Made by a program: the position numbers and the translations under genes
Notes under the pieces: generated by a model
Databases searched by the model: none
Told to the model about the DNA's origin: nothing
Seen by the model: only the letters and a program-made list of their open reading frames with translations
Origin: a candidate division FCPU426 bacterium
GTDB taxonomy: Bacteria > Oederibacteriota > Muellerivitia > Muellerivitales > Muellerivitaceae
DNA: 64,000 bases
Direction of reading: 5' to 3'
Assembly (NCBI GenBank): GCA_963796105.1
Contig: CAWCKJ010000002.1
Span: 256,001 to 320,000, forward strand
Shown: in pieces, positions 1 through 64,000 of the stretch
Layout of the letters: each line of letters starts with the position of its first letter
How positions within the stretch are numbered: position 1 is the stretch's first letter

Positions 1-957
1 GCCCCCAAGGAATACCTCAAGCTTCCCGGAAGGCTAAAGTTCGGTGAGCCGGGCGGGTTCATAACGCTGGAGGGAAAGGACGACCAAAAAACCGGGGATT
101 TCGCCGAGGCGTGCCGCCTCTGGAAGGGGGCGAGGCGGGAGATCAAGCGGCTGGAGAAAAAGGCCATGGCGGGCCGGGAACGCGTCAAGGCCATGATGCG
201 CGGGATCAGGGAGGGGGAGAACGCCGCTTACCGCGCCAGCATGGAGATGGTGGAAGCCAACCTGCGCCTGGTCATCGCCATTGCCAAGAAATACCAGAAC
301 CGGGGACTGCCATTGCTGGATCTCGTCCAGGAAGGCAATATCGGCCTCATGAGGGCGGTCGAGAAGTTCGAGTACCGCCGGGGCTACAAATTTTCCACCT
401 ACGCCACCTGGTGGGTCCGCCAAGCCATATCCAGGGCCATCGCGGACCAGGCCCGAACGATCCGCCTCCCGGTGCACTTGAATGAGGTCATCTACAAGTC
501 CATGAAGGCCACCCGCGACCTGGTGCAGGAACTGGGCCGTGAACCCATGATGGATGAGATCGCCGAACGTATCGATATGCCCGTTGAAAAGGTCCGAGGG
601 TTCCTCAAATCAGCACAATCGCCCGTCTCGCTCGACTTGCCTGTCGGGGAATACCAAGAGTCCCGTTTCGGGGATTTCATAGCCGATACGGAGGCCGTCA
701 GCCCGGATAACGCGGCCGTTTTCACGATCCTGCGGGAAAAGATCACGAAGATTCTTGGGACCCTGAATGCCAGGGAAGCGGAGGTCCTGCGCCAGCGGTT
801 CGGGCTGAACAACAACAATCCCCGCACGCTGGAGGAAGTGGGAAGCGTTTTTCAAGTCACCCGGGAGCGTATCCGGCAGATTGAGGCCAGGGCCTTGAGA
901 AAATTGAAGCATCCCACGAGACTCCGGGTTCTCCAGAGTTACAGGGATTTGGCGTAG
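1..957 (+). CDS. RpoD-like sigma-70 factor, paralogue 1 (5' end outside window)
   Basis: Frame is open from base 1 ([10 protein letters not shown]...). Regions 2 ([42 protein letters not shown]) and 4.2 ([18 protein letters not shown]) are present. Collinear with the 24825..26630 protein. Confidence 0.95.
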
Positions 958-1084
958 AAAAATAATTGTCTCGGTTGAAATATCCGATTTTCAGTTGGGA
1001 ATTATTTAACACAAAATTCACGTTAGCCAAGAAATATATTTTTCCATAAGCGCTACTATTAAGCGCACTTATCCAAAATAGACT

Positions 1085-1370
1085 TTAGCCACAGATGTGC
1101 CAATCTTCCATAAAGCTTATATGAAGATTGTTACGATACCGACCTCCTTAATTACTTATAGGAAGGTCGGCATGCATGGGATTCAACAAGATTAGATCGT
1201 GAAAAAGGTTTTGCCTTTGCGCCCGATGGGCGTTATGGCCCTGCCTGCGGACCGTGGAAAAATTAATTTTTCCATCGGCCATAGGCTGAGCCATAGAGCA
1301 CGATTGATAAACTTTTTACGCAAAATCCAATTTCTTCCTATCCCCTGCATCCCCTGAATCCGTGGCAAAG
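1085..1370 (-). repeat. Palindromic MITE/REP-like element, family A, expanded by internal hairpins
   Basis: Ends TTAGCCACAGAT (1085) and ATCCGTGGCAAA (~1358-1369) are imperfect inverted repeats. The reverse complement of 1338-1370 nearly matches 19166-19199. Internal hairpins at 1101-1130 and 1139-1170, and a perfect 20 bp palindrome at 1255-1274. Confidence 0.7.
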
Positions 1371-1494
1371 GACTTTGTTTTGCTTTATGTCTATTAGAAT
1401 TAAAAACTTCTGATTTTATTTATCTTTGTTCCTTGGCTTTTGTTTAATTTGGACGCTATGACTTTTAATGAGTTTTTCTTTTACCGGAGGGATC

Positions 1495-1734
1495 ATGGAA
1501 ATCAAGGAATCGTTGCGGTGCTACATCCTTCAAAAGTTTGTTTACTTGATCCGGACCGTCAATATGGACCTGCGAAACAACATGGTTATCACCAGGACGG
1601 AGAAAAAATGCAGTGAGGCTCATTTATGCTGTAAAACAAACGTGCTTTGCAAATGGGTTTCATCGGATTATTGCTATGATGGAATGGATCGGAAGAACCT
1701 CCCCCCCTTTATCGACGACCCCCGTAATAACTGA
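1495..1734 (+). CDS. Small Cys-rich hypothetical protein (79 aa)
   Basis: GGAGGG Shine-Dalgarno just before ATG 1495; cluster CSEAHLCCKTNVLCKWVSSDYC. No family recognised. Confidence 0.4.
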   Translation: MEIKESLRCYILQKFVYLIRTVNMDLRNNMVITRTEKKCSEAHLCCKTNVLCKWVSSDYCYDGMDRKNLPPFIDDPRNN

Positions 1735-1820
1735 TCCCATAGACCGGCTTGACCCCTGGTCCTTGGCAGGCTGTTAATAGGCCTAACCCTTTCATATCCC
1801 GGTTCTTCAGGTTGGCCCCC

Positions 1821-2721
1821 ATTCGCGAATCGCGCAAGTTGCGCGAATGGAAAGTTGCGCGATTCAACCTTGCGCGATTCGGCTTGGAAGTTGCGCGAAT
1901 CCCAAAAAAAGTTGCGCGATTCGATCCCATGGGTGTCATTTGTCCCGCCGCGGGACAAATCTATGGTCATAAGCTAATAAACACGGCAATTATGTCCAGC
2001 CGCTGGACAAAACTTCCTCGGAGATATGGGCTCTGCCCAGCGGCTGGGCAGGAGAGGGGAAATCCAGAGAATACCAGAGGCTAACCCGGGAACATTCGGA
2101 CTTAAGCCGGGAACAGCGGCAGATAACCCGGGAACAGGGTAGATAACCCGCCCACATTGCCGGGAACATCCGTCGGAAAGGGAGATAACCCGCCCACATT
2201 TCCGCCGGTCGGGAGGATAAACCGCCCACATTGCCGGGAACATGTGTCGGCAGGGAGGATAACCCGCCCACATTTCCGCCGACACCTACCGGAGTTGAGG
2301 ATAAACCGCCCACATTTTCGTAGGTAACCCGGGATAACCTGGTGACAGGCTGGGATAACCTGGTGACACCTACTGGCATTTTCGTCGGCAACCTAGGATA
2401 CCCCTATGCTGAGCCTACAAGGCGAAGCATGCGACTCGATTATTTTTATCGCCCTTGGACGTAAGTCCATCCAACGGGTGGGTGTGTTGGCGCCAAGATA
2501 ATGGCGCCAATAACCTGGTGACAGGAGCCCTGTCCCCATAGCGGAGTTATTTCACCAATTAATTGTGATTTTAGCTGGGTCTCTGGGTCCCTGTGGTGGA
2601 TATTGGTTTTCCGCCCACATTACTGGCGGTATTTTGCCCTAACTCAGGGCAAGACTGGAAGCTAGATGTTGCGCGAATCGGCTGAAAAGTTGCGCGATTC
2701 GTATAGAAGGTTGCGCGATTC
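1821..2721. repeat. Composite, helically phased direct-repeat and palindrome array (iteron- or centromere-like)
   Basis: (G)TTGCGCGA(A/T)T at 1838, 1854, 1869, 1890, 1911, 2668, 2689, 2710. GATAA(C/A)CCGCCCACATT at 2142, 2184, 2216, 2258, 2300. CCGGGAACA at 2086, 2107, 2128, 2160, 2234. GATAACCTGGTGACA at 2333, 2354 (partial ~2510). TGYCC-N7-GGRCA at 1941, 1993, 2034, 2635. Confidence 0.9.
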
Positions 2722-2740
2722 AAAATACCCGTGATAAAAT
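2711..2740 (+). promoter_or_regulatory. Putative sigma-70 promoter overlapping the last repeat of the array
   Basis: TTGCGC (2711-2716), 18 bp spacer, extended -10 TGaTAAAAT (2732-2740). ATG at 2750 has no Shine-Dalgarno. Confidence 0.45.
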
Positions 2741-2749
2741 CCCATTTAT

Positions 2750-3538
2750 ATGGTGCCTAAATTTATAAACGCCTTGTTTTCAAGCTTTTTATCGGTACTC
2801 CTGTGGATTGCCAGCCTTTACCACGGGGGTCTGATTGTTTTAGCCATCCTCTGTTCAGCCAAACTCCCACCGGCCTACGATGTACCCTTGGGCTGGACCC
2901 AATACCTGGATTCTAATGGCGCCAGCTCATTTTCCTTTTGGGTTTATTTTTCCTCCTTAACCGCCTACCTCATCTGGGAGACTGTCCATTCGGACTTCAA
3001 AAAACCCAAGGGAATTGAGCTGTTGTTCCAAAAAGCGGGAGCAGGGGAGAACGCCGTGGTGGGGTGGTTCCTATTAGACCTGTTCGCACGTTACAACCAT
3101 CATCATTTGTTTTACAGCCTTATGCCCGACTACCTGGATAAGACCCTGGCGGTTTGTTTCCTGCTTTGGTTGGACCAAAAGATCGTAAACTCCATTTTAC
3201 GAAACCGGCAAGCCATCGTTGTTGCCAATCCAGTTCGGATTCCCAAAGCTCCTGTTGAAACTATCCCTTTACCCTCTAAAGATGTCATGGAAGAAAAAAA
3301 CCAACTAAAGTTGATTGTCCCGGTAAAGCAAGAATTACCCAATGATCAATCACTGGCTGAATTGGAAGAAAAAATTTTGAAATACATCCGCCGCCATGAA
3401 AAGGCAGGCACTGCGGAATTGGTAAAAGCCCTTAGAGTTCCTCCGAGGACGGTGAATTACTGGCAAAAGAAACTGCTCTCGAATGGGCGTTTGGAGAGAG
3501 TGGGGAAGGGCAAAGCGGCGGTTTACAGACTGAAATAG
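2750..3538 (+). CDS. Membrane protein with C-terminal winged helix-turn-helix domain
   Basis: Three to four hydrophobic segments in aa 1-145, then a Pro/Lys/Glu linker, then EEKILKYIRRHEKAGTAELVKALRVPPRTVNYWQKKLLSNGRLERVGKGKAAVYRL, typical of DeoR/Fic-associated wHTH. Confidence 0.8.
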   Translation: MVPKFINALFSSFLSVLLWIASLYHGGLIVLAILCSAKLPPAYDVPLGWTQYLDSNGASSFSFWVYFSSLTAYLIWETVHSDFKKPKGIELLFQKAGAGENAVVGWFLLDLFARYNHHHLFYSLMPDYLDKTLAVCFLLWLDQKIVNSILRNRQAIVVANPVRIPKAPVETIPLPSKDVMEEKNQLKLIVPVKQELPNDQSLAELEEKILKYIRRHEKAGTAELVKALRVPPRTVNYWQKKLLSNGRLERVGKGKAAVYRLK

Positions 3539-3821
3539 GATCATAGAGTAAAAGTTAAGGCGAAAAAAACACCATTAATTGGTAATAGGGCTATTCAAAA
3601 AGTCCCTATTCTTTTACGCCGGGGCGTTAAAATAAAGGTTAATGAGCGACGGTTCGAGTCCAGTCCGGGGACCCGTCGCGGACAAATAAAGGCAACTTTT
3701 TGACAATTAAGCGTGGGTTTGTATCCAACCCAGGGAGCCATTTACACTGTTTTAGAAATAATCATATATATATAATCACTGGAATTACACAAGCTTTAAT
3801 GGGGAAGAGAAGGAATGGGTA

Positions 3822-4439
3822 ATGTTTGACCGCAGGGAACATTGGGAAAAGATCTACCGGGAAAAGCATCCGGACCAGATGAGCTGGTACCAAACGGAGC
3901 CGAAAAAGTCCCTCGATTTGATAACCCACGCCAGGACTCTATTGAGTGGAAATATCATAGATGTGGGCGGCGGGTCATCGGTCTTGGTGGACCGCCTTTT
4001 AAAAACCGGCTTCAAGAACATCACTGTTTTAGATATCTCTGAAACAGCCCTCGAAAGCTCCAAAAAGAGGCTGGGAATCAAGGCCAAGAAAGTGAAATGG
4101 GTGGTTGAGGATATCACCAAATTCAATCCCACCCGTAAATTCGACCTCTGGCATGACCGGGCGGTATTTCATTTCCTCACGGGGGAAGTGGACCGGAGAA
4201 AATACGTCGAGGCCCTTAACAAGGCGCTCAAACCGGGAGGCCATTTGGTTCTGGCTTCTTTCGCTCGCCGCGGCCCTAGTGAATGCAGTAACTTGAAAGT
4301 GTGCCAATATGACTCGGCATCCATCCAAAGGGAGCTGGGGATTGAGTTCAAGCTCGTCAAGGAAGAGCAGGAAAACCACATCACTCCCTGGATGAAAGAA
4401 CAAAAATTCGTTTATTTTTTGTTCACAAAAACCAAGTAA
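3822..4439 (+). CDS. Class I SAM-dependent methyltransferase
   Basis: IIDVGGGSS motif I, VLDIS, FDLWHDRAVFHFL, LKPGG. Confidence 0.9.
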   Translation: MFDRREHWEKIYREKHPDQMSWYQTEPKKSLDLITHARTLLSGNIIDVGGGSSVLVDRLLKTGFKNITVLDISETALESSKKRLGIKAKKVKWVVEDITKFNPTRKFDLWHDRAVFHFLTGEVDRRKYVEALNKALKPGGHLVLASFARRGPSECSNLKVCQYDSASIQRELGIEFKLVKEEQENHITPWMKEQKFVYFLFTKTK

Positions 4440-4443
4440 TTCT

Positions 4444-4485
4444 TCACCACGGGTTCTTTCAGAACCACAAAGGCACAGTAAGGAA
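4444..4485 (+). repeat. Dispersed intergenic repeat family B, copy 1
   Basis: TCACCACGGGTTCTTTCAGAACCACAAAGGCACAGTAAGGAA; near-identical to 9458 and related to 17238; GGTTC/GAACC hairpin. Confidence 0.85.
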
Positions 4486-4672
4486 CATCTTTAGTTTTTT
4501 AATACCTCACAACCAGATAAAGCTTACTTCGGTGCGAAGCCCCACGGTTTTAAAGAAGAGATTTTATTGGCTTTTTTAGATAATATTTAACCTTTCTTTA
4601 ACATTCCGCTGGTTTTTGAGAAATAAAATATTTTTCTTTTTAATAATCCTGAATTGAATTCCACCATTGATT

Positions 4673-6595
4673 ATGAAAACCATTTCTCGATTTTTGGCGT
4701 CGATTCCCTTGGCTTTATTCCTGCCTTTTGAGTCCTTCCTTTATGGCCAAACTCCAACACCCTCTCCCACGCTTCCTGACAACATTTACGAATTGAAGGA
4801 AGTGGTCGTTTATGGGGAAAAAGCCGGGGGCGATGTTCTTGAGGGCGCCGCGCTGGACTCCCTGGAGTCCGATGGCCGTTTGGGGGATTTACTGGACCAG
4901 ATCCCCTCCGTGGAATCCCAGGGCCTGGGCGGGGCCAAGAGTTTCGGCAATCCCTCCATCCGGGGGGCCGCGGCCGAGCAAACCGTGATTCTTTTGAACG
5001 GGCAAAGGGTCAACCAGGGTTTTGATTTGGGGAATATTCCTACCGATAATATCGAGCGGATTGAGGTGATCAAGGGGCCAGCCGCCTTGGCCTATGGCTC
5101 GGACGCCACGGGCGGAGTCATCAATATCATTACCAAGACCGGGGGACAGGAAGGGTTGATAGGGGCGTCCTACGGCGGCTTTGAAACTTACCAACTGAGG
5201 GGTTCCACCGGAACCTGGAAAACCGGGCCCTGGGAGGCCTCGTTCGGGGGCAATTGGTACCAAACCGACGGATACACCATCAACACCGACCAGAAATCCT
5301 GGGAGCTAGACCACGCCTCCTCCTTTCGCCTGGGTCAAGGCAGGCTGACCCTATCGGCACAATACACTAACCGAGATGGCGGAGCCCCGAACGGGGACAG
5401 TCTTTCGGCCCAGGATATCGGTGAATTTGACACGGATGACCGGGGCCAAAAGCGGACCTTCAACGCGGTCATTGGGGACCAATTGCGCTTGGGGGATTGG
5501 ACGCTGGATTCCTCGCTTTCGTACAACCACACCTACGCCTACCGTCTTAGCCCATTGGCGGCGGATAACGCGGACGGCGTTCCGCTCGTGGACCTGAACA
5601 ACTACGACACTTATGACGGGTGGTCTTCGGCTTCCGCCAAATGGAAGGGTTTGCTTAGCGCTCTCACCTTGGGCCTGGAATTCCGAAGCGAACAAATTCA
5701 GGGCATCGAGGGGCTGGATGGAGCAGGAATTAGAGAAAACAACGTAGGCTCTATTTTCGCCCGAGGAACGATTAGCCTCAACCCGGGCCTCTCGATCAAG
5801 TGGAGTGGACGGCTCGACGGGTACGCCGATTACAACACAGTGGTTTTCAACCCCTCGGGAACGCTGAGGTACGATCTGGAGCCTGGCCGTTCTGTTTATC
5901 TGGAGTCGGGCACGGGATACCGGCGTCCGGATTTCGACGAGCTTTACCATCCCTTGATCCCTTATGTGACTCCTGGGCCGGTGGAATTCGGGAGCGGGGA
6001 AACGGGCAACCCCGCTTTACAGCCGGAAAGTTCGATCAATTGGGAAGCAGGGACGGATTTGGTTTGGAACCAATTGATCCTCAAGGTAGACGGTTTCGCC
6101 GATTTTTACTCCAACCTGATCGTTCCGGCGCAAAACACAACGGGCTATTGGACTTTCGAGAATATCGCCCAGGCCCGGTTATTCGGAGCGGAAGCCGATC
6201 TGCGCTGGAGCCCGGCACCTTGGTTTTCGCCCTATGGAAATCTCCTGTATGTGGATTCCCGGGATACAGAAACCAACCAGCCCATAGCCATGAGAATGAA
6301 GGAAAAATTTACAGGCGGTATCAGGTCGGATATTTTCCCGGGCGCCGAATTGAACCTTTACACCCAATACGTGGAACATAACCCCGCGCTCTATCAAGGC
6401 GCCTATGACGAGGAGGCACCGATCATCACCTTGACTTCCTATTGGATCTGGAACGCGGAATTCAAACTCAAGGTTGGAAAATCCTTGAAAATTTTCCTGA
6501 ACGGCACCAACCTTCTTAACTCCTATTTCGCCACGCTTCAGGGCCTGCCTATGCCGGGACGTTACTTGGAAGCGGGAACCACCTGGAGTTTCTAG
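4673..6595 (+). CDS. TonB-dependent outer membrane receptor (BtuB/CirA-like)
   Basis: Signal peptide, TonB-box-like EVVVYG, plug motifs SIRG..AEQTVILLNG and IERIEVIKGP...YGSDA.GGVINIITK, GNPALQPE, C-terminal Phe. Start could be TTG 4667. Confidence 0.93.
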   Translation: MKTISRFLASIPLALFLPFESFLYGQTPTPSPTLPDNIYELKEVVVYGEKAGGDVLEGAALDSLESDGRLGDLLDQIPSVESQGLGGAKSFGNPSIRGAAAEQTVILLNGQRVNQGFDLGNIPTDNIERIEVIKGPAALAYGSDATGGVINIITKTGGQEGLIGASYGGFETYQLRGSTGTWKTGPWEASFGGNWYQTDGYTINTDQKSWELDHASSFRLGQGRLTLSAQYTNRDGGAPNGDSLSAQDIGEFDTDDRGQKRTFNAVIGDQLRLGDWTLDSSLSYNHTYAYRLSPLAADNADGVPLVDLNNYDTYDGWSSASAKWKGLLSALTLGLEFRSEQIQGIEGLDGAGIRENNVGSIFARGTISLNPGLSIKWSGRLDGYADYNTVVFNPSGTLRYDLEPGRSVYLESGTGYRRPDFDELYHPLIPYVTPGPVEFGSGETGNPALQPESSINWEAGTDLVWNQLILKVDGFADFYSNLIVPAQNTTGYWTFENIAQARLFGAEADLRWSPAPWFSPYGNLLYVDSRDTETNQPIAMRMKEKFTGGIRSDIFPGAELNLYTQYVEHNPALYQGAYDEEAPIITLTSYWIWNAEFKLKVGKSLKIFLNGTNLLNSYFATLQGLPMPGRYLEAGTTWSF

Positions 6596-6610
6596 GGTAT
6601 TTAAGTATTA

Positions 6611-8254
6611 CCTGAATTTTGCACCGAGTTTACCGATTCCGTGGCCAGATCGGCCTGAATCGGGACCCGACAGTGGCCATTTTCATCAGAAGTGAACTTA
6701 TGTGCAAAGAATTTTTTGCACCAAGCCACTTCTAGGCCGCCCTGGGTCTTTCCAATCGTTTTCGATCAAGGTATTTGAGGAAACCCAATAGGCCCGCTGT
6801 CCTATCATCATGGATTGAATACCTCACCACATCCCGATGGCCGTGATACTGGATTCGGGCGGCTACAAAGAGCATCTTCAAACGTGCGATCCGAAGGGTA
6901 TGGTCCGGCATGGTGATCTGTTCCTTCTCCTGTGGCTTCTTTCCCGGTCGCTTTTCTTTTCCACAATGGCCCACCATTAGTTTCATCCACCTCCAGAGGT
7001 TGTAAGCCAGCATCACGATCTGGAAAAAAGCATGGTGGCTTTGGAAACTCTTAGAGGGAATTGCTAATAACCCCTCCCGTTGCGCCTCACCAATCAGGTT
7101 TTCCACATCCGCGCGCAGGTCGTATTCCTCAACCACCCGATGGGGTGCTCCCAGACAGTTGGTCGCGAAGATTCGGTAGACATATCCTTCCATTTCAGGA
7201 AGGCTCAATTGTTTCTCCCGCGCTTTTTCATCCAGCGTCCTCATCGCCACAAACCGGACTGGTTGTTGCCAGCCTATGGGTTGATGGACACATTCGTTGT
7301 ATTCGTGTTCTCCATGGCGGTACCAACCCTTTTTCGTGAAAGGCGGGTCATGCCGCTTGTTCCCGAAGATGAAAGAAAACCCTTCTTTTTCACAGGCTTT
7401 CACGCTTTCCCAGCCGATCATTTCACCGTCACCGCGCACCAGAATCGTCCGGACACAGGACGGCAAGAGTCGCCGGAATTGTCTAATTTGGCGGGCCACT
7501 TCCTCAGAACTAAGGGTGGTTCCGCGTCTTTGGGTTCCGCACAAATATTCCCGGGTTTCCTGGAGAAAACACAGAATGGGCCTCAGTCCCTTCTTGCCCC
7601 GGTGCTTGGGGTTGTATCCTTTTCGGCTTCCCTCGATATTTCCGTAGACCGTTGCGGTGGTGGTATCGATGTTGATCTCCACCTTCTTGGGGGCATATTT
7701 CACCTGTCCCCAAACCTTGGCCCGTAACGCCCCACTCAGATTCAGCAACGATGCCGACTGCCCGATCCCCAGCGACCTCAGGTATCTCCAAAAAGTTGTC
7801 ACTACCGGCAACAAGGGAACCCGCAGTAAACCGCACAGCATGACCTCACCCCGCAGGTAGGCAAAATGGCCAAGTCTTTGGAACCCGATGAAAAGAAGCA
7901 TTAGGATGCCGCTTACCATCCGGTAGTGGCCCAAATTCGGAAGGCGTTTAGGTGCGGCATAGTGTTTTTTGAATTCCCGCTCAAAATCAAGAAGGTCGAA
8001 CATCTTCGCCAATGCCAACAATCCGCCAAAAGCTGTTAGGCGGTCTTCGCAAATACCTACGGGAGTATTGGCCGTAATCTTGGGCGCGATTCTCCCGTTT
8101 CGATTGGCTTTTTTCTGGACTTGCGGGTTTGATTTCTGAGGCGTATCTTGACGTTTCACCATCTGGGGGACCCTCTTTTAGGATGAGTTGGCTTCGCAAC
8201 CCTTATCCTATAATGGTTTCCTAGATGGTTTTTTTATTAGGCGCAAAATTCAGG
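6611..8254 (-). mobile_element. IS1380-family insertion sequence (1644 bp)
   Basis: Terminal inverted repeats CCTGAATTTTGCAC (6611) and CCTGAATTTTGCGC (reverse complement of 8241-8254); 5 bp target duplication TATTA at 6606-6610 and 8255-8259. Confidence 0.93.
6732..8162 (-). CDS. IS1380-family DDE transposase
   Basis: LTAFGGL N-terminal motif, INIDTT...YGNIEG..KGYNP, LVRGDG, Y..RADVENLIGE; lies between the inverted repeats. Confidence 0.92.
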   Translation of the reverse strand: MVKRQDTPQKSNPQVQKKANRNGRIAPKITANTPVGICEDRLTAFGGLLALAKMFDLLDFEREFKKHYAAPKRLPNLGHYRMVSGILMLLFIGFQRLGHFAYLRGEVMLCGLLRVPLLPVVTTFWRYLRSLGIGQSASLLNLSGALRAKVWGQVKYAPKKVEINIDTTTATVYGNIEGSRKGYNPKHRGKKGLRPILCFLQETREYLCGTQRRGTTLSSEEVARQIRQFRRLLPSCVRTILVRGDGEMIGWESVKACEKEGFSFIFGNKRHDPPFTKKGWYRHGEHEYNECVHQPIGWQQPVRFVAMRTLDEKAREKQLSLPEMEGYVYRIFATNCLGAPHRVVEEYDLRADVENLIGEAQREGLLAIPSKSFQSHHAFFQIVMLAYNLWRWMKLMVGHCGKEKRPGKKPQEKEQITMPDHTLRIARLKMLFVAARIQYHGHRDVVRYSIHDDRTAGLLGFLKYLDRKRLERPRAA

Positions 8255-9044
8255 TATTAAGTAATGCGGTTACTTCCGCGACGATTTTTTCGGGGTCGGC
8301 AGGTTTGCTTAAAAACCTCACGTTCGGGAGAAAAGCGGCCTGGGACCTTAACTCCTCCGTGATCTTTCCCGAGAAGATCAACACAGGTTTTTTTGACAAA
8401 AGCTGGTTGCCTTTTAGGAGATTGAGGAAAGTCAAACCATCCATCCCGGGCATTTCCAGGTCCGTCACGATCAAATCCACTTTTTTTTGGGCCATTTCCG
8501 AGATGGCCTGGCGTCCTTCCTCGGCCTCACGGATCACATCCTCCGGAAAAGCCTTTTCCAGGGTCCTGCGGATGATGCCCCTTAAAGTGGGGGAGTCCTC
8601 GATGACCAGGATTTGACGGCGGGCCTTGGCGGACTTTCGAGTCGTTTCTGATTCCCGGAGGGACTCGCGATTTGAGGATAAAAACCTCATGATGTTGCTC
8701 GCTTGGGCGCCCCGGTCCCTCTTGGAAACGATGGCGCGTAATTTCATATCCGGGGTCGGAACATTTTCCGATCCATCAAGGGTTGTATTGCAAAAAATGA
8801 CGGGTAAGGAAGCGGATATTAATTTCGCCCGGAGAAGAGAGGCATTTTCCCAACCCGGAAAGGGCCAATCCATCAAGACCAAATGGGGGTTTCCTTTTTC
8901 CAAATGGTCCAGCGCTTCCCCGATAGAGGAAGCCGCCAGAACCTCCAGGTTCATGAAGGACAGCCATAGGGAAGAAAGCTCCCGGGAGCGGTAATCAGGG
9001 TCCATCAGCAGGATTTTTTTCAACGCGACAGCGGATTTTTCCAT
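8250..9044 (-). CDS. Tandem receiver-domain (REC-REC) response regulator
   Basis: Atypical REC1 (ILLMDPD...LVLMDW) and canonical REC2 (ILVIEDS...LIVTDLEMPGMDG...IFSG...FLSKP); no output domain. Confidence 0.88.
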   Translation of the reverse strand: MEKSAVALKKILLMDPDYRSRELSSLWLSFMNLEVLAASSIGEALDHLEKGNPHLVLMDWPFPGWENASLLRAKLISASLPVIFCNTTLDGSENVPTPDMKLRAIVSKRDRGAQASNIMRFLSSNRESLRESETTRKSAKARRQILVIEDSPTLRGIIRRTLEKAFPEDVIREAEEGRQAISEMAQKKVDLIVTDLEMPGMDGLTFLNLLKGNQLLSKKPVLIFSGKITEELRSQAAFLPNVRFLSKPADPEKIVAEVTALLNT

Positions 9045-9050
9045 GGTTGT

Positions 9051-9434
9051 TTACTCCGCCAAGGCCAGGACTTTTTCAATCACTTCCTCGAGCATCTTGG
9101 GCTGGAAGGGTTTTCGGATGATTTCCTTGACCCCCCTTTGGATCAGGGAATGCAGGACCGCCTGGTCGCCCTCGGAGCTCACCACCACGACGGGAAGGAC
9201 CGCCAGCATGGGTTCCAGGGCCATCTGATCGATCATTTCCACGCCCGTCATGTCGGGCATGTTCAAATCCGCCAGAACCAGGTCCACCCAATGGGCCTTC
9301 ATCTGCTGGAGCCCCTCCCTTCCGTTAGCGGCCTCTAAAATATCCCCCAAGGGAATGCTGGTGGACTGCAGGGTGCGCTTGATATAGCCCCTCATCGTCG
9401 CAGAATCATCCACGATTAATATGCTGATAGACAT
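9051..9434 (-). CDS. cheY: CheY-like single-domain response regulator
   Basis: ILIVDDS, LVLADLNMPDMTG, VVVSS, IRKPF; GGAGG RBS before ATG 9434. Confidence 0.88.
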   Translation of the reverse strand: MSISILIVDDSATMRGYIKRTLQSTSIPLGDILEAANGREGLQQMKAHWVDLVLADLNMPDMTGVEMIDQMALEPMLAVLPVVVVSSEGDQAVLHSLIQRGVKEIIRKPFQPKMLEEVIEKVLALAE

Positions 9435-9457
9435 TTTCTCCTCCTTGAAAATACAAA

Positions 9458-9499
9458 TCACCACAGGTTCTTTCAGAACCACAAAGACACAGTTAGGAA
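9458..9499 (+). repeat. Dispersed intergenic repeat family B, copy 2
   Basis: TCACCACAGGTTCTTTCAGAACCACAAAGACACAGTTAGGAA, between the MCP and cheY genes. Confidence 0.85.
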
Positions 9500-9598
9500 A
9501 AACACAATATTTTATGGGCTTAAACTCAAGCTCAATATGCTTTGGCGCATTGCGCCACAGTCTTAAATAAATTTATTTGTATCCAGTTCCCTTAAAAA

Positions 9599-11206
9599 TT
9601 AATTCGTGCGGACTTTGGCCAGCTCCTGAGGGGGGCTTAAGACTTTTCCGACAGGGGAAACCCTGGCTTCTCTTCTGCCGAACCATCCGGCCCAGGTAGT
9701 CCTCGGGGGCGCTGGGGGGGAGGGAGGACTCATGGGCATCAACGGCTTTACTTCCGCCGGGACGGCTGGTTGACCGGCATTTTGCCCGCCTTCCACGATG
9801 GCCACCAACTGGGTCACCACCCCCTTCAAACCCGAGGCTTGGCGCGCCATATCCTGGCTGGCGTCGGCGGTCTGTTTGGCGTTGGCGTTGTTGTCCTGGG
9901 TCACGGCTTCCAGCTTGTCCATCATGGTCCCGATTTCCTTGATGGCCTTGGATTGCTCCTGGCTGGTGGACTGGATTTCCGTCAGGAAGCCCGCCACCTT
10001 CTGCGTGTTTTCCATCATTTCCCTCAGGGCCGCGCCGGCGGAGTCGGCCACAGCCATGCCCGAGGAGGCGTGCTTGGCGTTGTCCTCGATGAGTTCGGCT
10101 GTTTCCTTGGCGGCTTGGGAGCTCCTCTGGGCCAAACCCCTGACTTCCTCCGCCACGACCGCGAAGCCTTTCCCGTGCTCGCCAGCCCTGGCGGCCTCCA
10201 CCGAGGCGTTCAGGGAGAGGATGTTGGTCTGCTGGGCGATTTCCTCGATGGATTTCACGATCTTATGGACCTTTTCCGCGCTGTCGTTGACGGAGCGCAT
10301 GGCGGCCAGGGTGTCCTGCATCGAGCGGTTCGATTTGGCCATGGTCACGAGGGTGTCGTCCATCAAGCGGTTGGCCTGGACAGCGCCCTCCGCGCTCTTG
10401 ACCGTTCGGGAGGACATTTCCGAGAGGGCAACGCTGGTCTGGAGCAGGCTGTTGGTGGAATCCACTGCGCCCTTGGCCTGGCGGGAGCTGGCGTGGGCGA
10501 CTTTCTCGGAGACCGTCCCGACCTGGCCCGCGCTACCCACCAGCTCGGCCGCGATGGACTGAAACCTCCGGCTGATGCCCAGGGCCACCAGCAGGCTCAT
10601 GCCCAATCCCAGCAGGAGGCTGGCCCCCGCCAGGATCAGCATGAAGACAAAGGCGATCTGGCAGTCCCTCAGGGCCTTGGCGACGATCATTTCCGACCTT
10701 TTCCACTTCAAGGCGATGAGCTTGTCCATCTGTTCCACGATGGGGTCCACCACGGGGTAAAGGTTGCTGCTCTCGAGCATTTCCAGGGACTTGGCGTCCC
10801 TTTTCTCGAAGGCCTCGCGCACCTGCATCAGGAAAAGCTTGTTGTTGCTTAGGGCGGCGTTCACCACCGCCACGGGGATTTTCTCATCCTCGCTGACATC
10901 CTTGAGGGCCATATAAGCGCTCCAGTTCTCCTGGGCCGTCTTGATGGACTCCTCCAACTGGTCCCGGCCCATCTCCCAGCCTTGGCCCGCGCGGGTCTTT
11001 TCAACCGCCCCCGCGATGCCCACGGCGTAGGCGTCCGAGATTTTCTTGAGGTTGTTCAGGGGATGGCTGCTGTCATAGACCAGCTGGAGGTTGTCCGACA
11101 TGTTCGTGGCCACCTCCAATCCCACCACCGCCTCAACGATGAGCGCGGCCGCGAGGATGGCCGCGGACAGGAACAGCTTGTTTTTCAGGTTCAAGTTCTT
11201 GAACAT
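9599..11206 (-). CDS. Methyl-accepting chemotaxis protein with four-helix-bundle-type periplasmic sensor
   Basis: Two TM helices; hairpin tip [37 protein letters not shown]; Pro-rich C-terminal tail. Confidence 0.96.
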
Positions 11207-11215
11207 AATTTCCTC

Positions 11216-11716
11216 CTAAAGTAGTTGTGTGGAATCCCTTTGTTTCAAGCCTTCCACTCCCAAGCCTCCCTCGACCTGGTCCCGAATGAGTCTTTCCATA
11301 TCCAATATTGGGAGTTTCTTTCCAGAACCCGCCCAACCCTTTAAATAGGGAAGATCCAACCCCTCCAATTCGTTTTCCTCCCCCTGGTATTCCGAATCCG
11401 GAACTTTGATAAAACCCATGACCTCATCCACCGCGAAACCGGCCAACATTTCGGAAATTCCAGGTAAATTCATCGTGACGAATCCCCCGGAAGGGGGGTC
11501 CACGGAGATTCCCAGGATTCCCGCCATGTCCAGGACCGGGATGATCTTGCCGTGGAGCTGGGTCACTCCAATGAGATGGCTTTCGTTCAAGGGAACCTCA
11601 GTGAAAGAGGAGGAGACAGCCGCCTCCCAAAGGAAGCGGGACTCGAAGCCGTACTCCTTAGGACCAAGTTTGAAAACCAGGTAGGTTTGGAGCGTTGCCG
11701 GGGCTTCCGCCGTCAT
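11216..11716 (-). CDS. cheW: CheW-like adaptor
   Basis: YLVFKLG..EYG, TEVP....LIGV..LHGKIIPVLD, GFAVDEV.G; lies between cheA and the MCP. Confidence 0.88.
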   Translation of the reverse strand: MTAEAPATLQTYLVFKLGPKEYGFESRFLWEAAVSSSFTEVPLNESHLIGVTQLHGKIIPVLDMAGILGISVDPPSGGFVTMNLPGISEMLAGFAVDEVMGFIKVPDSEYQGEENELEGLDLPYLKGWAGSGKKLPILDMERLIRDQVEGGLGVEGLKQRDSTQLL

Positions 11717-13758
11717 GAGTCCCCCTTTCCCAGTGAACGGGATAAGGCTTGATCCCTCTCATCGGCCGCGCGGGTTATTTCCCGGGCAAGGTATTGAATG
11801 TCGAGAACCAGCGCCACCCGTCCATCGCCCAAGATGGCCCCGCCGTTGATGCCCTTCAATTTCCCCAGGATAGGGTTCAAGCCCTTGAGCACGATTTCCC
11901 TTTTGCCAAGGATTTCATCCGCCATGAGGAGGATCTGTCCTTTGTCCGTCTCCAATTGGATTCCGACCAAATTATTAGATCTTTCCGACCTGCTGCCGAA
12001 CCATTCAGCCAGGTTTATTTTCCTGGGGAAGCCGGGCAGGTTCCGGTTGAAAGCCGAGTCCCCGCCGGCCAGGAGCGAGAACTTTTGGATTTGGCTGAGG
12101 GGAATGATGTAAAGGCCCGTGCCCACCCGTATCAAAAGACCGTCCAAAAGGGCGAGGGTGAGGGGGATGCGCATGATGAACAGGCAGCCCTCGTCCGGCA
12201 CCGTGGCGACCTCCACCCAGCCCTTCAGGGCCTGCAGGCGGCGCCGGACCAGGTCCAGGCCGATTCCCCGGCCCGAGACGTTTGAGGCCTTTTCCAAGGT
12301 GGAAAAACCGGGCCGGAAGATCATCTCCTGGCACTCATCCAGTTCCAATTCCTTTCCTTCCTCCAGCCAGCCCAAGGCCCTTGCCTTCTTCTCGATCTTC
12401 CGGGCGTCCAACCCCCGGCCGTCGTCCCTGATGGAAAGGATGAAATGACCCTCCTGGTGCCAAGCCTTGACCCAGAGGCCCCCCTGGCTGTTCTTCCCTT
12501 TTTTGGCCCTTTCCCCCGCGCTTTCCAAACCGTGGTCCACGGCGTTCCGTACCAGGTGCAGAACCGGCTCCCAGAGCTCATCCACCAGCCTCTTATCGAG
12601 GCTTGTATTCGCGCCCTCCAACTCAAGCCGGACCGTTTTTCCGGTCTTTTGGGAAAGGTCCCTCGCCACGCGGCCAATGCGGGAGAAAAGGGGCTGGATA
12701 GGGACCATCCGGAGGGAAACCACCTGGTCCTGAAGCTTTCGGGCGATTTTTCCCATCCGCTCGATGGTCCCGCTCAAGGGAAAATATTCCGGTGAATCCT
12801 GGGCCATCATTTGGATGCGCGTCTGGTAGGTGATCCATTCCTCCAGGGTCTCCATAAGTTCGTCCATTTTCCCGGTGTCGATGCGGATAATTTTTTCCTC
12901 TTCCTCAGGGGTGTCGGCGGGGACGGGAACCGCCGCTTGCGGGACAACGGCAGGGGCATTCCCAGGAACGGTATTGCCAAACAGGGGAGGGATGGGGCAG
13001 ATTTCGATTTGGCCTTGGGCCAGGCCCTCCCTGATGCGGTTTGTTTGGAGCCGGAATAGGTCCAACGCTTTTAAAAGCAGTTCCACCTCAGGGCCGGAGG
13101 GTTTATCCCCCGATTTTTTATAGGGTTCCAGGAGGGTTTCCGCCTGGTGGGAAAGGTCTCCCAGGCCCGGGAAGCCCAAATACCCAAAAAGGCTCTTGAG
13201 GGTGTGAAAGGGCCGGTAGATTTTAAGGATGTCCCAGTTTTCCTTCCCCCCCGCGTGAAGCAGGCCTTCCTCAATGGCGGAATAATGGGAGGGAGCCTCC
13301 TGGAGAAAATCCCGCAAGCCCGGAAGGTCCTCTTCCTTCACCTTGAGGAAACCCGGGGCTTCCAACTCGGGAATGTTTTTTTGCGTCTTGGACTCTGGGT
13401 CAAAGACCAGCACCTCCGTGCCGGGAACGGGCATACCCGCTTTCTCGGCCTCGCGGGCCAACTGCTTGTCCGCGTCCAGGAGGGCCTTGAGAATCCGTTC
13501 CCAGCCCTGGTTGACGGGACGGCCGGCTTTCAAGCCCTTGATCACCTGGTTGGCCTGGAGAAGGAATGAGGTGGTCCAGGGACCGTAGGATTTTTTGGCC
13601 TCCTGGGCCCAAAGCTGGAGGTACTCCGCCAGCCGGAGGACGTTCGGGAAATCATTGGGCGGTGTTTTGACCGCCAAATAGGATATCTGGGAGAGTTGTT
13701 CCCTGGAGCCGGCTTTAGGCGCGGCGGCTGGCTGGTCCATTTCACTGGGCCTTTTCAA
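11713..13758 (-). CDS. cheA: CheA histidine kinase
   Basis: Hpt (YRPFHTLKS), N box LHLVRNAVDHG, G1 DDGRGLD, F/G2 FRPGFST..SGRGIGLD, C-terminal CheW domain. Confidence 0.95.
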   Translation of the reverse strand: MKRPSEMDQPAAAPKAGSREQLSQISYLAVKTPPNDFPNVLRLAEYLQLWAQEAKKSYGPWTTSFLLQANQVIKGLKAGRPVNQGWERILKALLDADKQLAREAEKAGMPVPGTEVLVFDPESKTQKNIPELEAPGFLKVKEEDLPGLRDFLQEAPSHYSAIEEGLLHAGGKENWDILKIYRPFHTLKSLFGYLGFPGLGDLSHQAETLLEPYKKSGDKPSGPEVELLLKALDLFRLQTNRIREGLAQGQIEICPIPPLFGNTVPGNAPAVVPQAAVPVPADTPEEEEKIIRIDTGKMDELMETLEEWITYQTRIQMMAQDSPEYFPLSGTIERMGKIARKLQDQVVSLRMVPIQPLFSRIGRVARDLSQKTGKTVRLELEGANTSLDKRLVDELWEPVLHLVRNAVDHGLESAGERAKKGKNSQGGLWVKAWHQEGHFILSIRDDGRGLDARKIEKKARALGWLEEGKELELDECQEMIFRPGFSTLEKASNVSGRGIGLDLVRRRLQALKGWVEVATVPDEGCLFIMRIPLTLALLDGLLIRVGTGLYIIPLSQIQKFSLLAGGDSAFNRNLPGFPRKINLAEWFGSRSERSNNLVGIQLETDKGQILLMADEILGKREIVLKGLNPILGKLKGINGGAILGDGRVALVLDIQYLAREITRAADERDQALSRSLGKGDS

Positions 13759-14251
13759 GGGAGGCGGGGACAGGGTGGATCCAAAGTTTGACGTCCAGGA
13801 CGATGGACTCGACCGCCACCGTCATGCGGGCCTCCGGGAACCTGGCAGGCACTTGGACTTCCCTGGCGGGCACGGGAAGGAAATGCCGGAAAGCCACTTT
13901 GTCGGAGGCCCGTATTTTGTTCATGATATGCCCGCAGAACATGTTGGAAAACTCGTTGAAGGCGTCCTCGGGGCTCGTGGGAGTGTCCTCCAAAAGGGCC
14001 TCCGCCAGGACCCTGCCCAGGGCTGTCGTGGTCCTTAACATCACCAACCCCTCGTATTGGCCTGTCAGGCTCACGCAACGGATGAGGTCAAAAGCCGATT
14101 CCCTCGGACTTTCCTTCACCAATTGCACGAATACCCTGGGCCAGAACCAAAGGATATTCTCCAGGGCGTCATAAAGGTCTGCGGTGGTGGGAACATGGAT
14201 GTCCTTCGGCGGCTCCGCGCCCATCAAATCCTGGCCGTATAAACTGTCCAT
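13742..14251 (-). CDS. cheX: CheX-like phosphatase-family protein
   Basis: V.LTG.YEG.V.L and EDAFNEFSNMFCG (ExxN motif of the CheC/CheX family); first gene of the che operon. Confidence 0.7.
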   Translation of the reverse strand: MDSLYGQDLMGAEPPKDIHVPTTADLYDALENILWFWPRVFVQLVKESPRESAFDLIRCVSLTGQYEGLVMLRTTTALGRVLAEALLEDTPTSPEDAFNEFSNMFCGHIMNKIRASDKVAFRHFLPVPAREVQVPARFPEARMTVAVESIVLDVKLWIHPVPASLEKAQ

Positions 14252-14450
14252 GAGCGCTCCCTGTCAAACGGTTTGAATGAATTGGGAATGAAATTAAAGC
14301 GGAACCGGGGGAAGGCAATGTTTTATCCATGAAATTTCCAAGTTAATTACTTTTTCCGAAGTAAAGAGCGTGAAAATAAGAAAAAACCGTTAAATGAACC
14401 GTAACAGAAACGATACCTTGGCTTTCGCTGGAATTAACAAGGGTTCCTGT

Positions 14451-16289
14451 ATGCTCCTACTCGTGAATTCAACGGAAACCTTTTTGCAACCACCCACCCA
14501 GCCTGTTTTCAGACTTCCGGGAGGCGAAGGGCTGGCCCGGCCTTTTTTCAACATCATCGAGAATCTTTTAGGCCTGACCAGACTGGAGTATGTTCACCGA
14601 TGTCTTCAGGGAGTTCCGTTTAACCCGGAGCAAGCTTTGAAGGTGCTGGGTGTTTCCTGGCAGGCGGATGAGCAGGACTTGAAGGGCATTCCCCCTTCAG
14701 GTCCCTTGATCGTGACCGCCAATCATCCCTTCGGGGGCCTGGAAGGGATCGTTCTCTTGGCGCTTCTCAAGACCCGCCGCAAGGACGTGAAGATCCTGGC
14801 CAATTCGCTCCTTTCCCGGGTCCCGGAACTTCGGGATGATTTTATTTTCGTGAACGTTTTCGGCGGGGAAGAAGCGAGGCTCCTCAACCAGCGGCCCTTA
14901 CGGGAGGCCCTGCGCTGGCTAAGAGGCGGGGGAGTCCTGGCGGCTTTTCCGGCGGGTGAGGTCTCGAGTTTTGATTTGGGAAAAGGCCGGGTGGCGGACC
15001 CGCCTTGGAGCAATACCATCGGCCGTCTTTTGAGATTATCGGGCGCCCCGGCTCTTCCCGTGTTTTTCCACGGCCAAAACGGTTTCGGTTTCCACGCGGC
15101 GGGACTTGTCCATCCCCGCCTGAGGACCGCCCTTCTTCCCTTGGAGATTCTCAACAAGAAAGGGAAGGTAGTACTGGTGGAAGTAGGCAGCCCAGTCGCG
15201 GCTTCCCGGCTGGCGCGTCTGGGTTCCGAGGATGAAATGACCGAATACCTGCGGTACCGGACTTACCTGTTAAAAGCCCGCAAAGCCAAAACCAAAATCC
15301 TTCCATTCCCATTGTTGAACTTGAAAGCCCCCAAGCCTCCCTTGGCCTCACCATTGCCCAACGCCCTTTTGGAGGATGAAATCAGCAGACTGCCGGAGGG
15401 AAGGCGGCTGGCCTTTTCCGGGGAATTGGAAGCTTATCTGGCCCTGGCTCCGGAGATTCCGGGAGTGTTAAGGGAGGTGGGACGGCTAAGGGAAGTCACC
15501 TTCCGGGCCTGCGGAGAAGGGACGGGAAAGCCCTTGGACCTGGATTCTTTCGACGGGAGGTACCAGCATTTGGTCCTGTGGAACAAAGCCGCTAAGGAGG
15601 TGGTGGGAGGATACCGGATGGCAGGCACCGACAGGATCCTGCCGAGTTGGGGGACCTCGGGACTCTACACCTCCACCCTCTTCAAGTACCGGCCTGAATT
15701 CTTCCAAGCACTCAAGCCCGCCCTGGAACTTGGACGTTCCTTTATCAGGCCGGAATACCAGCGTGAGTACGCCCCTTTGTTTCTTTTGTGGAAGGGTTTG
15801 GGAGCCTTCGTGGCGGAGAACAACCGCTACCGATACCTGTTCGGGGTAGTGAGCATGAGCGACGATTACCGGCCCCTCTCCAAGGAAGTCCTGATGAGGC
15901 ACCTCATCAGGCACAAATTCCGGGCCGAATTATCCGCTATGGCGCTTCCCCGTAATCCCTACCGGGGCCTGCCTTTAAAGGACCATGAATGGGAGGCAAG
16001 GGCGGAATGGGACGAGGGGCTTGAGGAGGTTTCGGATTGGGTGGAGGATGTGGAGCGGGGAAGGGGAGTGCCGGTTCTCCTTCGGCAATACCTGAAGCTG
16101 GGGGCCGAGTTCCTGGGCTTCAACGTGGATCCCCGGTTCGCCCATGTCCTGGACGGGCTGTTGGTGGTGGATTTGACGAAGACTGATTCCAAGGCTCTGG
16201 ATAAATACCTGGGCAGGGATGGGGCCAGGTCCTTCCTGGCTTTTCATGGGATGTCTTCCCCCGCCGCCCAAGAGCTGGCCGTGGGATGA
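14451..16289 (+). CDS. Bifunctional acyltransferase (PlsC-like plus GNAT N-acyltransferase), OlsF/'putative hemolysin' type
   Basis: ANHPFGGLEG and FPAGEVS in the N-domain; EVGRLREVTFR..GEGTGK..DLD.FD, LELGRSFI..EYQ and PVLLRQYLKLG in the C-domain. Start uncertain (14394 possible). Confidence 0.85.
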   Translation: MLLLVNSTETFLQPPTQPVFRLPGGEGLARPFFNIIENLLGLTRLEYVHRCLQGVPFNPEQALKVLGVSWQADEQDLKGIPPSGPLIVTANHPFGGLEGIVLLALLKTRRKDVKILANSLLSRVPELRDDFIFVNVFGGEEARLLNQRPLREALRWLRGGGVLAAFPAGEVSSFDLGKGRVADPPWSNTIGRLLRLSGAPALPVFFHGQNGFGFHAAGLVHPRLRTALLPLEILNKKGKVVLVEVGSPVAASRLARLGSEDEMTEYLRYRTYLLKARKAKTKILPFPLLNLKAPKPPLASPLPNALLEDEISRLPEGRRLAFSGELEAYLALAPEIPGVLREVGRLREVTFRACGEGTGKPLDLDSFDGRYQHLVLWNKAAKEVVGGYRMAGTDRILPSWGTSGLYTSTLFKYRPEFFQALKPALELGRSFIRPEYQREYAPLFLLWKGLGAFVAENNRYRYLFGVVSMSDDYRPLSKEVLMRHLIRHKFRAELSAMALPRNPYRGLPLKDHEWEARAEWDEGLEEVSDWVEDVERGRGVPVLLRQYLKLGAEFLGFNVDPRFAHVLDGLLVVDLTKTDSKALDKYLGRDGARSFLAFHGMSSPAAQELAVG

Positions 16290-16344
16290 TGATGCGGGAA
16301 AAAACGAAAGAGGATTTTCAAACTTTAAAGCGAATGGAGAATTT

Positions 16345-16812
16345 ATGCCCCTGAAAGCTAAGCCGATACCGGATGGATACCATAACGCCACTCCCTACCT
16401 GATCGTCCGAAAGGCGGCGGAAGCCATCGAGTTTTACAAGAACGCTTTCGGCGCCAGGGAAAGGTTCCGGATTCCCGGACCCAACGGCCTGGTCATGCAT
16501 TCGGAAATCATCATCGGGGACTCCATCTTCATGATCGCGGATGAGTTCGGGGAAATGAGCATCCGCAGTCCCCAGGCCCTCAAGGGAACCTCCGTCAGCT
16601 TCATGCTCTACGTGGAGAACGTGGATAAAATATTCGAGCAGGCCCTGGAGGCCGGGGGCGTCGAGACCCGGCCGGTGAAGGACCATTTTTACGGCGACCG
16701 GGCCGGAAACCTGGTGGATCCCTTCGGCCACAAGTGGACCATTGCCACCCATATCGAGGATGTTACGCCCGAGGAAATGGAAGAACGAATGAAGGCGGAA
16801 CACACGCCCTAA
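16345..16812 (+). CDS. VOC/glyoxalase (PhnB-like) protein
   Basis: TPYLIV..A.EAIEFYK.AFGA, MHSEI.IGDS, FYGDR.G...DPFGH.W; GGAG RBS. Confidence 0.92.
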   Translation: MPLKAKPIPDGYHNATPYLIVRKAAEAIEFYKNAFGARERFRIPGPNGLVMHSEIIIGDSIFMIADEFGEMSIRSPQALKGTSVSFMLYVENVDKIFEQALEAGGVETRPVKDHFYGDRAGNLVDPFGHKWTIATHIEDVTPEEMEERMKAEHTP

Positions 16813-16958
16813 GGTTCGCTTGTAACATTCCCGCTACCTGTGGTAGCCCCCCGAAAAACACGATGACAGACTTCGGCATGAGGTCCATCACTCTCTTGAA
16901 TATGAGCAAATAACCGCTATTGTGGAAAGGCAGTTATTTCAAAGCGAGGGAGACAAAA

Positions 16959-17213
16959 GTGTTTATCAAAATCACGAATGTCGAGGATGAAAAGGAAGTG
17001 GTGCTGAATATCGATCAAATCCAGTATATCGTTCCAAAGGGTGCGAAGAAAGCCAGGGTGATTACCGGCAACCCGAACTACAAGCTGGTGGTGTCGGAAA
17101 AGGACAAGCTTTTGATCTACAGCAAGATCGGGATCAGGCACGTCCCTGCCGCGAAAAAGCCCGCGCCGAAACCCGCCGAGAGCGAGGAGAAGGTCCACAA
17201 GGCAGCGGAATAA
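16959..17213 (+). CDS. Small hypothetical protein, weakly FlbD-like N-terminus with Lys/Ala/Pro tail
   Basis: GTG start after GGGGAG; FIKITN....EVVLNIDQIQYI pattern. Confidence 0.55.
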   Translation: MFIKITNVEDEKEVVLNIDQIQYIVPKGAKKARVITGNPNYKLVVSEKDKLLIYSKIGIRHVPAAKKPAPKPAESEEKVHKAAE

Positions 17214-17237
17214 ATTTTGAAATAAAAAAATTCAATT

Positions 17238-17280
17238 TCACCACAGGTTCCTACGGAACCATAGCAGGCTCAGTAAGGAA
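17238..17280 (+). repeat. Dispersed intergenic repeat family B, copy 3 (diverged)
   Basis: TCACCACAGGTTCCTACGGAACCATAGCAGGCTCAGTAAGGAA; the hairpin is kept (GGTTCC/GGAACC). Confidence 0.75.
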
Positions 17281-17379
17281 AAAAATTATTATTAGAAAAA
17301 TTTTAATTGTGTCTTTGTGAGTTGCCAAAGGCAGCTTTTGTTTTAAAGCCTTTTTATTATAAGCTTTTAGAATAAGTAC

Positions 17380-17421
17380 ATCAGGGTGAGGAATGGGGTG
17401 AATCCTCACCCTGATTTTTTT
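17380..17421 (+). terminator. Intrinsic terminator
   Basis: ATCAGGGTGAGGA...TCCTCACCCTGAT followed by a T run, between convergent genes. Confidence 0.8.
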
Positions 17422-17455
17422 GCCCGCGGATGGAAGCCCTTGGGGTTCCCGGTTT

Positions 17456-18232
17456 TTATTTTTGGGCTACCAACAGGTGGCGATTCAGGCTGTAAAAGTA
17501 GCTTTTTCTTCTAGCTTGGACCTTCAAATCTGCCAGGAAGCGAGACAGGTCTTTCTTGGACACCCTATATTTCTTATGCCCTAACCCCACTTCCAGCGAC
17601 CGGCTTAATTTATAACCAACCAGGTTGGGCTTGTACTCGGTATTGGTCAAAACGCAGGTTTCCAGGCTTATTTTCCTAAAAAATTTCTTCTGGTTTACCC
17701 ATCCCCATAATTTCCGACCCATCCAGCCCTCGGCATGGGCCATCCATTTCTGCTTGGTATCGCAATAGGCGTGGACCAAATTGCGTTCCAAATCCTTGTA
17801 ACTGCTGTTCCAGGCCTGGGTGTCCCAATCGGTGTGACCCATAATCATGCGGCCGGCAGGTTTTAGCACCCGGTAAATTTCGCTCAGAAGCATCAACCGT
17901 TTGGATTCATTCAGGCATTCCAGTAAATCCAGGGAAAAAACAGCGTTGATCGAGGCGGATTTGAATGGCAGGGGATGGGACGCGTCAAATTCCATCAGTT
18001 CCACTCTTTTATTGCGAATCTCCCCGCGGAGATTATTCGACGCGGTGCTCAACGCTTTTCTTGAAACGTCCAGGCCGTAAACCTTTTTGACCCTGGACGA
18101 ACCACAGATGATTTTAATTTCATTCCCATGACCGCAACCGATATCCAATAAAACTTCCCCTTGTTTTGGAGCCAGAAGGCCCACGAAGAATTTGAAATAT
18201 TTTTGATCGTCGGGTGAATGGATATCCTTCAT
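17456..18232 (-). CDS. Class I SAM-dependent methyltransferase (UbiE-like)
   Basis: LLDIGCGHG, YGLDVS, LPF, EIYRVLKPAG, TDWDT. Confidence 0.9.
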   Translation of the reverse strand: MKDIHSPDDQKYFKFFVGLLAPKQGEVLLDIGCGHGNEIKIICGSSRVKKVYGLDVSRKALSTASNNLRGEIRNKRVELMEFDASHPLPFKSASINAVFSLDLLECLNESKRLMLLSEIYRVLKPAGRMIMGHTDWDTQAWNSSYKDLERNLVHAYCDTKQKWMAHAEGWMGRKLWGWVNQKKFFRKISLETCVLTNTEYKPNLVGYKLSRSLEVGLGHKKYRVSKKDLSRFLADLKVQARRKSYFYSLNRHLLVAQK

Positions 18233-18376
18233 TAGCTTGAACCCCGCAAAAGTTAAGAATGGTTGGAGGCTGTATTTTATCCACTTGCTGGGAATCAGTC
18301 ACTTCACTTTGAGATTGGTTTTAGGACGCTTCAAGGAATGGAAGGGGACTTAAAACGGAAATGAAGAGGGTGGAAA

Positions 18377-18838
18377 CTAATTGATCCGGCTCAAGGTAAT
18401 ATCGTTGGATAACCCGCTTTTTTCACCGGGAATCGAAGCCTTCCCAACGGCGTAACTACCTCTCAGGACCCATTGGTTATTGACGAGATATCCCATTAGG
18501 TTGACCTGGTTTAATTTCGATTCCGTCATCCATTCCAGATTCAAGATGGGGCTTGATCCATTGCCGGTATAAACCCACCCGAATTTGACATCCTTGACCT
18601 CTTGGCCCGCAAGAAAAACCCTCGCGTTTTGTTTATTCAAGTTGTCCAAATCAGAAAGAATGATTTTTAATCCATCCTTGGAGTCTTTGACAACCCAAGC
18701 GCCGTTGAAGAGATTTGGTCCCGTATAAAGGGTTGAGTTCAGATCGTGATTTGGAAATACCACAAATCCTCGGAGGGGATACAAAATAAAAAAGGCCAAT
18801 AAGATTATGGCCCCGTATGAAAAATATTTTAAGTTCAC
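18377..18838 (-). CDS. Hypothetical exported or membrane-anchored protein
   Basis: 153 aa ORF with an N-terminal hydrophobic helix and a beta-rich remainder. Confidence 0.6.
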   Translation of the reverse strand: MNLKYFSYGAIILLAFFILYPLRGFVVFPNHDLNSTLYTGPNLFNGAWVVKDSKDGLKIILSDLDNLNKQNARVFLAGQEVKDVKFGWVYTGNGSSPILNLEWMTESKLNQVNLMGYLVNNQWVLRGSYAVGKASIPGEKSGLSNDITLSRIN

Positions 18839-19165
18839 TTTTTTAGTTTCCCAAAGACGAAGTTCACTTGATTGAAGTATCTCGTAGAAAATAAAAATAC
18901 GCCAGCGACAGTGTATTAAATATGTTAGACCACAAATTTAGATTTTTAATTTTCGAGTTGCGCCAAAGTGAACCGGTTACAAAGAAAGAAATGAGGACTC
19001 GTGGGGAAGTAAGTTGAATGACAGGGATAGAATCGAATCTTTGTTAAATCGTTTTGGAATGGCGATGATTTATCACAACTGTCCTGATAAAACTAAAACT
19101 GGGAAACTAAAATTTTTGAAAATCAAGAATACTTAAACATAAAAAGGTTCAGGCAAAACCAAGTC

Positions 19166-19267
19166 CTTAGCCACAGATTCAGGGGATGCACGCGGATAGA
19201 CAAAGAAAAAAGGCTTTAAATGTTTATGCTTATTAAATCCAATGAATCCCATGTATCCGTGGCTAAG
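19166..19267 (+). repeat. Palindromic MITE/REP-like element, family A, compact copy
   Basis: Terminal inverted repeats CTTAGCCACAGAT / ATCCGTGGCTAAG around an AT-rich core; homologous to 1085-1370. Confidence 0.75.
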
Positions 19268-19293
19268 TATCATTTTAGATAGGTGTGAGGATT

Positions 19294-20037
19294 TTATATT
19301 TGAATTTTCGAGAAAAGATAACTTCCCACCACCAGAAGCAGGGCCGAGCAAAGGCTCAATACCATGAAATCCAGGCCTGAACCGTAGAAAGCCGTTTGCC
19401 CCAAGGCCGCCCTCAGGCCGTCGATCCCGTAGGAAAGCGGGTTCAAGGTCGTCACCAGCGCCATTCCCTTCGGAAGCTCGGAGAGAGGGAACATCGCCCC
19501 CGACATGAAGAAAAGCGGCATGAAAAGAAAATTCATGATGAGGGGAAAGCTTTGCATATCGTTCACCTGGGAGGCCAGCGCCGTGCCTGCGGCGGTGAAG
19601 AGCAGGGCGATGAGGAACATGAAAACCAGGGCCAATGGCAGGGCCGAGAGGGAAGGACGGAACCCGAAGAGGTAAGCCAGGCCGAAAACGATCATACCCT
19701 GGAGAAGGGCCACCGTGGCGCCTCCCAAGGTGCGGCCAATCATGATATGGAGCCTGGGCACGGGAGCCACCAGGGTTTCCTTTAAAAAACCAAACTGCCG
19801 GTCCCAGATGATTTCCACCCCCGAAAAGACGCCCGTGAAGAGAATGCTCATGGAGATGACCCCTGGCGCCAGGAACTGCAGATAGTCGCCCTTGCCCGCC
19901 TGGGAAAAGATCTTCCCGAAACCAAAGCCGAAGGCCAATAGGAAAATCAATGGCTGGCCGAGGGAGCCGATCATCCGGGGTTTGGAGCGGAAATACCGCT
20001 TTAATTGGCGAAGCCACATGATGTAAATGGTGCTCAT
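19294..20037 (-). CDS. ABC-2 type exporter permease
   Basis: Six TM segments, DRQFGFLKETLVAP, LNPLSYGIDGLR. Confidence 0.93.
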   Translation of the reverse strand: MSTIYIMWLRQLKRYFRSKPRMIGSLGQPLIFLLAFGFGFGKIFSQAGKGDYLQFLAPGVISMSILFTGVFSGVEIIWDRQFGFLKETLVAPVPRLHIMIGRTLGGATVALLQGMIVFGLAYLFGFRPSLSALPLALVFMFLIALLFTAAGTALASQVNDMQSFPLIMNFLFMPLFFMSGAMFPLSELPKGMALVTTLNPLSYGIDGLRAALGQTAFYGSGLDFMVLSLCSALLLVVGSYLFSKIQI

Positions 20038-20038
20038 G

Positions 20039-20836
20039 TCAGCGCCTCCACAATTTTCGATGCATTCGCATGGCATCCACACTCGAGGCGTCCTCATCCC
20101 TGAGGGAATGGCCAGTAAGCTTGATGAAGGCTTCCTCCAGGGTTTTGACCTTGGCCTTCTTCTTGAGCGAAGCCGGCGTTCCCCTGGCCACGATTTTGCC
20201 GTGATCCACGATGGTCACCTCATCCGCAACGCGGTCGGCCTCCTCCATGTAATGGGTAGTGAAAAAAACCGTGATTTTTTCCCTTTTGTTGAGGCCTTGG
20301 ATGTAGTTCCAGATATGGTTGCGGGTTTGGGGGTCCAGGCCCACGGTGGGCTCATCCAGGAAAAGGATCTTGGGATGGTGCAAGAGGCCCCTGGCGACTT
20401 CCAGCCGGCGTTTCATGCCCCCCGAAAACTGTTTGACCAAGTCGTTTTTGCGGTCCCAAAGCTCGACGATCTTGAGGAGTTCTTCTGTACGCGTTCTTCT
20501 CAATTCCTTGGGTACCTTGTAAAGGACACCGTGGAATTCCATGTTTTCCCACGCGGTCAATTCGTCATCCAGGCTGGGGTCCTGAAAAACGATACCGAAA
20601 GTCCGGCGCACGCTGGTTTGGTTGACCGCTGGATCGTTGCCGTCCAGGAGGATTTGCCCTTTTGTGGGGTTCAGCAATGTGGTGAGCATCTTGATGGAAG
20701 TGGTCTTGCCCGCGCCGTTAGGGCCGAGAAAACCGAAGATTTGCCCCTTTTCCACGGAGAAGGAAATGTCGTCCACTGCGGTGAAATTACCGAATTTTTT
20801 GGTGAGGTTTTTAACCTCGATGATGGCTTCTTTCAT
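20039..20836 (-). CDS. ABC exporter ATP-binding protein (DrrA-like)
   Basis: GPNGAGKT, FSGGMKRR, LFLDEPT, TTHY. Confidence 0.95.
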   Translation of the reverse strand: MKEAIIEVKNLTKKFGNFTAVDDISFSVEKGQIFGFLGPNGAGKTTSIKMLTTLLNPTKGQILLDGNDPAVNQTSVRRTFGIVFQDPSLDDELTAWENMEFHGVLYKVPKELRRTRTEELLKIVELWDRKNDLVKQFSGGMKRRLEVARGLLHHPKILFLDEPTVGLDPQTRNHIWNYIQGLNKREKITVFFTTHYMEEADRVADEVTIVDHGKIVARGTPASLKKKAKVKTLEEAFIKLTGHSLRDEDASSVDAMRMHRKLWRR

Positions 20837-20894
20837 GACGGTCTTTCTAGCATAATTTTAGGGACGGGCCAAGAGATAGTGACTTTTTTACCGC

Positions 20895-22082
20895 TTATAA
20901 AGCTTGCCCGGCGGCCCAGCCGGAAGACCAGGCCCATTGGAAATTAAAGCCTCCGAGTTCGCCTGTCACGTCCAGGACCTCTCCGATGAAATAAAGACCT
21001 GGCACCTTATTTGATTCCATGGTTTTGGGCGATAACTCCCTGGTGTCCAGCCCGCCCCTGGTCACTTCAGCCTGCCGGTAGCCAAAGGTATCGGCGGGAA
21101 TGAAGCGGTACTCATGAATATCCTTGGCCAGCGCCAGGAGCTTCGCGTCGGAAAGGGCCGCCCAGGACCCACGCGCTTCCGCGTGCCAGGCGATGCGGTT
21201 CGCGAGGCGTGTGGGAATCCTTTTTTCGTACCAGACCCGGAACTCTCCCCGGCCCCCCGCGACCTTGTCCTTTTTCAATTCCTGATAGGTTGTTTCAACC
21301 GTCATTTCCGGAATCCAATTGATCACGATCTCCTTGCCAGGTTTCCACACCAGGGAGGCGTTGAGAATGACAGGGCCGCTGAGTCCCTGGTGGGTGATCA
21401 TGAGGTCCTCTTCCAGTTTCCATTTACCGCAGGAAACCCGTACCCGCAGATGGATTCCGGCCAGGTCCTTGAAGCGTTCCAATTCCCGGGCGGGAAATAG
21501 AAGTCCCGTCAGGGCAGGCGCCGGCTCAAGCACTTTCAGGCCAAATTGCCCGGCGATCTTGAAACCCAGGTCTGTGGCGCCCAGCTGGGGCCAGGATAAT
21601 CCGCCGGTGGCCACGACCAACTTAGGGGCTGAAAAGGTTTCCCCCCCGGATTCGACCGTAAAAATTCCCACTGAATGGGCCACTTTTTCGATTTTCTTTC
21701 CCAGAAGCAGGGTCGCGCCGCTTTCCGATACTTTGGAGGTCAATAGTTCGATGATCGCCTTGGCGCTCTTGTCGCAAAAGAGCTGGCCGTCCTTCTTTTC
21801 ATGGTAGGGAATGGCGCGCTTCTTGACGAGCGCGATGAAATCCTTCGGGGTGAACCCGGAGAGGGCCAGAGTCGAGAATTTCTGGTTTGAGGAGATGTAA
21901 TGGTAGGGGGTGACATGCAGGTTAGTGAAATTACAGCGGCCACCCCCGGAAACCAGGATTTTGGGGGCGGGTTTGGCGCCTTGCTCCAGGACCAGGACCT
22001 TACGGCCTCTGGCTGCGGCCTCGGAGGCGCACATCAGGCCCGAGGCCCCGCCTCCCAGCACGATGACATCATGTGTGTTCAT
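20895..22082 (-). CDS. HI0933/YhiN-family flavoprotein
   Basis: GGGASG, KILVSGGGRCNFTN, ATGGLS.P.LG, AEVTRGG, GEVLDVTG.LGGFNFQWAWSSG. Confidence 0.95.
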   Translation of the reverse strand: MNTHDVIVLGGGASGLMCASEAAARGRKVLVLEQGAKPAPKILVSGGGRCNFTNLHVTPYHYISSNQKFSTLALSGFTPKDFIALVKKRAIPYHEKKDGQLFCDKSAKAIIELLTSKVSESGATLLLGKKIEKVAHSVGIFTVESGGETFSAPKLVVATGGLSWPQLGATDLGFKIAGQFGLKVLEPAPALTGLLFPARELERFKDLAGIHLRVRVSCGKWKLEEDLMITHQGLSGPVILNASLVWKPGKEIVINWIPEMTVETTYQELKKDKVAGGRGEFRVWYEKRIPTRLANRIAWHAEARGSWAALSDAKLLALAKDIHEYRFIPADTFGYRQAEVTRGGLDTRELSPKTMESNKVPGLYFIGEVLDVTGELGGFNFQWAWSSGWAAGQAL

Positions 22083-22163
22083 GCCGATAAGATAACAGGC
22101 GGGGGATTCAAGGAGAAATTAAAATGAAAGGGTGTAAAACAGGAAAGGGGACAGCAATTTGGA

Positions 22164-22655
22164 TTAATTTCCAATGGGTGGGTTTAGTTCAAGTATCTGG
22201 AGTGCCACATCCGCGACTGATTTTTTCACCTGAAGTCTCACCCCTCCAAACACCATGTTGGCGGAGTAAATGGAAACGATTTGCTCATCCGCGACATAAG
22301 CCTCGATTCCTTCCGATTCCAGTTTGCTCTGGGCCAGGTTGGCCTCCATCGGGTTGCCGTACCGGGCGATGGTGACAAGATCGTCGGTTTTTTCCTCGGC
22401 GGTTAACTCCCGCAATTGTTTCCCACAGGAGCCGCAAAAGGGGCTCACGGGATTGTACTTTTTTCCGCAATAGGGGCATTTGCCTTGAGCCTGGGCCTTT
22501 TCCAATTTGAGGGTTTTGAGGCATTCCGGTTTACGGCAATAATAATGCTCGGGGCCCTCGACAGCGCAATCATTACAAAGCCAGTCTTGGCATTGATGGC
22601 AGAAACTAACGGCTTCCATGCCGGGATGGTTGACGCAAATATGCTCGGGTTTCAT
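22164..22655 (-). CDS. B-box plus zinc-ribbon plus DUF2007-like protein
   Basis: C..HP...A..FC..C...LC..C; CPYCG...FCGSCG; EANLAQSKLESEGIEAYV...GGVRLQV. Confidence 0.75.
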   Translation of the reverse strand: MKPEHICVNHPGMEAVSFCHQCQDWLCNDCAVEGPEHYYCRKPECLKTLKLEKAQAQGKCPYCGKKYNPVSPFCGSCGKQLRELTAEEKTDDLVTIARYGNPMEANLAQSKLESEGIEAYVADEQIVSIYSANMVFGGVRLQVKKSVADVALQILELNPPIGN

Positions 22656-22832
22656 TTTTAACGGGCTCCTTAATGAATAGTTTACCTGGCAAACAAAGTA
22701 TCGTCTTATAAAATTTGCTTTTAACAGGTAAATAATATTCCCCTGGATTGCTTTTTAAAGTTATACGACTCATATTAAAAATAATTCAAATTCATCCAAT
22801 TAAAACCGATTCATGCTCTGGGGGAGCCAAAC

Positions 22833-23984
22833 ATGAAAACACAGGTTTTGAGGACCTCGATTGAGGTTGATCGAAAAAAATTCACTGTTGAAACCGCCTA
22901 TCATGAGACGGGGAAGAACCTGATTTCCACCATCCATTGGGACGATAAGATACTAACCCGGCGGGAATTAGAGGTAACGCCTGAAATGGCCGGGCCCGAT
23001 CGAAAGCACCTTGAGGAATTCATCTCCCAGACCCATCAAGCCTTTACCTCAGACCTTCAATCCCTGTTTACCATCGCCAGAAAAATAGATGAGCAACCTA
23101 CACCGGACAAGTGTTTCATGATGGGAATTCTTTTCCTATCGAGGAACCTGATGGCGGAAGCCCTGGCTCGATTTCAAGCGGTTCTCTCCATAGACCCCTC
23201 CCATATCCAGGCAATCAAGTATTACGGGGTGGTGTTGACCCTTCAGGAGGATTACGAGGGAGCCAAGTATGTCCTTTCCGGCGCCTTGGAAGCCGCGTCA
23301 AAATACCCGGATATTTATTTTTGCCTGGGGAATGTTTACTTATACCAACGTAAGTTCAAGGAGGCCAAGAAATGCTACATTTCGGCCCTCCAAATCAATC
23401 CCGCCTACGCGGACGCCCACTGGAAAATGGCGGCTTGCGCCTTGGGCATTCTCTCCGACGAGAGAAACCCCCTGCCTGTATCCGATATTCAGGATCATGT
23501 CTCGGAGGCTGAGCAGGAAGCCCAGCTGGCTATTCGACAAAACGACTTGTTCAACAGCGTCCCGGCCAAGAAAGCGATTGGAAACCTCAGGGAAGGGAAG
23601 TTCCAGGAGGCTTACAGTTTATTTCTGGAGGCAAGGCCCAAATACACCACCAAAACCGGCGCCGAGGAGATTTATTTCTACTCCCTCAAGCTTTTGTACG
23701 GAGAGAAAGGCGTGAGCGCCCCTGAGACGGAAATATATATCCGGCTTTTAGAACAATTGGTCGAGGGGTATCCGAACTACGCAGACCTTCGCTTCCATTT
23801 CAGCATGGCACAGATGGTCAAGTCCAATTTCATCGTGGGACGGTCCCTTCGGGAAATGAACAAGGCCATTGAGGCCAATCCGAGGTTCGAAAAGGCCCGA
23901 GCCAACGCCGACCTCGTGGGGGATATATATAAAAAAATCCTATTGATCATGCGCAACGCCTATCAATCCTCTGCCGGAGAATAA
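22833..23984 (+). CDS. Tetratricopeptide repeat protein
   Basis: Repeated TPR patterns (YPDIYFCLGNVY, ALQINPAYADA, AIEANPRFEKA). Confidence 0.85.
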   Translation: MKTQVLRTSIEVDRKKFTVETAYHETGKNLISTIHWDDKILTRRELEVTPEMAGPDRKHLEEFISQTHQAFTSDLQSLFTIARKIDEQPTPDKCFMMGILFLSRNLMAEALARFQAVLSIDPSHIQAIKYYGVVLTLQEDYEGAKYVLSGALEAASKYPDIYFCLGNVYLYQRKFKEAKKCYISALQINPAYADAHWKMAACALGILSDERNPLPVSDIQDHVSEAEQEAQLAIRQNDLFNSVPAKKAIGNLREGKFQEAYSLFLEARPKYTTKTGAEEIYFYSLKLLYGEKGVSAPETEIYIRLLEQLVEGYPNYADLRFHFSMAQMVKSNFIVGRSLREMNKAIEANPRFEKARANADLVGDIYKKILLIMRNAYQSSAGE

Positions 23985-24208
23985 CAACTCCAAGACACTT
24001 TGGGATTATGGCATAGGTTTGTCGAGAAAATTTAGCTCCCCTAAGCCCGCTTGTTTTTCCGTTTTAAATGAATGAAATAAACGGTAATTTGATTAATCGT
24101 TAAAACGGCAACAAATAAATGAAATAAACGTGTATAATTACAAGTAGAGGTGGTTGTTTACGATTAAGATGGTTTTGAGATGTTGTTGAACCGAAAAGGA
24201 GGCAGTTT

Positions 24209-24664
24209 ATGTTTCGTTTGAAAGCGAAGGGTTTCACGTTGATTGAACTGATGATCGTTGTCGCGATCATCGGAATTTTGGCGGCTATCGCCATCCCGCG
24301 TTTCGCGCAGATGCTGGAAAAATCTCGCGAAGGGTCCACGAAGGGAAATCTGGGAAGCCTGAAGTCTGCGGCGTCGATCTATTATGGCGATGCCCAGGGA
24401 GTTTGGCCCACGACTTTGCAGGCCTTCAGTAGTTATTCCTTCAGCAAGTATTTGGACAATATTTCGCCTGTGAAGGTGACGGGGTCCTTTGTGGTTGGAG
24501 CAACAAGCCCCGCTGGCGCCATCGTGTCGATGACAACGATGGTTTCAGTCCCAACGACGAATGGAACTGGCTGGTTGTACGACAGCACGATGGGAAATGT
24601 GTACGTCAACAGCACGGTTCAAGACTCAAAGCAGATCCCGTATTCGTTCTACGGGTTTGAGTGA
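24209..24664 (+). CDS. Type IV pilin / pseudopilin
   Basis: Class III signal KG|FTLIELMIVVAIIGILAAIAIP; AGGAGG RBS. Confidence 0.93.
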   Translation: MFRLKAKGFTLIELMIVVAIIGILAAIAIPRFAQMLEKSREGSTKGNLGSLKSAASIYYGDAQGVWPTTLQAFSSYSFSKYLDNISPVKVTGSFVVGATSPAGAIVSMTTMVSVPTTNGTGWLYDSTMGNVYVNSTVQDSKQIPYSFYGFE

Positions 24665-24688
24665 GATGGTTTAGAAATTAAGGAAGTT

Positions 24689-24722
24689 AAAAAGGGCGGC
24701 GAATTTTCGCCGCCCTTTTTTT
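24689..24722. terminator. Bidirectional intrinsic terminator
   Basis: AAAAAGGGCGGCGAA-TT-TTCGCCGCCCTTTTTTT between the convergent pilin and sigma genes. Confidence 0.9.
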
Positions 24723-24824
24723 ATGCCTGGTTATATTGGCACCCTTACGTTAGCCGAAAGGATTCCCGTTAAAATTCATGTGTCCTTTATGATATTTCAC
24801 CGGGCATGGGTGAAACCTAGGGCT

Positions 24825-26630
24825 TTATATATCGAGATAATTTTTAAGGACGCGGCTTCTCGAGGGATGCCTTAGTTTCTTTAAGGCTTTGGCCTCGATT
24901 TGGCGCACCCGCTCCCGCGTGACGTGGAATACATTTCCCACTTCCTCCAGGGTCCGGGGAGGGCCGTTGTCCAGCCCGAAGCGCTGTCTCAAAACCTCCG
25001 CTTCCCGGTCCTTGAGCGTTCCCAGGGCCTTGGTGATTTTTTCCTTGAGAAGGGCGAATGCCGCGGCGTTATCCGGGCTGATGGCGTCCTTATCCGCGAT
25101 GAAATCCCCCAGATGGCTGTCCTGCTCTTCTCCCACAGGTGTTTCCAGGGAAATCGGCGACTGGGCGACCTTGAGGCAGGAACGGATTTTTTCCACCGGC
25201 AATTCCAGGCGCTCGGCGATTTCGTCCACCGTGGGCTCGTGACCCAATTCCTGGACCAGGTCCCGGGAGGCCTTCACGGACTTGTTGATGATCTCGTTCA
25301 TATGCACCGGGACCCGGATGGTCCGGGCTTGGTCCGCGATGGCGCGGGTAATGGCCTGTCGGACCCACCAGGTGGCGTAGGTGGAGAATTTGTAGCCCCT
25401 GCGGTACTCGAATTTCTCGACTCCCCTCATCAGGCCGATGTTTCCCTCCTGGATGAGATCCAGGAAGGGCAGTCCGCGGTTGACGTATTTCTTGGCGATG
25501 GAAATGACCAGCCGGAGGTTGGCCTCCACCATCTCCATTCGGGCGCGGTAGGCCTCGCGCTCGCCCGTGCGGATTCCGTGCATCATGATCTTGACATGCT
25601 CCCGGCCGGCCATGGCTTTCTTCTCGAGGCGCTTGATATTGCGCCGCGCGTCGTCCCAGAACCTGCAGGCTTCGGTGAAATCCCGGCCCTTCAGGGCGCT
25701 TTTCTTCTCCAGCGTTTTGAGCTCGGCGGGATCGCCGTGCTTGACAGCGCCGGGAAGCTTGAGATAGTACTCGGGGGAGAGCTTCAACTTCCTGTCCTGC
25801 TGGTGCATGACGTGTTCCTGCTCTTCGATGGCCTCCCCGGGGCCGTGGAGGCAGCTCAAAAGGCGTTCCTTGACCTTCTTCTGGAACTGACAGTCCTTGA
25901 CCAGCCAGATAAGATCAATGAGGGTTTCGTCCAGCTTCGCCGCGAGATCTTTCCGCTTTCCGACTTCCATGTTTTTCCAACCCACCTTGTGCTGCATGGC
26001 CTTGATCTTCCGCTCCAGAATCTTGAGTTTGGAATAGTTTTTCTTGAGCTTGGCCAGGATCTTCTTCTCGGGGGGGCCCGCGGGAAGGTCCTCGTAGGGC
26101 TCCAAATTAATGGTCTCCTGGAGGGTTTTCCGCTTCTTGAGGATGTCCTCGAGGAGGGCGTGAAGTTCCACGAAACCCAGGGCCGATCCCAGGACTATTT
26201 TCTCATGTTTGAATTCGCCAGCCTCGATGCGCTTGGCAATGGCGATTTCCTGGTCGCGGGTTAGGAGTGAAATGCGCCCCATCTCCCGGAGGTACATTTT
26301 CACCGGGTCGGCCATCCTGGCCTCGACCCCCGGGGTGAGGGCGGCCTTATCGAACTCTTCGCCGTTTCCTTCCTCATCATCTCCTGCCGCGGCTCCGGAG
26401 GGCGCGACAACGGCCTTGCCATCCTCGCCGAGGCCTTCGTCCTTCTTGTCCCGGTCCACGATCTTGACGTCGTTATCTCCCAGCAAAAGGAGGATTTCAT
26501 CAATTTCAGCGGAGGAAACAGCCTCTTCCGGCAGGAAGTCGTTCACTTGCTTGTAGGTGATATAGCCTTTTTCCTTGCCGACCTTGAGGATGTTCTTGGC
26601 TCGGTCGATCTTGGACATGTCTGGCTTCAT
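24825..26630 (-). CDS. rpoD: RpoD-like sigma-70 factor, paralogue 2 (full length, with region 1.1 and non-conserved region)
   Basis: Region 1.1 [14 protein letters not shown], region 1.2 [11 protein letters not shown]...LLTR..EI.IAKRIE, regions 2-4 intact. Confidence 0.93.
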
Positions 26631-26851
26631 GGTTTCTCCGTCTGTGGGGATATCCGCTATTGAGGGGGGGCATCTTACTTGAATTGGCCGTCAAAAGCTT
26701 ATAATTCGTGAAGGATACCACGATTATTTTGAATATGTTGGACAATTACCGGCGGGGCTTTCTAGTCAAAACAATCGATAAATTATGGAAATAACGGTTT
26801 AAGCCACATTTATCGGAATTTATCCGGCTATTTAACCCAAGCTGGAGAGGA

Positions 26852-27805
26852 TCAGTTCTCGGAACTGGCGTGGTTGAGCTTTTCAAGGGCGGATTCGTCC
26901 AATTCCAACCGAGTGGCGGCGATGAGGTCCTGCAGCTGTTCTAAACTGGTCGCGCTGGCGATGGGCGCCGTGACGCTGGGCCGGGACAAGAGCCAGGCTA
27001 GGGCCACGCATGCGGGTTTGGAGTTGTAATCCCGGGCGACGTCATCCAGGGCTCCGAGAATTCGCCAGCCCTTGTCGTTCATGTATTTGCTGACCCGGTC
27101 CGCGCGGGAGCTTTTGGAAAGGTCGGCTCCGGGCCGGTATTTGCCCGTGAGGAATCCCGCCGCCAATGAGAAGTATGGGATCACCCCGAGATTTTTCTCA
27201 CGGCATAGGGGCTCCAGGTGCCATTCATAATCCGCGCGTTCGCAAAGGTTATAATGAGGTTGAAGGCTCACATAGGAGGGCAGCTGGTTCTTTCCGCTCA
27301 CTTCCAGGGATTCGGCAAGCCTTTCGGCGGTGAAATTAGAGGCCCCAATAGTCCTCACTTTCCCCTGCTTGATCAGTTCGCCATAGGCTCCCAGGCTTTC
27401 CTCCAGCCGGGTTTTTAGGTCATCCCAATGGGACTGGTAAAGGTCGATCCTATCCGTTTGGAGCCGGCGGAGGGAGGCCTCCGCTTGTTTCAGGATCTGT
27501 GCCTTGGATAAGCCAGCGTCACCCAAGCCAACTTCTGATCCCACCTTTGTGGCAATTACCACCTTCCCCCGATTTCCACGGCTTTTCATCCACTTCCCCA
27601 GGATGATTTCCGATTCGCCTCCCAGGTGGCCCGGCACCCAGCGCGAATAGCTGTTAGCCGTGTCGATGGCGTCAAAACCGGCTTCGACAAAAGCATCCAG
27701 GATATTGAAAGACGTAGGCTCGTCCGCCGTCCATCCGAAGACATTCCCTCCAAATACTAGGGGAGCTATTTCCAGGCCGGATTTTCCTAATTCGCGTCTT
27801 TGCAT
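26852..27805 (-). CDS. Aldo/keto reductase
   Basis: LGKSGL...L.FGGNVFGW, IDTANSY, ATKVG, SLRRLQTDRIDLYQSH, IGASN. Confidence 0.95.
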   Translation of the reverse strand: MQRRELGKSGLEIAPLVFGGNVFGWTADEPTSFNILDAFVEAGFDAIDTANSYSRWVPGHLGGESEIILGKWMKSRGNRGKVVIATKVGSEVGLGDAGLSKAQILKQAEASLRRLQTDRIDLYQSHWDDLKTRLEESLGAYGELIKQGKVRTIGASNFTAERLAESLEVSGKNQLPSYVSLQPHYNLCERADYEWHLEPLCREKNLGVIPYFSLAAGFLTGKYRPGADLSKSSRADRVSKYMNDKGWRILGALDDVARDYNSKPACVALAWLLSRPSVTAPIASATSLEQLQDLIAATRLELDESALEKLNHASSEN

Positions 27806-28048
27806 TTGGACCCTCCAAAGTAAATAGGGGGATATCATGGGGTTAAACCAAATTGGATTTCAAGCCTACGAGCCGGTTGTTATCCATAGGGCATAGTTTA
27901 ACCTTGGGGATAAACAGGGGATTCCATTTGATTTTATTATGTCAAACGCTTAAGAATGTCCCTGCTCGAGGTAGGGATGGATTTCCAAAACCACGGCGAT
28001 CCAAGAAATACGCGGCCATCAATCAGCCGGAATAATAGGGGCAAAGCA

Positions 28049-29137
28049 ATGAAAGGAAAGATAAACCGGCGGCGTTCCTGGAATAGCCGGAATTTGATAA
28101 TTCGAGTTTCTGGATGGATAAGGGGAGCGTTTGATACATTCGGAAAATCCAGGATTAAACAAACTATTGGACTCTGTGTTTTGTTAACCGCCATTATCGC
28201 GGGTTTTTGTTTTCGGAAGAATTTCCACGTTCCCCGCCTAACGCCAATACCAGGAGAGGTTTGGACCCAAGCTGCCTCCTCCTCGGTTTTCACCGCCAGG
28301 TATTTTCAGTCCGGCGTTGTTTTTAACGATGCCATGTGGATTATCGGGGGAAACAACGGACACGAATTCCTGAATGACGTCTGGTCCTCCACGGATGGTA
28401 TTAACTGGAAGCTCGTCACGGGAGACGCGGTTTTTAACCCGAGATACTCGCACGCATCGGTGGTTTATGACGGGAAAATTTGGGTCATCGGAGGTTTTGA
28501 CCATGCGTTTAAAAACGATGTTTGGTCCTCCGCCGACGGGGCTCATTGGGCCCAGGTCACGCCCGAGGCGGCTTTCAGCCCGAGGGCGGCCATGTCCTGC
28601 GTGGTTTTTAACAACGCCATATACCTCATCGGAGGATATTCCAAGACGGCGGGTGGCGAAAAAAACGATGTTTGGACCTCTACCGACGGGGCTCATTGGT
28701 CGCCCGTTGTCATGGCGGCGCCTTTTCAGCCCCGGGATATCTTCAGCAGTGTGACCCTAAACGGCTCGATTTGGGTGATCACCGGGCTTCATACCGTTGG
28801 GAGCAGCGCTTCTGTTTATAACGACATATGGTCTTCCTCCAACGGAATCGATTGGGCGGAAGTAACAGACAAAGGGGAATTTTCTGGACGCTATGGGCAG
28901 ACATCAGTTGTTTTTAACGAAGCCCTTTGGGTGATCGGGGGGAATATCGGGCTATCGCCGTATCTCAACGATGTTTGGCGCTCGAAAGACGGCGCCCATT
29001 GGGACCCAATCACGACAAGGGCATCTTTCCCTGAAAGATATGCCCACACCAGTTTGGTTTTTAAAGGCAAAATGTGGGTTCTCGCCGGACTCTATTCCAA
29101 TTCCACGCCCTTGAACGACGTCTGGTACTCGCCTTAA
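28049..29137 (+). CDS. Membrane-anchored Kelch-like beta-propeller protein
   Basis: One TM helix, then six ~50 aa repeats of W.IGG....NDVWSS.DG..W...T..A.F..R. Start uncertain. Confidence 0.85.
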   Translation: MKGKINRRRSWNSRNLIIRVSGWIRGAFDTFGKSRIKQTIGLCVLLTAIIAGFCFRKNFHVPRLTPIPGEVWTQAASSSVFTARYFQSGVVFNDAMWIIGGNNGHEFLNDVWSSTDGINWKLVTGDAVFNPRYSHASVVYDGKIWVIGGFDHAFKNDVWSSADGAHWAQVTPEAAFSPRAAMSCVVFNNAIYLIGGYSKTAGGEKNDVWTSTDGAHWSPVVMAAPFQPRDIFSSVTLNGSIWVITGLHTVGSSASVYNDIWSSSNGIDWAEVTDKGEFSGRYGQTSVVFNEALWVIGGNIGLSPYLNDVWRSKDGAHWDPITTRASFPERYAHTSLVFKGKMWVLAGLYSNSTPLNDVWYSP

Positions 29138-29226
29138 ACAGGACGGCCAACATTCCGAAAGCCCTTTATTTTTGGCGCTTACACCCTTATCCTTTCACCC
29201 CCATTCTCTAAAAACCAAAGGACATC

Positions 29227-31071
29227 ATGGGAATTTTGCTGAGTTGTCAAAACATATCCAAAAGCTATGGTATCCGCCCGTTATTTGAGAACCTTTCCTT
29301 CGGACTTTTTGAGGGGGAACGGACGGGGCTCATTGGTCCCAACGGTGCCGGCAAGTCTACTTTACTCAAGATCCTCGCGGGGTTGGAACCGCCAGACAGC
29401 GGGCTTCTCTCCCTGCGCAAGGGACTAAGGGTCGGTTATCTTGCTCAAAAGGGTCTCGGGGATGGTTCCGTGGATAGTCTTGGTGTTCGGGAAACATTGG
29501 TGAAATCACTGGGCGGCCTGGGCTTGGAGGATTACGAGATCGATATTCGGGTGGAAGCCGGGCTCATGGACGCTGGATTTCGGGATCCCGAACAAAACGT
29601 CGGAAAACTTTCCGGAGGATGGCGCAAAAGACTGTCCATTTTAAGCCAAGTCCTTCGGGAGCCGGATCTTCTCCTGCTGGACGAGCCCACGAACCACCTG
29701 GACCTTGAGGGAGTCCTTTGGTTGGAGGGTTTCCTCGAAAAACTGGAGTTTCCGTTTCTGGTCGTGACCCATGACAGGCGTTTCCTGGAGAGGGTAACGG
29801 ACCGCGTGATTGAGCTCAACAAGCGTTACCCGGAAGGTTATTTATCAAGCCAGGGAAATTACAGTGAATTCCTCGAGAAGCGTTGGAACCTTTTCAACTC
29901 CCAGTCCAAGCGCGAGGACACTGTGGAAAACCTTATGCGGAGGGAAATCGAGTGGCTTCGACGAGGGCCCAAGGCCCGCCAGACCAAACAACAGGCGCGA
30001 ATCGACCGGGCCGGCGAGTTGATGGACGAACTGGACGATTTGAAATACCGCAATTCCCAGGGCAGAAGCGTTGATATCGATTTTTCGGGAAGCGGACGGC
30101 AGGCCAAGCGCCTTGTCGAGGCTTCCAAGGCATCCAAGACCCTCGGCGGTCGAAAGCTTTTCGGGGGGCTGGATTTATTACTGACTCCCGGGGACAAACT
30201 GGGGCTTTTGGGCGAGAACGGGAGCGGAAAAACCACCCTGCTGAAACTTTTAGCCGGTGAAATCCAGCCCGATTCCGGCACCGTCCGGCAGGCGGATTTA
30301 TTGCGGGTCGTGACCTTTGACCAGCACAGGGACCAGTTGGATTTAAGCCAAACCCTCCGCCAAGCCCTATGCGAGAAGGGAGACTACGTCTTCTACCGGG
30401 AAAGCCCCATCCATGTCGCCAGCTGGGCCACCCGGTTTCTCTTCGATAGGGACCAGCTCGACCGGCCCCTCAGCCGGTTCTCGGGTGGAGAGCAATCCAG
30501 GGTCCTCATCGCGCGCTTGATGTTAAAGCCCGCGGATCTCCTGCTTTTGGATGAGCCCACGAACGACTTGGATATTCCATCCCTGGAGGTCCTGGAACAG
30601 AGCCTTGTGGAATTTCCCGGGGCTTTGATACTAGTGACCCATGACCGTTATCTCCTCGACCGCGTGAGCGGCCAAATCCTGGCTTTCGACGGCAGGGGAA
30701 ATACGGAGTTTTTCGCGGATTTGTCCCAATGGGAAAATTTCAGGGAAAGGGAAATGTCAAAAGGGGCATTGAGGAAGGGGAAGAATTCCGGGCCTGATTT
30801 GCCTTCTTTTAACAAGGAATCCAAGAAGATTATGTCCTCCAAGGAACTTCGCGAGCTTAAGGAGATGGATGCAATGATTCTGTCCGCGGAGAAGGAACTT
30901 GAAGCCGCCAAAGGCAAGTTGGAGGATCTTTCCATTGCTTCGGATGCCGGTAAACTATTGGAGCAGCACAAAAAGATAGAGGATGCGCAATCCAAAGTGG
31001 AAGCGCTGTTCCGAAGATGGGAAGAATTGGAGGAAAAACGCAAAAACGAGGAAAAAGTTCAAGGCTTTTAG
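29227..31071 (+). CDS. uup: ABC-F family ATPase (Uup-like)
   Basis: Two NBDs (GPNGAGKS/LSGGW/LDEPTNHLD; GENGSGKT/FSGGE/LDEPTNDLD), linker EIEWLRRGPKAR.TK, C-terminal coiled coil RWEELE. Confidence 0.9.
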   Translation: MGILLSCQNISKSYGIRPLFENLSFGLFEGERTGLIGPNGAGKSTLLKILAGLEPPDSGLLSLRKGLRVGYLAQKGLGDGSVDSLGVRETLVKSLGGLGLEDYEIDIRVEAGLMDAGFRDPEQNVGKLSGGWRKRLSILSQVLREPDLLLLDEPTNHLDLEGVLWLEGFLEKLEFPFLVVTHDRRFLERVTDRVIELNKRYPEGYLSSQGNYSEFLEKRWNLFNSQSKREDTVENLMRREIEWLRRGPKARQTKQQARIDRAGELMDELDDLKYRNSQGRSVDIDFSGSGRQAKRLVEASKASKTLGGRKLFGGLDLLLTPGDKLGLLGENGSGKTTLLKLLAGEIQPDSGTVRQADLLRVVTFDQHRDQLDLSQTLRQALCEKGDYVFYRESPIHVASWATRFLFDRDQLDRPLSRFSGGEQSRVLIARLMLKPADLLLLDEPTNDLDIPSLEVLEQSLVEFPGALILVTHDRYLLDRVSGQILAFDGRGNTEFFADLSQWENFREREMSKGALRKGKNSGPDLPSFNKESKKIMSSKELRELKEMDAMILSAEKELEAAKGKLEDLSIASDAGKLLEQHKKIEDAQSKVEALFRRWEELEEKRKNEEKVQGF

Positions 31072-31271
31072 GCGCTCAAAGGGAATTATGAGGTGATAAA
31101 CGATTTCAGCCGCCTAGCACAAATCCGCAAAAAACACTTATTTAAAATCGTTTTATTAAAACAGGCCTGGGTCTTGTTCAATGAAAGAGTTAAAATCAGT
31201 AAGGATATTTGGAGTTTGCCGGCGGCCCACAGGGTCGTCCCTTGGCTGCCAATTGTGTTAGGAGGTCATCT

Positions 31272-31580
31272 GTGAAAGACTTTGAGAATTTCATGAATAA
31301 TTTATCGGATAAAGATTGGAGTTGGTGGCCTTTTTTATCCTTGAGGCCGGCAAAGAATCAATTAATGGATAATGCGTTCCTGGTGAAATTAACCGCGGTG
31401 TTTGGGACGATTATCGGATTGATGACCTTTGTCATCGTTAGTTTTATCGAGATTACTGTGGCCACGCTGAATGGTTCTGTCGTTATCATGACATTCTGCT
31501 GGTTCCTGTTTTTCTTCTTGTATAAATACACTTTCGCCCGTTATTGGAATATTCGGGCTTCCCGCCTGCAAGATAAATAG
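31272..31580 (+). CDS. Small membrane protein
   Basis: GGAGG RBS plus GTG; DKDWSWWPFLSLRP motif and two TM helices. Confidence 0.7.
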   Translation: MKDFENFMNNLSDKDWSWWPFLSLRPAKNQLMDNAFLVKLTAVFGTIIGLMTFVIVSFIEITVATLNGSVVIMTFCWFLFFFLYKYTFARYWNIRASRLQDK

Positions 31581-31602
31581 TAAACAAGATAAATATTTGA
31601 CA

Positions 31603-32007
31603 TTAAAGTCCTATGGCTTTTTTCCATTCGGGGGATGGCGGGATCAACCGCCGAGTGCGAAGGTCGAAAAACCCAAATGTCAGTTCCATCTCTGTTGCAA
31701 TAGTTCCGTCGTCCTTGATCATCTCCTGCCGGTAGTGGCTGAGCAACCCCTTGGCGCTCACCAGCTCGAAAGTTATCTTAATTTTCTCGCGGAGGGTGAT
31801 TTCTTTTTTGAATTTTACCCTTAAATTCAGGATGATCGGACCTTTTTGGAATTCCCGGACTTTATTCAGGCCATAGCCATTCTTGGTAATGAATTCCCAG
31901 CGGGCTTCTTCAAATAACATCAGGTATGCCGCGTTGTTAATATGGCCAAAGGTATCCAGGTGGGATTCCCTTATCGTCACTTCATAAAAGAATGGAGGGA
32001 TAGCCAA
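31603..32007 (-). CDS. Acyl-CoA thioesterase (4HBT/YbgC family)
   Basis: HLDTFGHINNAAYL.LFEEAR; TTG start inferred. Confidence 0.9.
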   Translation of the reverse strand: MAIPPFFYEVTIRESHLDTFGHINNAAYLMLFEEARWEFITKNGYGLNKVREFQKGPIILNLRVKFKKEITLREKIKITFELVSAKGLLSHYRQEMIKDDGTIATEMELTFGFFDLRTRRLIPPSPEWKKAIGL

Positions 32008-32032
32008 GTTTTCTTCCTTCTTAAATGAATGA

Positions 32033-32635
32033 TTATGATCCTGACGCCAACTTGGCTCCGAACTCATACACCTTTTTAAGCTCCTCACCCGGAAGCTCCG
32101 TGCGGGGTTTCATCCCTGACAACCCATACCTCAATTGTTTGATCACTTTGGCGCCTAGGGTCTTAGCGGTTTGTTTCAAGGTGTCGGAGGAGTGCGAAAA
32201 CAATATAGGTAATATGAAACCTGGAGCGGCTGAGGAAGTAAGCAGAATGGCCTTTCGGTTTTTTTTCCTGGACCTGAAAGAGGGGGCGGGTTTGTCCCAG
32301 GGCCAAAACCCGAGAGGGGCCAACCTTTCCAGGAATTTCTTGGTCATGGCTGTGGCTTGATAAAAATTAATAGGGGATGAAAGAACAAGAATATCACTGG
32401 ATAGGCACTCCTTGATCAGACCTTTCATGTCATCCACTTGAGCGCATTCCCCTGGTTCGTCACCGGGTTTTTGAGTGCAGGTCCGGCAATTGTTGCAAAA
32501 GCGGATGTCCTTTTCTCTGAGTGCCACGAAGAGAGTTTGCGCTCCTTTTGAAGACGCGCCCGCCAGCAGGGCCTTGGCGGCTTGCTCCGTGGGACCATCC
32601 GGACGATAACTTCCAGAAAGCGCGAGAATTTTCAT
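32033..32635 (-). CDS. Flavodoxin-fold iron-sulfur flavoprotein / FMN reductase family
   Basis: ILALSGS.R..G.T, C..C..C....GEC...DDM, LSSPINF. Confidence 0.88.
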   Translation of the reverse strand: MKILALSGSYRPDGPTEQAAKALLAGASSKGAQTLFVALREKDIRFCNNCRTCTQKPGDEPGECAQVDDMKGLIKECLSSDILVLSSPINFYQATAMTKKFLERLAPLGFWPWDKPAPSFRSRKKNRKAILLTSSAAPGFILPILFSHSSDTLKQTAKTLGAKVIKQLRYGLSGMKPRTELPGEELKKVYEFGAKLASGS

Positions 32636-33223
32636 GAAGGACTCTCCTTATATGAAAGGGGTTTAATATTTAAGCCATCTAAGATTCATTTTAAGGGGCT
32701 AAATATAGGCACGTAAAAACGATTTTGCCGGCCATTATTTTATGAGGTTAATTGAATTTTGAAAGGATTTTAAAACACCAAATGGGTTTTTTTCATTGTC
32801 GCGTTAGAAATACCGAATTTTATTACCCGCGATCACAAGATTCGAAGATTCATGCAGGCTTGATGCAAATCGTTTCAACATCCGGTTTCGGGTCATTCTC
32901 CGGAGGAAGGTGCGTTGAGAGGAACCCACGAAAACGTTTCGGCTTTTAAGCTCACTTGCAACCCTGTATCCTTCAGTCCTCATGTCAAATATGGTTGCGA
33001 ATTTTCTATGGCTAACCAGTTTTGGAAGGGCTATTTGGCAGGAATTGAATTGAAAATCCCTGTTTTTTTCCTTAAACTTGATTTACACCGTCGAAAGCAT
33101 CAGTGGCGGTGGGCCGTCTAGGCCGGGCATCTTCGATCGGCATCCCTGTAACAGGAACGCGGTGGAGGGATAGTCTCGGATGTGGACGGAAAGCAAAGAT
33201 GCGGAAAAGGAAGGGTTTGAAAG

Positions 33224-33427
33224 ATGCCTACCGGGCGAGTCAAGTGGTTCAATGCCGGAAAGGGATACGGGTTCATCGAACAGGAGGGCGGGGAAGATGT
33301 GTTCGTGCATTTTTCCGCGATCCAAGGGGATGGATTCAAAACCCTGACGGCGGGTCAAGAAGTGACGTTTGAGATTGTGCAGGGGGCCAAGGGCAAACAA
33401 GCCGCCAATGTCACAAAGGCTGGCTGA
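33224..33427 (+). CDS. cspA: Cold-shock protein
   Basis: [15 protein letters not shown] (RNP1), DVFVHFSAI (RNP2). Confidence 0.96.
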
Positions 33428-33439
33428 ATCGACACCTTG

Positions 33440-33473
33440 AAAAAGGCTCCGGTTTATAACCGGGGCCTTTTTT
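33440..33473 (+). terminator. Intrinsic terminator
   Basis: AAAAAGGCTCCGGTT-TAT-AACCGGGGCCTTTTTT. Confidence 0.85.
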
Positions 33474-33632
33474 TATTTGGATCCAGTCTGTTTTTTCTTA
33501 ATGGGTTTTTGGGGAATTCCTTAGGTGTGGCGTTTTCCCCAAAGAAAAAACCCTTTTTTGTTTTACCCTGTGAACCCCGCCAACTCTATGGTTCAATATT
33601 CCTTGCTTTCCCAATAAAGCGTTAGGTGCGAC

Positions 33633-34382
33633 ATGGCAAAAAGAAAAAATATAGCAACCTTTGAGACTCTTTCTCCCGGGGGAACCAACACCGCGAAAAG
33701 CTTGGTGGATGTGTTGGCTTTCGGGGCACATCCCGACGATGTTGAAATCGCCATGGGTGGAACTCTTTTGTCCCTAAAGGCCCGTGGGGCCAAGGTGGTA
33801 GTCTGCCACTTAACGGATGGAGAGCCAACACCCTATGGAAATCACAAGACCCGATTAAAAGAAGCGGAAGCCGCCGCCAGGGTTCTTAAACTTGATGACT
33901 ATTTAATCCTGCCGTTGAAAAACCGCGAACTTCAGGACACCTTGCCTGCCCGCCGGAAAGTGGCCGAGGTCATTAGGTGTTATAGGCCGGGGATTATATT
34001 CGCCCCTTACTGGGTGGATGCCCATCCGGACCATTGGGGGGCTAGTGCATTGGTGCAATCCGCCCGTTTTTGGGCCAAGCTGGTAAAGACAGATATGAAA
34101 GGTGAACCCTGGTATCCCCCGAAGCTTTTTTATCATCTTTGCTCCCACTTGAGGCCGAACGTACAGCCGTCCTTCATCGTGAACACAACCTCGTACCACG
34201 AACAAAAACTCAGGGCAGTGGCCTGTTATGAAAGCCAGTTTATCAAAAAGCCTGGGAGCCGAGCCCTGGAATTCATAAATGTCTCCAACCGCTATTTTGG
34301 ATCGCTCGTCGGGGTTCAAATGGGGGAGCCGTTTTTTTCAAAGGAAAACCTGGGCATTGAGGATCCAAGACTTTTGATTTAA
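33633..34382 (+). CDS. bshB1: PIG-L family deacetylase, BshB1-like
   Basis: DVLAFGAHPDDVE, LTDGE, R..EA..AA..L, D.HPDH, CY.SQF. Confidence 0.8.
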   Translation: MAKRKNIATFETLSPGGTNTAKSLVDVLAFGAHPDDVEIAMGGTLLSLKARGAKVVVCHLTDGEPTPYGNHKTRLKEAEAAARVLKLDDYLILPLKNRELQDTLPARRKVAEVIRCYRPGIIFAPYWVDAHPDHWGASALVQSARFWAKLVKTDMKGEPWYPPKLFYHLCSHLRPNVQPSFIVNTTSYHEQKLRAVACYESQFIKKPGSRALEFINVSNRYFGSLVGVQMGEPFFSKENLGIEDPRLLI

Positions 34383-34424
34383 CTCTAATTCCGTAAAGGC
34401 GGGAAAAATATCTTTTCTGGAGCA

Positions 34425-35546
34425 GTGTTTATGCGACTTAATCGCGGCTGGTTTTTTTTAACCTTTTTTTTGTCCTTTGCGGGAATGGTCATTCCTTGTT
34501 TGGCCGCCAATTCAAATGAATATTTCAACGCGGGGTTGAATCTATACAATCAGAAGAATTACGCTCAGGCGATCCAATATTTCAATGCCGCTTTGTCCCT
34601 GGACCCGAACCTGTGGCAGGCATACCAAGGGATTGCGCAAAGCGAACTGGCCTTGGGCAAGAATGCTGAAGCCTTAAATGCCTGCGAGAAAAGCCTGGAA
34701 ATTCACCCGGACAATACCTTTTTGGTCAAGATGGACAACGAATTGAAACCCAAGGTGAACGGGCCCCTTGTGGTTCCCGCGGCGATTCCCACCATAGGGG
34801 GAAAATCCGTTGCGGTAGGTTCTGAATTCGCGCCCAGCTTTTGGTTTAAGGTTTCCGCCCTTTATGGTTACGCGACAGATAGCGATTTGAACAACGCGGT
34901 GGATGGTTGGAAACATGTCGCTGCCGATTACAGCGCGCACCAATTCGATAGTGCTGCGGGGACCATGGGTTTCGGTTTCCATCTTGAGTTGGGTCATCCC
35001 TTGGACCCTGAAAATTCCTTTTCATTGGGTTTGCTGGATGACTTCAGACCCGGTTTCACGGGTCATGCCACAGGTACTGGATGGGCTATCTCCGATATCA
35101 TTCAACCAACTATCTACGGTTTGGAATTAAGTTATTCCCATTTTTGGCCAGGGCGAAATTACCGGTATTTTGCTCAAGCAGGGGTGGGTTATTATTACGC
35201 CTCAGTTAAGATCAATGAAACTGCATCCGCGTCAGCTCCCACCACTTTTGAAAATCTTGCTGGTACCATCGGAAATGGTGACTTCGGGGCGTTTCTGGGC
35301 GGGGGTTATGAATTGGAGTTCTCGAATCCCTGGGGATTGGAAATTTCCGCATTTGCGCGGACTGCAACCATCAGCGCGATCACGGCTCCTCTCAATAACA
35401 GCACATATGGATTGGCACTTGATCCTAGGGGTTTAGTCCGAGCGGTGGATACCACCCTTATCGGACAGAATGGGTACCGCTTTGCGACAATCGATTTGAC
35501 GGGTTTTGATATCCATTTGGGTCTGGTCTATTACTTTTTCGAGTGA
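34425..35546 (+). CDS. Exported TPR protein with C-terminal beta-barrel-like domain
   Basis: Signal peptide, two to three TPRs, then amphipathic beta strands ending LGLVYYFFE. Confidence 0.75.
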   Translation: MFMRLNRGWFFLTFFLSFAGMVIPCLAANSNEYFNAGLNLYNQKNYAQAIQYFNAALSLDPNLWQAYQGIAQSELALGKNAEALNACEKSLEIHPDNTFLVKMDNELKPKVNGPLVVPAAIPTIGGKSVAVGSEFAPSFWFKVSALYGYATDSDLNNAVDGWKHVAADYSAHQFDSAAGTMGFGFHLELGHPLDPENSFSLGLLDDFRPGFTGHATGTGWAISDIIQPTIYGLELSYSHFWPGRNYRYFAQAGVGYYYASVKINETASASAPTTFENLAGTIGNGDFGAFLGGGYELEFSNPWGLEISAFARTATISAITAPLNNSTYGLALDPRGLVRAVDTTLIGQNGYRFATIDLTGFDIHLGLVYYFFE

Positions 35547-35602
35547 GGTTATTTGCGATTTTCCCATGAAAACAAGTTAGTATACGGTTGTATTCTTTTT
35601 CC

Positions 35603-35631
35603 TTGACGAATCATCTTCCGCCCTTTAGGAT
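35603..35631 (+). promoter_or_regulatory. Putative sigma-70 promoter of recA
   Basis: TTGACG, 17 bp spacer, TAGGAT. Confidence 0.55.
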
Positions 35632-35759
35632 AACCACGGTTTCAAGAATAAAAGGCGTTATCCACTAAAAACAATACTTTTTTAATATCAAACGAGTTGA
35701 AACTATAAACGCGAGTGTGCGGGCGAAACCGCGCGTTGTAGTGAAAAAAGGAGAATGAT

Positions 35760-36839
35760 ATGGCGTTGGACAAACAGAAGGAAAAAGCCCTGGATGTGGC
35801 GATTCTGCAGATCAAGAAGGATCATGGCGAAGGCGCCATCATGCGGTTGGGGGAATCCAAAGTACAGGATGTTAAAAGCATTTCCACCGGATCCATTGGA
35901 TTGGATATCGCGACTGGAATCGGGGGTGTTCCCCGTGGGAGAATCGTGGAAATTTTCGGCCCGGAATCTTCTGGAAAAACCACACTCACCCTTCATATTG
36001 TCGCGGAGGCACAGAAGGCCGGAGGAACTGCGGTTTTTATCGACGCTGAGCACGCCATGGACCCTGTTTACGCCAAGAAACTCGGCGTGAACGTCGAGGA
36101 ACTATTGATTTCTCAGCCCGATTCCGCCGAGGAAGCCTTGCAGATCGCCGACACCCTTATTCGCTCGGGCGCCATCGATGTGGTGGTCGTGGATTCGGTT
36201 GCGGCTCTGGCCCCGAGGGCTGAACTGGAAGGGGAAATGGGCGACGCCCACGTGGGCCTGCAGGCCCGCTTGATGAGCCAGGCCCTCCGAAAACTTACGG
36301 CGCTGCTTTCCAAGTCGAACACCTGCGCCATTTTCATCAACCAAATTCGCGAGAAAATCGGGGTCATGTTTGGCAATCCCGAGACGACGCCAGGGGGAAG
36401 GGCCCTGAAATTTTACGCTTCCATGAGACTGGATGTGAGGAGAGTGGAAAGCATCAAGGTGGGTGACGCGAATATCGGCAACAAGGTGAAGGCCAAGGTG
36501 GTCAAGAACAAGACAGCCCAACCGTTCAAAGAGGGGTTCTTTGATATCATTTTCGGGGAGGGCATCTCCAAGGAAGGTTCTCTTTTGGACACGGGAGTGG
36601 ATCTGGGAATCGTGGACAAGAGCGGTACCTGGCTTTCTTTCGGCGAGATCAGGATCGGACAAGGGCGCGAGGGCGCCAAAGCGTTCCTCAAGGAGCACCC
36701 GGAGGTTTACGCACAGATAGAGAGGAAGGTCAAGGAGAAAGTGGGATTGATTCCCGCCCCTGCGGCGCCTGAAAAGACTGATCCCAAAGCCGAAACGAAA
36801 AAAGAGCCGGAAAAACCAAAGGTGGCTTTGAAGAAATAA
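35760..36839 (+). CDS. recA: Recombinase A
   Basis: [55 protein letters not shown]. Confidence 0.99.
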
Positions 36840-36861
36840 CATTCCATATTTAAACTGAAAT

Positions 36862-36896
36862 ACAAAAAGGGAACGTTGAAAACGTTCCCTTTTTGT
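36862..36896 (+). terminator. Intrinsic terminator after recA
   Basis: ACAAAAAGGGAACGTT-GAA-AACGTTCCCTTTTTGT. Confidence 0.88.
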
Positions 36897-37007
36897 TTTC
36901 TGATCTTTTAAAGCACATATCTTTTGCACAGACTAGGGCATAACCGCTACCAAAAACCTGTCAATTGAATACAATAGGGGACATTCTTTTTACGGAGGTT
37001 GCGTCGA

Positions 37008-39344
37008 ATGGAAACATCACAGAAAAAACCCATGAATAAATTCCTGAAGTTCGTCCTTGTTTGCGTATGCATTGTGGCAGGGTTGTTTATCGTCCTATTG
37101 GGCATAGCTGCCGTCATCATTCCCGTCAAGTATCCGCCCGCGAAAATGAAGGCCATAGCCACCCAGTGGTTCGCGGACAACCTTCACCACCAGCTCTCCA
37201 TCGGGGACATTCATTTCAATATTTTCAGCGGTTTTGAAATCAAGGATTTGAAGGTCTCCAACCGCGCCGGTTGGAACCCCAGCCCCCTGGTTTCGGCCAA
37301 GGACATCTCCATTTCCTACCATCTTTTTCCCCTGCTCTGGGGACAGGTTTCATTGGGGGAGGTGCGGCTGAACCAGCCTGATATCCTGGTGGAAAGAAGG
37401 GGTTTGAACAGTTTTAATTTCAACGACATGATGGGAGCCGCTTCAGAAGCCTCTCCCGCGCCTGTCGTGGCGCCTTCGAGTAAAAGCGATAAACCGGTTA
37501 AGGACAAGATTAAAGGATCAAATAAACTTAAATCTCACGCGACCCTTCCGGATTCCGAGAGGAATCAAGCATCGGAATTTTACTTCGCCCCCTCGGCTTG
37601 GGCCGATACAAACACATCCTCTGGAAAGAGTTCATCATCTCTCAACTATACGGTGGGTAGCGTCAATATCATTCACGGAAAGATGCTATACCTTGATGAA
37701 ACCACTGGGGCTTCCCAGAGTTACAACCTTAAGGACTTGAATTTAAATGTGAAGAATATTTCAACTATCGGCGGGAAGACCAGCTTAACCTTGAGTACGC
37801 CATTGGATTACAACAATATGGTTTACCAGCTTTCAATGAAGGCATCCTTTCGCTATTACCTTGCCAGCCAATCTTTGAAGGAATTGAAACTGGACGGACA
37901 GGTGAATGATTTAGGTTTTGGACTGAGCGGTTCTGCCGAGGATATGACAGTCAACATCACGCCTGATATGGATGGAAACGCCAGCCTGGATATGCTCAAG
38001 TTTTCCGGATTGGTCCCGAAAAACCTCTCCTCGATGCCACAAGGACTTTCCCTGACCGGACCGGCGAAAGTTAAGTTTCATCTGGGTGGGAACAAGAAAA
38101 AAGGCTTGGAATTGTCAGGAACAGCGGACGGGTCGGAACTGGCCATCCAATATAAAGATCTCTTTATCAAGAAAAGCAATACTACTTGCAAGATCGATTT
38201 TAAAAGCGTGATGGGAGATAACTTTTATGAGCTTCCTTCCTTTACCGTGACCTACCAGGATTGGAGCCTTGACGGATCTTTCCGCTATGAGAACGGCTCA
38301 TCCTATACTTGCAAGCTTAATTCTAAGGCGCTTCCGCTGAAAGGCCTTTCGGATATGGTACCGCGGTTGAAAAAGGCCACATTTGATGGGGAGACATCCT
38401 TGAACGTCACCCTTTCTCAGAACCTCAATAAAGATAAATCCTTCCGCGCGAATGGCCAAGTAAACATTAAGGACGTTGGAATTACCTTGCCTGATGAGCC
38501 ATACTTGGAAAAATTAAACGCCGTCATCAACTTTGACAATACCGTGGTGAAGATACCCTCGGCCACCTTCCAATCTTTTGACGGTTCCGGCGCCATTGGC
38601 GTGACGGTCAACCTGGCATCGTCCGCCTATCTCTACTCCCTCAGCTTGAAGGGGGTGAACGCACAAAAAGCGGTCAACACCTGCGTGGACGTTTACGTGA
38701 CCTCAAATCCCCAAGCGGATAAGGATAAACTCTTTGGGACAATGAATTTTGCTTATAAGGGAAGCGGGAAAGGATTTTCAGCTGCCGAGGCCACTGCCAG
38801 CCAACTGGGTTCAGGTAATTTTTCCATAGAAAATGCCAAGATCAAGGGGGTCTCCGCGATCACGGCCATCAATAAATATTTCAAGGATAGCAGCGACGAA
38901 ATGGCTTTCGACCAAATTATCGGCACTTTAGGAATGAAGAGTAAGGTGTTCTCTAATACCGTTAATACCACAGGTAAAGTGGGAACCATCCGGGAAACCG
39001 GCGGAGTCAATGTCGCGACCATGTCTTACTCCCCCGACATGAGAATTCAGTGTGATGTCAAAAAGGAATTCTTGAACTCAGACGCTATTCTCTCGGCTCT
39101 TCCCGGAGAGGTTAAAGGGCTCGTAAAGAACCTGGATTGGTTCGTTGATGATAAAGGGAATATTCCGGTCGACATTAAGATGACTGGTTTGGTATCGGCG
39201 AAAAATTGGACGTATGATTGGACCCGGCTTATAAATAATGTCAAAAAACACCTTAGTAATGCTGCCACCAAAGCCGTTCAGAACGCCGCGCAACAAGGGG
39301 TTCAAAACCTTGGTAACAAACTAAAGGGTCTTTTTGGGCATTGA
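37008..39344 (+). CDS. AsmA-family protein
   Basis: N-terminal TM anchor, chorein-N-like start (L.IGDI.F..FSG.EI..L.V, PLL.G.V..GEV.L..P.I..ER), long beta-rich body. Confidence 0.85.
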   Translation: METSQKKPMNKFLKFVLVCVCIVAGLFIVLLGIAAVIIPVKYPPAKMKAIATQWFADNLHHQLSIGDIHFNIFSGFEIKDLKVSNRAGWNPSPLVSAKDISISYHLFPLLWGQVSLGEVRLNQPDILVERRGLNSFNFNDMMGAASEASPAPVVAPSSKSDKPVKDKIKGSNKLKSHATLPDSERNQASEFYFAPSAWADTNTSSGKSSSSLNYTVGSVNIIHGKMLYLDETTGASQSYNLKDLNLNVKNISTIGGKTSLTLSTPLDYNNMVYQLSMKASFRYYLASQSLKELKLDGQVNDLGFGLSGSAEDMTVNITPDMDGNASLDMLKFSGLVPKNLSSMPQGLSLTGPAKVKFHLGGNKKKGLELSGTADGSELAIQYKDLFIKKSNTTCKIDFKSVMGDNFYELPSFTVTYQDWSLDGSFRYENGSSYTCKLNSKALPLKGLSDMVPRLKKATFDGETSLNVTLSQNLNKDKSFRANGQVNIKDVGITLPDEPYLEKLNAVINFDNTVVKIPSATFQSFDGSGAIGVTVNLASSAYLYSLSLKGVNAQKAVNTCVDVYVTSNPQADKDKLFGTMNFAYKGSGKGFSAAEATASQLGSGNFSIENAKIKGVSAITAINKYFKDSSDEMAFDQIIGTLGMKSKVFSNTVNTTGKVGTIRETGGVNVATMSYSPDMRIQCDVKKEFLNSDAILSALPGEVKGLVKNLDWFVDDKGNIPVDIKMTGLVSAKNWTYDWTRLINNVKKHLSNAATKAVQNAAQQGVQNLGNKLKGLFGH

Positions 39345-39366
39345 TTCATTTTCTAGTTGTTAACTT

Positions 39367-39398
39367 AAGAGCGGGGTTTCACACCCCGCTCTTTTTTT
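39367..39398 (+). terminator. Intrinsic terminator
   Basis: AAGAGCGGGGT...ACCCCGCTCTTTTTTT. Confidence 0.85.
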
Positions 39399-39413
39399 AT
39401 TGAAAGGGATCTA

Positions 39414-40673
39414 ATGGATTTGTTTTTTTCCTACATTTATAAGTTTCTGGCTAGGTTCTTGGGGGTGAGGAGGCACCTGCCCTCCAGTACCAAGACTCTA
39501 ATCTGGATGATCGGACTTTACGATTTCACCTTTGCCTTGTCGTCTGTTTTCATCAATGTCTTTCTTTTTCGGCGACATGACGACTGGAACGTGGTTCTTC
39601 CATTCAATTTGATCCAATTTATCTTTGTGCCACTGGGTTTTTGGGTAGGAGGATTCCTTTCTCCGATGTTTGGACACCGGATTTCCTACCAATTGGGGTT
39701 CGTGTTTCAAAGCTTGTTGTTTCTATCGGTCCTGCTCCTGAGGGAATCGGCCCCTGCCTACGGGAATGAGCTTGGGATTCTGAGCGGTTTGGCTATAGGC
39801 TTTTATTACCTTGGACAGCACGCCTTAACACTGGACTTGACGGATTCCAAAGACAGGGACTATTTCTTTTCCCTTTATCTTCTTCTAAGCTCCATATTAA
39901 AGATTCCCGCTCCGACCCTGGCGGGTTGGGTGATAGCGTCTTTTAGCGCCAGCAAGGGAGAATCCGCAGGAACCTTGACAGGTTATTATCTAATATTCGG
40001 GTTCACCCTGCTTATTTACCTGGGTTTGATCCTTCAGAGCTTTCGTCTTCATGTGCCCCACAAGGCGGCTGATTTTAACGTCCGGAAAATTGTTCAATTA
40101 CGTTGGAAGAATGATTGGAAAGGGCTTTTGACGGCCTGGTTTTTTTCCGGAATCAGGGGAGGAGTTTTCTGGTTTGTCACCAGCTTGTTCGTCTATAAGG
40201 CCTGGCATAACGAACTTGCGGTTGGGAATTACAATACATTGGCCACTTTTCTTGCTGTTGTGACTGCCTACGCTTTGTCACGCTGGGAGGTTTACCAAAA
40301 CCGCCGCGGGGGCATGGCTTTATCCTCGCTCCTGATCGTCTTATCCACACTGGTCTTGGCTTTCAGCCTGGGACCCATGGCCCTTCTATTATTCGTGATT
40401 CTTTACGCGATTGGCATGACTTGGTTCCAAGTAGGCTTCAGCGCTATTTCTTTTGATGTAATTGAGAAAGCTAAAGATTCCCGCAAACGGAAACTGGAAT
40501 ATTTGACCCTCCGTGAGATACCATTGGCTATCGGGCGGGTTTTAGGATTATCCCTTTTTTGGTTCGGACAATCTCGGTTCGGCGACATGGGCCTTCGGGT
40601 CGCTTTGGTGGCACTGGGATTGACGCAATGGGGAACGTACGCTTTTTCCTTTCCCAAAACAGGTAAAAAATAA
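39414..40673 (+). CDS. MFS transporter (YqgE-like)
   Basis: About twelve hydrophobic helices; LS.VF.NVFL, LTD..DRD.F, EY..LRE..L..GR. Confidence 0.85.
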   Translation: MDLFFSYIYKFLARFLGVRRHLPSSTKTLIWMIGLYDFTFALSSVFINVFLFRRHDDWNVVLPFNLIQFIFVPLGFWVGGFLSPMFGHRISYQLGFVFQSLLFLSVLLLRESAPAYGNELGILSGLAIGFYYLGQHALTLDLTDSKDRDYFFSLYLLLSSILKIPAPTLAGWVIASFSASKGESAGTLTGYYLIFGFTLLIYLGLILQSFRLHVPHKAADFNVRKIVQLRWKNDWKGLLTAWFFSGIRGGVFWFVTSLFVYKAWHNELAVGNYNTLATFLAVVTAYALSRWEVYQNRRGGMALSSLLIVLSTLVLAFSLGPMALLLFVILYAIGMTWFQVGFSAISFDVIEKAKDSRKRKLEYLTLREIPLAIGRVLGLSLFWFGQSRFGDMGLRVALVALGLTQWGTYAFSFPKTGKK

Positions 40674-40696
40674 CCTTAGTATTGAACGGAGCGGTA

Positions 40697-41365
40697 ATGA
40701 TATACGTCATCGGGGACATCCACGGTTGTTTGGCGGCTTTGAAGGAATTGCTGGGCCAATTGCCGTTGAAACCGGAGGATGAACTGGTTTTTCTGGGGGA
40801 CTATATCGACCGGGGACCGGACAGCAAGGGAGTGGTTGACTATCTCCTGATGAACCAAAAATCCAATTGGCGGTTCCTCAAGGGCAACCATGAACAGATG
40901 CTATTGGAATGGCTTGGTTCCCCCAGTAATATGACTTCCGCCAACTGGCTCTTGAACGGGGGATTTCAGACCCTCCAGTCCTATGTGCCAGCCCAAAAAA
41001 TGGATGAACTCCGGGGGGAAGGCGCTCACATGATCCTTCAATCCCATATTCCGACTTCCCACGCTGAGTTTTTCAATTCGCTTCCTCTCACTTATGAGAC
41101 TCCTGAATATTTCTTTTGCCACGCCGGAGTCAACCTTGACAGGCCCTTGGGGGCGCAGGAACGTGATGATTTGCTTTGGATACGGCGAAAATTCATTGAG
41201 GACCCCAGGCCAACGCCCAAGCTGGTTGTCCATGGACATTCACCTATTGAGAAAGTGGACTTAAATCGCGATCGGATTAATATCGATACTGGTTGTGTTT
41301 ACGGTGGAGTTTTGACTGCTTTGGCTTTTCCTGATAAAAAATTATACCAAGCCAAGCAGAAATAA
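40697..41365 (+). CDS. Metallophosphoesterase (PphA/ApaH-like Ser/Thr phosphatase)
   Basis: GDIHG, GDYIDRG, GNHE, HAG, HGH.P, IDTG. Confidence 0.95.
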   Translation: MIYVIGDIHGCLAALKELLGQLPLKPEDELVFLGDYIDRGPDSKGVVDYLLMNQKSNWRFLKGNHEQMLLEWLGSPSNMTSANWLLNGGFQTLQSYVPAQKMDELRGEGAHMILQSHIPTSHAEFFNSLPLTYETPEYFFCHAGVNLDRPLGAQERDDLLWIRRKFIEDPRPTPKLVVHGHSPIEKVDLNRDRINIDTGCVYGGVLTALAFPDKKLYQAKQK

Positions 41366-41618
41366 TTTATTCACAAAATTATTTTCAAGTTTATTAAACA
41401 ATTGATTAAGCTTTTTTTGCGCAGTAAAAACACATTTTTTTAATAATTATGGTATCTTTGGTATGTCCGGACTAAAGGTGCCCCTTTCCTCCACATCTTC
41501 AAAACCATTAATAAGAAATGATTAAGGTTTTTGAATTATGCCAAACTTAAATTGGATTGGCTTTTTGTTATGGTTTTAAGCTGCAAGACGATCCGCTAGA
41601 AACGGGAAAGGATATCTG

Positions 41619-42590
41619 ATGAGCTTAAAAAACTCTGTTCGCAACGCTGGTTTTATTGGGCTCATTCTTTTTGCATCCAATCATTTATCCTGTAGTAAAT
41701 CAAACCCTACATCCCCAGCCGGGCCTACCCCCACTCCAACTTTTCCGGCCTATTCAGCGAGCGCCACCTTTGGAAATGGAACATCCCCCAATATGGATGG
41801 CCCGGCGGGGATTGGAATTTCGGGAAGCGGCGTTTGGGTGATGAACTATAACACTTCAGTATTTCAGGAGTGGACGACAACGGGTTCATTCTCCACATCC
41901 ATCACAGGGTACGGTTCCGGACCTACAAATTTTAATCACCCTTGGGGTGTAGCCGTAGGACCGGATGGATATATTTATGCTGCGGACCAATCGAACAAAA
42001 ACGCGGTTGAATTCACACCTGCGGGTCAATATGCAACAATATTTGGCAGTAACGAGTTGGGCTCGGATTTGGTGTTAAATGTAGCCGTTAACTCCCCTCA
42101 CGCTTATTTATTAGATTACATGTCTGGTTTGGTTATCGGGTACAACATTTCGGGATCAGGCGTCTCGAAAACTTTCACAAGCCCCATCACATTTGGCAAT
42201 TCCGGAACTGTAACCTTATGCTCCTATAGTTTAAACCTAAATCAAGAAGGACCCTATGGTATTTGCCTGGACAAATCCGGAAATGTTTATGTCGCCGATA
42301 CGGGGAATGCACGTGTACTGAAATTTGGCCCTACAGGCAATTACCAATCAGCGGTAACCAATGGGTTGAATTCTCCGGCTGCAGTAGTGGTTGACTCCAA
42401 TGGAAACCTTTTTGTATCCGATCTTGGTGATGGTTACATCCATCCTTATACTTCGGCAGGAATTGCAAAAATTCCATTTGGGGGTTCTGAATTGGGAGGA
42501 AATTGTTATGGACTTGCGTTGGACAGCAAAGGAAGCCTTTATGCGACTTCCTTTGATAATAATGAAGTCGTTGTCTTCAAAAGCAACTAA
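41619..42590 (+). CDS. NHL-repeat lipoprotein
   Basis: Lipobox-like HLSC, PTPTP linker, repeats P.GVAV..DG.IY.AD..N. Confidence 0.85.
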   Translation: MSLKNSVRNAGFIGLILFASNHLSCSKSNPTSPAGPTPTPTFPAYSASATFGNGTSPNMDGPAGIGISGSGVWVMNYNTSVFQEWTTTGSFSTSITGYGSGPTNFNHPWGVAVGPDGYIYAADQSNKNAVEFTPAGQYATIFGSNELGSDLVLNVAVNSPHAYLLDYMSGLVIGYNISGSGVSKTFTSPITFGNSGTVTLCSYSLNLNQEGPYGICLDKSGNVYVADTGNARVLKFGPTGNYQSAVTNGLNSPAAVVVDSNGNLFVSDLGDGYIHPYTSAGIAKIPFGGSELGGNCYGLALDSKGSLYATSFDNNEVVVFKSN

Positions 42591-42609
42591 ATCTGATGAA
42601 CAGGCTTTG

Positions 42610-43290
42610 TTAGGATTGAAGTTTCTTGGAATTTTCTGACAACCTGTAATCTTTTTCATACTGTGAGTTTGCTTGTCGAAGGGCCATTTCGGCATGAATT
42701 CCCTTTTGTTGGGCCACGCGGACGAATTCAAACAGGAATTTCCCGGCGGCTTTTTCCTGCTCCCTTATATTTCCTCTTAAGATTCTGTTGAAATACTTCC
42801 ATACTTTGCCTTGTTTTCTTGTCGGATTGGCTGATCTGGGTTTTGTGGTTTTGTCCAACATCCGCTGGGTCCGCAGAAGCGCCGGAAGAGACTTGGGAAG
42901 ACCGTCCAACACTGATTTTCGTTTGGGCTTTTCCACTCGCTTGATTTCCTCCCACTTGCGGTTTATCTGGTCTATACGGCGGCTTGATTTGCCGAAAACG
43001 TGGGGATGGCGTCGTACCAGCTTATCTCCGATGGCTTTTGCAACGTCCTGAAGGCTGAAATTACCATTTTCTTTAGCGATTTGGGCGTGAAAGACCACTT
43101 GCAAGAATAGGTCGCCCAATTCCTCGCGAAGATGGTCTGAATCGCCGGTTTCAATAGCTTCAAGCGTTTCGTAGGCTTCTTCCAGGAGATAGGGCCTAAG
43201 GCTTTTATGATTTTGTCTTTTGTCCCAAGGACAGCCTTTTTTAGACCGTAATCTGGACATGATTATTTCTAGGCGTTTTGTAAAATCCAT
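42610..43290 (-). CDS. mazG: MazG nucleoside triphosphate pyrophosphohydrolase
   Basis: LR...GCPWD..Q...SL..YLLEEAYE, EELGD...QVVFH, KLVRRHPHVFG; second domain degenerate. Confidence 0.93.
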   Translation of the reverse strand: MDFTKRLEIIMSRLRSKKGCPWDKRQNHKSLRPYLLEEAYETLEAIETGDSDHLREELGDLFLQVVFHAQIAKENGNFSLQDVAKAIGDKLVRRHPHVFGKSSRRIDQINRKWEEIKRVEKPKRKSVLDGLPKSLPALLRTQRMLDKTTKPRSANPTRKQGKVWKYFNRILRGNIREQEKAAGKFLFEFVRVAQQKGIHAEMALRQANSQYEKDYRLSENSKKLQS

Positions 43291-43356
43291 GTTGTCTCCA
43301 GTGGTTTTGGAATTTAACATGGGTGGCATCCATTTCCAACCCAATTCAAGAGGGAT

Positions 43357-45123
43357 TTGATGATTTTAAACGATTGGAAAAATATCCTCCTCAAATCGCC
43401 TGGCGCGAAACAGGCTAAGGCACATTTGATTCGGCAGGGCCATAGTGAATCGGAGGCCAATCTGGGTGGTTTGGCAGTGGGCGTCCTATTCTTTCTTCTC
43501 CTTATTATCCTCTTCAATAGCTTTCTTTTTGGAATCATGATCGCTTTTTCCAAAGATCTTTGGAACTACTGCCGAGAAAACACGGTTGAGGCAACGGGTA
43601 TAGGGATCTTCGGTACCGTCATTTTTTTGGCCATTCTTTTCAGAAGCCTGGAAACAAGATCTGTCAAATTGAAGGAACAGGATTTGGAAAGCCGGCGCAA
43701 ACGCCATCAATTAGACGAAAAAAGACAATATATTCGAAAAGGCGCTATGGGTAATTTCGAGGAGGTTTTTTGTTTTTTCCTATCGGAAAAATATCCTGAT
43801 ATCGAGATCAAGTCGATCCATACCATTGATTTGACGCCCCGTATCCGTTTCGCCGCGAGGAAGTTTATCCCGGAAAAAGATACTGACGTGAATAAGAATT
43901 TTCAGCTTTTTCGCGAGGCACTCTTCAAGGACTCCTTGAGTCTTATTGATATGTGTTTTGGAATTTCCGAAAACATTCCCTCGGTCATAGTGGATGCGAT
44001 GATGAGTTTTATTGATCGCAAGGCTAAATATTATGATGGCACGGTTTTAAGTGTGAAGGCCAAAAGAGAGACTTTCAAAGGTTTAGTTCTGGGTAAAACT
44101 TCGCCTTTCAAGGCTCTGACTTCTTTCGATCTTCGTTATAACGACGGCATGGAGGTTCAACCCTTGCCGGAGGATGTCAGCAAGCAAGCGCGGGTCATAG
44201 AAAAGCTGATCGAAAAGGCCCCGAAGATCAACGTTTTTTATGAGACCAAACGCACAGCCATATCCGATGGCTGGGAAAAGCCTAAGGTCCTTTCAGACGT
44301 CCCCGAGAAAGCCATTGATACTCTCCGCGAAAGGCAAATGAGTGAAATGCCTTTAGCTGAGTTTCAAGACCTGGCTGTGGGCCTACTTGGTAAGCTCGGA
44401 TTTGATGTTCGGAAGGTAAAAAAAGTACCAGGCGGAACAATTCAGATCCAGGCGGATTTTCCCCATCCGGTCATTGGTGGAAGTTTCATGGTTCTTGCGC
44501 GGCAATATCCAGAAACGGCTCCGGTGCATGTAGATTTAGTCCGAGAGTTGGACGAGTTGACTAGGGAGGAATCCTGCAAAAGAGGGATCTATATCGTTAC
44601 GGGACAATTTACGGAGGAAGCTGTGAATTCCACCAGGAAATTGGCTGTGGATTTGGTGGATGGCCGGAAGATCGCTGAATTATTGGATGGGCCTCCTTAT
44701 GAAGACCGCTGGACTATCCGGGTGGTGGATGAAAGCGGGAAGGTGATGGATTTAAACCGGATGTCCCTTCTGGATTTTCAGCAGGAAGTGGATCAATTCC
44801 TGAAAAGCATGGGATTTAAGATCTCGAAAATCCGGCGGGACCCCGGCGGGTCCGTTGTCGCGGTGGCTGAGCATCCGCATCCGGTCACTGGCGGTAAATT
44901 TGCCGTTCTGGCTCGGCAATTTCCGGCTGACTCACGAGTTGAAGCAGAGGTGGTCAGCGAATTCGCTATGATCATGAAAACCGAATTTTGCCAGCGCGGT
45001 ATTTTAATGGTGCCGGCTGATTTCGCCCGGGATGCCCAGGCTCTCTCCCGCTTCTCCGGGGTTGAGCTGGTTGACCGGAACACTTGGGAAAATCTTCGCC
45101 GCCATAGGGAAAAGAATATCTGA
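43357..45123 (+). CDS. Membrane-anchored protein with two Mrr-like (restriction endonuclease fold) domains
   Basis: Two TM helices; two repeats of F...V..LL..LGF.V......GG....A..PHPV.GG.F.VLARQ[YF]P....V....V.E......E.C.RGI.....F...A.......LVD. Confidence 0.8.
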   Translation: MMILNDWKNILLKSPGAKQAKAHLIRQGHSESEANLGGLAVGVLFFLLLIILFNSFLFGIMIAFSKDLWNYCRENTVEATGIGIFGTVIFLAILFRSLETRSVKLKEQDLESRRKRHQLDEKRQYIRKGAMGNFEEVFCFFLSEKYPDIEIKSIHTIDLTPRIRFAARKFIPEKDTDVNKNFQLFREALFKDSLSLIDMCFGISENIPSVIVDAMMSFIDRKAKYYDGTVLSVKAKRETFKGLVLGKTSPFKALTSFDLRYNDGMEVQPLPEDVSKQARVIEKLIEKAPKINVFYETKRTAISDGWEKPKVLSDVPEKAIDTLRERQMSEMPLAEFQDLAVGLLGKLGFDVRKVKKVPGGTIQIQADFPHPVIGGSFMVLARQYPETAPVHVDLVRELDELTREESCKRGIYIVTGQFTEEAVNSTRKLAVDLVDGRKIAELLDGPPYEDRWTIRVVDESGKVMDLNRMSLLDFQQEVDQFLKSMGFKISKIRRDPGGSVVAVAEHPHPVTGGKFAVLARQFPADSRVEAEVVSEFAMIMKTEFCQRGILMVPADFARDAQALSRFSGVELVDRNTWENLRRHREKNI

Positions 45124-45187
45124 ACCCCTTGACAGAAGTTGCGAGTCGAAGTAATCATTGTAAACAAATCACCCTAGGAGGTCCAAC

Positions 45188-45607
45188 GTGTCACCCAAAC
45201 GCCGTCATAAAAGTGAATTTATGGATGACGACGAACCCATTGAGGATGAGCTGGAGGAAGAGGATGATGAGGAAGATGAGGACGACGATCTTGATGATGA
45301 GGAAACCATTGATCTAGATAAGGCCAAAAAAGAGGAAGAAGACGATGACCCTGATGAGGATGACGAGGAGGAAGCACTAGGCGATTCTGTTGCTGATATC
45401 GAACGCCGCCGCCTTTTCCAGCATGAGGCGGAAGATTTGATGGAAAACTTAACTTTAGATGATATCCGTGAAGTCCTGAAAGAGAACGGGGTGGATACGG
45501 ATCTCGCCTCCCGTGTAAAAAAACTCCTAGTAGAAATCATCGGCGAGGGTGAAGCTGCGTCCATGGACGAGGTTTGGGAAGAAGCCCTTGAAAGATTGGA
45601 AGATTAA
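45188..45607 (+). CDS. Highly acidic hypothetical protein
   Basis: GTG start after AGGAGG; Asp/Glu tract over about aa 13-62, then a helical C-terminal domain; followed by a terminator. Confidence 0.85.
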   Translation: MSPKRRHKSEFMDDDEPIEDELEEEDDEEDEDDDLDDEETIDLDKAKKEEEDDDPDEDDEEEALGDSVADIERRRLFQHEAEDLMENLTLDDIREVLKENGVDTDLASRVKKLLVEIIGEGEAASMDEVWEEALERLED

Positions 45608-45626
45608 AACGCAATCAGGAAAAACG

Positions 45627-45655
45627 CCGGGCGGGAGCTCCGTCCGGTTTTTTTA
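45627..45655 (+). terminator. Intrinsic terminator
   Basis: CCGGGCGG-GAGCT-CCGTCCGG plus T run. Confidence 0.75.
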
Positions 45656-45718
45656 TAGACTAAATCCATAACCAAGTCTTATCTGGAACTGTTCCTTTAT
45701 GCTAAACTTGTCCGCGAA

Positions 45719-46246
45719 ATGATCAAAGATTACTTTGAAAAACTTAAAGCCGTTTGGACAAAAACGCCGGAATTTTACGAAAGCATCTTAAGCCGGGATA
45801 ATTCCTCTGATGCGGCGCGCTTCGCGGCGTTGACCGGCGTTCTTGTGGCTTTGGAATTGGGTTTGGTGGAAGCCGCTAATAAAGGCTCGATTTCCATGGT
45901 GGCCATGGTTGTTGGAATAATGCTCGTAGTCGCGCCATTTTTGACATTGACCTGGGTTTATCTTTGGTCCGCGTTTATACGGTTATGTGGAATGCTCCTG
46001 GGTGAAAAACTGCCCTTGAAACCTCTCCAATTAGTTGTATCGTACTCCTCGGCAGGGTTAGTGACCCTCGGAATTGGTATATTTTGGGGAAAGTGGCTAG
46101 CTTTGATAGTGGTGTTTTTCCAGATGCTGGGGACTGAAAGGGCCTTAAAATGCTCCAGGAAGACCGCGGCGGTTTACGTGATGCTTCCCGTCTCATTGGT
46201 GATGATCTTGCTTGGTTTATTTACAATCATGTTCAAGGTGTTTTAA
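45719..46246 (+). CDS. Yip1-like membrane protein
   Basis: P..FYE N-terminal motif, five TM helices, VV.YSS. Confidence 0.65.
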   Translation: MIKDYFEKLKAVWTKTPEFYESILSRDNSSDAARFAALTGVLVALELGLVEAANKGSISMVAMVVGIMLVVAPFLTLTWVYLWSAFIRLCGMLLGEKLPLKPLQLVVSYSSAGLVTLGIGIFWGKWLALIVVFFQMLGTERALKCSRKTAAVYVMLPVSLVMILLGLFTIMFKVF

Positions 46247-46624
46247 ATGGCAAAATCCGACACGGTTAAAATAACTAGTTCTATTCATCATGAGGCCAAG
46301 CCTAAAAATTTCTCACGAAAATTCGTTTCGGCTCAAGTTTTTGAGACCGTTCATCCCGAGTTAGGCGCCAACCGAAATCTCGTGACCTCCTTCCGTTGGG
46401 GATGGTACCTGTTATCCCTTATCATTCCATTCGCCGGCATTTTTATAGGACTGTTTCTTTATGACCAAGATTCCAAGGAAGTTCGCAAAGTGGGAAGGAA
46501 TTCCCTTTTGCTTGGTTTCCTGGTTTGGGTGGCATTCCCGCTGTTTCTGTTCATGGCTTTATTTTTCTTGGGGACCATGACAGCCCTTTCTTGGTTATCC
46601 GACGTGATTCCTCCAATGAATTGA
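46247..46624 (+). CDS. Small membrane protein
   Basis: Two TM helices (YLLSLIIPFAGIFIGL...VGRNSL); abuts the previous stop codon. Confidence 0.75.
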   Translation: MAKSDTVKITSSIHHEAKPKNFSRKFVSAQVFETVHPELGANRNLVTSFRWGWYLLSLIIPFAGIFIGLFLYDQDSKEVRKVGRNSLLLGFLVWVAFPLFLFMALFFLGTMTALSWLSDVIPPMN

Positions 46625-46683
46625 CAGTTGTTTGTTCGGGAACTCCGCTGAAAATCCAACCTATTTAATTGAAGGATCATTAA

Positions 46684-47415
46684 TTGCCCTCAATACTAAT
46701 TACAGGCGGCACCAGGGGAATAGGTTTAGCCCTCATAAAAAACTTTGCGGGCAGGGGCTGGAAGGTGGCGACCTGCTACCATCAGGATGAGGAATCTGCA
46801 GTCACGGCTCTCATTGAGATTTCAAAACTTAACGGGGATTTCCTGTTGAAAAAATGCGATGTGACGGATGAAACGCAGGTGAACTTGTTTGTGGAGGAAG
46901 CTGCGGATCGTTGGAATGGACTGGATTGTGTCATTCACAACGCCGGATCGACCCGGAACGCCAGGATTCTGAATATTGAAGAGGCTCATTGGGAAGATAC
47001 CCTGGCGGTCCATTTAAAGGGCGCCTTTTTAATCTCCAAGGCTGGGGTCAAAACCATGCTCCGCCGTAATACAGGCCATTTGATATTTATTTCCTCTATT
47101 GTAGGCACCACCGGAAACATCGGGCAGGGAGCTTATTCGGCCGCCAAGGCGGGATTGTTTGGGCTATCTCGAAGCTTGGCCTGGGAATATGGGCCCAAGA
47201 ACATTCGATCGAATGTTGTTTGCCCTGGTTTTCACAAAACAAGGCTTTCCGCTGGACTGACTCCTGAGGCTGAGGATGCTATCCGCATGAAACATTTCTT
47301 GAATAAGACGGCCGACCTCGGGGAGGTCGCCGATTTTGTGGTCTGGCTGGCGGGCACAAACACTATATCTGGACAGGTTTTCAATCTAGATTCGAGAATT
47401 CCCGGCCTGATGTGA
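46684..47415 (+). CDS. fabG: 3-oxoacyl-ACP reductase-like SDR
   Basis: ITGGTRGIG, HNAG, ISSIVG..GN.GQ.AYSAAKAG (YxxxK), N.V.PGF; TTG start. Confidence 0.85.
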   Translation: MPSILITGGTRGIGLALIKNFAGRGWKVATCYHQDEESAVTALIEISKLNGDFLLKKCDVTDETQVNLFVEEAADRWNGLDCVIHNAGSTRNARILNIEEAHWEDTLAVHLKGAFLISKAGVKTMLRRNTGHLIFISSIVGTTGNIGQGAYSAAKAGLFGLSRSLAWEYGPKNIRSNVVCPGFHKTRLSAGLTPEAEDAIRMKHFLNKTADLGEVADFVVWLAGTNTISGQVFNLDSRIPGLM

Positions 47416-47473
47416 CATTCTTCGCCCTCAGCGTGAAAATTGTAAAACTTTTCATACTCGGATCGTAAATCAA

Positions 47474-48655
47474 ATGACATCTGATAAGAAAATATTTGTG
47501 ACCGGAGTGGGTATGGTTACGCCCCTCGGATTGGACTGTGCGTCAACCTGGAAAGCCTTGATCAGCGGGATAGGCGCCGGTGAGATTCTTAAAGGTTCGG
47601 AATGGGATCGGTTTAACAACCCCGTAGCCTGTCGGATTCTGGATTTCAAACCTTTTGGCGGATTGGAAAAGCGGGATAGGTCACTTCAATTGGCGGTGGC
47701 TTCCGCGAGGGAAGCCTGGAATCAAGCGGGATTGAAGCAAGTTTCCCCAGAAAGGATCGGCACGACATTTTCCTCAAGTAAGGGGGGGATTCTAAGTCTT
47801 CTTGCCGCAACGAGTTATACTGAAAGGACGGATTTTTTATCAGATTTTTTCCCCCACGCTGGAGGAAGGATTTTTCAAAAGCTCCTGGGATTTACCGGTC
47901 CCTGTCTTTCGGTTTCCTCGGCCTGCTCCACAGGGCTGGGAAGCCTTGTGGCCGGTGCGACTCTATTAGCGGATGGAGGATGTGACGCAGTTATCGCCGG
48001 TAGTACAGAATCATCTATTCACCCCTTGATATACGCAGCGTTTCAGAACATGCGCTTGCTTTCCCGCCGGGAGATGGGACCATCTCCATTTGGCGTGGGC
48101 AGAGATGGGTTTTTAATGGGAGAGGGGTCGGCTGTACTTGTTTTAGAGAGGGAAAGACCGGATTCTACTAGAATGATCAAAACCCTGGCCAGCTTGTCAG
48201 GTTGGGCCTTAGGCGGGGATGGCTATGACTGGGTGGAGTTGAACCCTAAAGGAAATGCCATTATTCGGATTATTTGGAAAGCCCTGGAAGAAGCCGGCCT
48301 GAAACCGCAAGATATCGGGTATATCAACGCCCATGGAACCGGAACGAGGCAAAATGATTTAATTGAGGCCAATGCCATCCGTGAGGTGTTCGGTTCGCCG
48401 GGGCCTTGGGTGAGCTCCACGAAAAGTTCCACGGGTCATTTACTGGGAGCTGCTGGAAGCGTGGAGGCGGTTCTTTCGATTTTAGCAATTATTCAGGGAG
48501 AACTGCCGGAAACGCGGAATTTAATAACTCCCGATCCCGAATGCCGGATTCGGCACGTTGAAAGAGGAGGGATGCGCCAAAGGGTGGAACACGTCCTCTC
48601 TCTTTCTTATGGTTTCGGAGGTCAATTGGGAGCTGTTATTTTCTCGAGAATTTGA
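47474..48655 (+). CDS. fabF: Beta-ketoacyl-ACP synthase (FabF/FabB-like)
   Basis: VTG.GMVTPLG, SACSTG (catalytic Cys), YINAHGTGT..ND, TGHLLGAAG, GFGG. Confidence 0.88.
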   Translation: MTSDKKIFVTGVGMVTPLGLDCASTWKALISGIGAGEILKGSEWDRFNNPVACRILDFKPFGGLEKRDRSLQLAVASAREAWNQAGLKQVSPERIGTTFSSSKGGILSLLAATSYTERTDFLSDFFPHAGGRIFQKLLGFTGPCLSVSSACSTGLGSLVAGATLLADGGCDAVIAGSTESSIHPLIYAAFQNMRLLSRREMGPSPFGVGRDGFLMGEGSAVLVLERERPDSTRMIKTLASLSGWALGGDGYDWVELNPKGNAIIRIIWKALEEAGLKPQDIGYINAHGTGTRQNDLIEANAIREVFGSPGPWVSSTKSSTGHLLGAAGSVEAVLSILAIIQGELPETRNLITPDPECRIRHVERGGMRQRVEHVLSLSYGFGGQLGAVIFSRI

Positions 48656-48671
48656 TTATAAAAAAGAAAAA

Positions 48672-49838
48672 ATGGAAAAAACCATGGGCTTAATTGACAG
48701 CCTGCGCGAAAAACTTGATGAATTGGAAAGACAGGGACTTCGGCGGCGTTTGCGGGAAGTTGATTTTCTTGGCGGAATGAGGGCCGTTCTCCAAAACAGG
48801 GAATGCGTCCTATTTTGCACCAACAATTACCTCGGTTTAGCGGATCATTCACACGTATTGGAACGTTCACAACAGGCCTTGCTTCGTTTTGGGGCTGGTG
48901 CTCAGGCGTCCCGCCTCGTTTCAGGCCATTTTCCCATCCATCGGCAGTTGGAAGAGAAAACCGCGGCCTTCAAGGGTTCGAAAACATGTCTAGCCTTTCC
49001 GACTGGATACATGGCTAACTTGGCGGCAGTTTCCACCCTGGCGGGGGAAGGGGATGCGATCCTTTGCGATCGCCTCAATCACGCCAGCCTCATTGACGCA
49101 TGCCGAATGTCCAAGGCTAAACTCCTGGTTTATGATCATCTCAATATGGACGACCTTGAAAAGCAGCTGGTAAGGTCGGAGAAATACCACACCAGCCTGA
49201 TTGTTACGGATGCTTTTTTCAGCATGGATGGAGACTTGGCGCCTTTACTGAAAATAATTGAACTGGCACAAGATTATGAAGCTCTGGTGATAGTGGACGA
49301 CGCACATGGCACAGGTGTCCTGGGTCCGGGGGGCAGAGGTATCACGCATCATTTCCCGTTGAAGCATTTTCCGGATGTTGTGATGGGCACCTATAGCAAG
49401 GCACTGGGAAGCCTAGGAGGGTTTTTGTGCGGCGAAAGTGAATTTATCGATTATTTATTGAATAAAGCCCGTTCTTTCATTTATACAACAGGCCTTCCGC
49501 CGGCTGTATGCGGCGCCTCGCTGGGAGCATTGGAAGTCCTTGAAAAGGAACCGGCAAGAGTAGAACGTTTATGGGAGAATGCCAGAAAAATACGGGAAGG
49601 TCTGAGGAGTTTGGGTTTCGATATTCCCAAGGGCGCCGGACCCGTCATACCCGTTCTTGTGGGAGAGAACGAGGAGGCGGTCAAGATGTCGGATAAACTT
49701 TTAGAGGAGGGTATTCTCGTTGTGGCGATACGGCCTCCGACGGTGCCAAAGGGAACAGCCCGTTTGAGGTTATCTGTTTCAAGCGAACATTCAAAAACAG
49801 ATATTGATCAACTGTTTACCGCGTTCAAAAAATTGTAG
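48672..49838 (+). CDS. bioF: 8-amino-7-oxononanoate synthase
   Basis: NNYLGL, ASRLVSG, GYMAN, NHASLIDA, FSMDGD, DDAHG.G, SKALG, IRPPTVP. Confidence 0.95.
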   Translation: MEKTMGLIDSLREKLDELERQGLRRRLREVDFLGGMRAVLQNRECVLFCTNNYLGLADHSHVLERSQQALLRFGAGAQASRLVSGHFPIHRQLEEKTAAFKGSKTCLAFPTGYMANLAAVSTLAGEGDAILCDRLNHASLIDACRMSKAKLLVYDHLNMDDLEKQLVRSEKYHTSLIVTDAFFSMDGDLAPLLKIIELAQDYEALVIVDDAHGTGVLGPGGRGITHHFPLKHFPDVVMGTYSKALGSLGGFLCGESEFIDYLLNKARSFIYTTGLPPAVCGASLGALEVLEKEPARVERLWENARKIREGLRSLGFDIPKGAGPVIPVLVGENEEAVKMSDKLLEEGILVVAIRPPTVPKGTARLRLSVSSEHSKTDIDQLFTAFKKL

Positions 49839-50567
<729 letters not shown>

Positions 50568-50585
50568 TCCTCGCCAGGCGGAAAA

Positions 50586-51950
50586 ATGAATTACAAAAAA
50601 CTATCGGCCCTGGACAAAAAATACCTTTGGCATCCCTTTACCCAGCAACGGGATTGGGAAGAAGACCCGGATGTTCCCATTATCAAAAAGGGTAAGGGTA
50701 CCTATCTTTACGACGCCATGGGGAAAAAATATCTGGACGGTGTTTCCTCCCTTTGGTGCAACGTCCATGGGCACAGGGTTCCTGTAATCGACGATGCGAT
50801 CAGGAGGCAGCTCGGTAAAATCGCCCATTCCACCCTTCTTGGGGCCTCCAACGAACCGGCGATTTTATTGGCGCGGAAACTGGTGGAAATCGCTCCGAAA
50901 GGATTGACTCGGGTTTTCTATTCCGATTCTGGTTCTGAAGCAAATGAAATCGCCGCAAAAATGGCGTTTCAGTACTGGAAGCAAGTCAATCCCGCTCTAC
51001 CTAGGAAGGACCTATTCCTGACGGTTCGGGAGGGTTACCACGGGGACACACTTGGCTCCGTCAGCCTCGGCGGAATAGATTTATTCCACGGTATCTACGG
51101 CCCTCTTCTCTTTAAAACCCTGAAAGTTAAAAGTCCGCACCAATATCCCAGCCGAAAAGTTTCGAACTCAGAATGGCTTCGGGATTGCGTTTATGAAGCC
51201 GAGGAAGTCTTCAGGAAATACTCGTTTCGGCTCGCTGCAGTTCATATGGAACCCCTGATCGAGGGGGCGGGAGGAATGTTGGCCCATCCCAGGGGATACC
51301 TTAAGGCTGTCAGGCGCTTGTGCGACCGCTACAAGGTGCTCTTAATCCTGGACGAAGTGGCAACGGGATTTGGGAGGACGGGAACCCTTTTCGCCTGCGA
51401 ACAGGAAGGGGTTTCGCCGGATCTTTTATGTCTGGCCAAGAATCTGACGGGCGGGTACCTGCCTGTCGCGGCCACTTTGACGACTGAAAAAATTTATCGG
51501 GCTTTCCTGGGGAAATTCGAGTCTCTGCGGACTTTTTACCACGGACATACTTTCACAGGGAACCAGCTGGGTTGCGTTGCGGCGCTGGCGAACCTGAAAT
51601 TGATCATGAAACCTGGGTTTCTGGAACGTGTCCGAGAAAAGGGACGTCTGTTGGAGTCTTTGCTGAAACCGTTGAAATCCCATCCCCACGTGGGGGACAT
51701 CCCTCTTCGCGGGCTCATGGGGGGGATTGAACTCGTTCAAGACAAGAAAACCAACGAACCTTACCCCTACCGTATCAAAATGGGATACAAGGTATGTGCC
51801 GAGGCGAAAAAGAAAGGCGTTCTGCTGCGCCCGCTGGGAAACGTGGTTGTCCTCATGCCTCCCCTTGGCATCCATAAAAAGGACTTGGCTTTCCTGGGGG
51901 ACGTCATTTCCTGGAGCATACGCCGGGCAACAGAGGTTCGTTTTTCATAG
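50586..51950 (+). CDS. bioA: Adenosylmethionine-8-amino-7-oxononanoate aminotransferase
   Basis: LWHPFTQ, DGVSSLWCNVHGH, SDSGS, YHGDT.G, DEVATGFGRTG, HGHTFTGN.L. Confidence 0.97.
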   Translation: MNYKKLSALDKKYLWHPFTQQRDWEEDPDVPIIKKGKGTYLYDAMGKKYLDGVSSLWCNVHGHRVPVIDDAIRRQLGKIAHSTLLGASNEPAILLARKLVEIAPKGLTRVFYSDSGSEANEIAAKMAFQYWKQVNPALPRKDLFLTVREGYHGDTLGSVSLGGIDLFHGIYGPLLFKTLKVKSPHQYPSRKVSNSEWLRDCVYEAEEVFRKYSFRLAAVHMEPLIEGAGGMLAHPRGYLKAVRRLCDRYKVLLILDEVATGFGRTGTLFACEQEGVSPDLLCLAKNLTGGYLPVAATLTTEKIYRAFLGKFESLRTFYHGHTFTGNQLGCVAALANLKLIMKPGFLERVREKGRLLESLLKPLKSHPHVGDIPLRGLMGGIELVQDKKTNEPYPYRIKMGYKVCAEAKKKGVLLRPLGNVVVLMPPLGIHKKDLAFLGDVISWSIRRATEVRFS

Positions 51951-51975
51951 GTGCTGTGTTAAAGTATGCCCGCCC

Positions 51976-53385
51976 ATGACTAAAAAAAATAAAATTAAAC
52001 AATATTCGAGCAAAACAGTAGCCTTGGTCAGCTTGGGATGCCCCAAAAATACCGTGGATTCCGAAGTGATGCTCGGGAAATTGGCCTTGGACCATTACCA
52101 GCTCGTGGCAGACCCGGCGGGAGCGGAGATCGTCATTGTCAACACTTGTGGTTTCATTGAGGCGGCGAAGAAGGAATCCATCGATACCATCCTTAAACTG
52201 GCAAAGCTCAAACAGACAGGAAATTTGAAGTCCCTGGTCGTGTCGGGATGCCTTGCCCAGCGTTATGGGGAAGAGCTCAGGAAGGAGTTGCCTGAGATCG
52301 ACATACTCTTCGGATTGAACGATGTGGAGAGGGTTTCTGAACGGATCAGGCCTTCCCTGGATGCGGGTAGTTCATTTGAGAAAGCCGTAATTGCCGGTCC
52401 GCTTCGGTTTAAGCAGAACTTGCTCGCATCTTCGCTTCCAAAAGCGACCTATGTTTATGACGCTTCCTCTCCCCGCCTTCTTTCAACACCGGCTCATTAC
52501 GCTTATGTGAAGATTTCCGAGGGATGCGATCTTCCCTGTACATTTTGCATTATCCCCAAAATCAGGGGAAGCCACAGAAGCCGCCCTCTTGAGGATATTG
52601 AAAAGGAAGCCGCGGATTTGGCCGCCCGTGGTGTAAGGGAAATTTGTCTGGTCGCCCAGGACAGCACTTGGTACGGCTCGGACTGCTATGGAAAACCCAG
52701 AATCTCGGAGCTTCTCGACCGCTTGTCGAAAATCAAGGCTTTGAACTGGATCCGGCTTCATTATCTTTATCCCAGCCGCGTCTCGGATGAGCTGATCGAT
52801 ATGATGGCTTCCCGAGAGAATATCTGCCCCTATTTTGATATTCCGCTGCAACACGCCAGCGACAGGATTCTCAAATCGATGAAAAGAATCGGGGACAAAA
52901 ACCTGTTGAAGGCCTTGGTGCAAAGGATCCGGGCACGTATCCCGAAGGCGTCTATTCGTTCCACCTTTATCGTCGGCTTTCCAGACGAAACGGATGAGGA
53001 CTTCGGTGAATTGCTAAATTTCTTGAGTGAAACCAATATGGATTATGTCGGCTTTTTCCCTTATTCTCAAGAGGAGAACACCCCGGCGGGTTTGATGGAT
53101 AAACAAGTTTCGGAAAATGTGAAGAAGGAAAGGCTGGCCCAGGCTAGCCTTCTCCAGGAGACCATTACGGAAAAATCCCACCAACGTTGGCTGGGGGAAC
53201 GGCTTGCCGTGGTTGTGGAATCAGAGGATGGCGGCGGCTTCCAGGGACGAACGAAGTACCAGGCTCCGGAGGTGGACGGAATCGTTCATCTGGAGGGGCT
53301 ACAAAGGGCGGGGATAGGACAGTGGGAGGAAGTTTCCATTACCCACACTCTCGGGCATGATTTAATCGGGAAGGTTATTCGTTAA
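51976..53385 (+). CDS. rimO: Ribosomal protein S12 methylthiotransferase
   Basis: SLGCPKN.VDSE, NTCGFI..AK.ESI, YVKISEGCDLPCTFCIIP (CxxxCxxC), APEVDG TRAM end. Confidence 0.96.
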   Translation: MTKKNKIKQYSSKTVALVSLGCPKNTVDSEVMLGKLALDHYQLVADPAGAEIVIVNTCGFIEAAKKESIDTILKLAKLKQTGNLKSLVVSGCLAQRYGEELRKELPEIDILFGLNDVERVSERIRPSLDAGSSFEKAVIAGPLRFKQNLLASSLPKATYVYDASSPRLLSTPAHYAYVKISEGCDLPCTFCIIPKIRGSHRSRPLEDIEKEAADLAARGVREICLVAQDSTWYGSDCYGKPRISELLDRLSKIKALNWIRLHYLYPSRVSDELIDMMASRENICPYFDIPLQHASDRILKSMKRIGDKNLLKALVQRIRARIPKASIRSTFIVGFPDETDEDFGELLNFLSETNMDYVGFFPYSQEENTPAGLMDKQVSENVKKERLAQASLLQETITEKSHQRWLGERLAVVVESEDGGGFQGRTKYQAPEVDGIVHLEGLQRAGIGQWEEVSITHTLGHDLIGKVIR

Positions 53386-53438
53386 GCGATTTGCCTTATG
53401 TAAACCTGATTATTTAAACTAATATGACTGATTAGTGA

Positions 53439-54110
53439 ATGAGCTTGAGGTGGCCTTTGATCGAGGAAGTAAAACCCGTCATTCAATCGCGCTGGAACGC
53501 GGCCAATCTGGTGACTTTATCCCGGATATTGGTAACACCGATATTTCTCCTCCTAATCTTCCGGGACGAGCTATGGGCTAAGTGGATCGCAGGGATTTTG
53601 TTCGCGTGGGGAGGAATCAGCGATTATCTGGATGGATATCTTGCGAGAAAATATCAGTTGAAAACCGTATTCGGCACCCTTTTAGATCCCCTAGCGGATA
53701 AAATTCTTTTTATTTCGGTAATGTTGGCTTTTGTCCAGCTCCAGCTAGTCCCTGCCTGGATGGTGGTGATAATCGCCGGGCGGGAATTTTTAATCACAGG
53801 TTTGCGCCAATACGCCCAAAGCCTGAATGTCGTCATCGCGGCTAGCCGGGGCGGAAAGCATAAAACTGTTTCCCAAATCGTGGCAATCTCGGTGATCCTG
53901 GCGATTATCTGTGTCCGGGCTACCGTGGAGAAATACCAGGGAAATTGGGACCTGGTAGTGGCGAAATTAGGCGCGCCGGGCGAATGGCTTAACACCGTGG
54001 TTTGGTTCGGGCCCTATTGGCTTATGTTTTACGCCACCGTCATGTCAATCATCTCTGGTGTGGACTATTGTGTCAGGAATTGGGATATCATCAGCGGGAA
54101 AAACAGATGA
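53439..54110 (+). CDS. pgsA: CDP-diacylglycerol--glycerol-3-phosphate 3-phosphatidyltransferase
   Basis: N..TLSRI, D.LDGYLARK......G.LLDPLADK, REFLITGLR, GK.KT..Q. Confidence 0.95.
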   Translation: MSLRWPLIEEVKPVIQSRWNAANLVTLSRILVTPIFLLLIFRDELWAKWIAGILFAWGGISDYLDGYLARKYQLKTVFGTLLDPLADKILFISVMLAFVQLQLVPAWMVVIIAGREFLITGLRQYAQSLNVVIAASRGGKHKTVSQIVAISVILAIICVRATVEKYQGNWDLVVAKLGAPGEWLNTVVWFGPYWLMFYATVMSIISGVDYCVRNWDIISGKNR

Positions 54111-54565
54111 AAAAAATCAACTTTTTAATCGCGACATTTTTCGGCATCGGGAAAATTCCTGGCGCTCCGGGAACCTGGGCTTCCATCACAACAGCATTTC
54201 TTTTTTACCCCCTGGTGATACAGCCGTATCTTTTGGGCGGATTACTGACGGTTATCTTTTTTTTAGGTGTTTATTCCTCTGGCCGATTGGAAAAAGAAAT
54301 GATCGAAAAGGATCCTTCATGTGCCGTGATAGATGAGGTTTTGGGTATGGGGGTGGCCATGCTTGGAATCAGGACGGACTGGCAGTTTACAGCCATGGCT
54401 TTAATCCTTTTTAGACTTTTCGATATCTGGAAGCCAATTCCCATCCGCAGACTTGAGAAACTTCCAGGTGGCTGGGGAATTATGTGCGATGACCTTTTAG
54501 CTGGCATCTATGCCAATGTTTGGATACAAATCGGGGCATTCCTGGTTAAGAACATTATGGCCTGA
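54107..54565 (+). CDS. pgpA: Phosphatidylglycerophosphatase A
   Basis: APGTWAS, DPS..VIDEV.G, FRLFDIWKP.PI, GIM.DD..AG. Confidence 0.95.
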   Translation: MKKINFLIATFFGIGKIPGAPGTWASITTAFLFYPLVIQPYLLGGLLTVIFFLGVYSSGRLEKEMIEKDPSCAVIDEVLGMGVAMLGIRTDWQFTAMALILFRLFDIWKPIPIRRLEKLPGGWGIMCDDLLAGIYANVWIQIGAFLVKNIMA

Positions 54566-54579
54566 GAGAGGGTATCACT

Positions 54580-55839
54580 TTGAACGCGGAAATTATTGCC
54601 ATCGGAACTGAGCTTATTCTGGGCCAGTCTGTCGACACGAATTCATCATGGATTGCCTGTGAAATGGCATTAATGGGGGTCGATGTCTACGCCTTTCAGG
54701 CTGTGGGCGACAACGAGAGAAGGGTCGAGGCGGCCATCAAGGCGGCCTGCGAAAGAAGCCAGTTGGTGGTCACAACCGGGGGCCTGGGACCTACGGTGGA
54801 TGACGTTACCCGCAAGGCAGCCGCCAAAGCGGCCCAGAAACAACTGGTTTTTCACGAGGAAATCGCAAAAAAAATCGAAGAGCGTTTTTCCAGATTTCAG
54901 CCAGGCCGGACGTTTCCGAAAGTGAATGTCAATCAGGCTTTTTTCCCTCAAGGCGCCAGTATCATCCCCAACCCGAACGGGACAGCCCCGGGCTTCATCG
55001 TGAAATTGGGGAAAACCCAGGTTGTCTGCCTTCCGGGCGTCCCACAGGAAATGAAGAGCATGTTCGAGGCCTCGGTAAAACCAGTGATCAAATCCCTGAT
55101 ACCATCCGGTCCAATCATCAAATCTCGGGTTTACCGGACCACGGGATTGTCCGAGTCGCTCTTGAACGAGAAGATCGTGGACCTTTTCGAGAAATCCACC
55201 AATCCCACTGTGGGAGTCCTAGCCCACCCGGAGGGGGTGGATATCCGGCTCACCGCCAAGGCCGGCACGGAGCAAGAGGCGGACGCCCTTATCGATGCCT
55301 TGGGAAAAACCTTTACATCCAGGCTGCCCAACAACCTCTACGGGTGGGATAAGGACAGCCTGGAATCCATCGTGGGTCAAATGCTCACAACGAGGAATCT
55401 GTCCCTGGCCATAGCGGAATCCTGTACAGGCGGCCTCATAGCCCACAGGATTACTCTAGTTCCGGGCAGCTCCAATTATTTCAAGGCGGGTTTCGTGGTT
55501 TATAGCAATGAGGCTAAAACGGAGGTTCTGTCGGTAGAAGGGACTTTGATCCGTCAAAAGGGAGCTGTGAGCCTGGATGTGGCCAAGGCCTTGGCTGAGG
55601 GCGCGCGAAAAAAAGGAAAGGCCGATATAGGGCTTTCCACGACTGGTATCGCGGGTCCCTCCGGAGGAACCCAGGATAAACCGGTTGGATTGGTTTTTGT
55701 GGGAATCGCCGACGACCAGGCTAGCCAGGCTTTTGAGTTCCGGTTTCCTGGAAATCGCGAAACTATCAAGAAACGGGCTAGTCAAGCGGCTTTAGAGATC
55801 CTGCGCCGCCGTTGCCTTCAAATGGCCCTGACGGATTGA
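54580..55839 (+). CDS. cinA: CinA (molybdopterin-binding domain plus PncC NMN deamidase)
   Basis: IGTEL..G..VDTN, GGLGPT.DD.T, LPGVP.EM, AESCTGG, TGIAGP.GG...KPVGLV. Confidence 0.96.
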   Translation: MNAEIIAIGTELILGQSVDTNSSWIACEMALMGVDVYAFQAVGDNERRVEAAIKAACERSQLVVTTGGLGPTVDDVTRKAAAKAAQKQLVFHEEIAKKIEERFSRFQPGRTFPKVNVNQAFFPQGASIIPNPNGTAPGFIVKLGKTQVVCLPGVPQEMKSMFEASVKPVIKSLIPSGPIIKSRVYRTTGLSESLLNEKIVDLFEKSTNPTVGVLAHPEGVDIRLTAKAGTEQEADALIDALGKTFTSRLPNNLYGWDKDSLESIVGQMLTTRNLSLAIAESCTGGLIAHRITLVPGSSNYFKAGFVVYSNEAKTEVLSVEGTLIRQKGAVSLDVAKALAEGARKKGKADIGLSTTGIAGPSGGTQDKPVGLVFVGIADDQASQAFEFRFPGNRETIKKRASQAALEILRRRCLQMALTD

Positions 55840-55845
55840 GATAAA

Positions 55846-56418
55846 TTGAGATCGTTCCGGCTTTTCACGGCCGTCTCATTGAACGAGGTTTTGAGAAACC
55901 GCATCGGTGATATCTTGCAAAACGGCGCTAGGTTGAAAGCCCCAGTCAAATGGGTGGAACCCCACCAACTGCACCTGACCCTTTTTTTCCTGGGGAGCCA
56001 GCCCGAAGACCGACTGCCACCGATCATGGGTTCGTTGGTCCAAGCCGCCGAAAAGATTAAACCATTCACCCTGAAGCTGGGGGGAATTGGGGTCTTCCCC
56101 TCGATGGAAAGGCCGAAAGTGGTATTCATCCCGGCGTTGGTGGGAAAGAAAGCCCTGGGTCTCCTGGTTTCGAGCAACTCCGAGGTTTTGACCCCGTTAG
56201 GCTTACAGCAGGAGGAACGGGAATTTCACGCCCACGTGACTTTAGGCCGCGTGAAGGAACCCAAGGGGATGGGGAATGTCCTGAAATGTCTGAAGGAGGG
56301 CTTCCCGCCGTATCTGGGCGAAATGACCGTGGATCATTTTTCCCTTTTTGAGAGCAGGTTGACAACGAAAGGCCCTTTTTACAGCGAACTAAGAAAATAC
56401 CCTTTAGCGAAAGGATAA
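55846..56418 (+). CDS. thpR: RNA 2',3'-cyclic phosphodiesterase (2H family)
   Basis: RLF.A, HLTL.FLG, HVTLGR, S.L...GP.Y. Confidence 0.93.
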   Translation: MRSFRLFTAVSLNEVLRNRIGDILQNGARLKAPVKWVEPHQLHLTLFFLGSQPEDRLPPIMGSLVQAAEKIKPFTLKLGGIGVFPSMERPKVVFIPALVGKKALGLLVSSNSEVLTPLGLQQEEREFHAHVTLGRVKEPKGMGNVLKCLKEGFPPYLGEMTVDHFSLFESRLTTKGPFYSELRKYPLAKG

Positions 56419-56421
56419 CTT

Positions 56422-56910
56422 ATGGAACAGGGGAAAGCGGAAGGACTTGATCCTGAAATGAACGAAAAGGAACTAGCAGAACAGTTGAAGGCCTACCAAC
56501 AAGCACAGATGAACTTCCTTCAACAGGAGTTCCAGTGGCTTATCCAGTTCGTCGCGAGTTATTTCCCTGGAGACCAATTGGCCATGGAGGACGCGGGTCC
56601 TGATGTGCATTTTATACATAAGGTGGTGGTGGAGGATAAGAATCTCGGAGCCTTGGTTTACCGCTTCCGGAAGATCATGGACAAAAAAGGATATTTTGCC
56701 GAAGTGGAGGCGGCCTACCGCGAGGAAATGGAGGTGCCGGAGGTCCTGTTTGTGGACACGGAAACCCAGAAATTCACTGCTCCGGAGACCCTGGAAACGG
56801 ATGGGAATTATGTGGAAATCCCGCCAGAGAAATTAACTGGAAAAATCCGGGAATTGCGGGAAGAAATTAAAAAAAGATTCAATGTCAAGCAACTGAGGGA
56901 GAGCGTTTAG
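56422..56910 (+). CDS. Hypothetical cytoplasmic protein
   Basis: 162 aa ORF tightly packed between thpR and the peptidase gene. Confidence 0.75.
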   Translation: MEQGKAEGLDPEMNEKELAEQLKAYQQAQMNFLQQEFQWLIQFVASYFPGDQLAMEDAGPDVHFIHKVVVEDKNLGALVYRFRKIMDKKGYFAEVEAAYREEMEVPEVLFVDTETQKFTAPETLETDGNYVEIPPEKLTGKIRELREEIKKRFNVKQLRESV

Positions 56911-58056
56911 ATGGGAAAGCGAAGGAATTCCGATCCGAACTCCCTCATGATTTATGCGGACAGCGAGAGGGACTCGAATCTTTATTACGCCGTAAAATTT
57001 GTGGCGCCGGATCCCTTCCCTTTTTTCCTAATCCGCGGCAGGAAAATCATCCTGATGAGTGACCTGGAATTGGGAAGGGCCCAAAAGCAGGCGGAAGTGG
57101 ATGAGGTCCTTTCCTATTCAAAAATCCAATTGAAAGTCCAACGATCTTATGGCTCTAAAGCCTCATTGGCGGATGTGGCTGTTTTTTTCTTAAAAAGCCG
57201 TAACGTGAGAAAGGTCAACGTTCCGGCGAATTTTCCACTGGCCCTGGCTGATTCATTAAGGAAAAGAGGGTTGAGAGTTTCCGCAAAACAGGAACCTTTT
57301 TTCTCTGAGCGGGTTTACAAGTCCCAGGCTGAAGTCCGAATGATCACACGATCCCTCCGATGCACCGAAAAAGCGATTCGCAAGGCTGAGGACTTGCTTC
57401 AGAGGTCCAGAATTATAGGTAAGCGGGTTTATTTCCGGGGAACCTTGGTGACTTCGGAACTCATCAAAAGGGTGATTAATGTCTCCTTGATGGAGGATAA
57501 CTGCATCGGGAGCCATACGATCGTGGCAAGCGGTAGCCAGGGCTGTGATCCTCACCAGGAGGGGCACGGGCCGGTTTGGGCCCATCAATCCCTGGTGGTG
57601 GATGTCTTTCCCAGATCGGGGGATACCTTATATTACGCGGACATCACCCGGACCTTCGTGAAGGGAAAGGCCTCGCCGGCATTGAAAGCCCAGTACGTGG
57701 CGGTCAGGGAGGCGCAGGTAAAGGGGATCAATATGGCACGCCCCGGTGTTAATGGAAGGGAAATTCACGAAGCCATCCAATTGGAAATGAAAAACAGAGG
57801 ATACAAAACTGAAAAGAGAAATGGGGTCGTGGTCGGATTTTTCCACGGTACCGGGCATGGACTTGGTCTGGATGTACATGAAGCTCCCCGCGTGAACAGT
57901 GCCGATCACATCTTGAAAAAAGGCGAGGTGGTTACGATCGAACCGGGGCTCTATTACCCTGAGGTGGGTGCGGTGAGGATTGAGGATCTTTTGGTCATCA
58001 CAGATGAAGGGCACCAAAACCTGACAATTTATCCCAAGAAAATGGAAATCAGATGA
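56911..58056 (+). CDS. Xaa-Pro peptidase (M24B family)
   Basis: Y.ADITRTF, HGTGHGLGLDVHE.P, TIEPGLY, VRIED. Confidence 0.95.
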   Translation: MGKRRNSDPNSLMIYADSERDSNLYYAVKFVAPDPFPFFLIRGRKIILMSDLELGRAQKQAEVDEVLSYSKIQLKVQRSYGSKASLADVAVFFLKSRNVRKVNVPANFPLALADSLRKRGLRVSAKQEPFFSERVYKSQAEVRMITRSLRCTEKAIRKAEDLLQRSRIIGKRVYFRGTLVTSELIKRVINVSLMEDNCIGSHTIVASGSQGCDPHQEGHGPVWAHQSLVVDVFPRSGDTLYYADITRTFVKGKASPALKAQYVAVREAQVKGINMARPGVNGREIHEAIQLEMKNRGYKTEKRNGVVVGFFHGTGHGLGLDVHEAPRVNSADHILKKGEVVTIEPGLYYPEVGAVRIEDLLVITDEGHQNLTIYPKKMEIR

Positions 58057-58838
58057 AACCCGCTTTTGCGGGGGAACTAGCAAGAAACGCGTTCTATTTC
58101 CTTACGAGTTGTTTTTTTATTTCTTTTTCAGTTTGGGCTCAGAATCCATCTTCACCCGTACGAGGAGCCGTGATAACTCCTACTCGGACATCAACCCCTT
58201 CTGATACGCCCACTCCAGCTCCTCTATATTCGGACTACTCCAGTGCTTATAACGCGGGTGCCCAGGCCGCCAATGAGAATAGATGGAAAGACTCCCTAAT
58301 TGCTTTTCAAACCGCTTTAAATTACGCCACCTCTTTCCAAACCCGCAGCGACTGCAGAAAGGGACTGGAAGAGGCGAAAGCGCAATTGAAAAATGCGCTT
58401 CCGACCCCAACTCCGATAGCGGCAATTGCCTTCACTCCAACGCCAGCCGGGAAGGTCGAATTATCACCTTTGACGGGTTTGCGTCTAGGTGTTTATTACT
58501 ACAAGCTCCACGACTTGAAAATGGCACTGTCAGAAGTAATGAAAGCCAAACCGAAAAGTTTAAGTCAAAAGACCTGCAGATATTTCATCCTTTATCGGAT
58601 CTATGTGAAAAAAGCTATGGAAACAGTGAAACAACAAAATGTCTGCCAAAGGGCCAAGGACAAAGCTTTGCGTTACAAAACTGAATGCCAGGAATTGATT
58701 TCAAGGGAAGGAAACAAACGGGCGTCTGAGAACAGTCACATCAAATCCTTACAGAAAAGCATAGATCCCATTAAGGAATTTCTGGATTGCTGCGATGAGG
58801 GCAAAGGGAATTGTGGGGACATTCCCGAGGACATTTGA
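58053..58838 (+). CDS. Exported hypothetical protein with Pro/Thr linkers
   Basis: Signal peptide ending VWA, TPT-rich linkers, helical TPR-like segments, Cys-containing C-terminus. Confidence 0.7.
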   Translation: MKPAFAGELARNAFYFLTSCFFISFSVWAQNPSSPVRGAVITPTRTSTPSDTPTPAPLYSDYSSAYNAGAQAANENRWKDSLIAFQTALNYATSFQTRSDCRKGLEEAKAQLKNALPTPTPIAAIAFTPTPAGKVELSPLTGLRLGVYYYKLHDLKMALSEVMKAKPKSLSQKTCRYFILYRIYVKKAMETVKQQNVCQRAKDKALRYKTECQELISREGNKRASENSHIKSLQKSIDPIKEFLDCCDEGKGNCGDIPEDI

Positions 58839-59105
58839 TTGAAAAGGTATAAACGAATATTTTATGAGGGGAAGCAAATAATATATGAAACAAAAGATGT
58901 TTTGATTTTACGAGAACTGGGGTTTGCGTTGATTTGTGATGGGAAAGGCAGGACTCGGAATGAATTAAGCGAACATTCGGGAATGACGGGTAATTTCATA
59001 GGTTTCGTGGAGCGGGGCGAGAGAAGTATTGCCTTAAAGAATATCGTCAATATCCATAAGGCTTTGGGTTGCCAGAATAAAAAAACTTTGAGGGAATTTG
59101 ATTAA
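58839..59105 (+). pseudogene. Degenerate XRE-family HTH regulator
   Basis: ELSEHSGM...FIG.VERGERSI.LKNI..I.KALG matches XRE helices 2-5; helix 1 is shortened and the nearest ATG (58885) is out of frame. Confidence 0.45.
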
Positions 59106-59179
59106 TTTTCTATCCGGAGAAAAAGGACAGTCTAACTGAAACTGTTATTTTTACCGCGAGGCAACGAGAAAACCTTAAA

Positions 59180-59695
59180 TTAAACCTCAGCCTTGCTTGA
59201 TAGTCCCGGAGTATCCTGAATCGAGAAGGTCAAAATTCCGCAAAGTCGTTCCTTCTCCTTTTCGTCAACCAAGCGGTCCATTTCAGGATATAAAATCCTG
59301 TTTTCCCGTGTTGAATGTTGTTGCATGAATTTCTTGAACTGTGCCTCATCGTCGAACAGGGAAATAACTTCTTTCCAATTGATATCGATCGCACTTAACC
59401 GGGAAGATCTCAGGGTGATTCGATTGAACCACTCCCTGATTTTCTTATGGTCCGTGGAAAAATCCTCAGTGTCACCGCCCGGTATATCGGCGGCTCTTTG
59501 CCTGAATAGCGGAAGAAGGAACTCATCTTCTTGCTTCATATGGTTCATCAAGGCTTTTCCTAATTGGTTTAACAATTTGATGGCTTGATTGAACTCGCCT
59601 TTGAGGAGTGATATCTGATGTTTTTCAAACAACTCTTTCATCTCAAGGTGGATTTGATTCAAGACTTGAAGATTTTTGCCCTTGATTTTTGCCAT
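59180..59695 (-). CDS. Hemerythrin (HHE) domain protein
   Basis: H......HQ, HM..E..FLLP, DH..I, H..RE..ILYP. Confidence 0.8.
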   Translation of the reverse strand: MAKIKGKNLQVLNQIHLEMKELFEKHQISLLKGEFNQAIKLLNQLGKALMNHMKQEDEFLLPLFRQRAADIPGGDTEDFSTDHKKIREWFNRITLRSSRLSAIDINWKEVISLFDDEAQFKKFMQQHSTRENRILYPEMDRLVDEKEKERLCGILTFSIQDTPGLSSKAEV

Positions 59696-60118
59696 ATTGA
59701 ATCCTTGGGTTCAAATATTATCAGGAAAAGAACTTTAAAAGAAGAATTCATTGTATTCTTTCAGCCCATAACTTAGTTGTTCCGGATTATAACTGGATTA
59801 ATTTATATACTCCATATGACTTGTTCGAATTCAATAAAATCCTTTAAAAATCATAAAATCAGTTACCTATGGTTACCGATGGTAATGATCTGTTCTTAAT
59901 ATCGTTTGATCATTTCATTGACTGGGAGCCTGGAAACAATTTGCTTTTGTACGCTCATTTCTTCCAAGAGGTTGATTCGTATTCGATATATTTTTGCCTT
60001 TCCTGGCCGTCGTTGCTTTTTGTGCTTGATGTTTTAACTCATGTAAACAAGGGTATCTGCAATCGATCTTTTTTTGACCAAGTGGTGGAATAGATTTATT
60101 TAGGTTTATAATCCAGGC

Positions 60119-61819
60119 ATGTTTACTACCCCAAACCCCCTTCTTAAGTGGTTCCTGCTTTTCTCGGTCGCTTTCAGCCTTCAAATCATACCCCGCTGGT
60201 GGAGTGATTCCGTCGTCATGGACGAGGAATGGAACCTCACTGCGTCTTATTACTATTTGAAAAAGGGCGATGTCATGACAAGTTGCGGAACCACGTTACC
60301 GGGTGCTCTTTGCGCGGCACCTCTGCTTTTCATGGACTTGAAAATGGATCCCAGGACCGGAATTGATTGGCGTAACCGTTCCCTCAGTCTTCTATTTATG
60401 AATAACCCGGGCAAACTGGAAAACATTACAACCTGGAGCCGATTTGTTTCACTCCTCCTTGGCTTGGGGATTGGGTATTTCCTTTATCGAGCTGTTCGGG
60501 ATGGCCCGATGTCACTCGGCCTCTCGGCCCTCGCCCTCTGGGCGTTTGAACCGACCCTGCTGGCCTTCAGTGGTACAGCCAAAACGGATATCTCCGTGGT
60601 ATTCTGGTTCTTCCTTTGTCTCCTTTATTACAAGCAAGTCCAAACCCATGAAAGATATTTTCATTTCGCCCTATTGGGTTTCCTGGCGGGGCTGACGTCC
60701 GCGACTCGATACAATGGTCTCTTTATTCTCCCCGTGCTTTTTACTCTGGAAATATTTAGTTTGCTAGATCAGGGATTAAGTTTTAAAAATTTTACAAAGC
60801 GGATTATCTTATGGGCCTTTACGGTGACTGGGTTTGCCGCTTGTATCTTGATAGCCTATTTTCCAGGAATATTTTTCTCGGTCAAACATCACTGGCCGAC
60901 CTCGATATTTTTTCTAAACATGGCCGCATATGTCACCCAGCGCAAAGCCATCGCGGATCAACTCGTATTTTTTGCAAATCATTATTGGCAAAACGGATCC
61001 TATCTTTGCTTTCCATACCATTTCTTTTATAAAAACACCCTTCCTTTTATTTTCCTGCTGGCTGCGGGCGGTATGCTGGCTTTTGCGAGAAAGGGAATTT
61101 TACCCAGATGGATCTGGGTTCCCCCTTTGGTTTACCTGGGACTGTTTTGGCTGATGGATAAATCCATGGACATCCGGCATGCATTGCCGGCGTATCCGTT
61201 TCTCATTCTTATCGCGGCCCAAGCGTTCCATTGGTTATGGTGTAAATGCCAGGCGTCCGTCTGGTGCTTTATTAGGTTCCTGCCGCTCATCCTTCTTCTT
61301 TGGCACGGAATCAGCGTACTTCACGCGTTTCCGCACCATATCGCTTATGCAAACGATTTGATGAAAAACACCAAAAAGCCCGGCTGCTTGTACTCGTTCA
61401 ATTGGAACCTGGGGCAGGACATGAAACGCTTGGCCGAGACGGCCAAAGAACGTGGCTGGCGAAGAGTGAAACTCATTACGGAACAAAGGACAGATCCCTA
61501 TTTTTACGGTTTATCCTGGGAACCCTGGACTGAGCAGGATTTTATCAAGCCCGAATTGGGAACGGTCTATGTTGTGGATCCTTCCATCTTTTTTGACCAT
61601 CAGTACTACGGAAATTTATACACGAATCCAAACGGGTGGTTGAGATATGCGCATTCTTCCGGGAATATCGGAGGTACCTTGTATTATTACGAAATTCCAG
61701 GCACTTGGGATCCCGCGCAAAAAGTCGATTCCCCTATGGTTAATTCTTTCATCTATTACGCCGATGGAATCCCCCCTTACAAACGCACCACTCCGCCCGA
61801 CACTTGGACCGCTCCATAA
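60119..61819 (+). CDS. GT-C fold membrane glycosyltransferase (ArnT/PMT-like)
   Basis: MDE after TM1, many TM helices, FEP.LLA....A.TD, G..AGL...T.Y.G, RH.LP.YPFL, N.GQD. Confidence 0.85.
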   Translation: MFTTPNPLLKWFLLFSVAFSLQIIPRWWSDSVVMDEEWNLTASYYYLKKGDVMTSCGTTLPGALCAAPLLFMDLKMDPRTGIDWRNRSLSLLFMNNPGKLENITTWSRFVSLLLGLGIGYFLYRAVRDGPMSLGLSALALWAFEPTLLAFSGTAKTDISVVFWFFLCLLYYKQVQTHERYFHFALLGFLAGLTSATRYNGLFILPVLFTLEIFSLLDQGLSFKNFTKRIILWAFTVTGFAACILIAYFPGIFFSVKHHWPTSIFFLNMAAYVTQRKAIADQLVFFANHYWQNGSYLCFPYHFFYKNTLPFIFLLAAGGMLAFARKGILPRWIWVPPLVYLGLFWLMDKSMDIRHALPAYPFLILIAAQAFHWLWCKCQASVWCFIRFLPLILLLWHGISVLHAFPHHIAYANDLMKNTKKPGCLYSFNWNLGQDMKRLAETAKERGWRRVKLITEQRTDPYFYGLSWEPWTEQDFIKPELGTVYVVDPSIFFDHQYYGNLYTNPNGWLRYAHSSGNIGGTLYYYEIPGTWDPAQKVDSPMVNSFIYYADGIPPYKRTTPPDTWTAP

Positions 61820-62010
61820 ATTAAATAAAAGAAATGGACTATGGCGATAAGTCTAATTGGGATTATCCAAACCTATAAAGACCCCAGAATCCCCTTATTT
61901 AAAGCCATTTGACTAGGCATTACTTAGACCTGTTTTTTTGAATTGTGGATAAAATACATTGTAATGAGGTTTTGTGGATTCCCATGCATGACGTTAAAGA
62001 ATGAGGTTTT

Positions 62011-64000
62011 GTGATATTCTTTAAAAGCGATTTAAAAAGAAACTTACTTGGTTTAATGGGTTTCATCTTGGCGCTAACCTCACAGACGGCCACGGCGGCG
62101 TCAATCCTGGGGCACATTAAGATCGACAACTTCGGCTACCGCACCGCCGACCAGAAGATCGCTTATTTCACCGCCAACCCCGGCGCGAGCGTTGGGGTCT
62201 ACAACGCCGCGACCAGCACCCTGGCTTACACCACCACGACAATCACCAGCAAAGGCACCGACCCGACCAGTCCGCAAATTTCAGGCGACACCTTATGGTG
62301 GGTTGATTTTTCCGCCTTTACCACGGCGGGCCAGTACTATTTGTACTCTTCCACCTTGACCGAACAGTCCTATAACTTCACGATCTTGGATTCCGTCTAC
62401 CAGGCGCCCATGTCGTCCACCCTCAAGGCAATCTATTACCAAAGGTGCGGGTGCACCCACCCCGCAGCTTACGCCGGGACCAACTGGTCCGACGCAGCCA
62501 CCTGCCATGCCTCGGACGCGACCTGCGCACCGGCGTCCGGATGCACCTTCCCTAACGCCTACGGCACCCTGAACCTCATGGGTGGCTGGCACGACGCGGG
62601 GGATTACAACAAGTACATCGGCTCCACACCATCCGGGGCCTGCGCCAACTGGGGAGGGGACAGCGGGGAAGCCCTTTGGGATTTCCTTACGGCTTACGAG
62701 TGGAATCCCACCCTTTTCGCAAGTATCACCAGCAATATCCCCGAGTCGGGCAACGGCATTCCCGACATCCTCAACGAGGCTAAGTGGGAATTGGACTGGT
62801 ACCTGAAGATGCAGATGACAGATAACCATATCCTTTCCGTCGTCCACGCGCCGGGGGGCGGCGGCTCCTCCCCCCCCAGCGCGGATACCACCGCGCGCAA
62901 TTACTATCCCCCCAACCCCGCGGGGGAGGCCCAGTTCGTCGCCATTATGTCCCACGCCGCCCGGGTGATGTCCGGGGTCTCGGGATTGGCCAGCTACGCC
63001 ACGACGCTCCGCACCGCGGCCGAAAAAACCTGGAACAGCTTCGTGGCCACGGCCGCCGCGAGCGACCAGCGGTTCTGGGCCGCCGCCGAGATCTTCCGCA
63101 TGGAGGAGGCCCTGGGCGGACCGGCCTCCATCACCAGCGCGGCGCAATCCATCGTGGACAACTACAAGGCCTGGAACGGGTTTTGGCTCAACGAGGATTT
63201 GTTCCAGCAGAACTGGGGCATGTTGACCTACATGCAGGCCGCCAACGCCACGGCTTCGGTCGTCACCTACATGAAGGCGGATTGGGGCACCTTAATCAAC
63301 GATCTTTTCGGCCAGAACGATTATTACAACTCGGGCATGCATAGTTACGACTATTTCTGGGGGGCCGACGAGGTGAAGATGAACTATGGCATGCAACTGG
63401 TGTGGGCTACCAAACTGGGGGGAACTGCGATGGGTACCTACACCAGCGCCCAGTGCATCCAGCACGCCGAGGACTTCCTACATTACATGAACGGAAGCAA
63501 CCCGATTAACATGACCCTCATGACCAATGCGGCGGCGATTGGGGCCTCCCACGGGGTTTGGCGCATTTACCACCAGTGGTTTGGAAATTACAGCGTCACT
63601 TCTTCCTATAATAATTTCATCGGTAAACCAGCCTCGGTTGTCGATCCCCTTTACCCTTATTACACGGGGACGGACAATTTCGGCATCAGCGACAGCGGCC
63701 CCTCCAGCTTCGGCCCGCCGCCGGGAATCGTTCCGGACGGGCCCAGCCATGGGTACGCCGCCGACAATGGAACAGCCCAACCGCCCATGTTGGCCGGTAA
63801 CGCGGAACCCCCCTATGAAAAGGAATACCGGGATTGGGATTGGGTGGATCCTAACGGTAACCAAAGCGTGCCCTGGGTCGTGAATGAAACGGGCCTTTAC
63901 TACACCGGTTCCTACATGACTTTGGCCTCGTTCTTTGTCACCTCCACGAGTTCCACGCCGACCTCTACGCCAACCTTGACGAAGACATCAAGCCCAACTT
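62011..64000 (+). CDS. Secreted glycoside hydrolase family 9 with N-terminal Ig-like domain (3' end outside window)
   Basis: Translated by hand from GTG 62011: signal peptide, IKIDNFGY....QKIA, YYQRCG, GGWHDAGDYNKY, NIPESGNGIPDILNEAKWELDW, VVNE (catalytic acid position), then a Ser/Thr/Pro linker. Confidence 0.93.
   Translation, partial: MIFFKSDLKRNLLGLMGFILALTSQTATAASILGHIKIDNFGYRTADQKIAYFTANPGASVGVYNAATSTLAYTTTTITSKGTDPTSPQISGDTLWWVDFSAFTTAGQYYLYSSTLTEQSYNFTILDSVYQAPMSSTLKAIYYQRCGCTHPAAYAGTNWSDAATCHASDATCAPASGCTFPNAYGTLNLMGGWHDAGDYNKYIGSTPSGACANWGGDSGEALWDFLTAYEWNPTLFASITSNIPESGNGIPDILNEAKWELDWYLKMQMTDNHILSVVHAPGGGGSSPPSADTTARNYYPPNPAGEAQFVAIMSHAARVMSGVSGLASYATTLRTAAEKTWNSFVATAAASDQRFWAAAEIFRMEEALGGPASITSAAQSIVDNYKAWNGFWLNEDLFQQNWGMLTYMQAANATASVVTYMKADWGTLINDLFGQNDYYNSGMHSYDYFWGADEVKMNYGMQLVWATKLGGTAMGTYTSAQCIQHAEDFLHYMNGSNPINMTLMTNAAAIGASHGVWRIYHQWFGNYSVTSSYNNFIGKPASVVDPLYPYYTGTDNFGISDSGPSSFGPPPGIVPDGPSHGYAADNGTAQPPMLAGNAEPPYEKEYRDWDWVDPNGNQSVPWVVNETGLYYTGSYMTLASFFVTSTSSTPTSTPTLTKTSSPT

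Follow-up and report, generated by a model that had tools for sequence, protein, structure and literature searches.

Introduction

Regulators of the ToxR/CadC type have an N-terminal winged helix, one transmembrane (TM) segment and a periplasmic sensor. Noc connects its sites on DNA with the membrane, and TraB joins a membrane anchor to a C-terminal winged helix with helix-determined specificity. According to the text available for the work on ParB and Noc, specificity is shifted by a few residues in and after the recognition helix (PMC7383237), and the accessible accounts of Streptomyces TraB describe the reading of 8-bp clt/TRS repeats on its own element and in scattered chromosomal copies (PMC4170104, PMC12857230). 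The available text on R388 StbA/stbS and on pSK1 Par presents each as a single NTPase-free protein that is both repressor and centromere binder (bioRxiv 10.1101/2022.04.29.490116). Subirana and Messeguer described bacterial satellites whose length is constant, at 20-21 and 52 nt, with several families per genome, variable sequence and a span of two helical turns, for which they proposed a polymerising protein of unknown identity; no protein is named in the text available (PMC8161180). The 'predicted global regulator binding sites' of Geobacter metallireducens are, in the part of that source at hand, dispersed short tandem sites, some with an IS at a fixed distance (PMC2700814).

We analysed a 64,000-nucleotide stretch of bacterial DNA (the window) in which a repeat array precedes the gene of a predicted membrane-anchored winged-helix protein, together with a second protein family (family II) found at other arrays. 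Like StbA and pSK1 Par in their available descriptions, these proteins would be lone NTPase-free binders with direct repeats in their own promoters (9-bp repeats in two sets for StbA), a likeness of sequence layout only; unlike them, they have predicted membrane anchors, are chromosomal, occur as several paralogues with different motifs and have no known plasmid. No similarity to StbA was found among the listed fold or Pfam matches. Family II has a putative DNA-binding fold of the Noc and ParB type, on matches that are weak singly, but it lacks the ParB_N CTPase, carries a predicted TM helix and an outer domain, and has its sites as phased direct arrays before its own gene; the ParB_N CTPase and adjacent ParA that define ParABS are absent here. 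The proposed reading of scattered repeats resembles that of clt by TraB; unlike TraB with its FtsK motor, the 262-aa window protein has no motor domain. ToxR/CadC proteins likewise join a DNA-binding domain to the membrane, and family II shares their order of DNA-binding, TM and outer domains. The window protein, however, has the reverse order (N-terminal helices, C-terminal winged helix), family II uses a putative ParB-type HTH, and long phased arrays are atypical of ToxR/CadC. The Geobacter sites differ in being 5-9-bp tandem units, with no cognate protein named in the text available (PMC2700814), and the satellites of Subirana and Messeguer, as far as that text goes, differ in that candidate readers are linked to the arrays here. 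Literature searches for a description of either protein family, whose coverage mostly excluded subscription journals, returned nothing relevant. The new element is likely to be the candidate readers linked to constant-period arrays; the arrays themselves are of an already known kind.

Results

The window array is a patchwork

An earlier note on this DNA had described some 900 bp as a single helically phased cis element coupled to the adjacent gene. The four repeat families that it listed, their spacings and a 74-bp duplication are all present in the window (Table 1). The repeats of motif A, TTGCGCGA(A/T)T, are real, but they start one base later than it had placed them, base 1869 being C and not G. 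Direct copies start at 1839, 1855, 1870, 1891, 1912, 2669, 2690 and 2711 (start-to-start spacings 16, 15, 21 and 21 on the left, 21 and 21 on the right), and an inverted copy lies at 1828-1837. All nine matches in the window lie between 1828 and 2720, against 0.33 expected, and none of 100 shuffles reached this count. Motif B occurs at 2086, 2107 and 2128, with extra copies at 2160 and 2234; the motif C core at 2149, 2191, 2223, 2265 and 2307 (spacings 42, 32, 42 and 42), with an extra copy at 2612; and motif D has a third copy at 2510-2523 in addition to those at 2333 and 2354. Not in the earlier list are the inverted motif A copy and, in Table 1, the palindromes, the dispersed unit and the tRNA-Asn 3'-end copy.

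Table 1. Features of the window array and the gene that follows it
Feature	Position in window	Strand	Remark
Left motif A cluster, one inverted and five direct copies	1821..1921	.	
Three palindromes, type TGTCC..GGACA	1938..2050	.	
Motif B array, CCGGGAACA, 21 bp	2082..2136	+	
Motif C array, 42/32 bp, 74-bp duplication	2142..2316	+	
Motif D pair	2333..2368	+	
Dispersed REP-like unit	about 2555..2616	.	common to up to 14 other loci
Promoter-proximal motif A triad, 21 bp	2669..2720	+	third site over predicted -35
Predicted extended -10, TGnTAAAAT	2732..2740	+	18 bp before ATG, without Shine-Dalgarno
Protein of 262 aa with four long helices (predicted), a disordered linker and a winged helix at its C-terminus	2750..3538	+	
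Degenerate tRNA-Asn 3'-end copy	3651..3674	+	true tRNA-Asn on another contig

The left motif A cluster and the palindromes form a block that recurs at four other places in the genome, none of them with the window gene. Arrays of motifs B, C and D occur at many further sites in the genome, and these motifs are also found upstream of family II genes: B before L104 in G001, C before G000 C4:1196527 and G001 L075, and D before G000 C4:724386. The window array is thus a patchwork of a genome-wide array family and not a one-off. Only motif A belongs to the adjacent gene; the idea of one cis element of about 900 bp was not supported, and B, C and D go instead with arrays elsewhere and with a second protein family.

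Other parts of the window are also repetitive. The stretch at 1066-1460 belongs to a further family of dispersed intergenic repeats, present at about 50 genome loci, which includes a 75-76 bp twin-hairpin unit; tandem arrays of this unit occur elsewhere in the genome. The ORF at 1468-1734 encodes an 88-aa cysteine-rich product with five genome paralogues (39-56% identity) and no Pfam or NCBIfam match. An Rfam search gave one chance match only, and a generic promoter and terminator scan stayed at chance level.

Phased repeats of 21-22 bp resemble iterons, and phased direct repeats of 17-22 bp, an iteron-like feature, are present here. A plasmid-type iteron origin was nevertheless rejected: no Rep is encoded nearby, and the genome holds 62 arrays, not a single origin. 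A parS site or centromere was rejected because no ParA is encoded nearby, because dnaA and parB lie on contig C4 and not on the window contig, and again because of the 62 arrays; a pattern search found no canonical parS. Decayed coding sequence for 7-aa repeats, the outcome that the earlier note had itself set against its proposal, does not fit either, since spacings of 16, 22, 32, 43 and 74 would disrupt a reading frame, and a multiple of 3 is found for only 118 of the 273 spacings in family II. We regard all three explanations as extremely improbable. That neither Rep nor ParA stands beside the array agrees with the earlier observation, the neighbours of the array gene being a sigma-70 factor, the 88-aa ORF and a methyltransferase; the suggested GC-skew plot revealed no skew switch at the window. 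Of the five motif A clusters, two (G000:C4:851565 and C4:1592703) are close to dnaA (about 8 kb) and parB (13 kb), a nearness that was noticed post hoc and may be due to chance.

The window protein and its promoter

The ORF at 2750..3538 is real by homology: in a full-library search 30 representatives passed a threshold of E 0.001, and several of these are full length, while a word-index protein search matched only the protein itself. The gene is single copy in the genome. The AlphaFold model (mean pLDDT 85.5, 15-row alignment, low-confidence linker) contains four long helices, which partly supports the three to four TM helices first suggested; however, only the first of them is strongly hydrophobic in the window protein, the best 19-residue hydropathies being 2.17, 1.01, 0.49 and 1.41. 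The homologues are more hydrophobic, and membrane anchoring of the window protein is predicted. The C-terminal winged helix was confirmed by fold comparison, for which residues 197-262 only were used: residues 200-262 matched a Zalpha domain at Z 12.2, and ArsR, MarR and AspA folds were also matched. A DIP2311-like/Fic C-terminal type family was matched below cut-off in 8 of 15 members. An NCBIfam search of the protein gave no match, and atlas searches gave generic HTH leads below 0.8 only, or none.

The promoter of the gene is predicted to be of a conserved leaderless type. An extended -10 is found at the same place in L029, L046 and L025, and its distance from the ATG is 18 bp in four of five leaderless-type loci and 20 bp in the fifth; the generic promoter scan does not call it at the window gene. 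The last motif A site covers the predicted -35 position. This placement favours an alternative in which the proteins are plain membrane-bound regulators of the ToxR/CadC kind, the few promoter sites are their autoregulatory operators, the long arrays are neutral or selfish products of slippage and IS-linked rearrangement, and tethering is a side effect. We consider that alternative possible but rather unlikely, on evidence given with the arrays below.

In winged-helix homologues the motif follows the recognition helix

When 99 genomes of the phylum were searched with a family profile, 14 had matches. The best 9-mer (one mismatch allowed) within 350 bp upstream was counted for the ten close loci that kept the N-terminus, five of them from one genus; winged-helix-only remnants were left out. 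It reached at least four copies at 8 of the 10 loci, against 30 of 398 control genes, of which 10 reached five copies. The counts were 3 (window), 9, 7, 12, 7, 14, 2, 6, 7 and 4, so that the window locus and L005 (2 copies) both lie inside the control range in this 350-bp test. The test skipped low-complexity words and therefore undercounts the ATTGGAAGA family, whose counts come from separate inspection. An upstream cluster was found at one of three distant homologues. The remnants L006, L033 and L024 have no cluster, and three G001 remnants lie 3' of arrays. A metagenome scan gave six loci, none of them a full-length member, L033 being the winged-helix remnant without a cluster.

Six helix types were found, each with its own motif, and the motifs share a TGG/TGC...A frame. 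Helix RRxVIRxLNKL goes with TGGCAC(A/G)AT, RxVNYxQxKL with T(G/T)CGCGA(A/T)T, RKAVNRLQEKL with TG(G/A)GACAT, RS(T/S)LAYNL with ATTGGAAGA, RSTLTYNL with AATTGGCAG and RTRERYTSKL with CTGGCGGAT. The TG(G/A)GACAT sites, which may be compared with the TGTCC..GGACA palindromes of the window, belong to a G002 homologue. The window protein and L152 of G002 have similar motifs, with 38/58 identical residues in the winged helix and 38/115 in the membrane part, whereas L004 is closer to the window protein in the membrane part (51/137) and has a different motif. At the window, the winged helix is encoded 600 bp from the array and the membrane part next to it, so it is the farther domain that the motif follows. 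Of the 31 family genomes, 7 contain paired TGGCACRAT, and six of these hold the matching helix type as a gene or remnant, while none of the other 24 holds it; in the exception, G016 (89% complete), no gene was found. Paired motif A occurs in one of the 31, the source genome of the window.

The comparison of homologues that the earlier note had proposed thus came out in its favour, in that upstream motif clusters are present and their sequence follows the recognition helix. The conserved phasing of about 10.5 bp that it expected among them was not found: the homologues have perfect 17-bp tandems, with three proximal sites often 19-21 bp apart, and helical phasing is not a constant of the winged-helix family. 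The perfect tandems resemble recent slippage, a point for plain regulators with neutral arrays.

Further winged-helix paralogues were seen at G000:C4:1120187, where AATTGGCAG sites are interleaved in the upstream array, and at C7:92768 and L048, both of whose proteins end in a hydrophobic segment. In the window, 2488-2511 holds three overlapping TGGCGCCA palindromic sites with the same TGG...A frame.

Family II: a putative ParB-type domain and a predicted TM helix

Six of the genome's arrays immediately precede genes that are paralogues within a single unannotated family, family II, in which a putative ParB-type DNA-binding domain without CTPase is followed by one predicted TM helix. The best fold matches of the N-terminal 140 residues were the DNA-binding domains of Noc, ParB, Spo0J and KorB, each weak when taken singly (Foldseek E 0.07, TM 0.57; Z 7.7, 101 aligned, rmsd 3.4), and this domain had no sequence match among solved structures. 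The family profile retrieves ParB_N+HTH_ParB proteins, with ParB_N in 10 of 11 weaker relatives; ParB_N was absent from all 12 family II proteins scanned and from the window protein. A hydrophobic segment of 1.8 or more was present in 18 of 19 proteins tested. Many family II proteins end in a PDZ-like part (DegP-like match, E 0.004), an outer end that speaks for plain regulators. No ParA was seen beside the family II genes of G000, whose neighbours were judged by eye; toxin-antitoxin-like pairs lie 3' of two family II genes.

We examined 53 loci, of which 40 remained after removal of 2 duplicates and 11 ParB_N-type loci. An 8-mer was repeated at least 5 times in the 900 bp upstream of 36 of the 40, compared with 66 of 2474 controls, and at least four motif copies lay within 450 bp at 38 of the 40, the exceptions being L096 and L106. 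The 11 ParB_N-type loci showed no 21/43-bp array, in an upstream window that included about 330 bp of coding DNA. Spacings were mostly 21, 22, 43, 20 and 42 bp. The period that fits best is 10.7 bp: of 273 spacings of at least 15 bp, 262 fall within 1.5 bp of a multiple of it. In many genera the arrays hold between 5 and 27 copies, whose heads are conserved and whose tails are free, at a spacing of two turns; they exceed the needs of repression, and no target genes are conserved 3' of the modules, both of which argue against plain regulators.

Motif C goes with helix LSDSQITD (two genomes), motif D with IHRGSVIT and motif B with KNRTKTTF (G001); no intact family II gene for motif B was found in the window's own genome. 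With overall similarity removed, the motif-protein partial correlation over 38 loci was 0.29 for the HTH (0/2000 permutations), 0.21 for the recognition helix (0/2000) and 0.055 for 80 post-HTH columns (337/2000), in permutations that ignore kinship. The N-terminal columns also correlate with the motif (0.185), and in an initial test, which kept the motif frame fixed, the peak came immediately ahead of the recognition helix. In family II proteins it is the HTH that is encoded closest to the array, so linkage alone could yield the correlation. On a poorly resolved tree of post-HTH columns the motif changes 26 times, against 19 on the HTH tree, with motif classes set by hand and only one independent pair on starred branches.

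This linkage caveat and the weak tree test leave some room for the motifs to be read by other factors, or by none, and merely to hitch-hike with adjacent genes, and the orphan state of most arrays points the same way. In the winged-helix family, however, the motif follows the distant domain and not the adjacent one, and two unrelated folds share the same layout; we hold hitch-hiking to be very improbable.

Arrays and IS elements across the genome

The genome has 62 non-coding arrays, 27.9 kb in total, with periods of 20-22, 41-44 or 50-54 bp; coding repeats, CRISPRs and IS terminal repeats are excluded from this count. By our own count, 54 of the 62 have no reader-type gene beside them. The arrays of the genome comprise several non-coding families with a period of 20-22 or 52 and variable sequence, and they are members of the constant-length bacterial satellites as these are characterised in the available text of PMC8161180.

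An array lies within 400 bp of 14 of 18 IS21-type copies, 5 of 10 IS3-type, 1 of 30 IS1595-type and 0 of 21 IS1380-type copies, and of 4.7% of random intergenic positions; these family labels are our own assumption. The IS1380-type transposase at 6732-8162 of the window is one of the 21 copies, none of them near an array. At G000:C6:86482-86862 the first 35 or so codons of a family II gene are joined to a motif B array, which shows that arrays recombine into genes. Both this fusion and the closeness of IS21-type copies count in favour of plain regulators whose arrays were dispersed through slippage and rearrangements linked to IS elements. In G000, arrays are repeatedly flanked by members of a family of seven related genes, each about 400 aa long (for example at C2:116535 and C4:1596373), which presumably encode an AAA ATPase with DUF4143.

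Mobility and tRNA-Asn copies

Flanks differ at every winged-helix and family II locus examined, and the surroundings of the modules change from genome to genome. The genes that come after the orthologue of the upstream sigma gene in the same genus are unrelated, which leaves no clean empty site. A scan of genome contigs gave no match; nor did scans of viral contigs and plasmids, collections that may hold few elements of this phylum, and hence there is no known replicon for a tether to serve.

Five of the ten close loci carry a mimic of the tRNA-Asn 3' end directly 3' of the gene; for four homologous genes the distance is 11-80 bp. This raises the possibility that an element, integrative or transposable, makes use of the tRNA-Asn 3' end, with the clusters as its termini or arm sites and the winged-helix protein as its directionality or accessory factor. 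A large serine recombinase that reads through another tRNA-Asn copy beside arrays fits this picture, as does the A/E block, present at five places and once adjoining a tRNA-Asn 3' copy. Against it, none of the TM-winged-helix loci was found to have a recombinase nearby; in G022 and G072, which carry both gene and mimic, the recombinase query used gave no match; the G002 copies lack the mimic; the window has one mimic only, with tRNA-Asn on another contig; and family II would be left unexplained. We judge such an element improbable.

The recombinase follows an XRE-type HTH protein with a hydrophobic C-terminus at L070 (G000:C4:258532-260818), where its reading frame runs across an antisense tRNA-Asn 3' copy and on into arrays; a 95% identical copy in G001 is likewise followed by arrays. 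Cassette-like tRNA-Asn 3' copies stand after unrelated genes and before short ORFs at L051, L058, L060, L061 and G000:C4:1259000-1259578, and degenerate inverted copies of the 3' end lie just downstream of the tRNA itself.

Discussion

In our reading, the array and its anchored reader form a cassette for anchoring or partition that is of mobile origin and works with a single protein, and its surplus sites are now satellites; we give this statement as a whole a probability of about one half. Its parts differ in strength. An own array before the gene, together with a motif that changes with the reading helix, makes it likely that the proteins bind the arrays; from sequence, direct binding of each protein to its motif is probable, and repression by each of its own promoter is somewhat less so. 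That membrane tethering is the selected function of such an NTPase-free cassette of mobile origin is put forward tentatively, as slightly less than an even chance.

In the proposed mechanism, the winged-helix protein would bind motif A, repress its own promoter and hold the bound DNA at the membrane. Its winged-helix domain (residues 195-262) would prefer TTGCGCGA(A/T)T to TGGCACAAT, and motifs B, C and D are likely sites of the putative ParB-type HTH family encoded elsewhere. Many sites on the same face would let several anchored molecules bind together. Paralogues would have diverged in specificity and so avoid cross-binding, as incompatibility groups do, and surplus arrays would spread as satellites. 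The sequence shows orphan arrays dispersed over about sixty intergenic positions, to which IS21-type elements are attracted. Many copies of the reader genes are truncated or frameshifted, a point against this reading.

A wider form of this reading is doubtful: that the lineage anchors its chromosome or mobile DNA at dozens of satellite arrays through diversifying TM readers with a recognition code, a motor-free tethering to multiple addresses that was built twice, with a ParB domain and with a winged helix, and that also steers IS21 insertion.

With these two families, the constant-period satellite DNA of bacteria would gain its first candidate readers. Both are testable, and their roughly 50 natural protein-site pairs are enough for binding tests and for a recognition code. 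If the tether reading is true, they would provide a direct NTPase-free link between DNA and membrane with many orthogonal addresses, which would bear on membrane-aided segregation and might offer orthogonal tools for positioning DNA.
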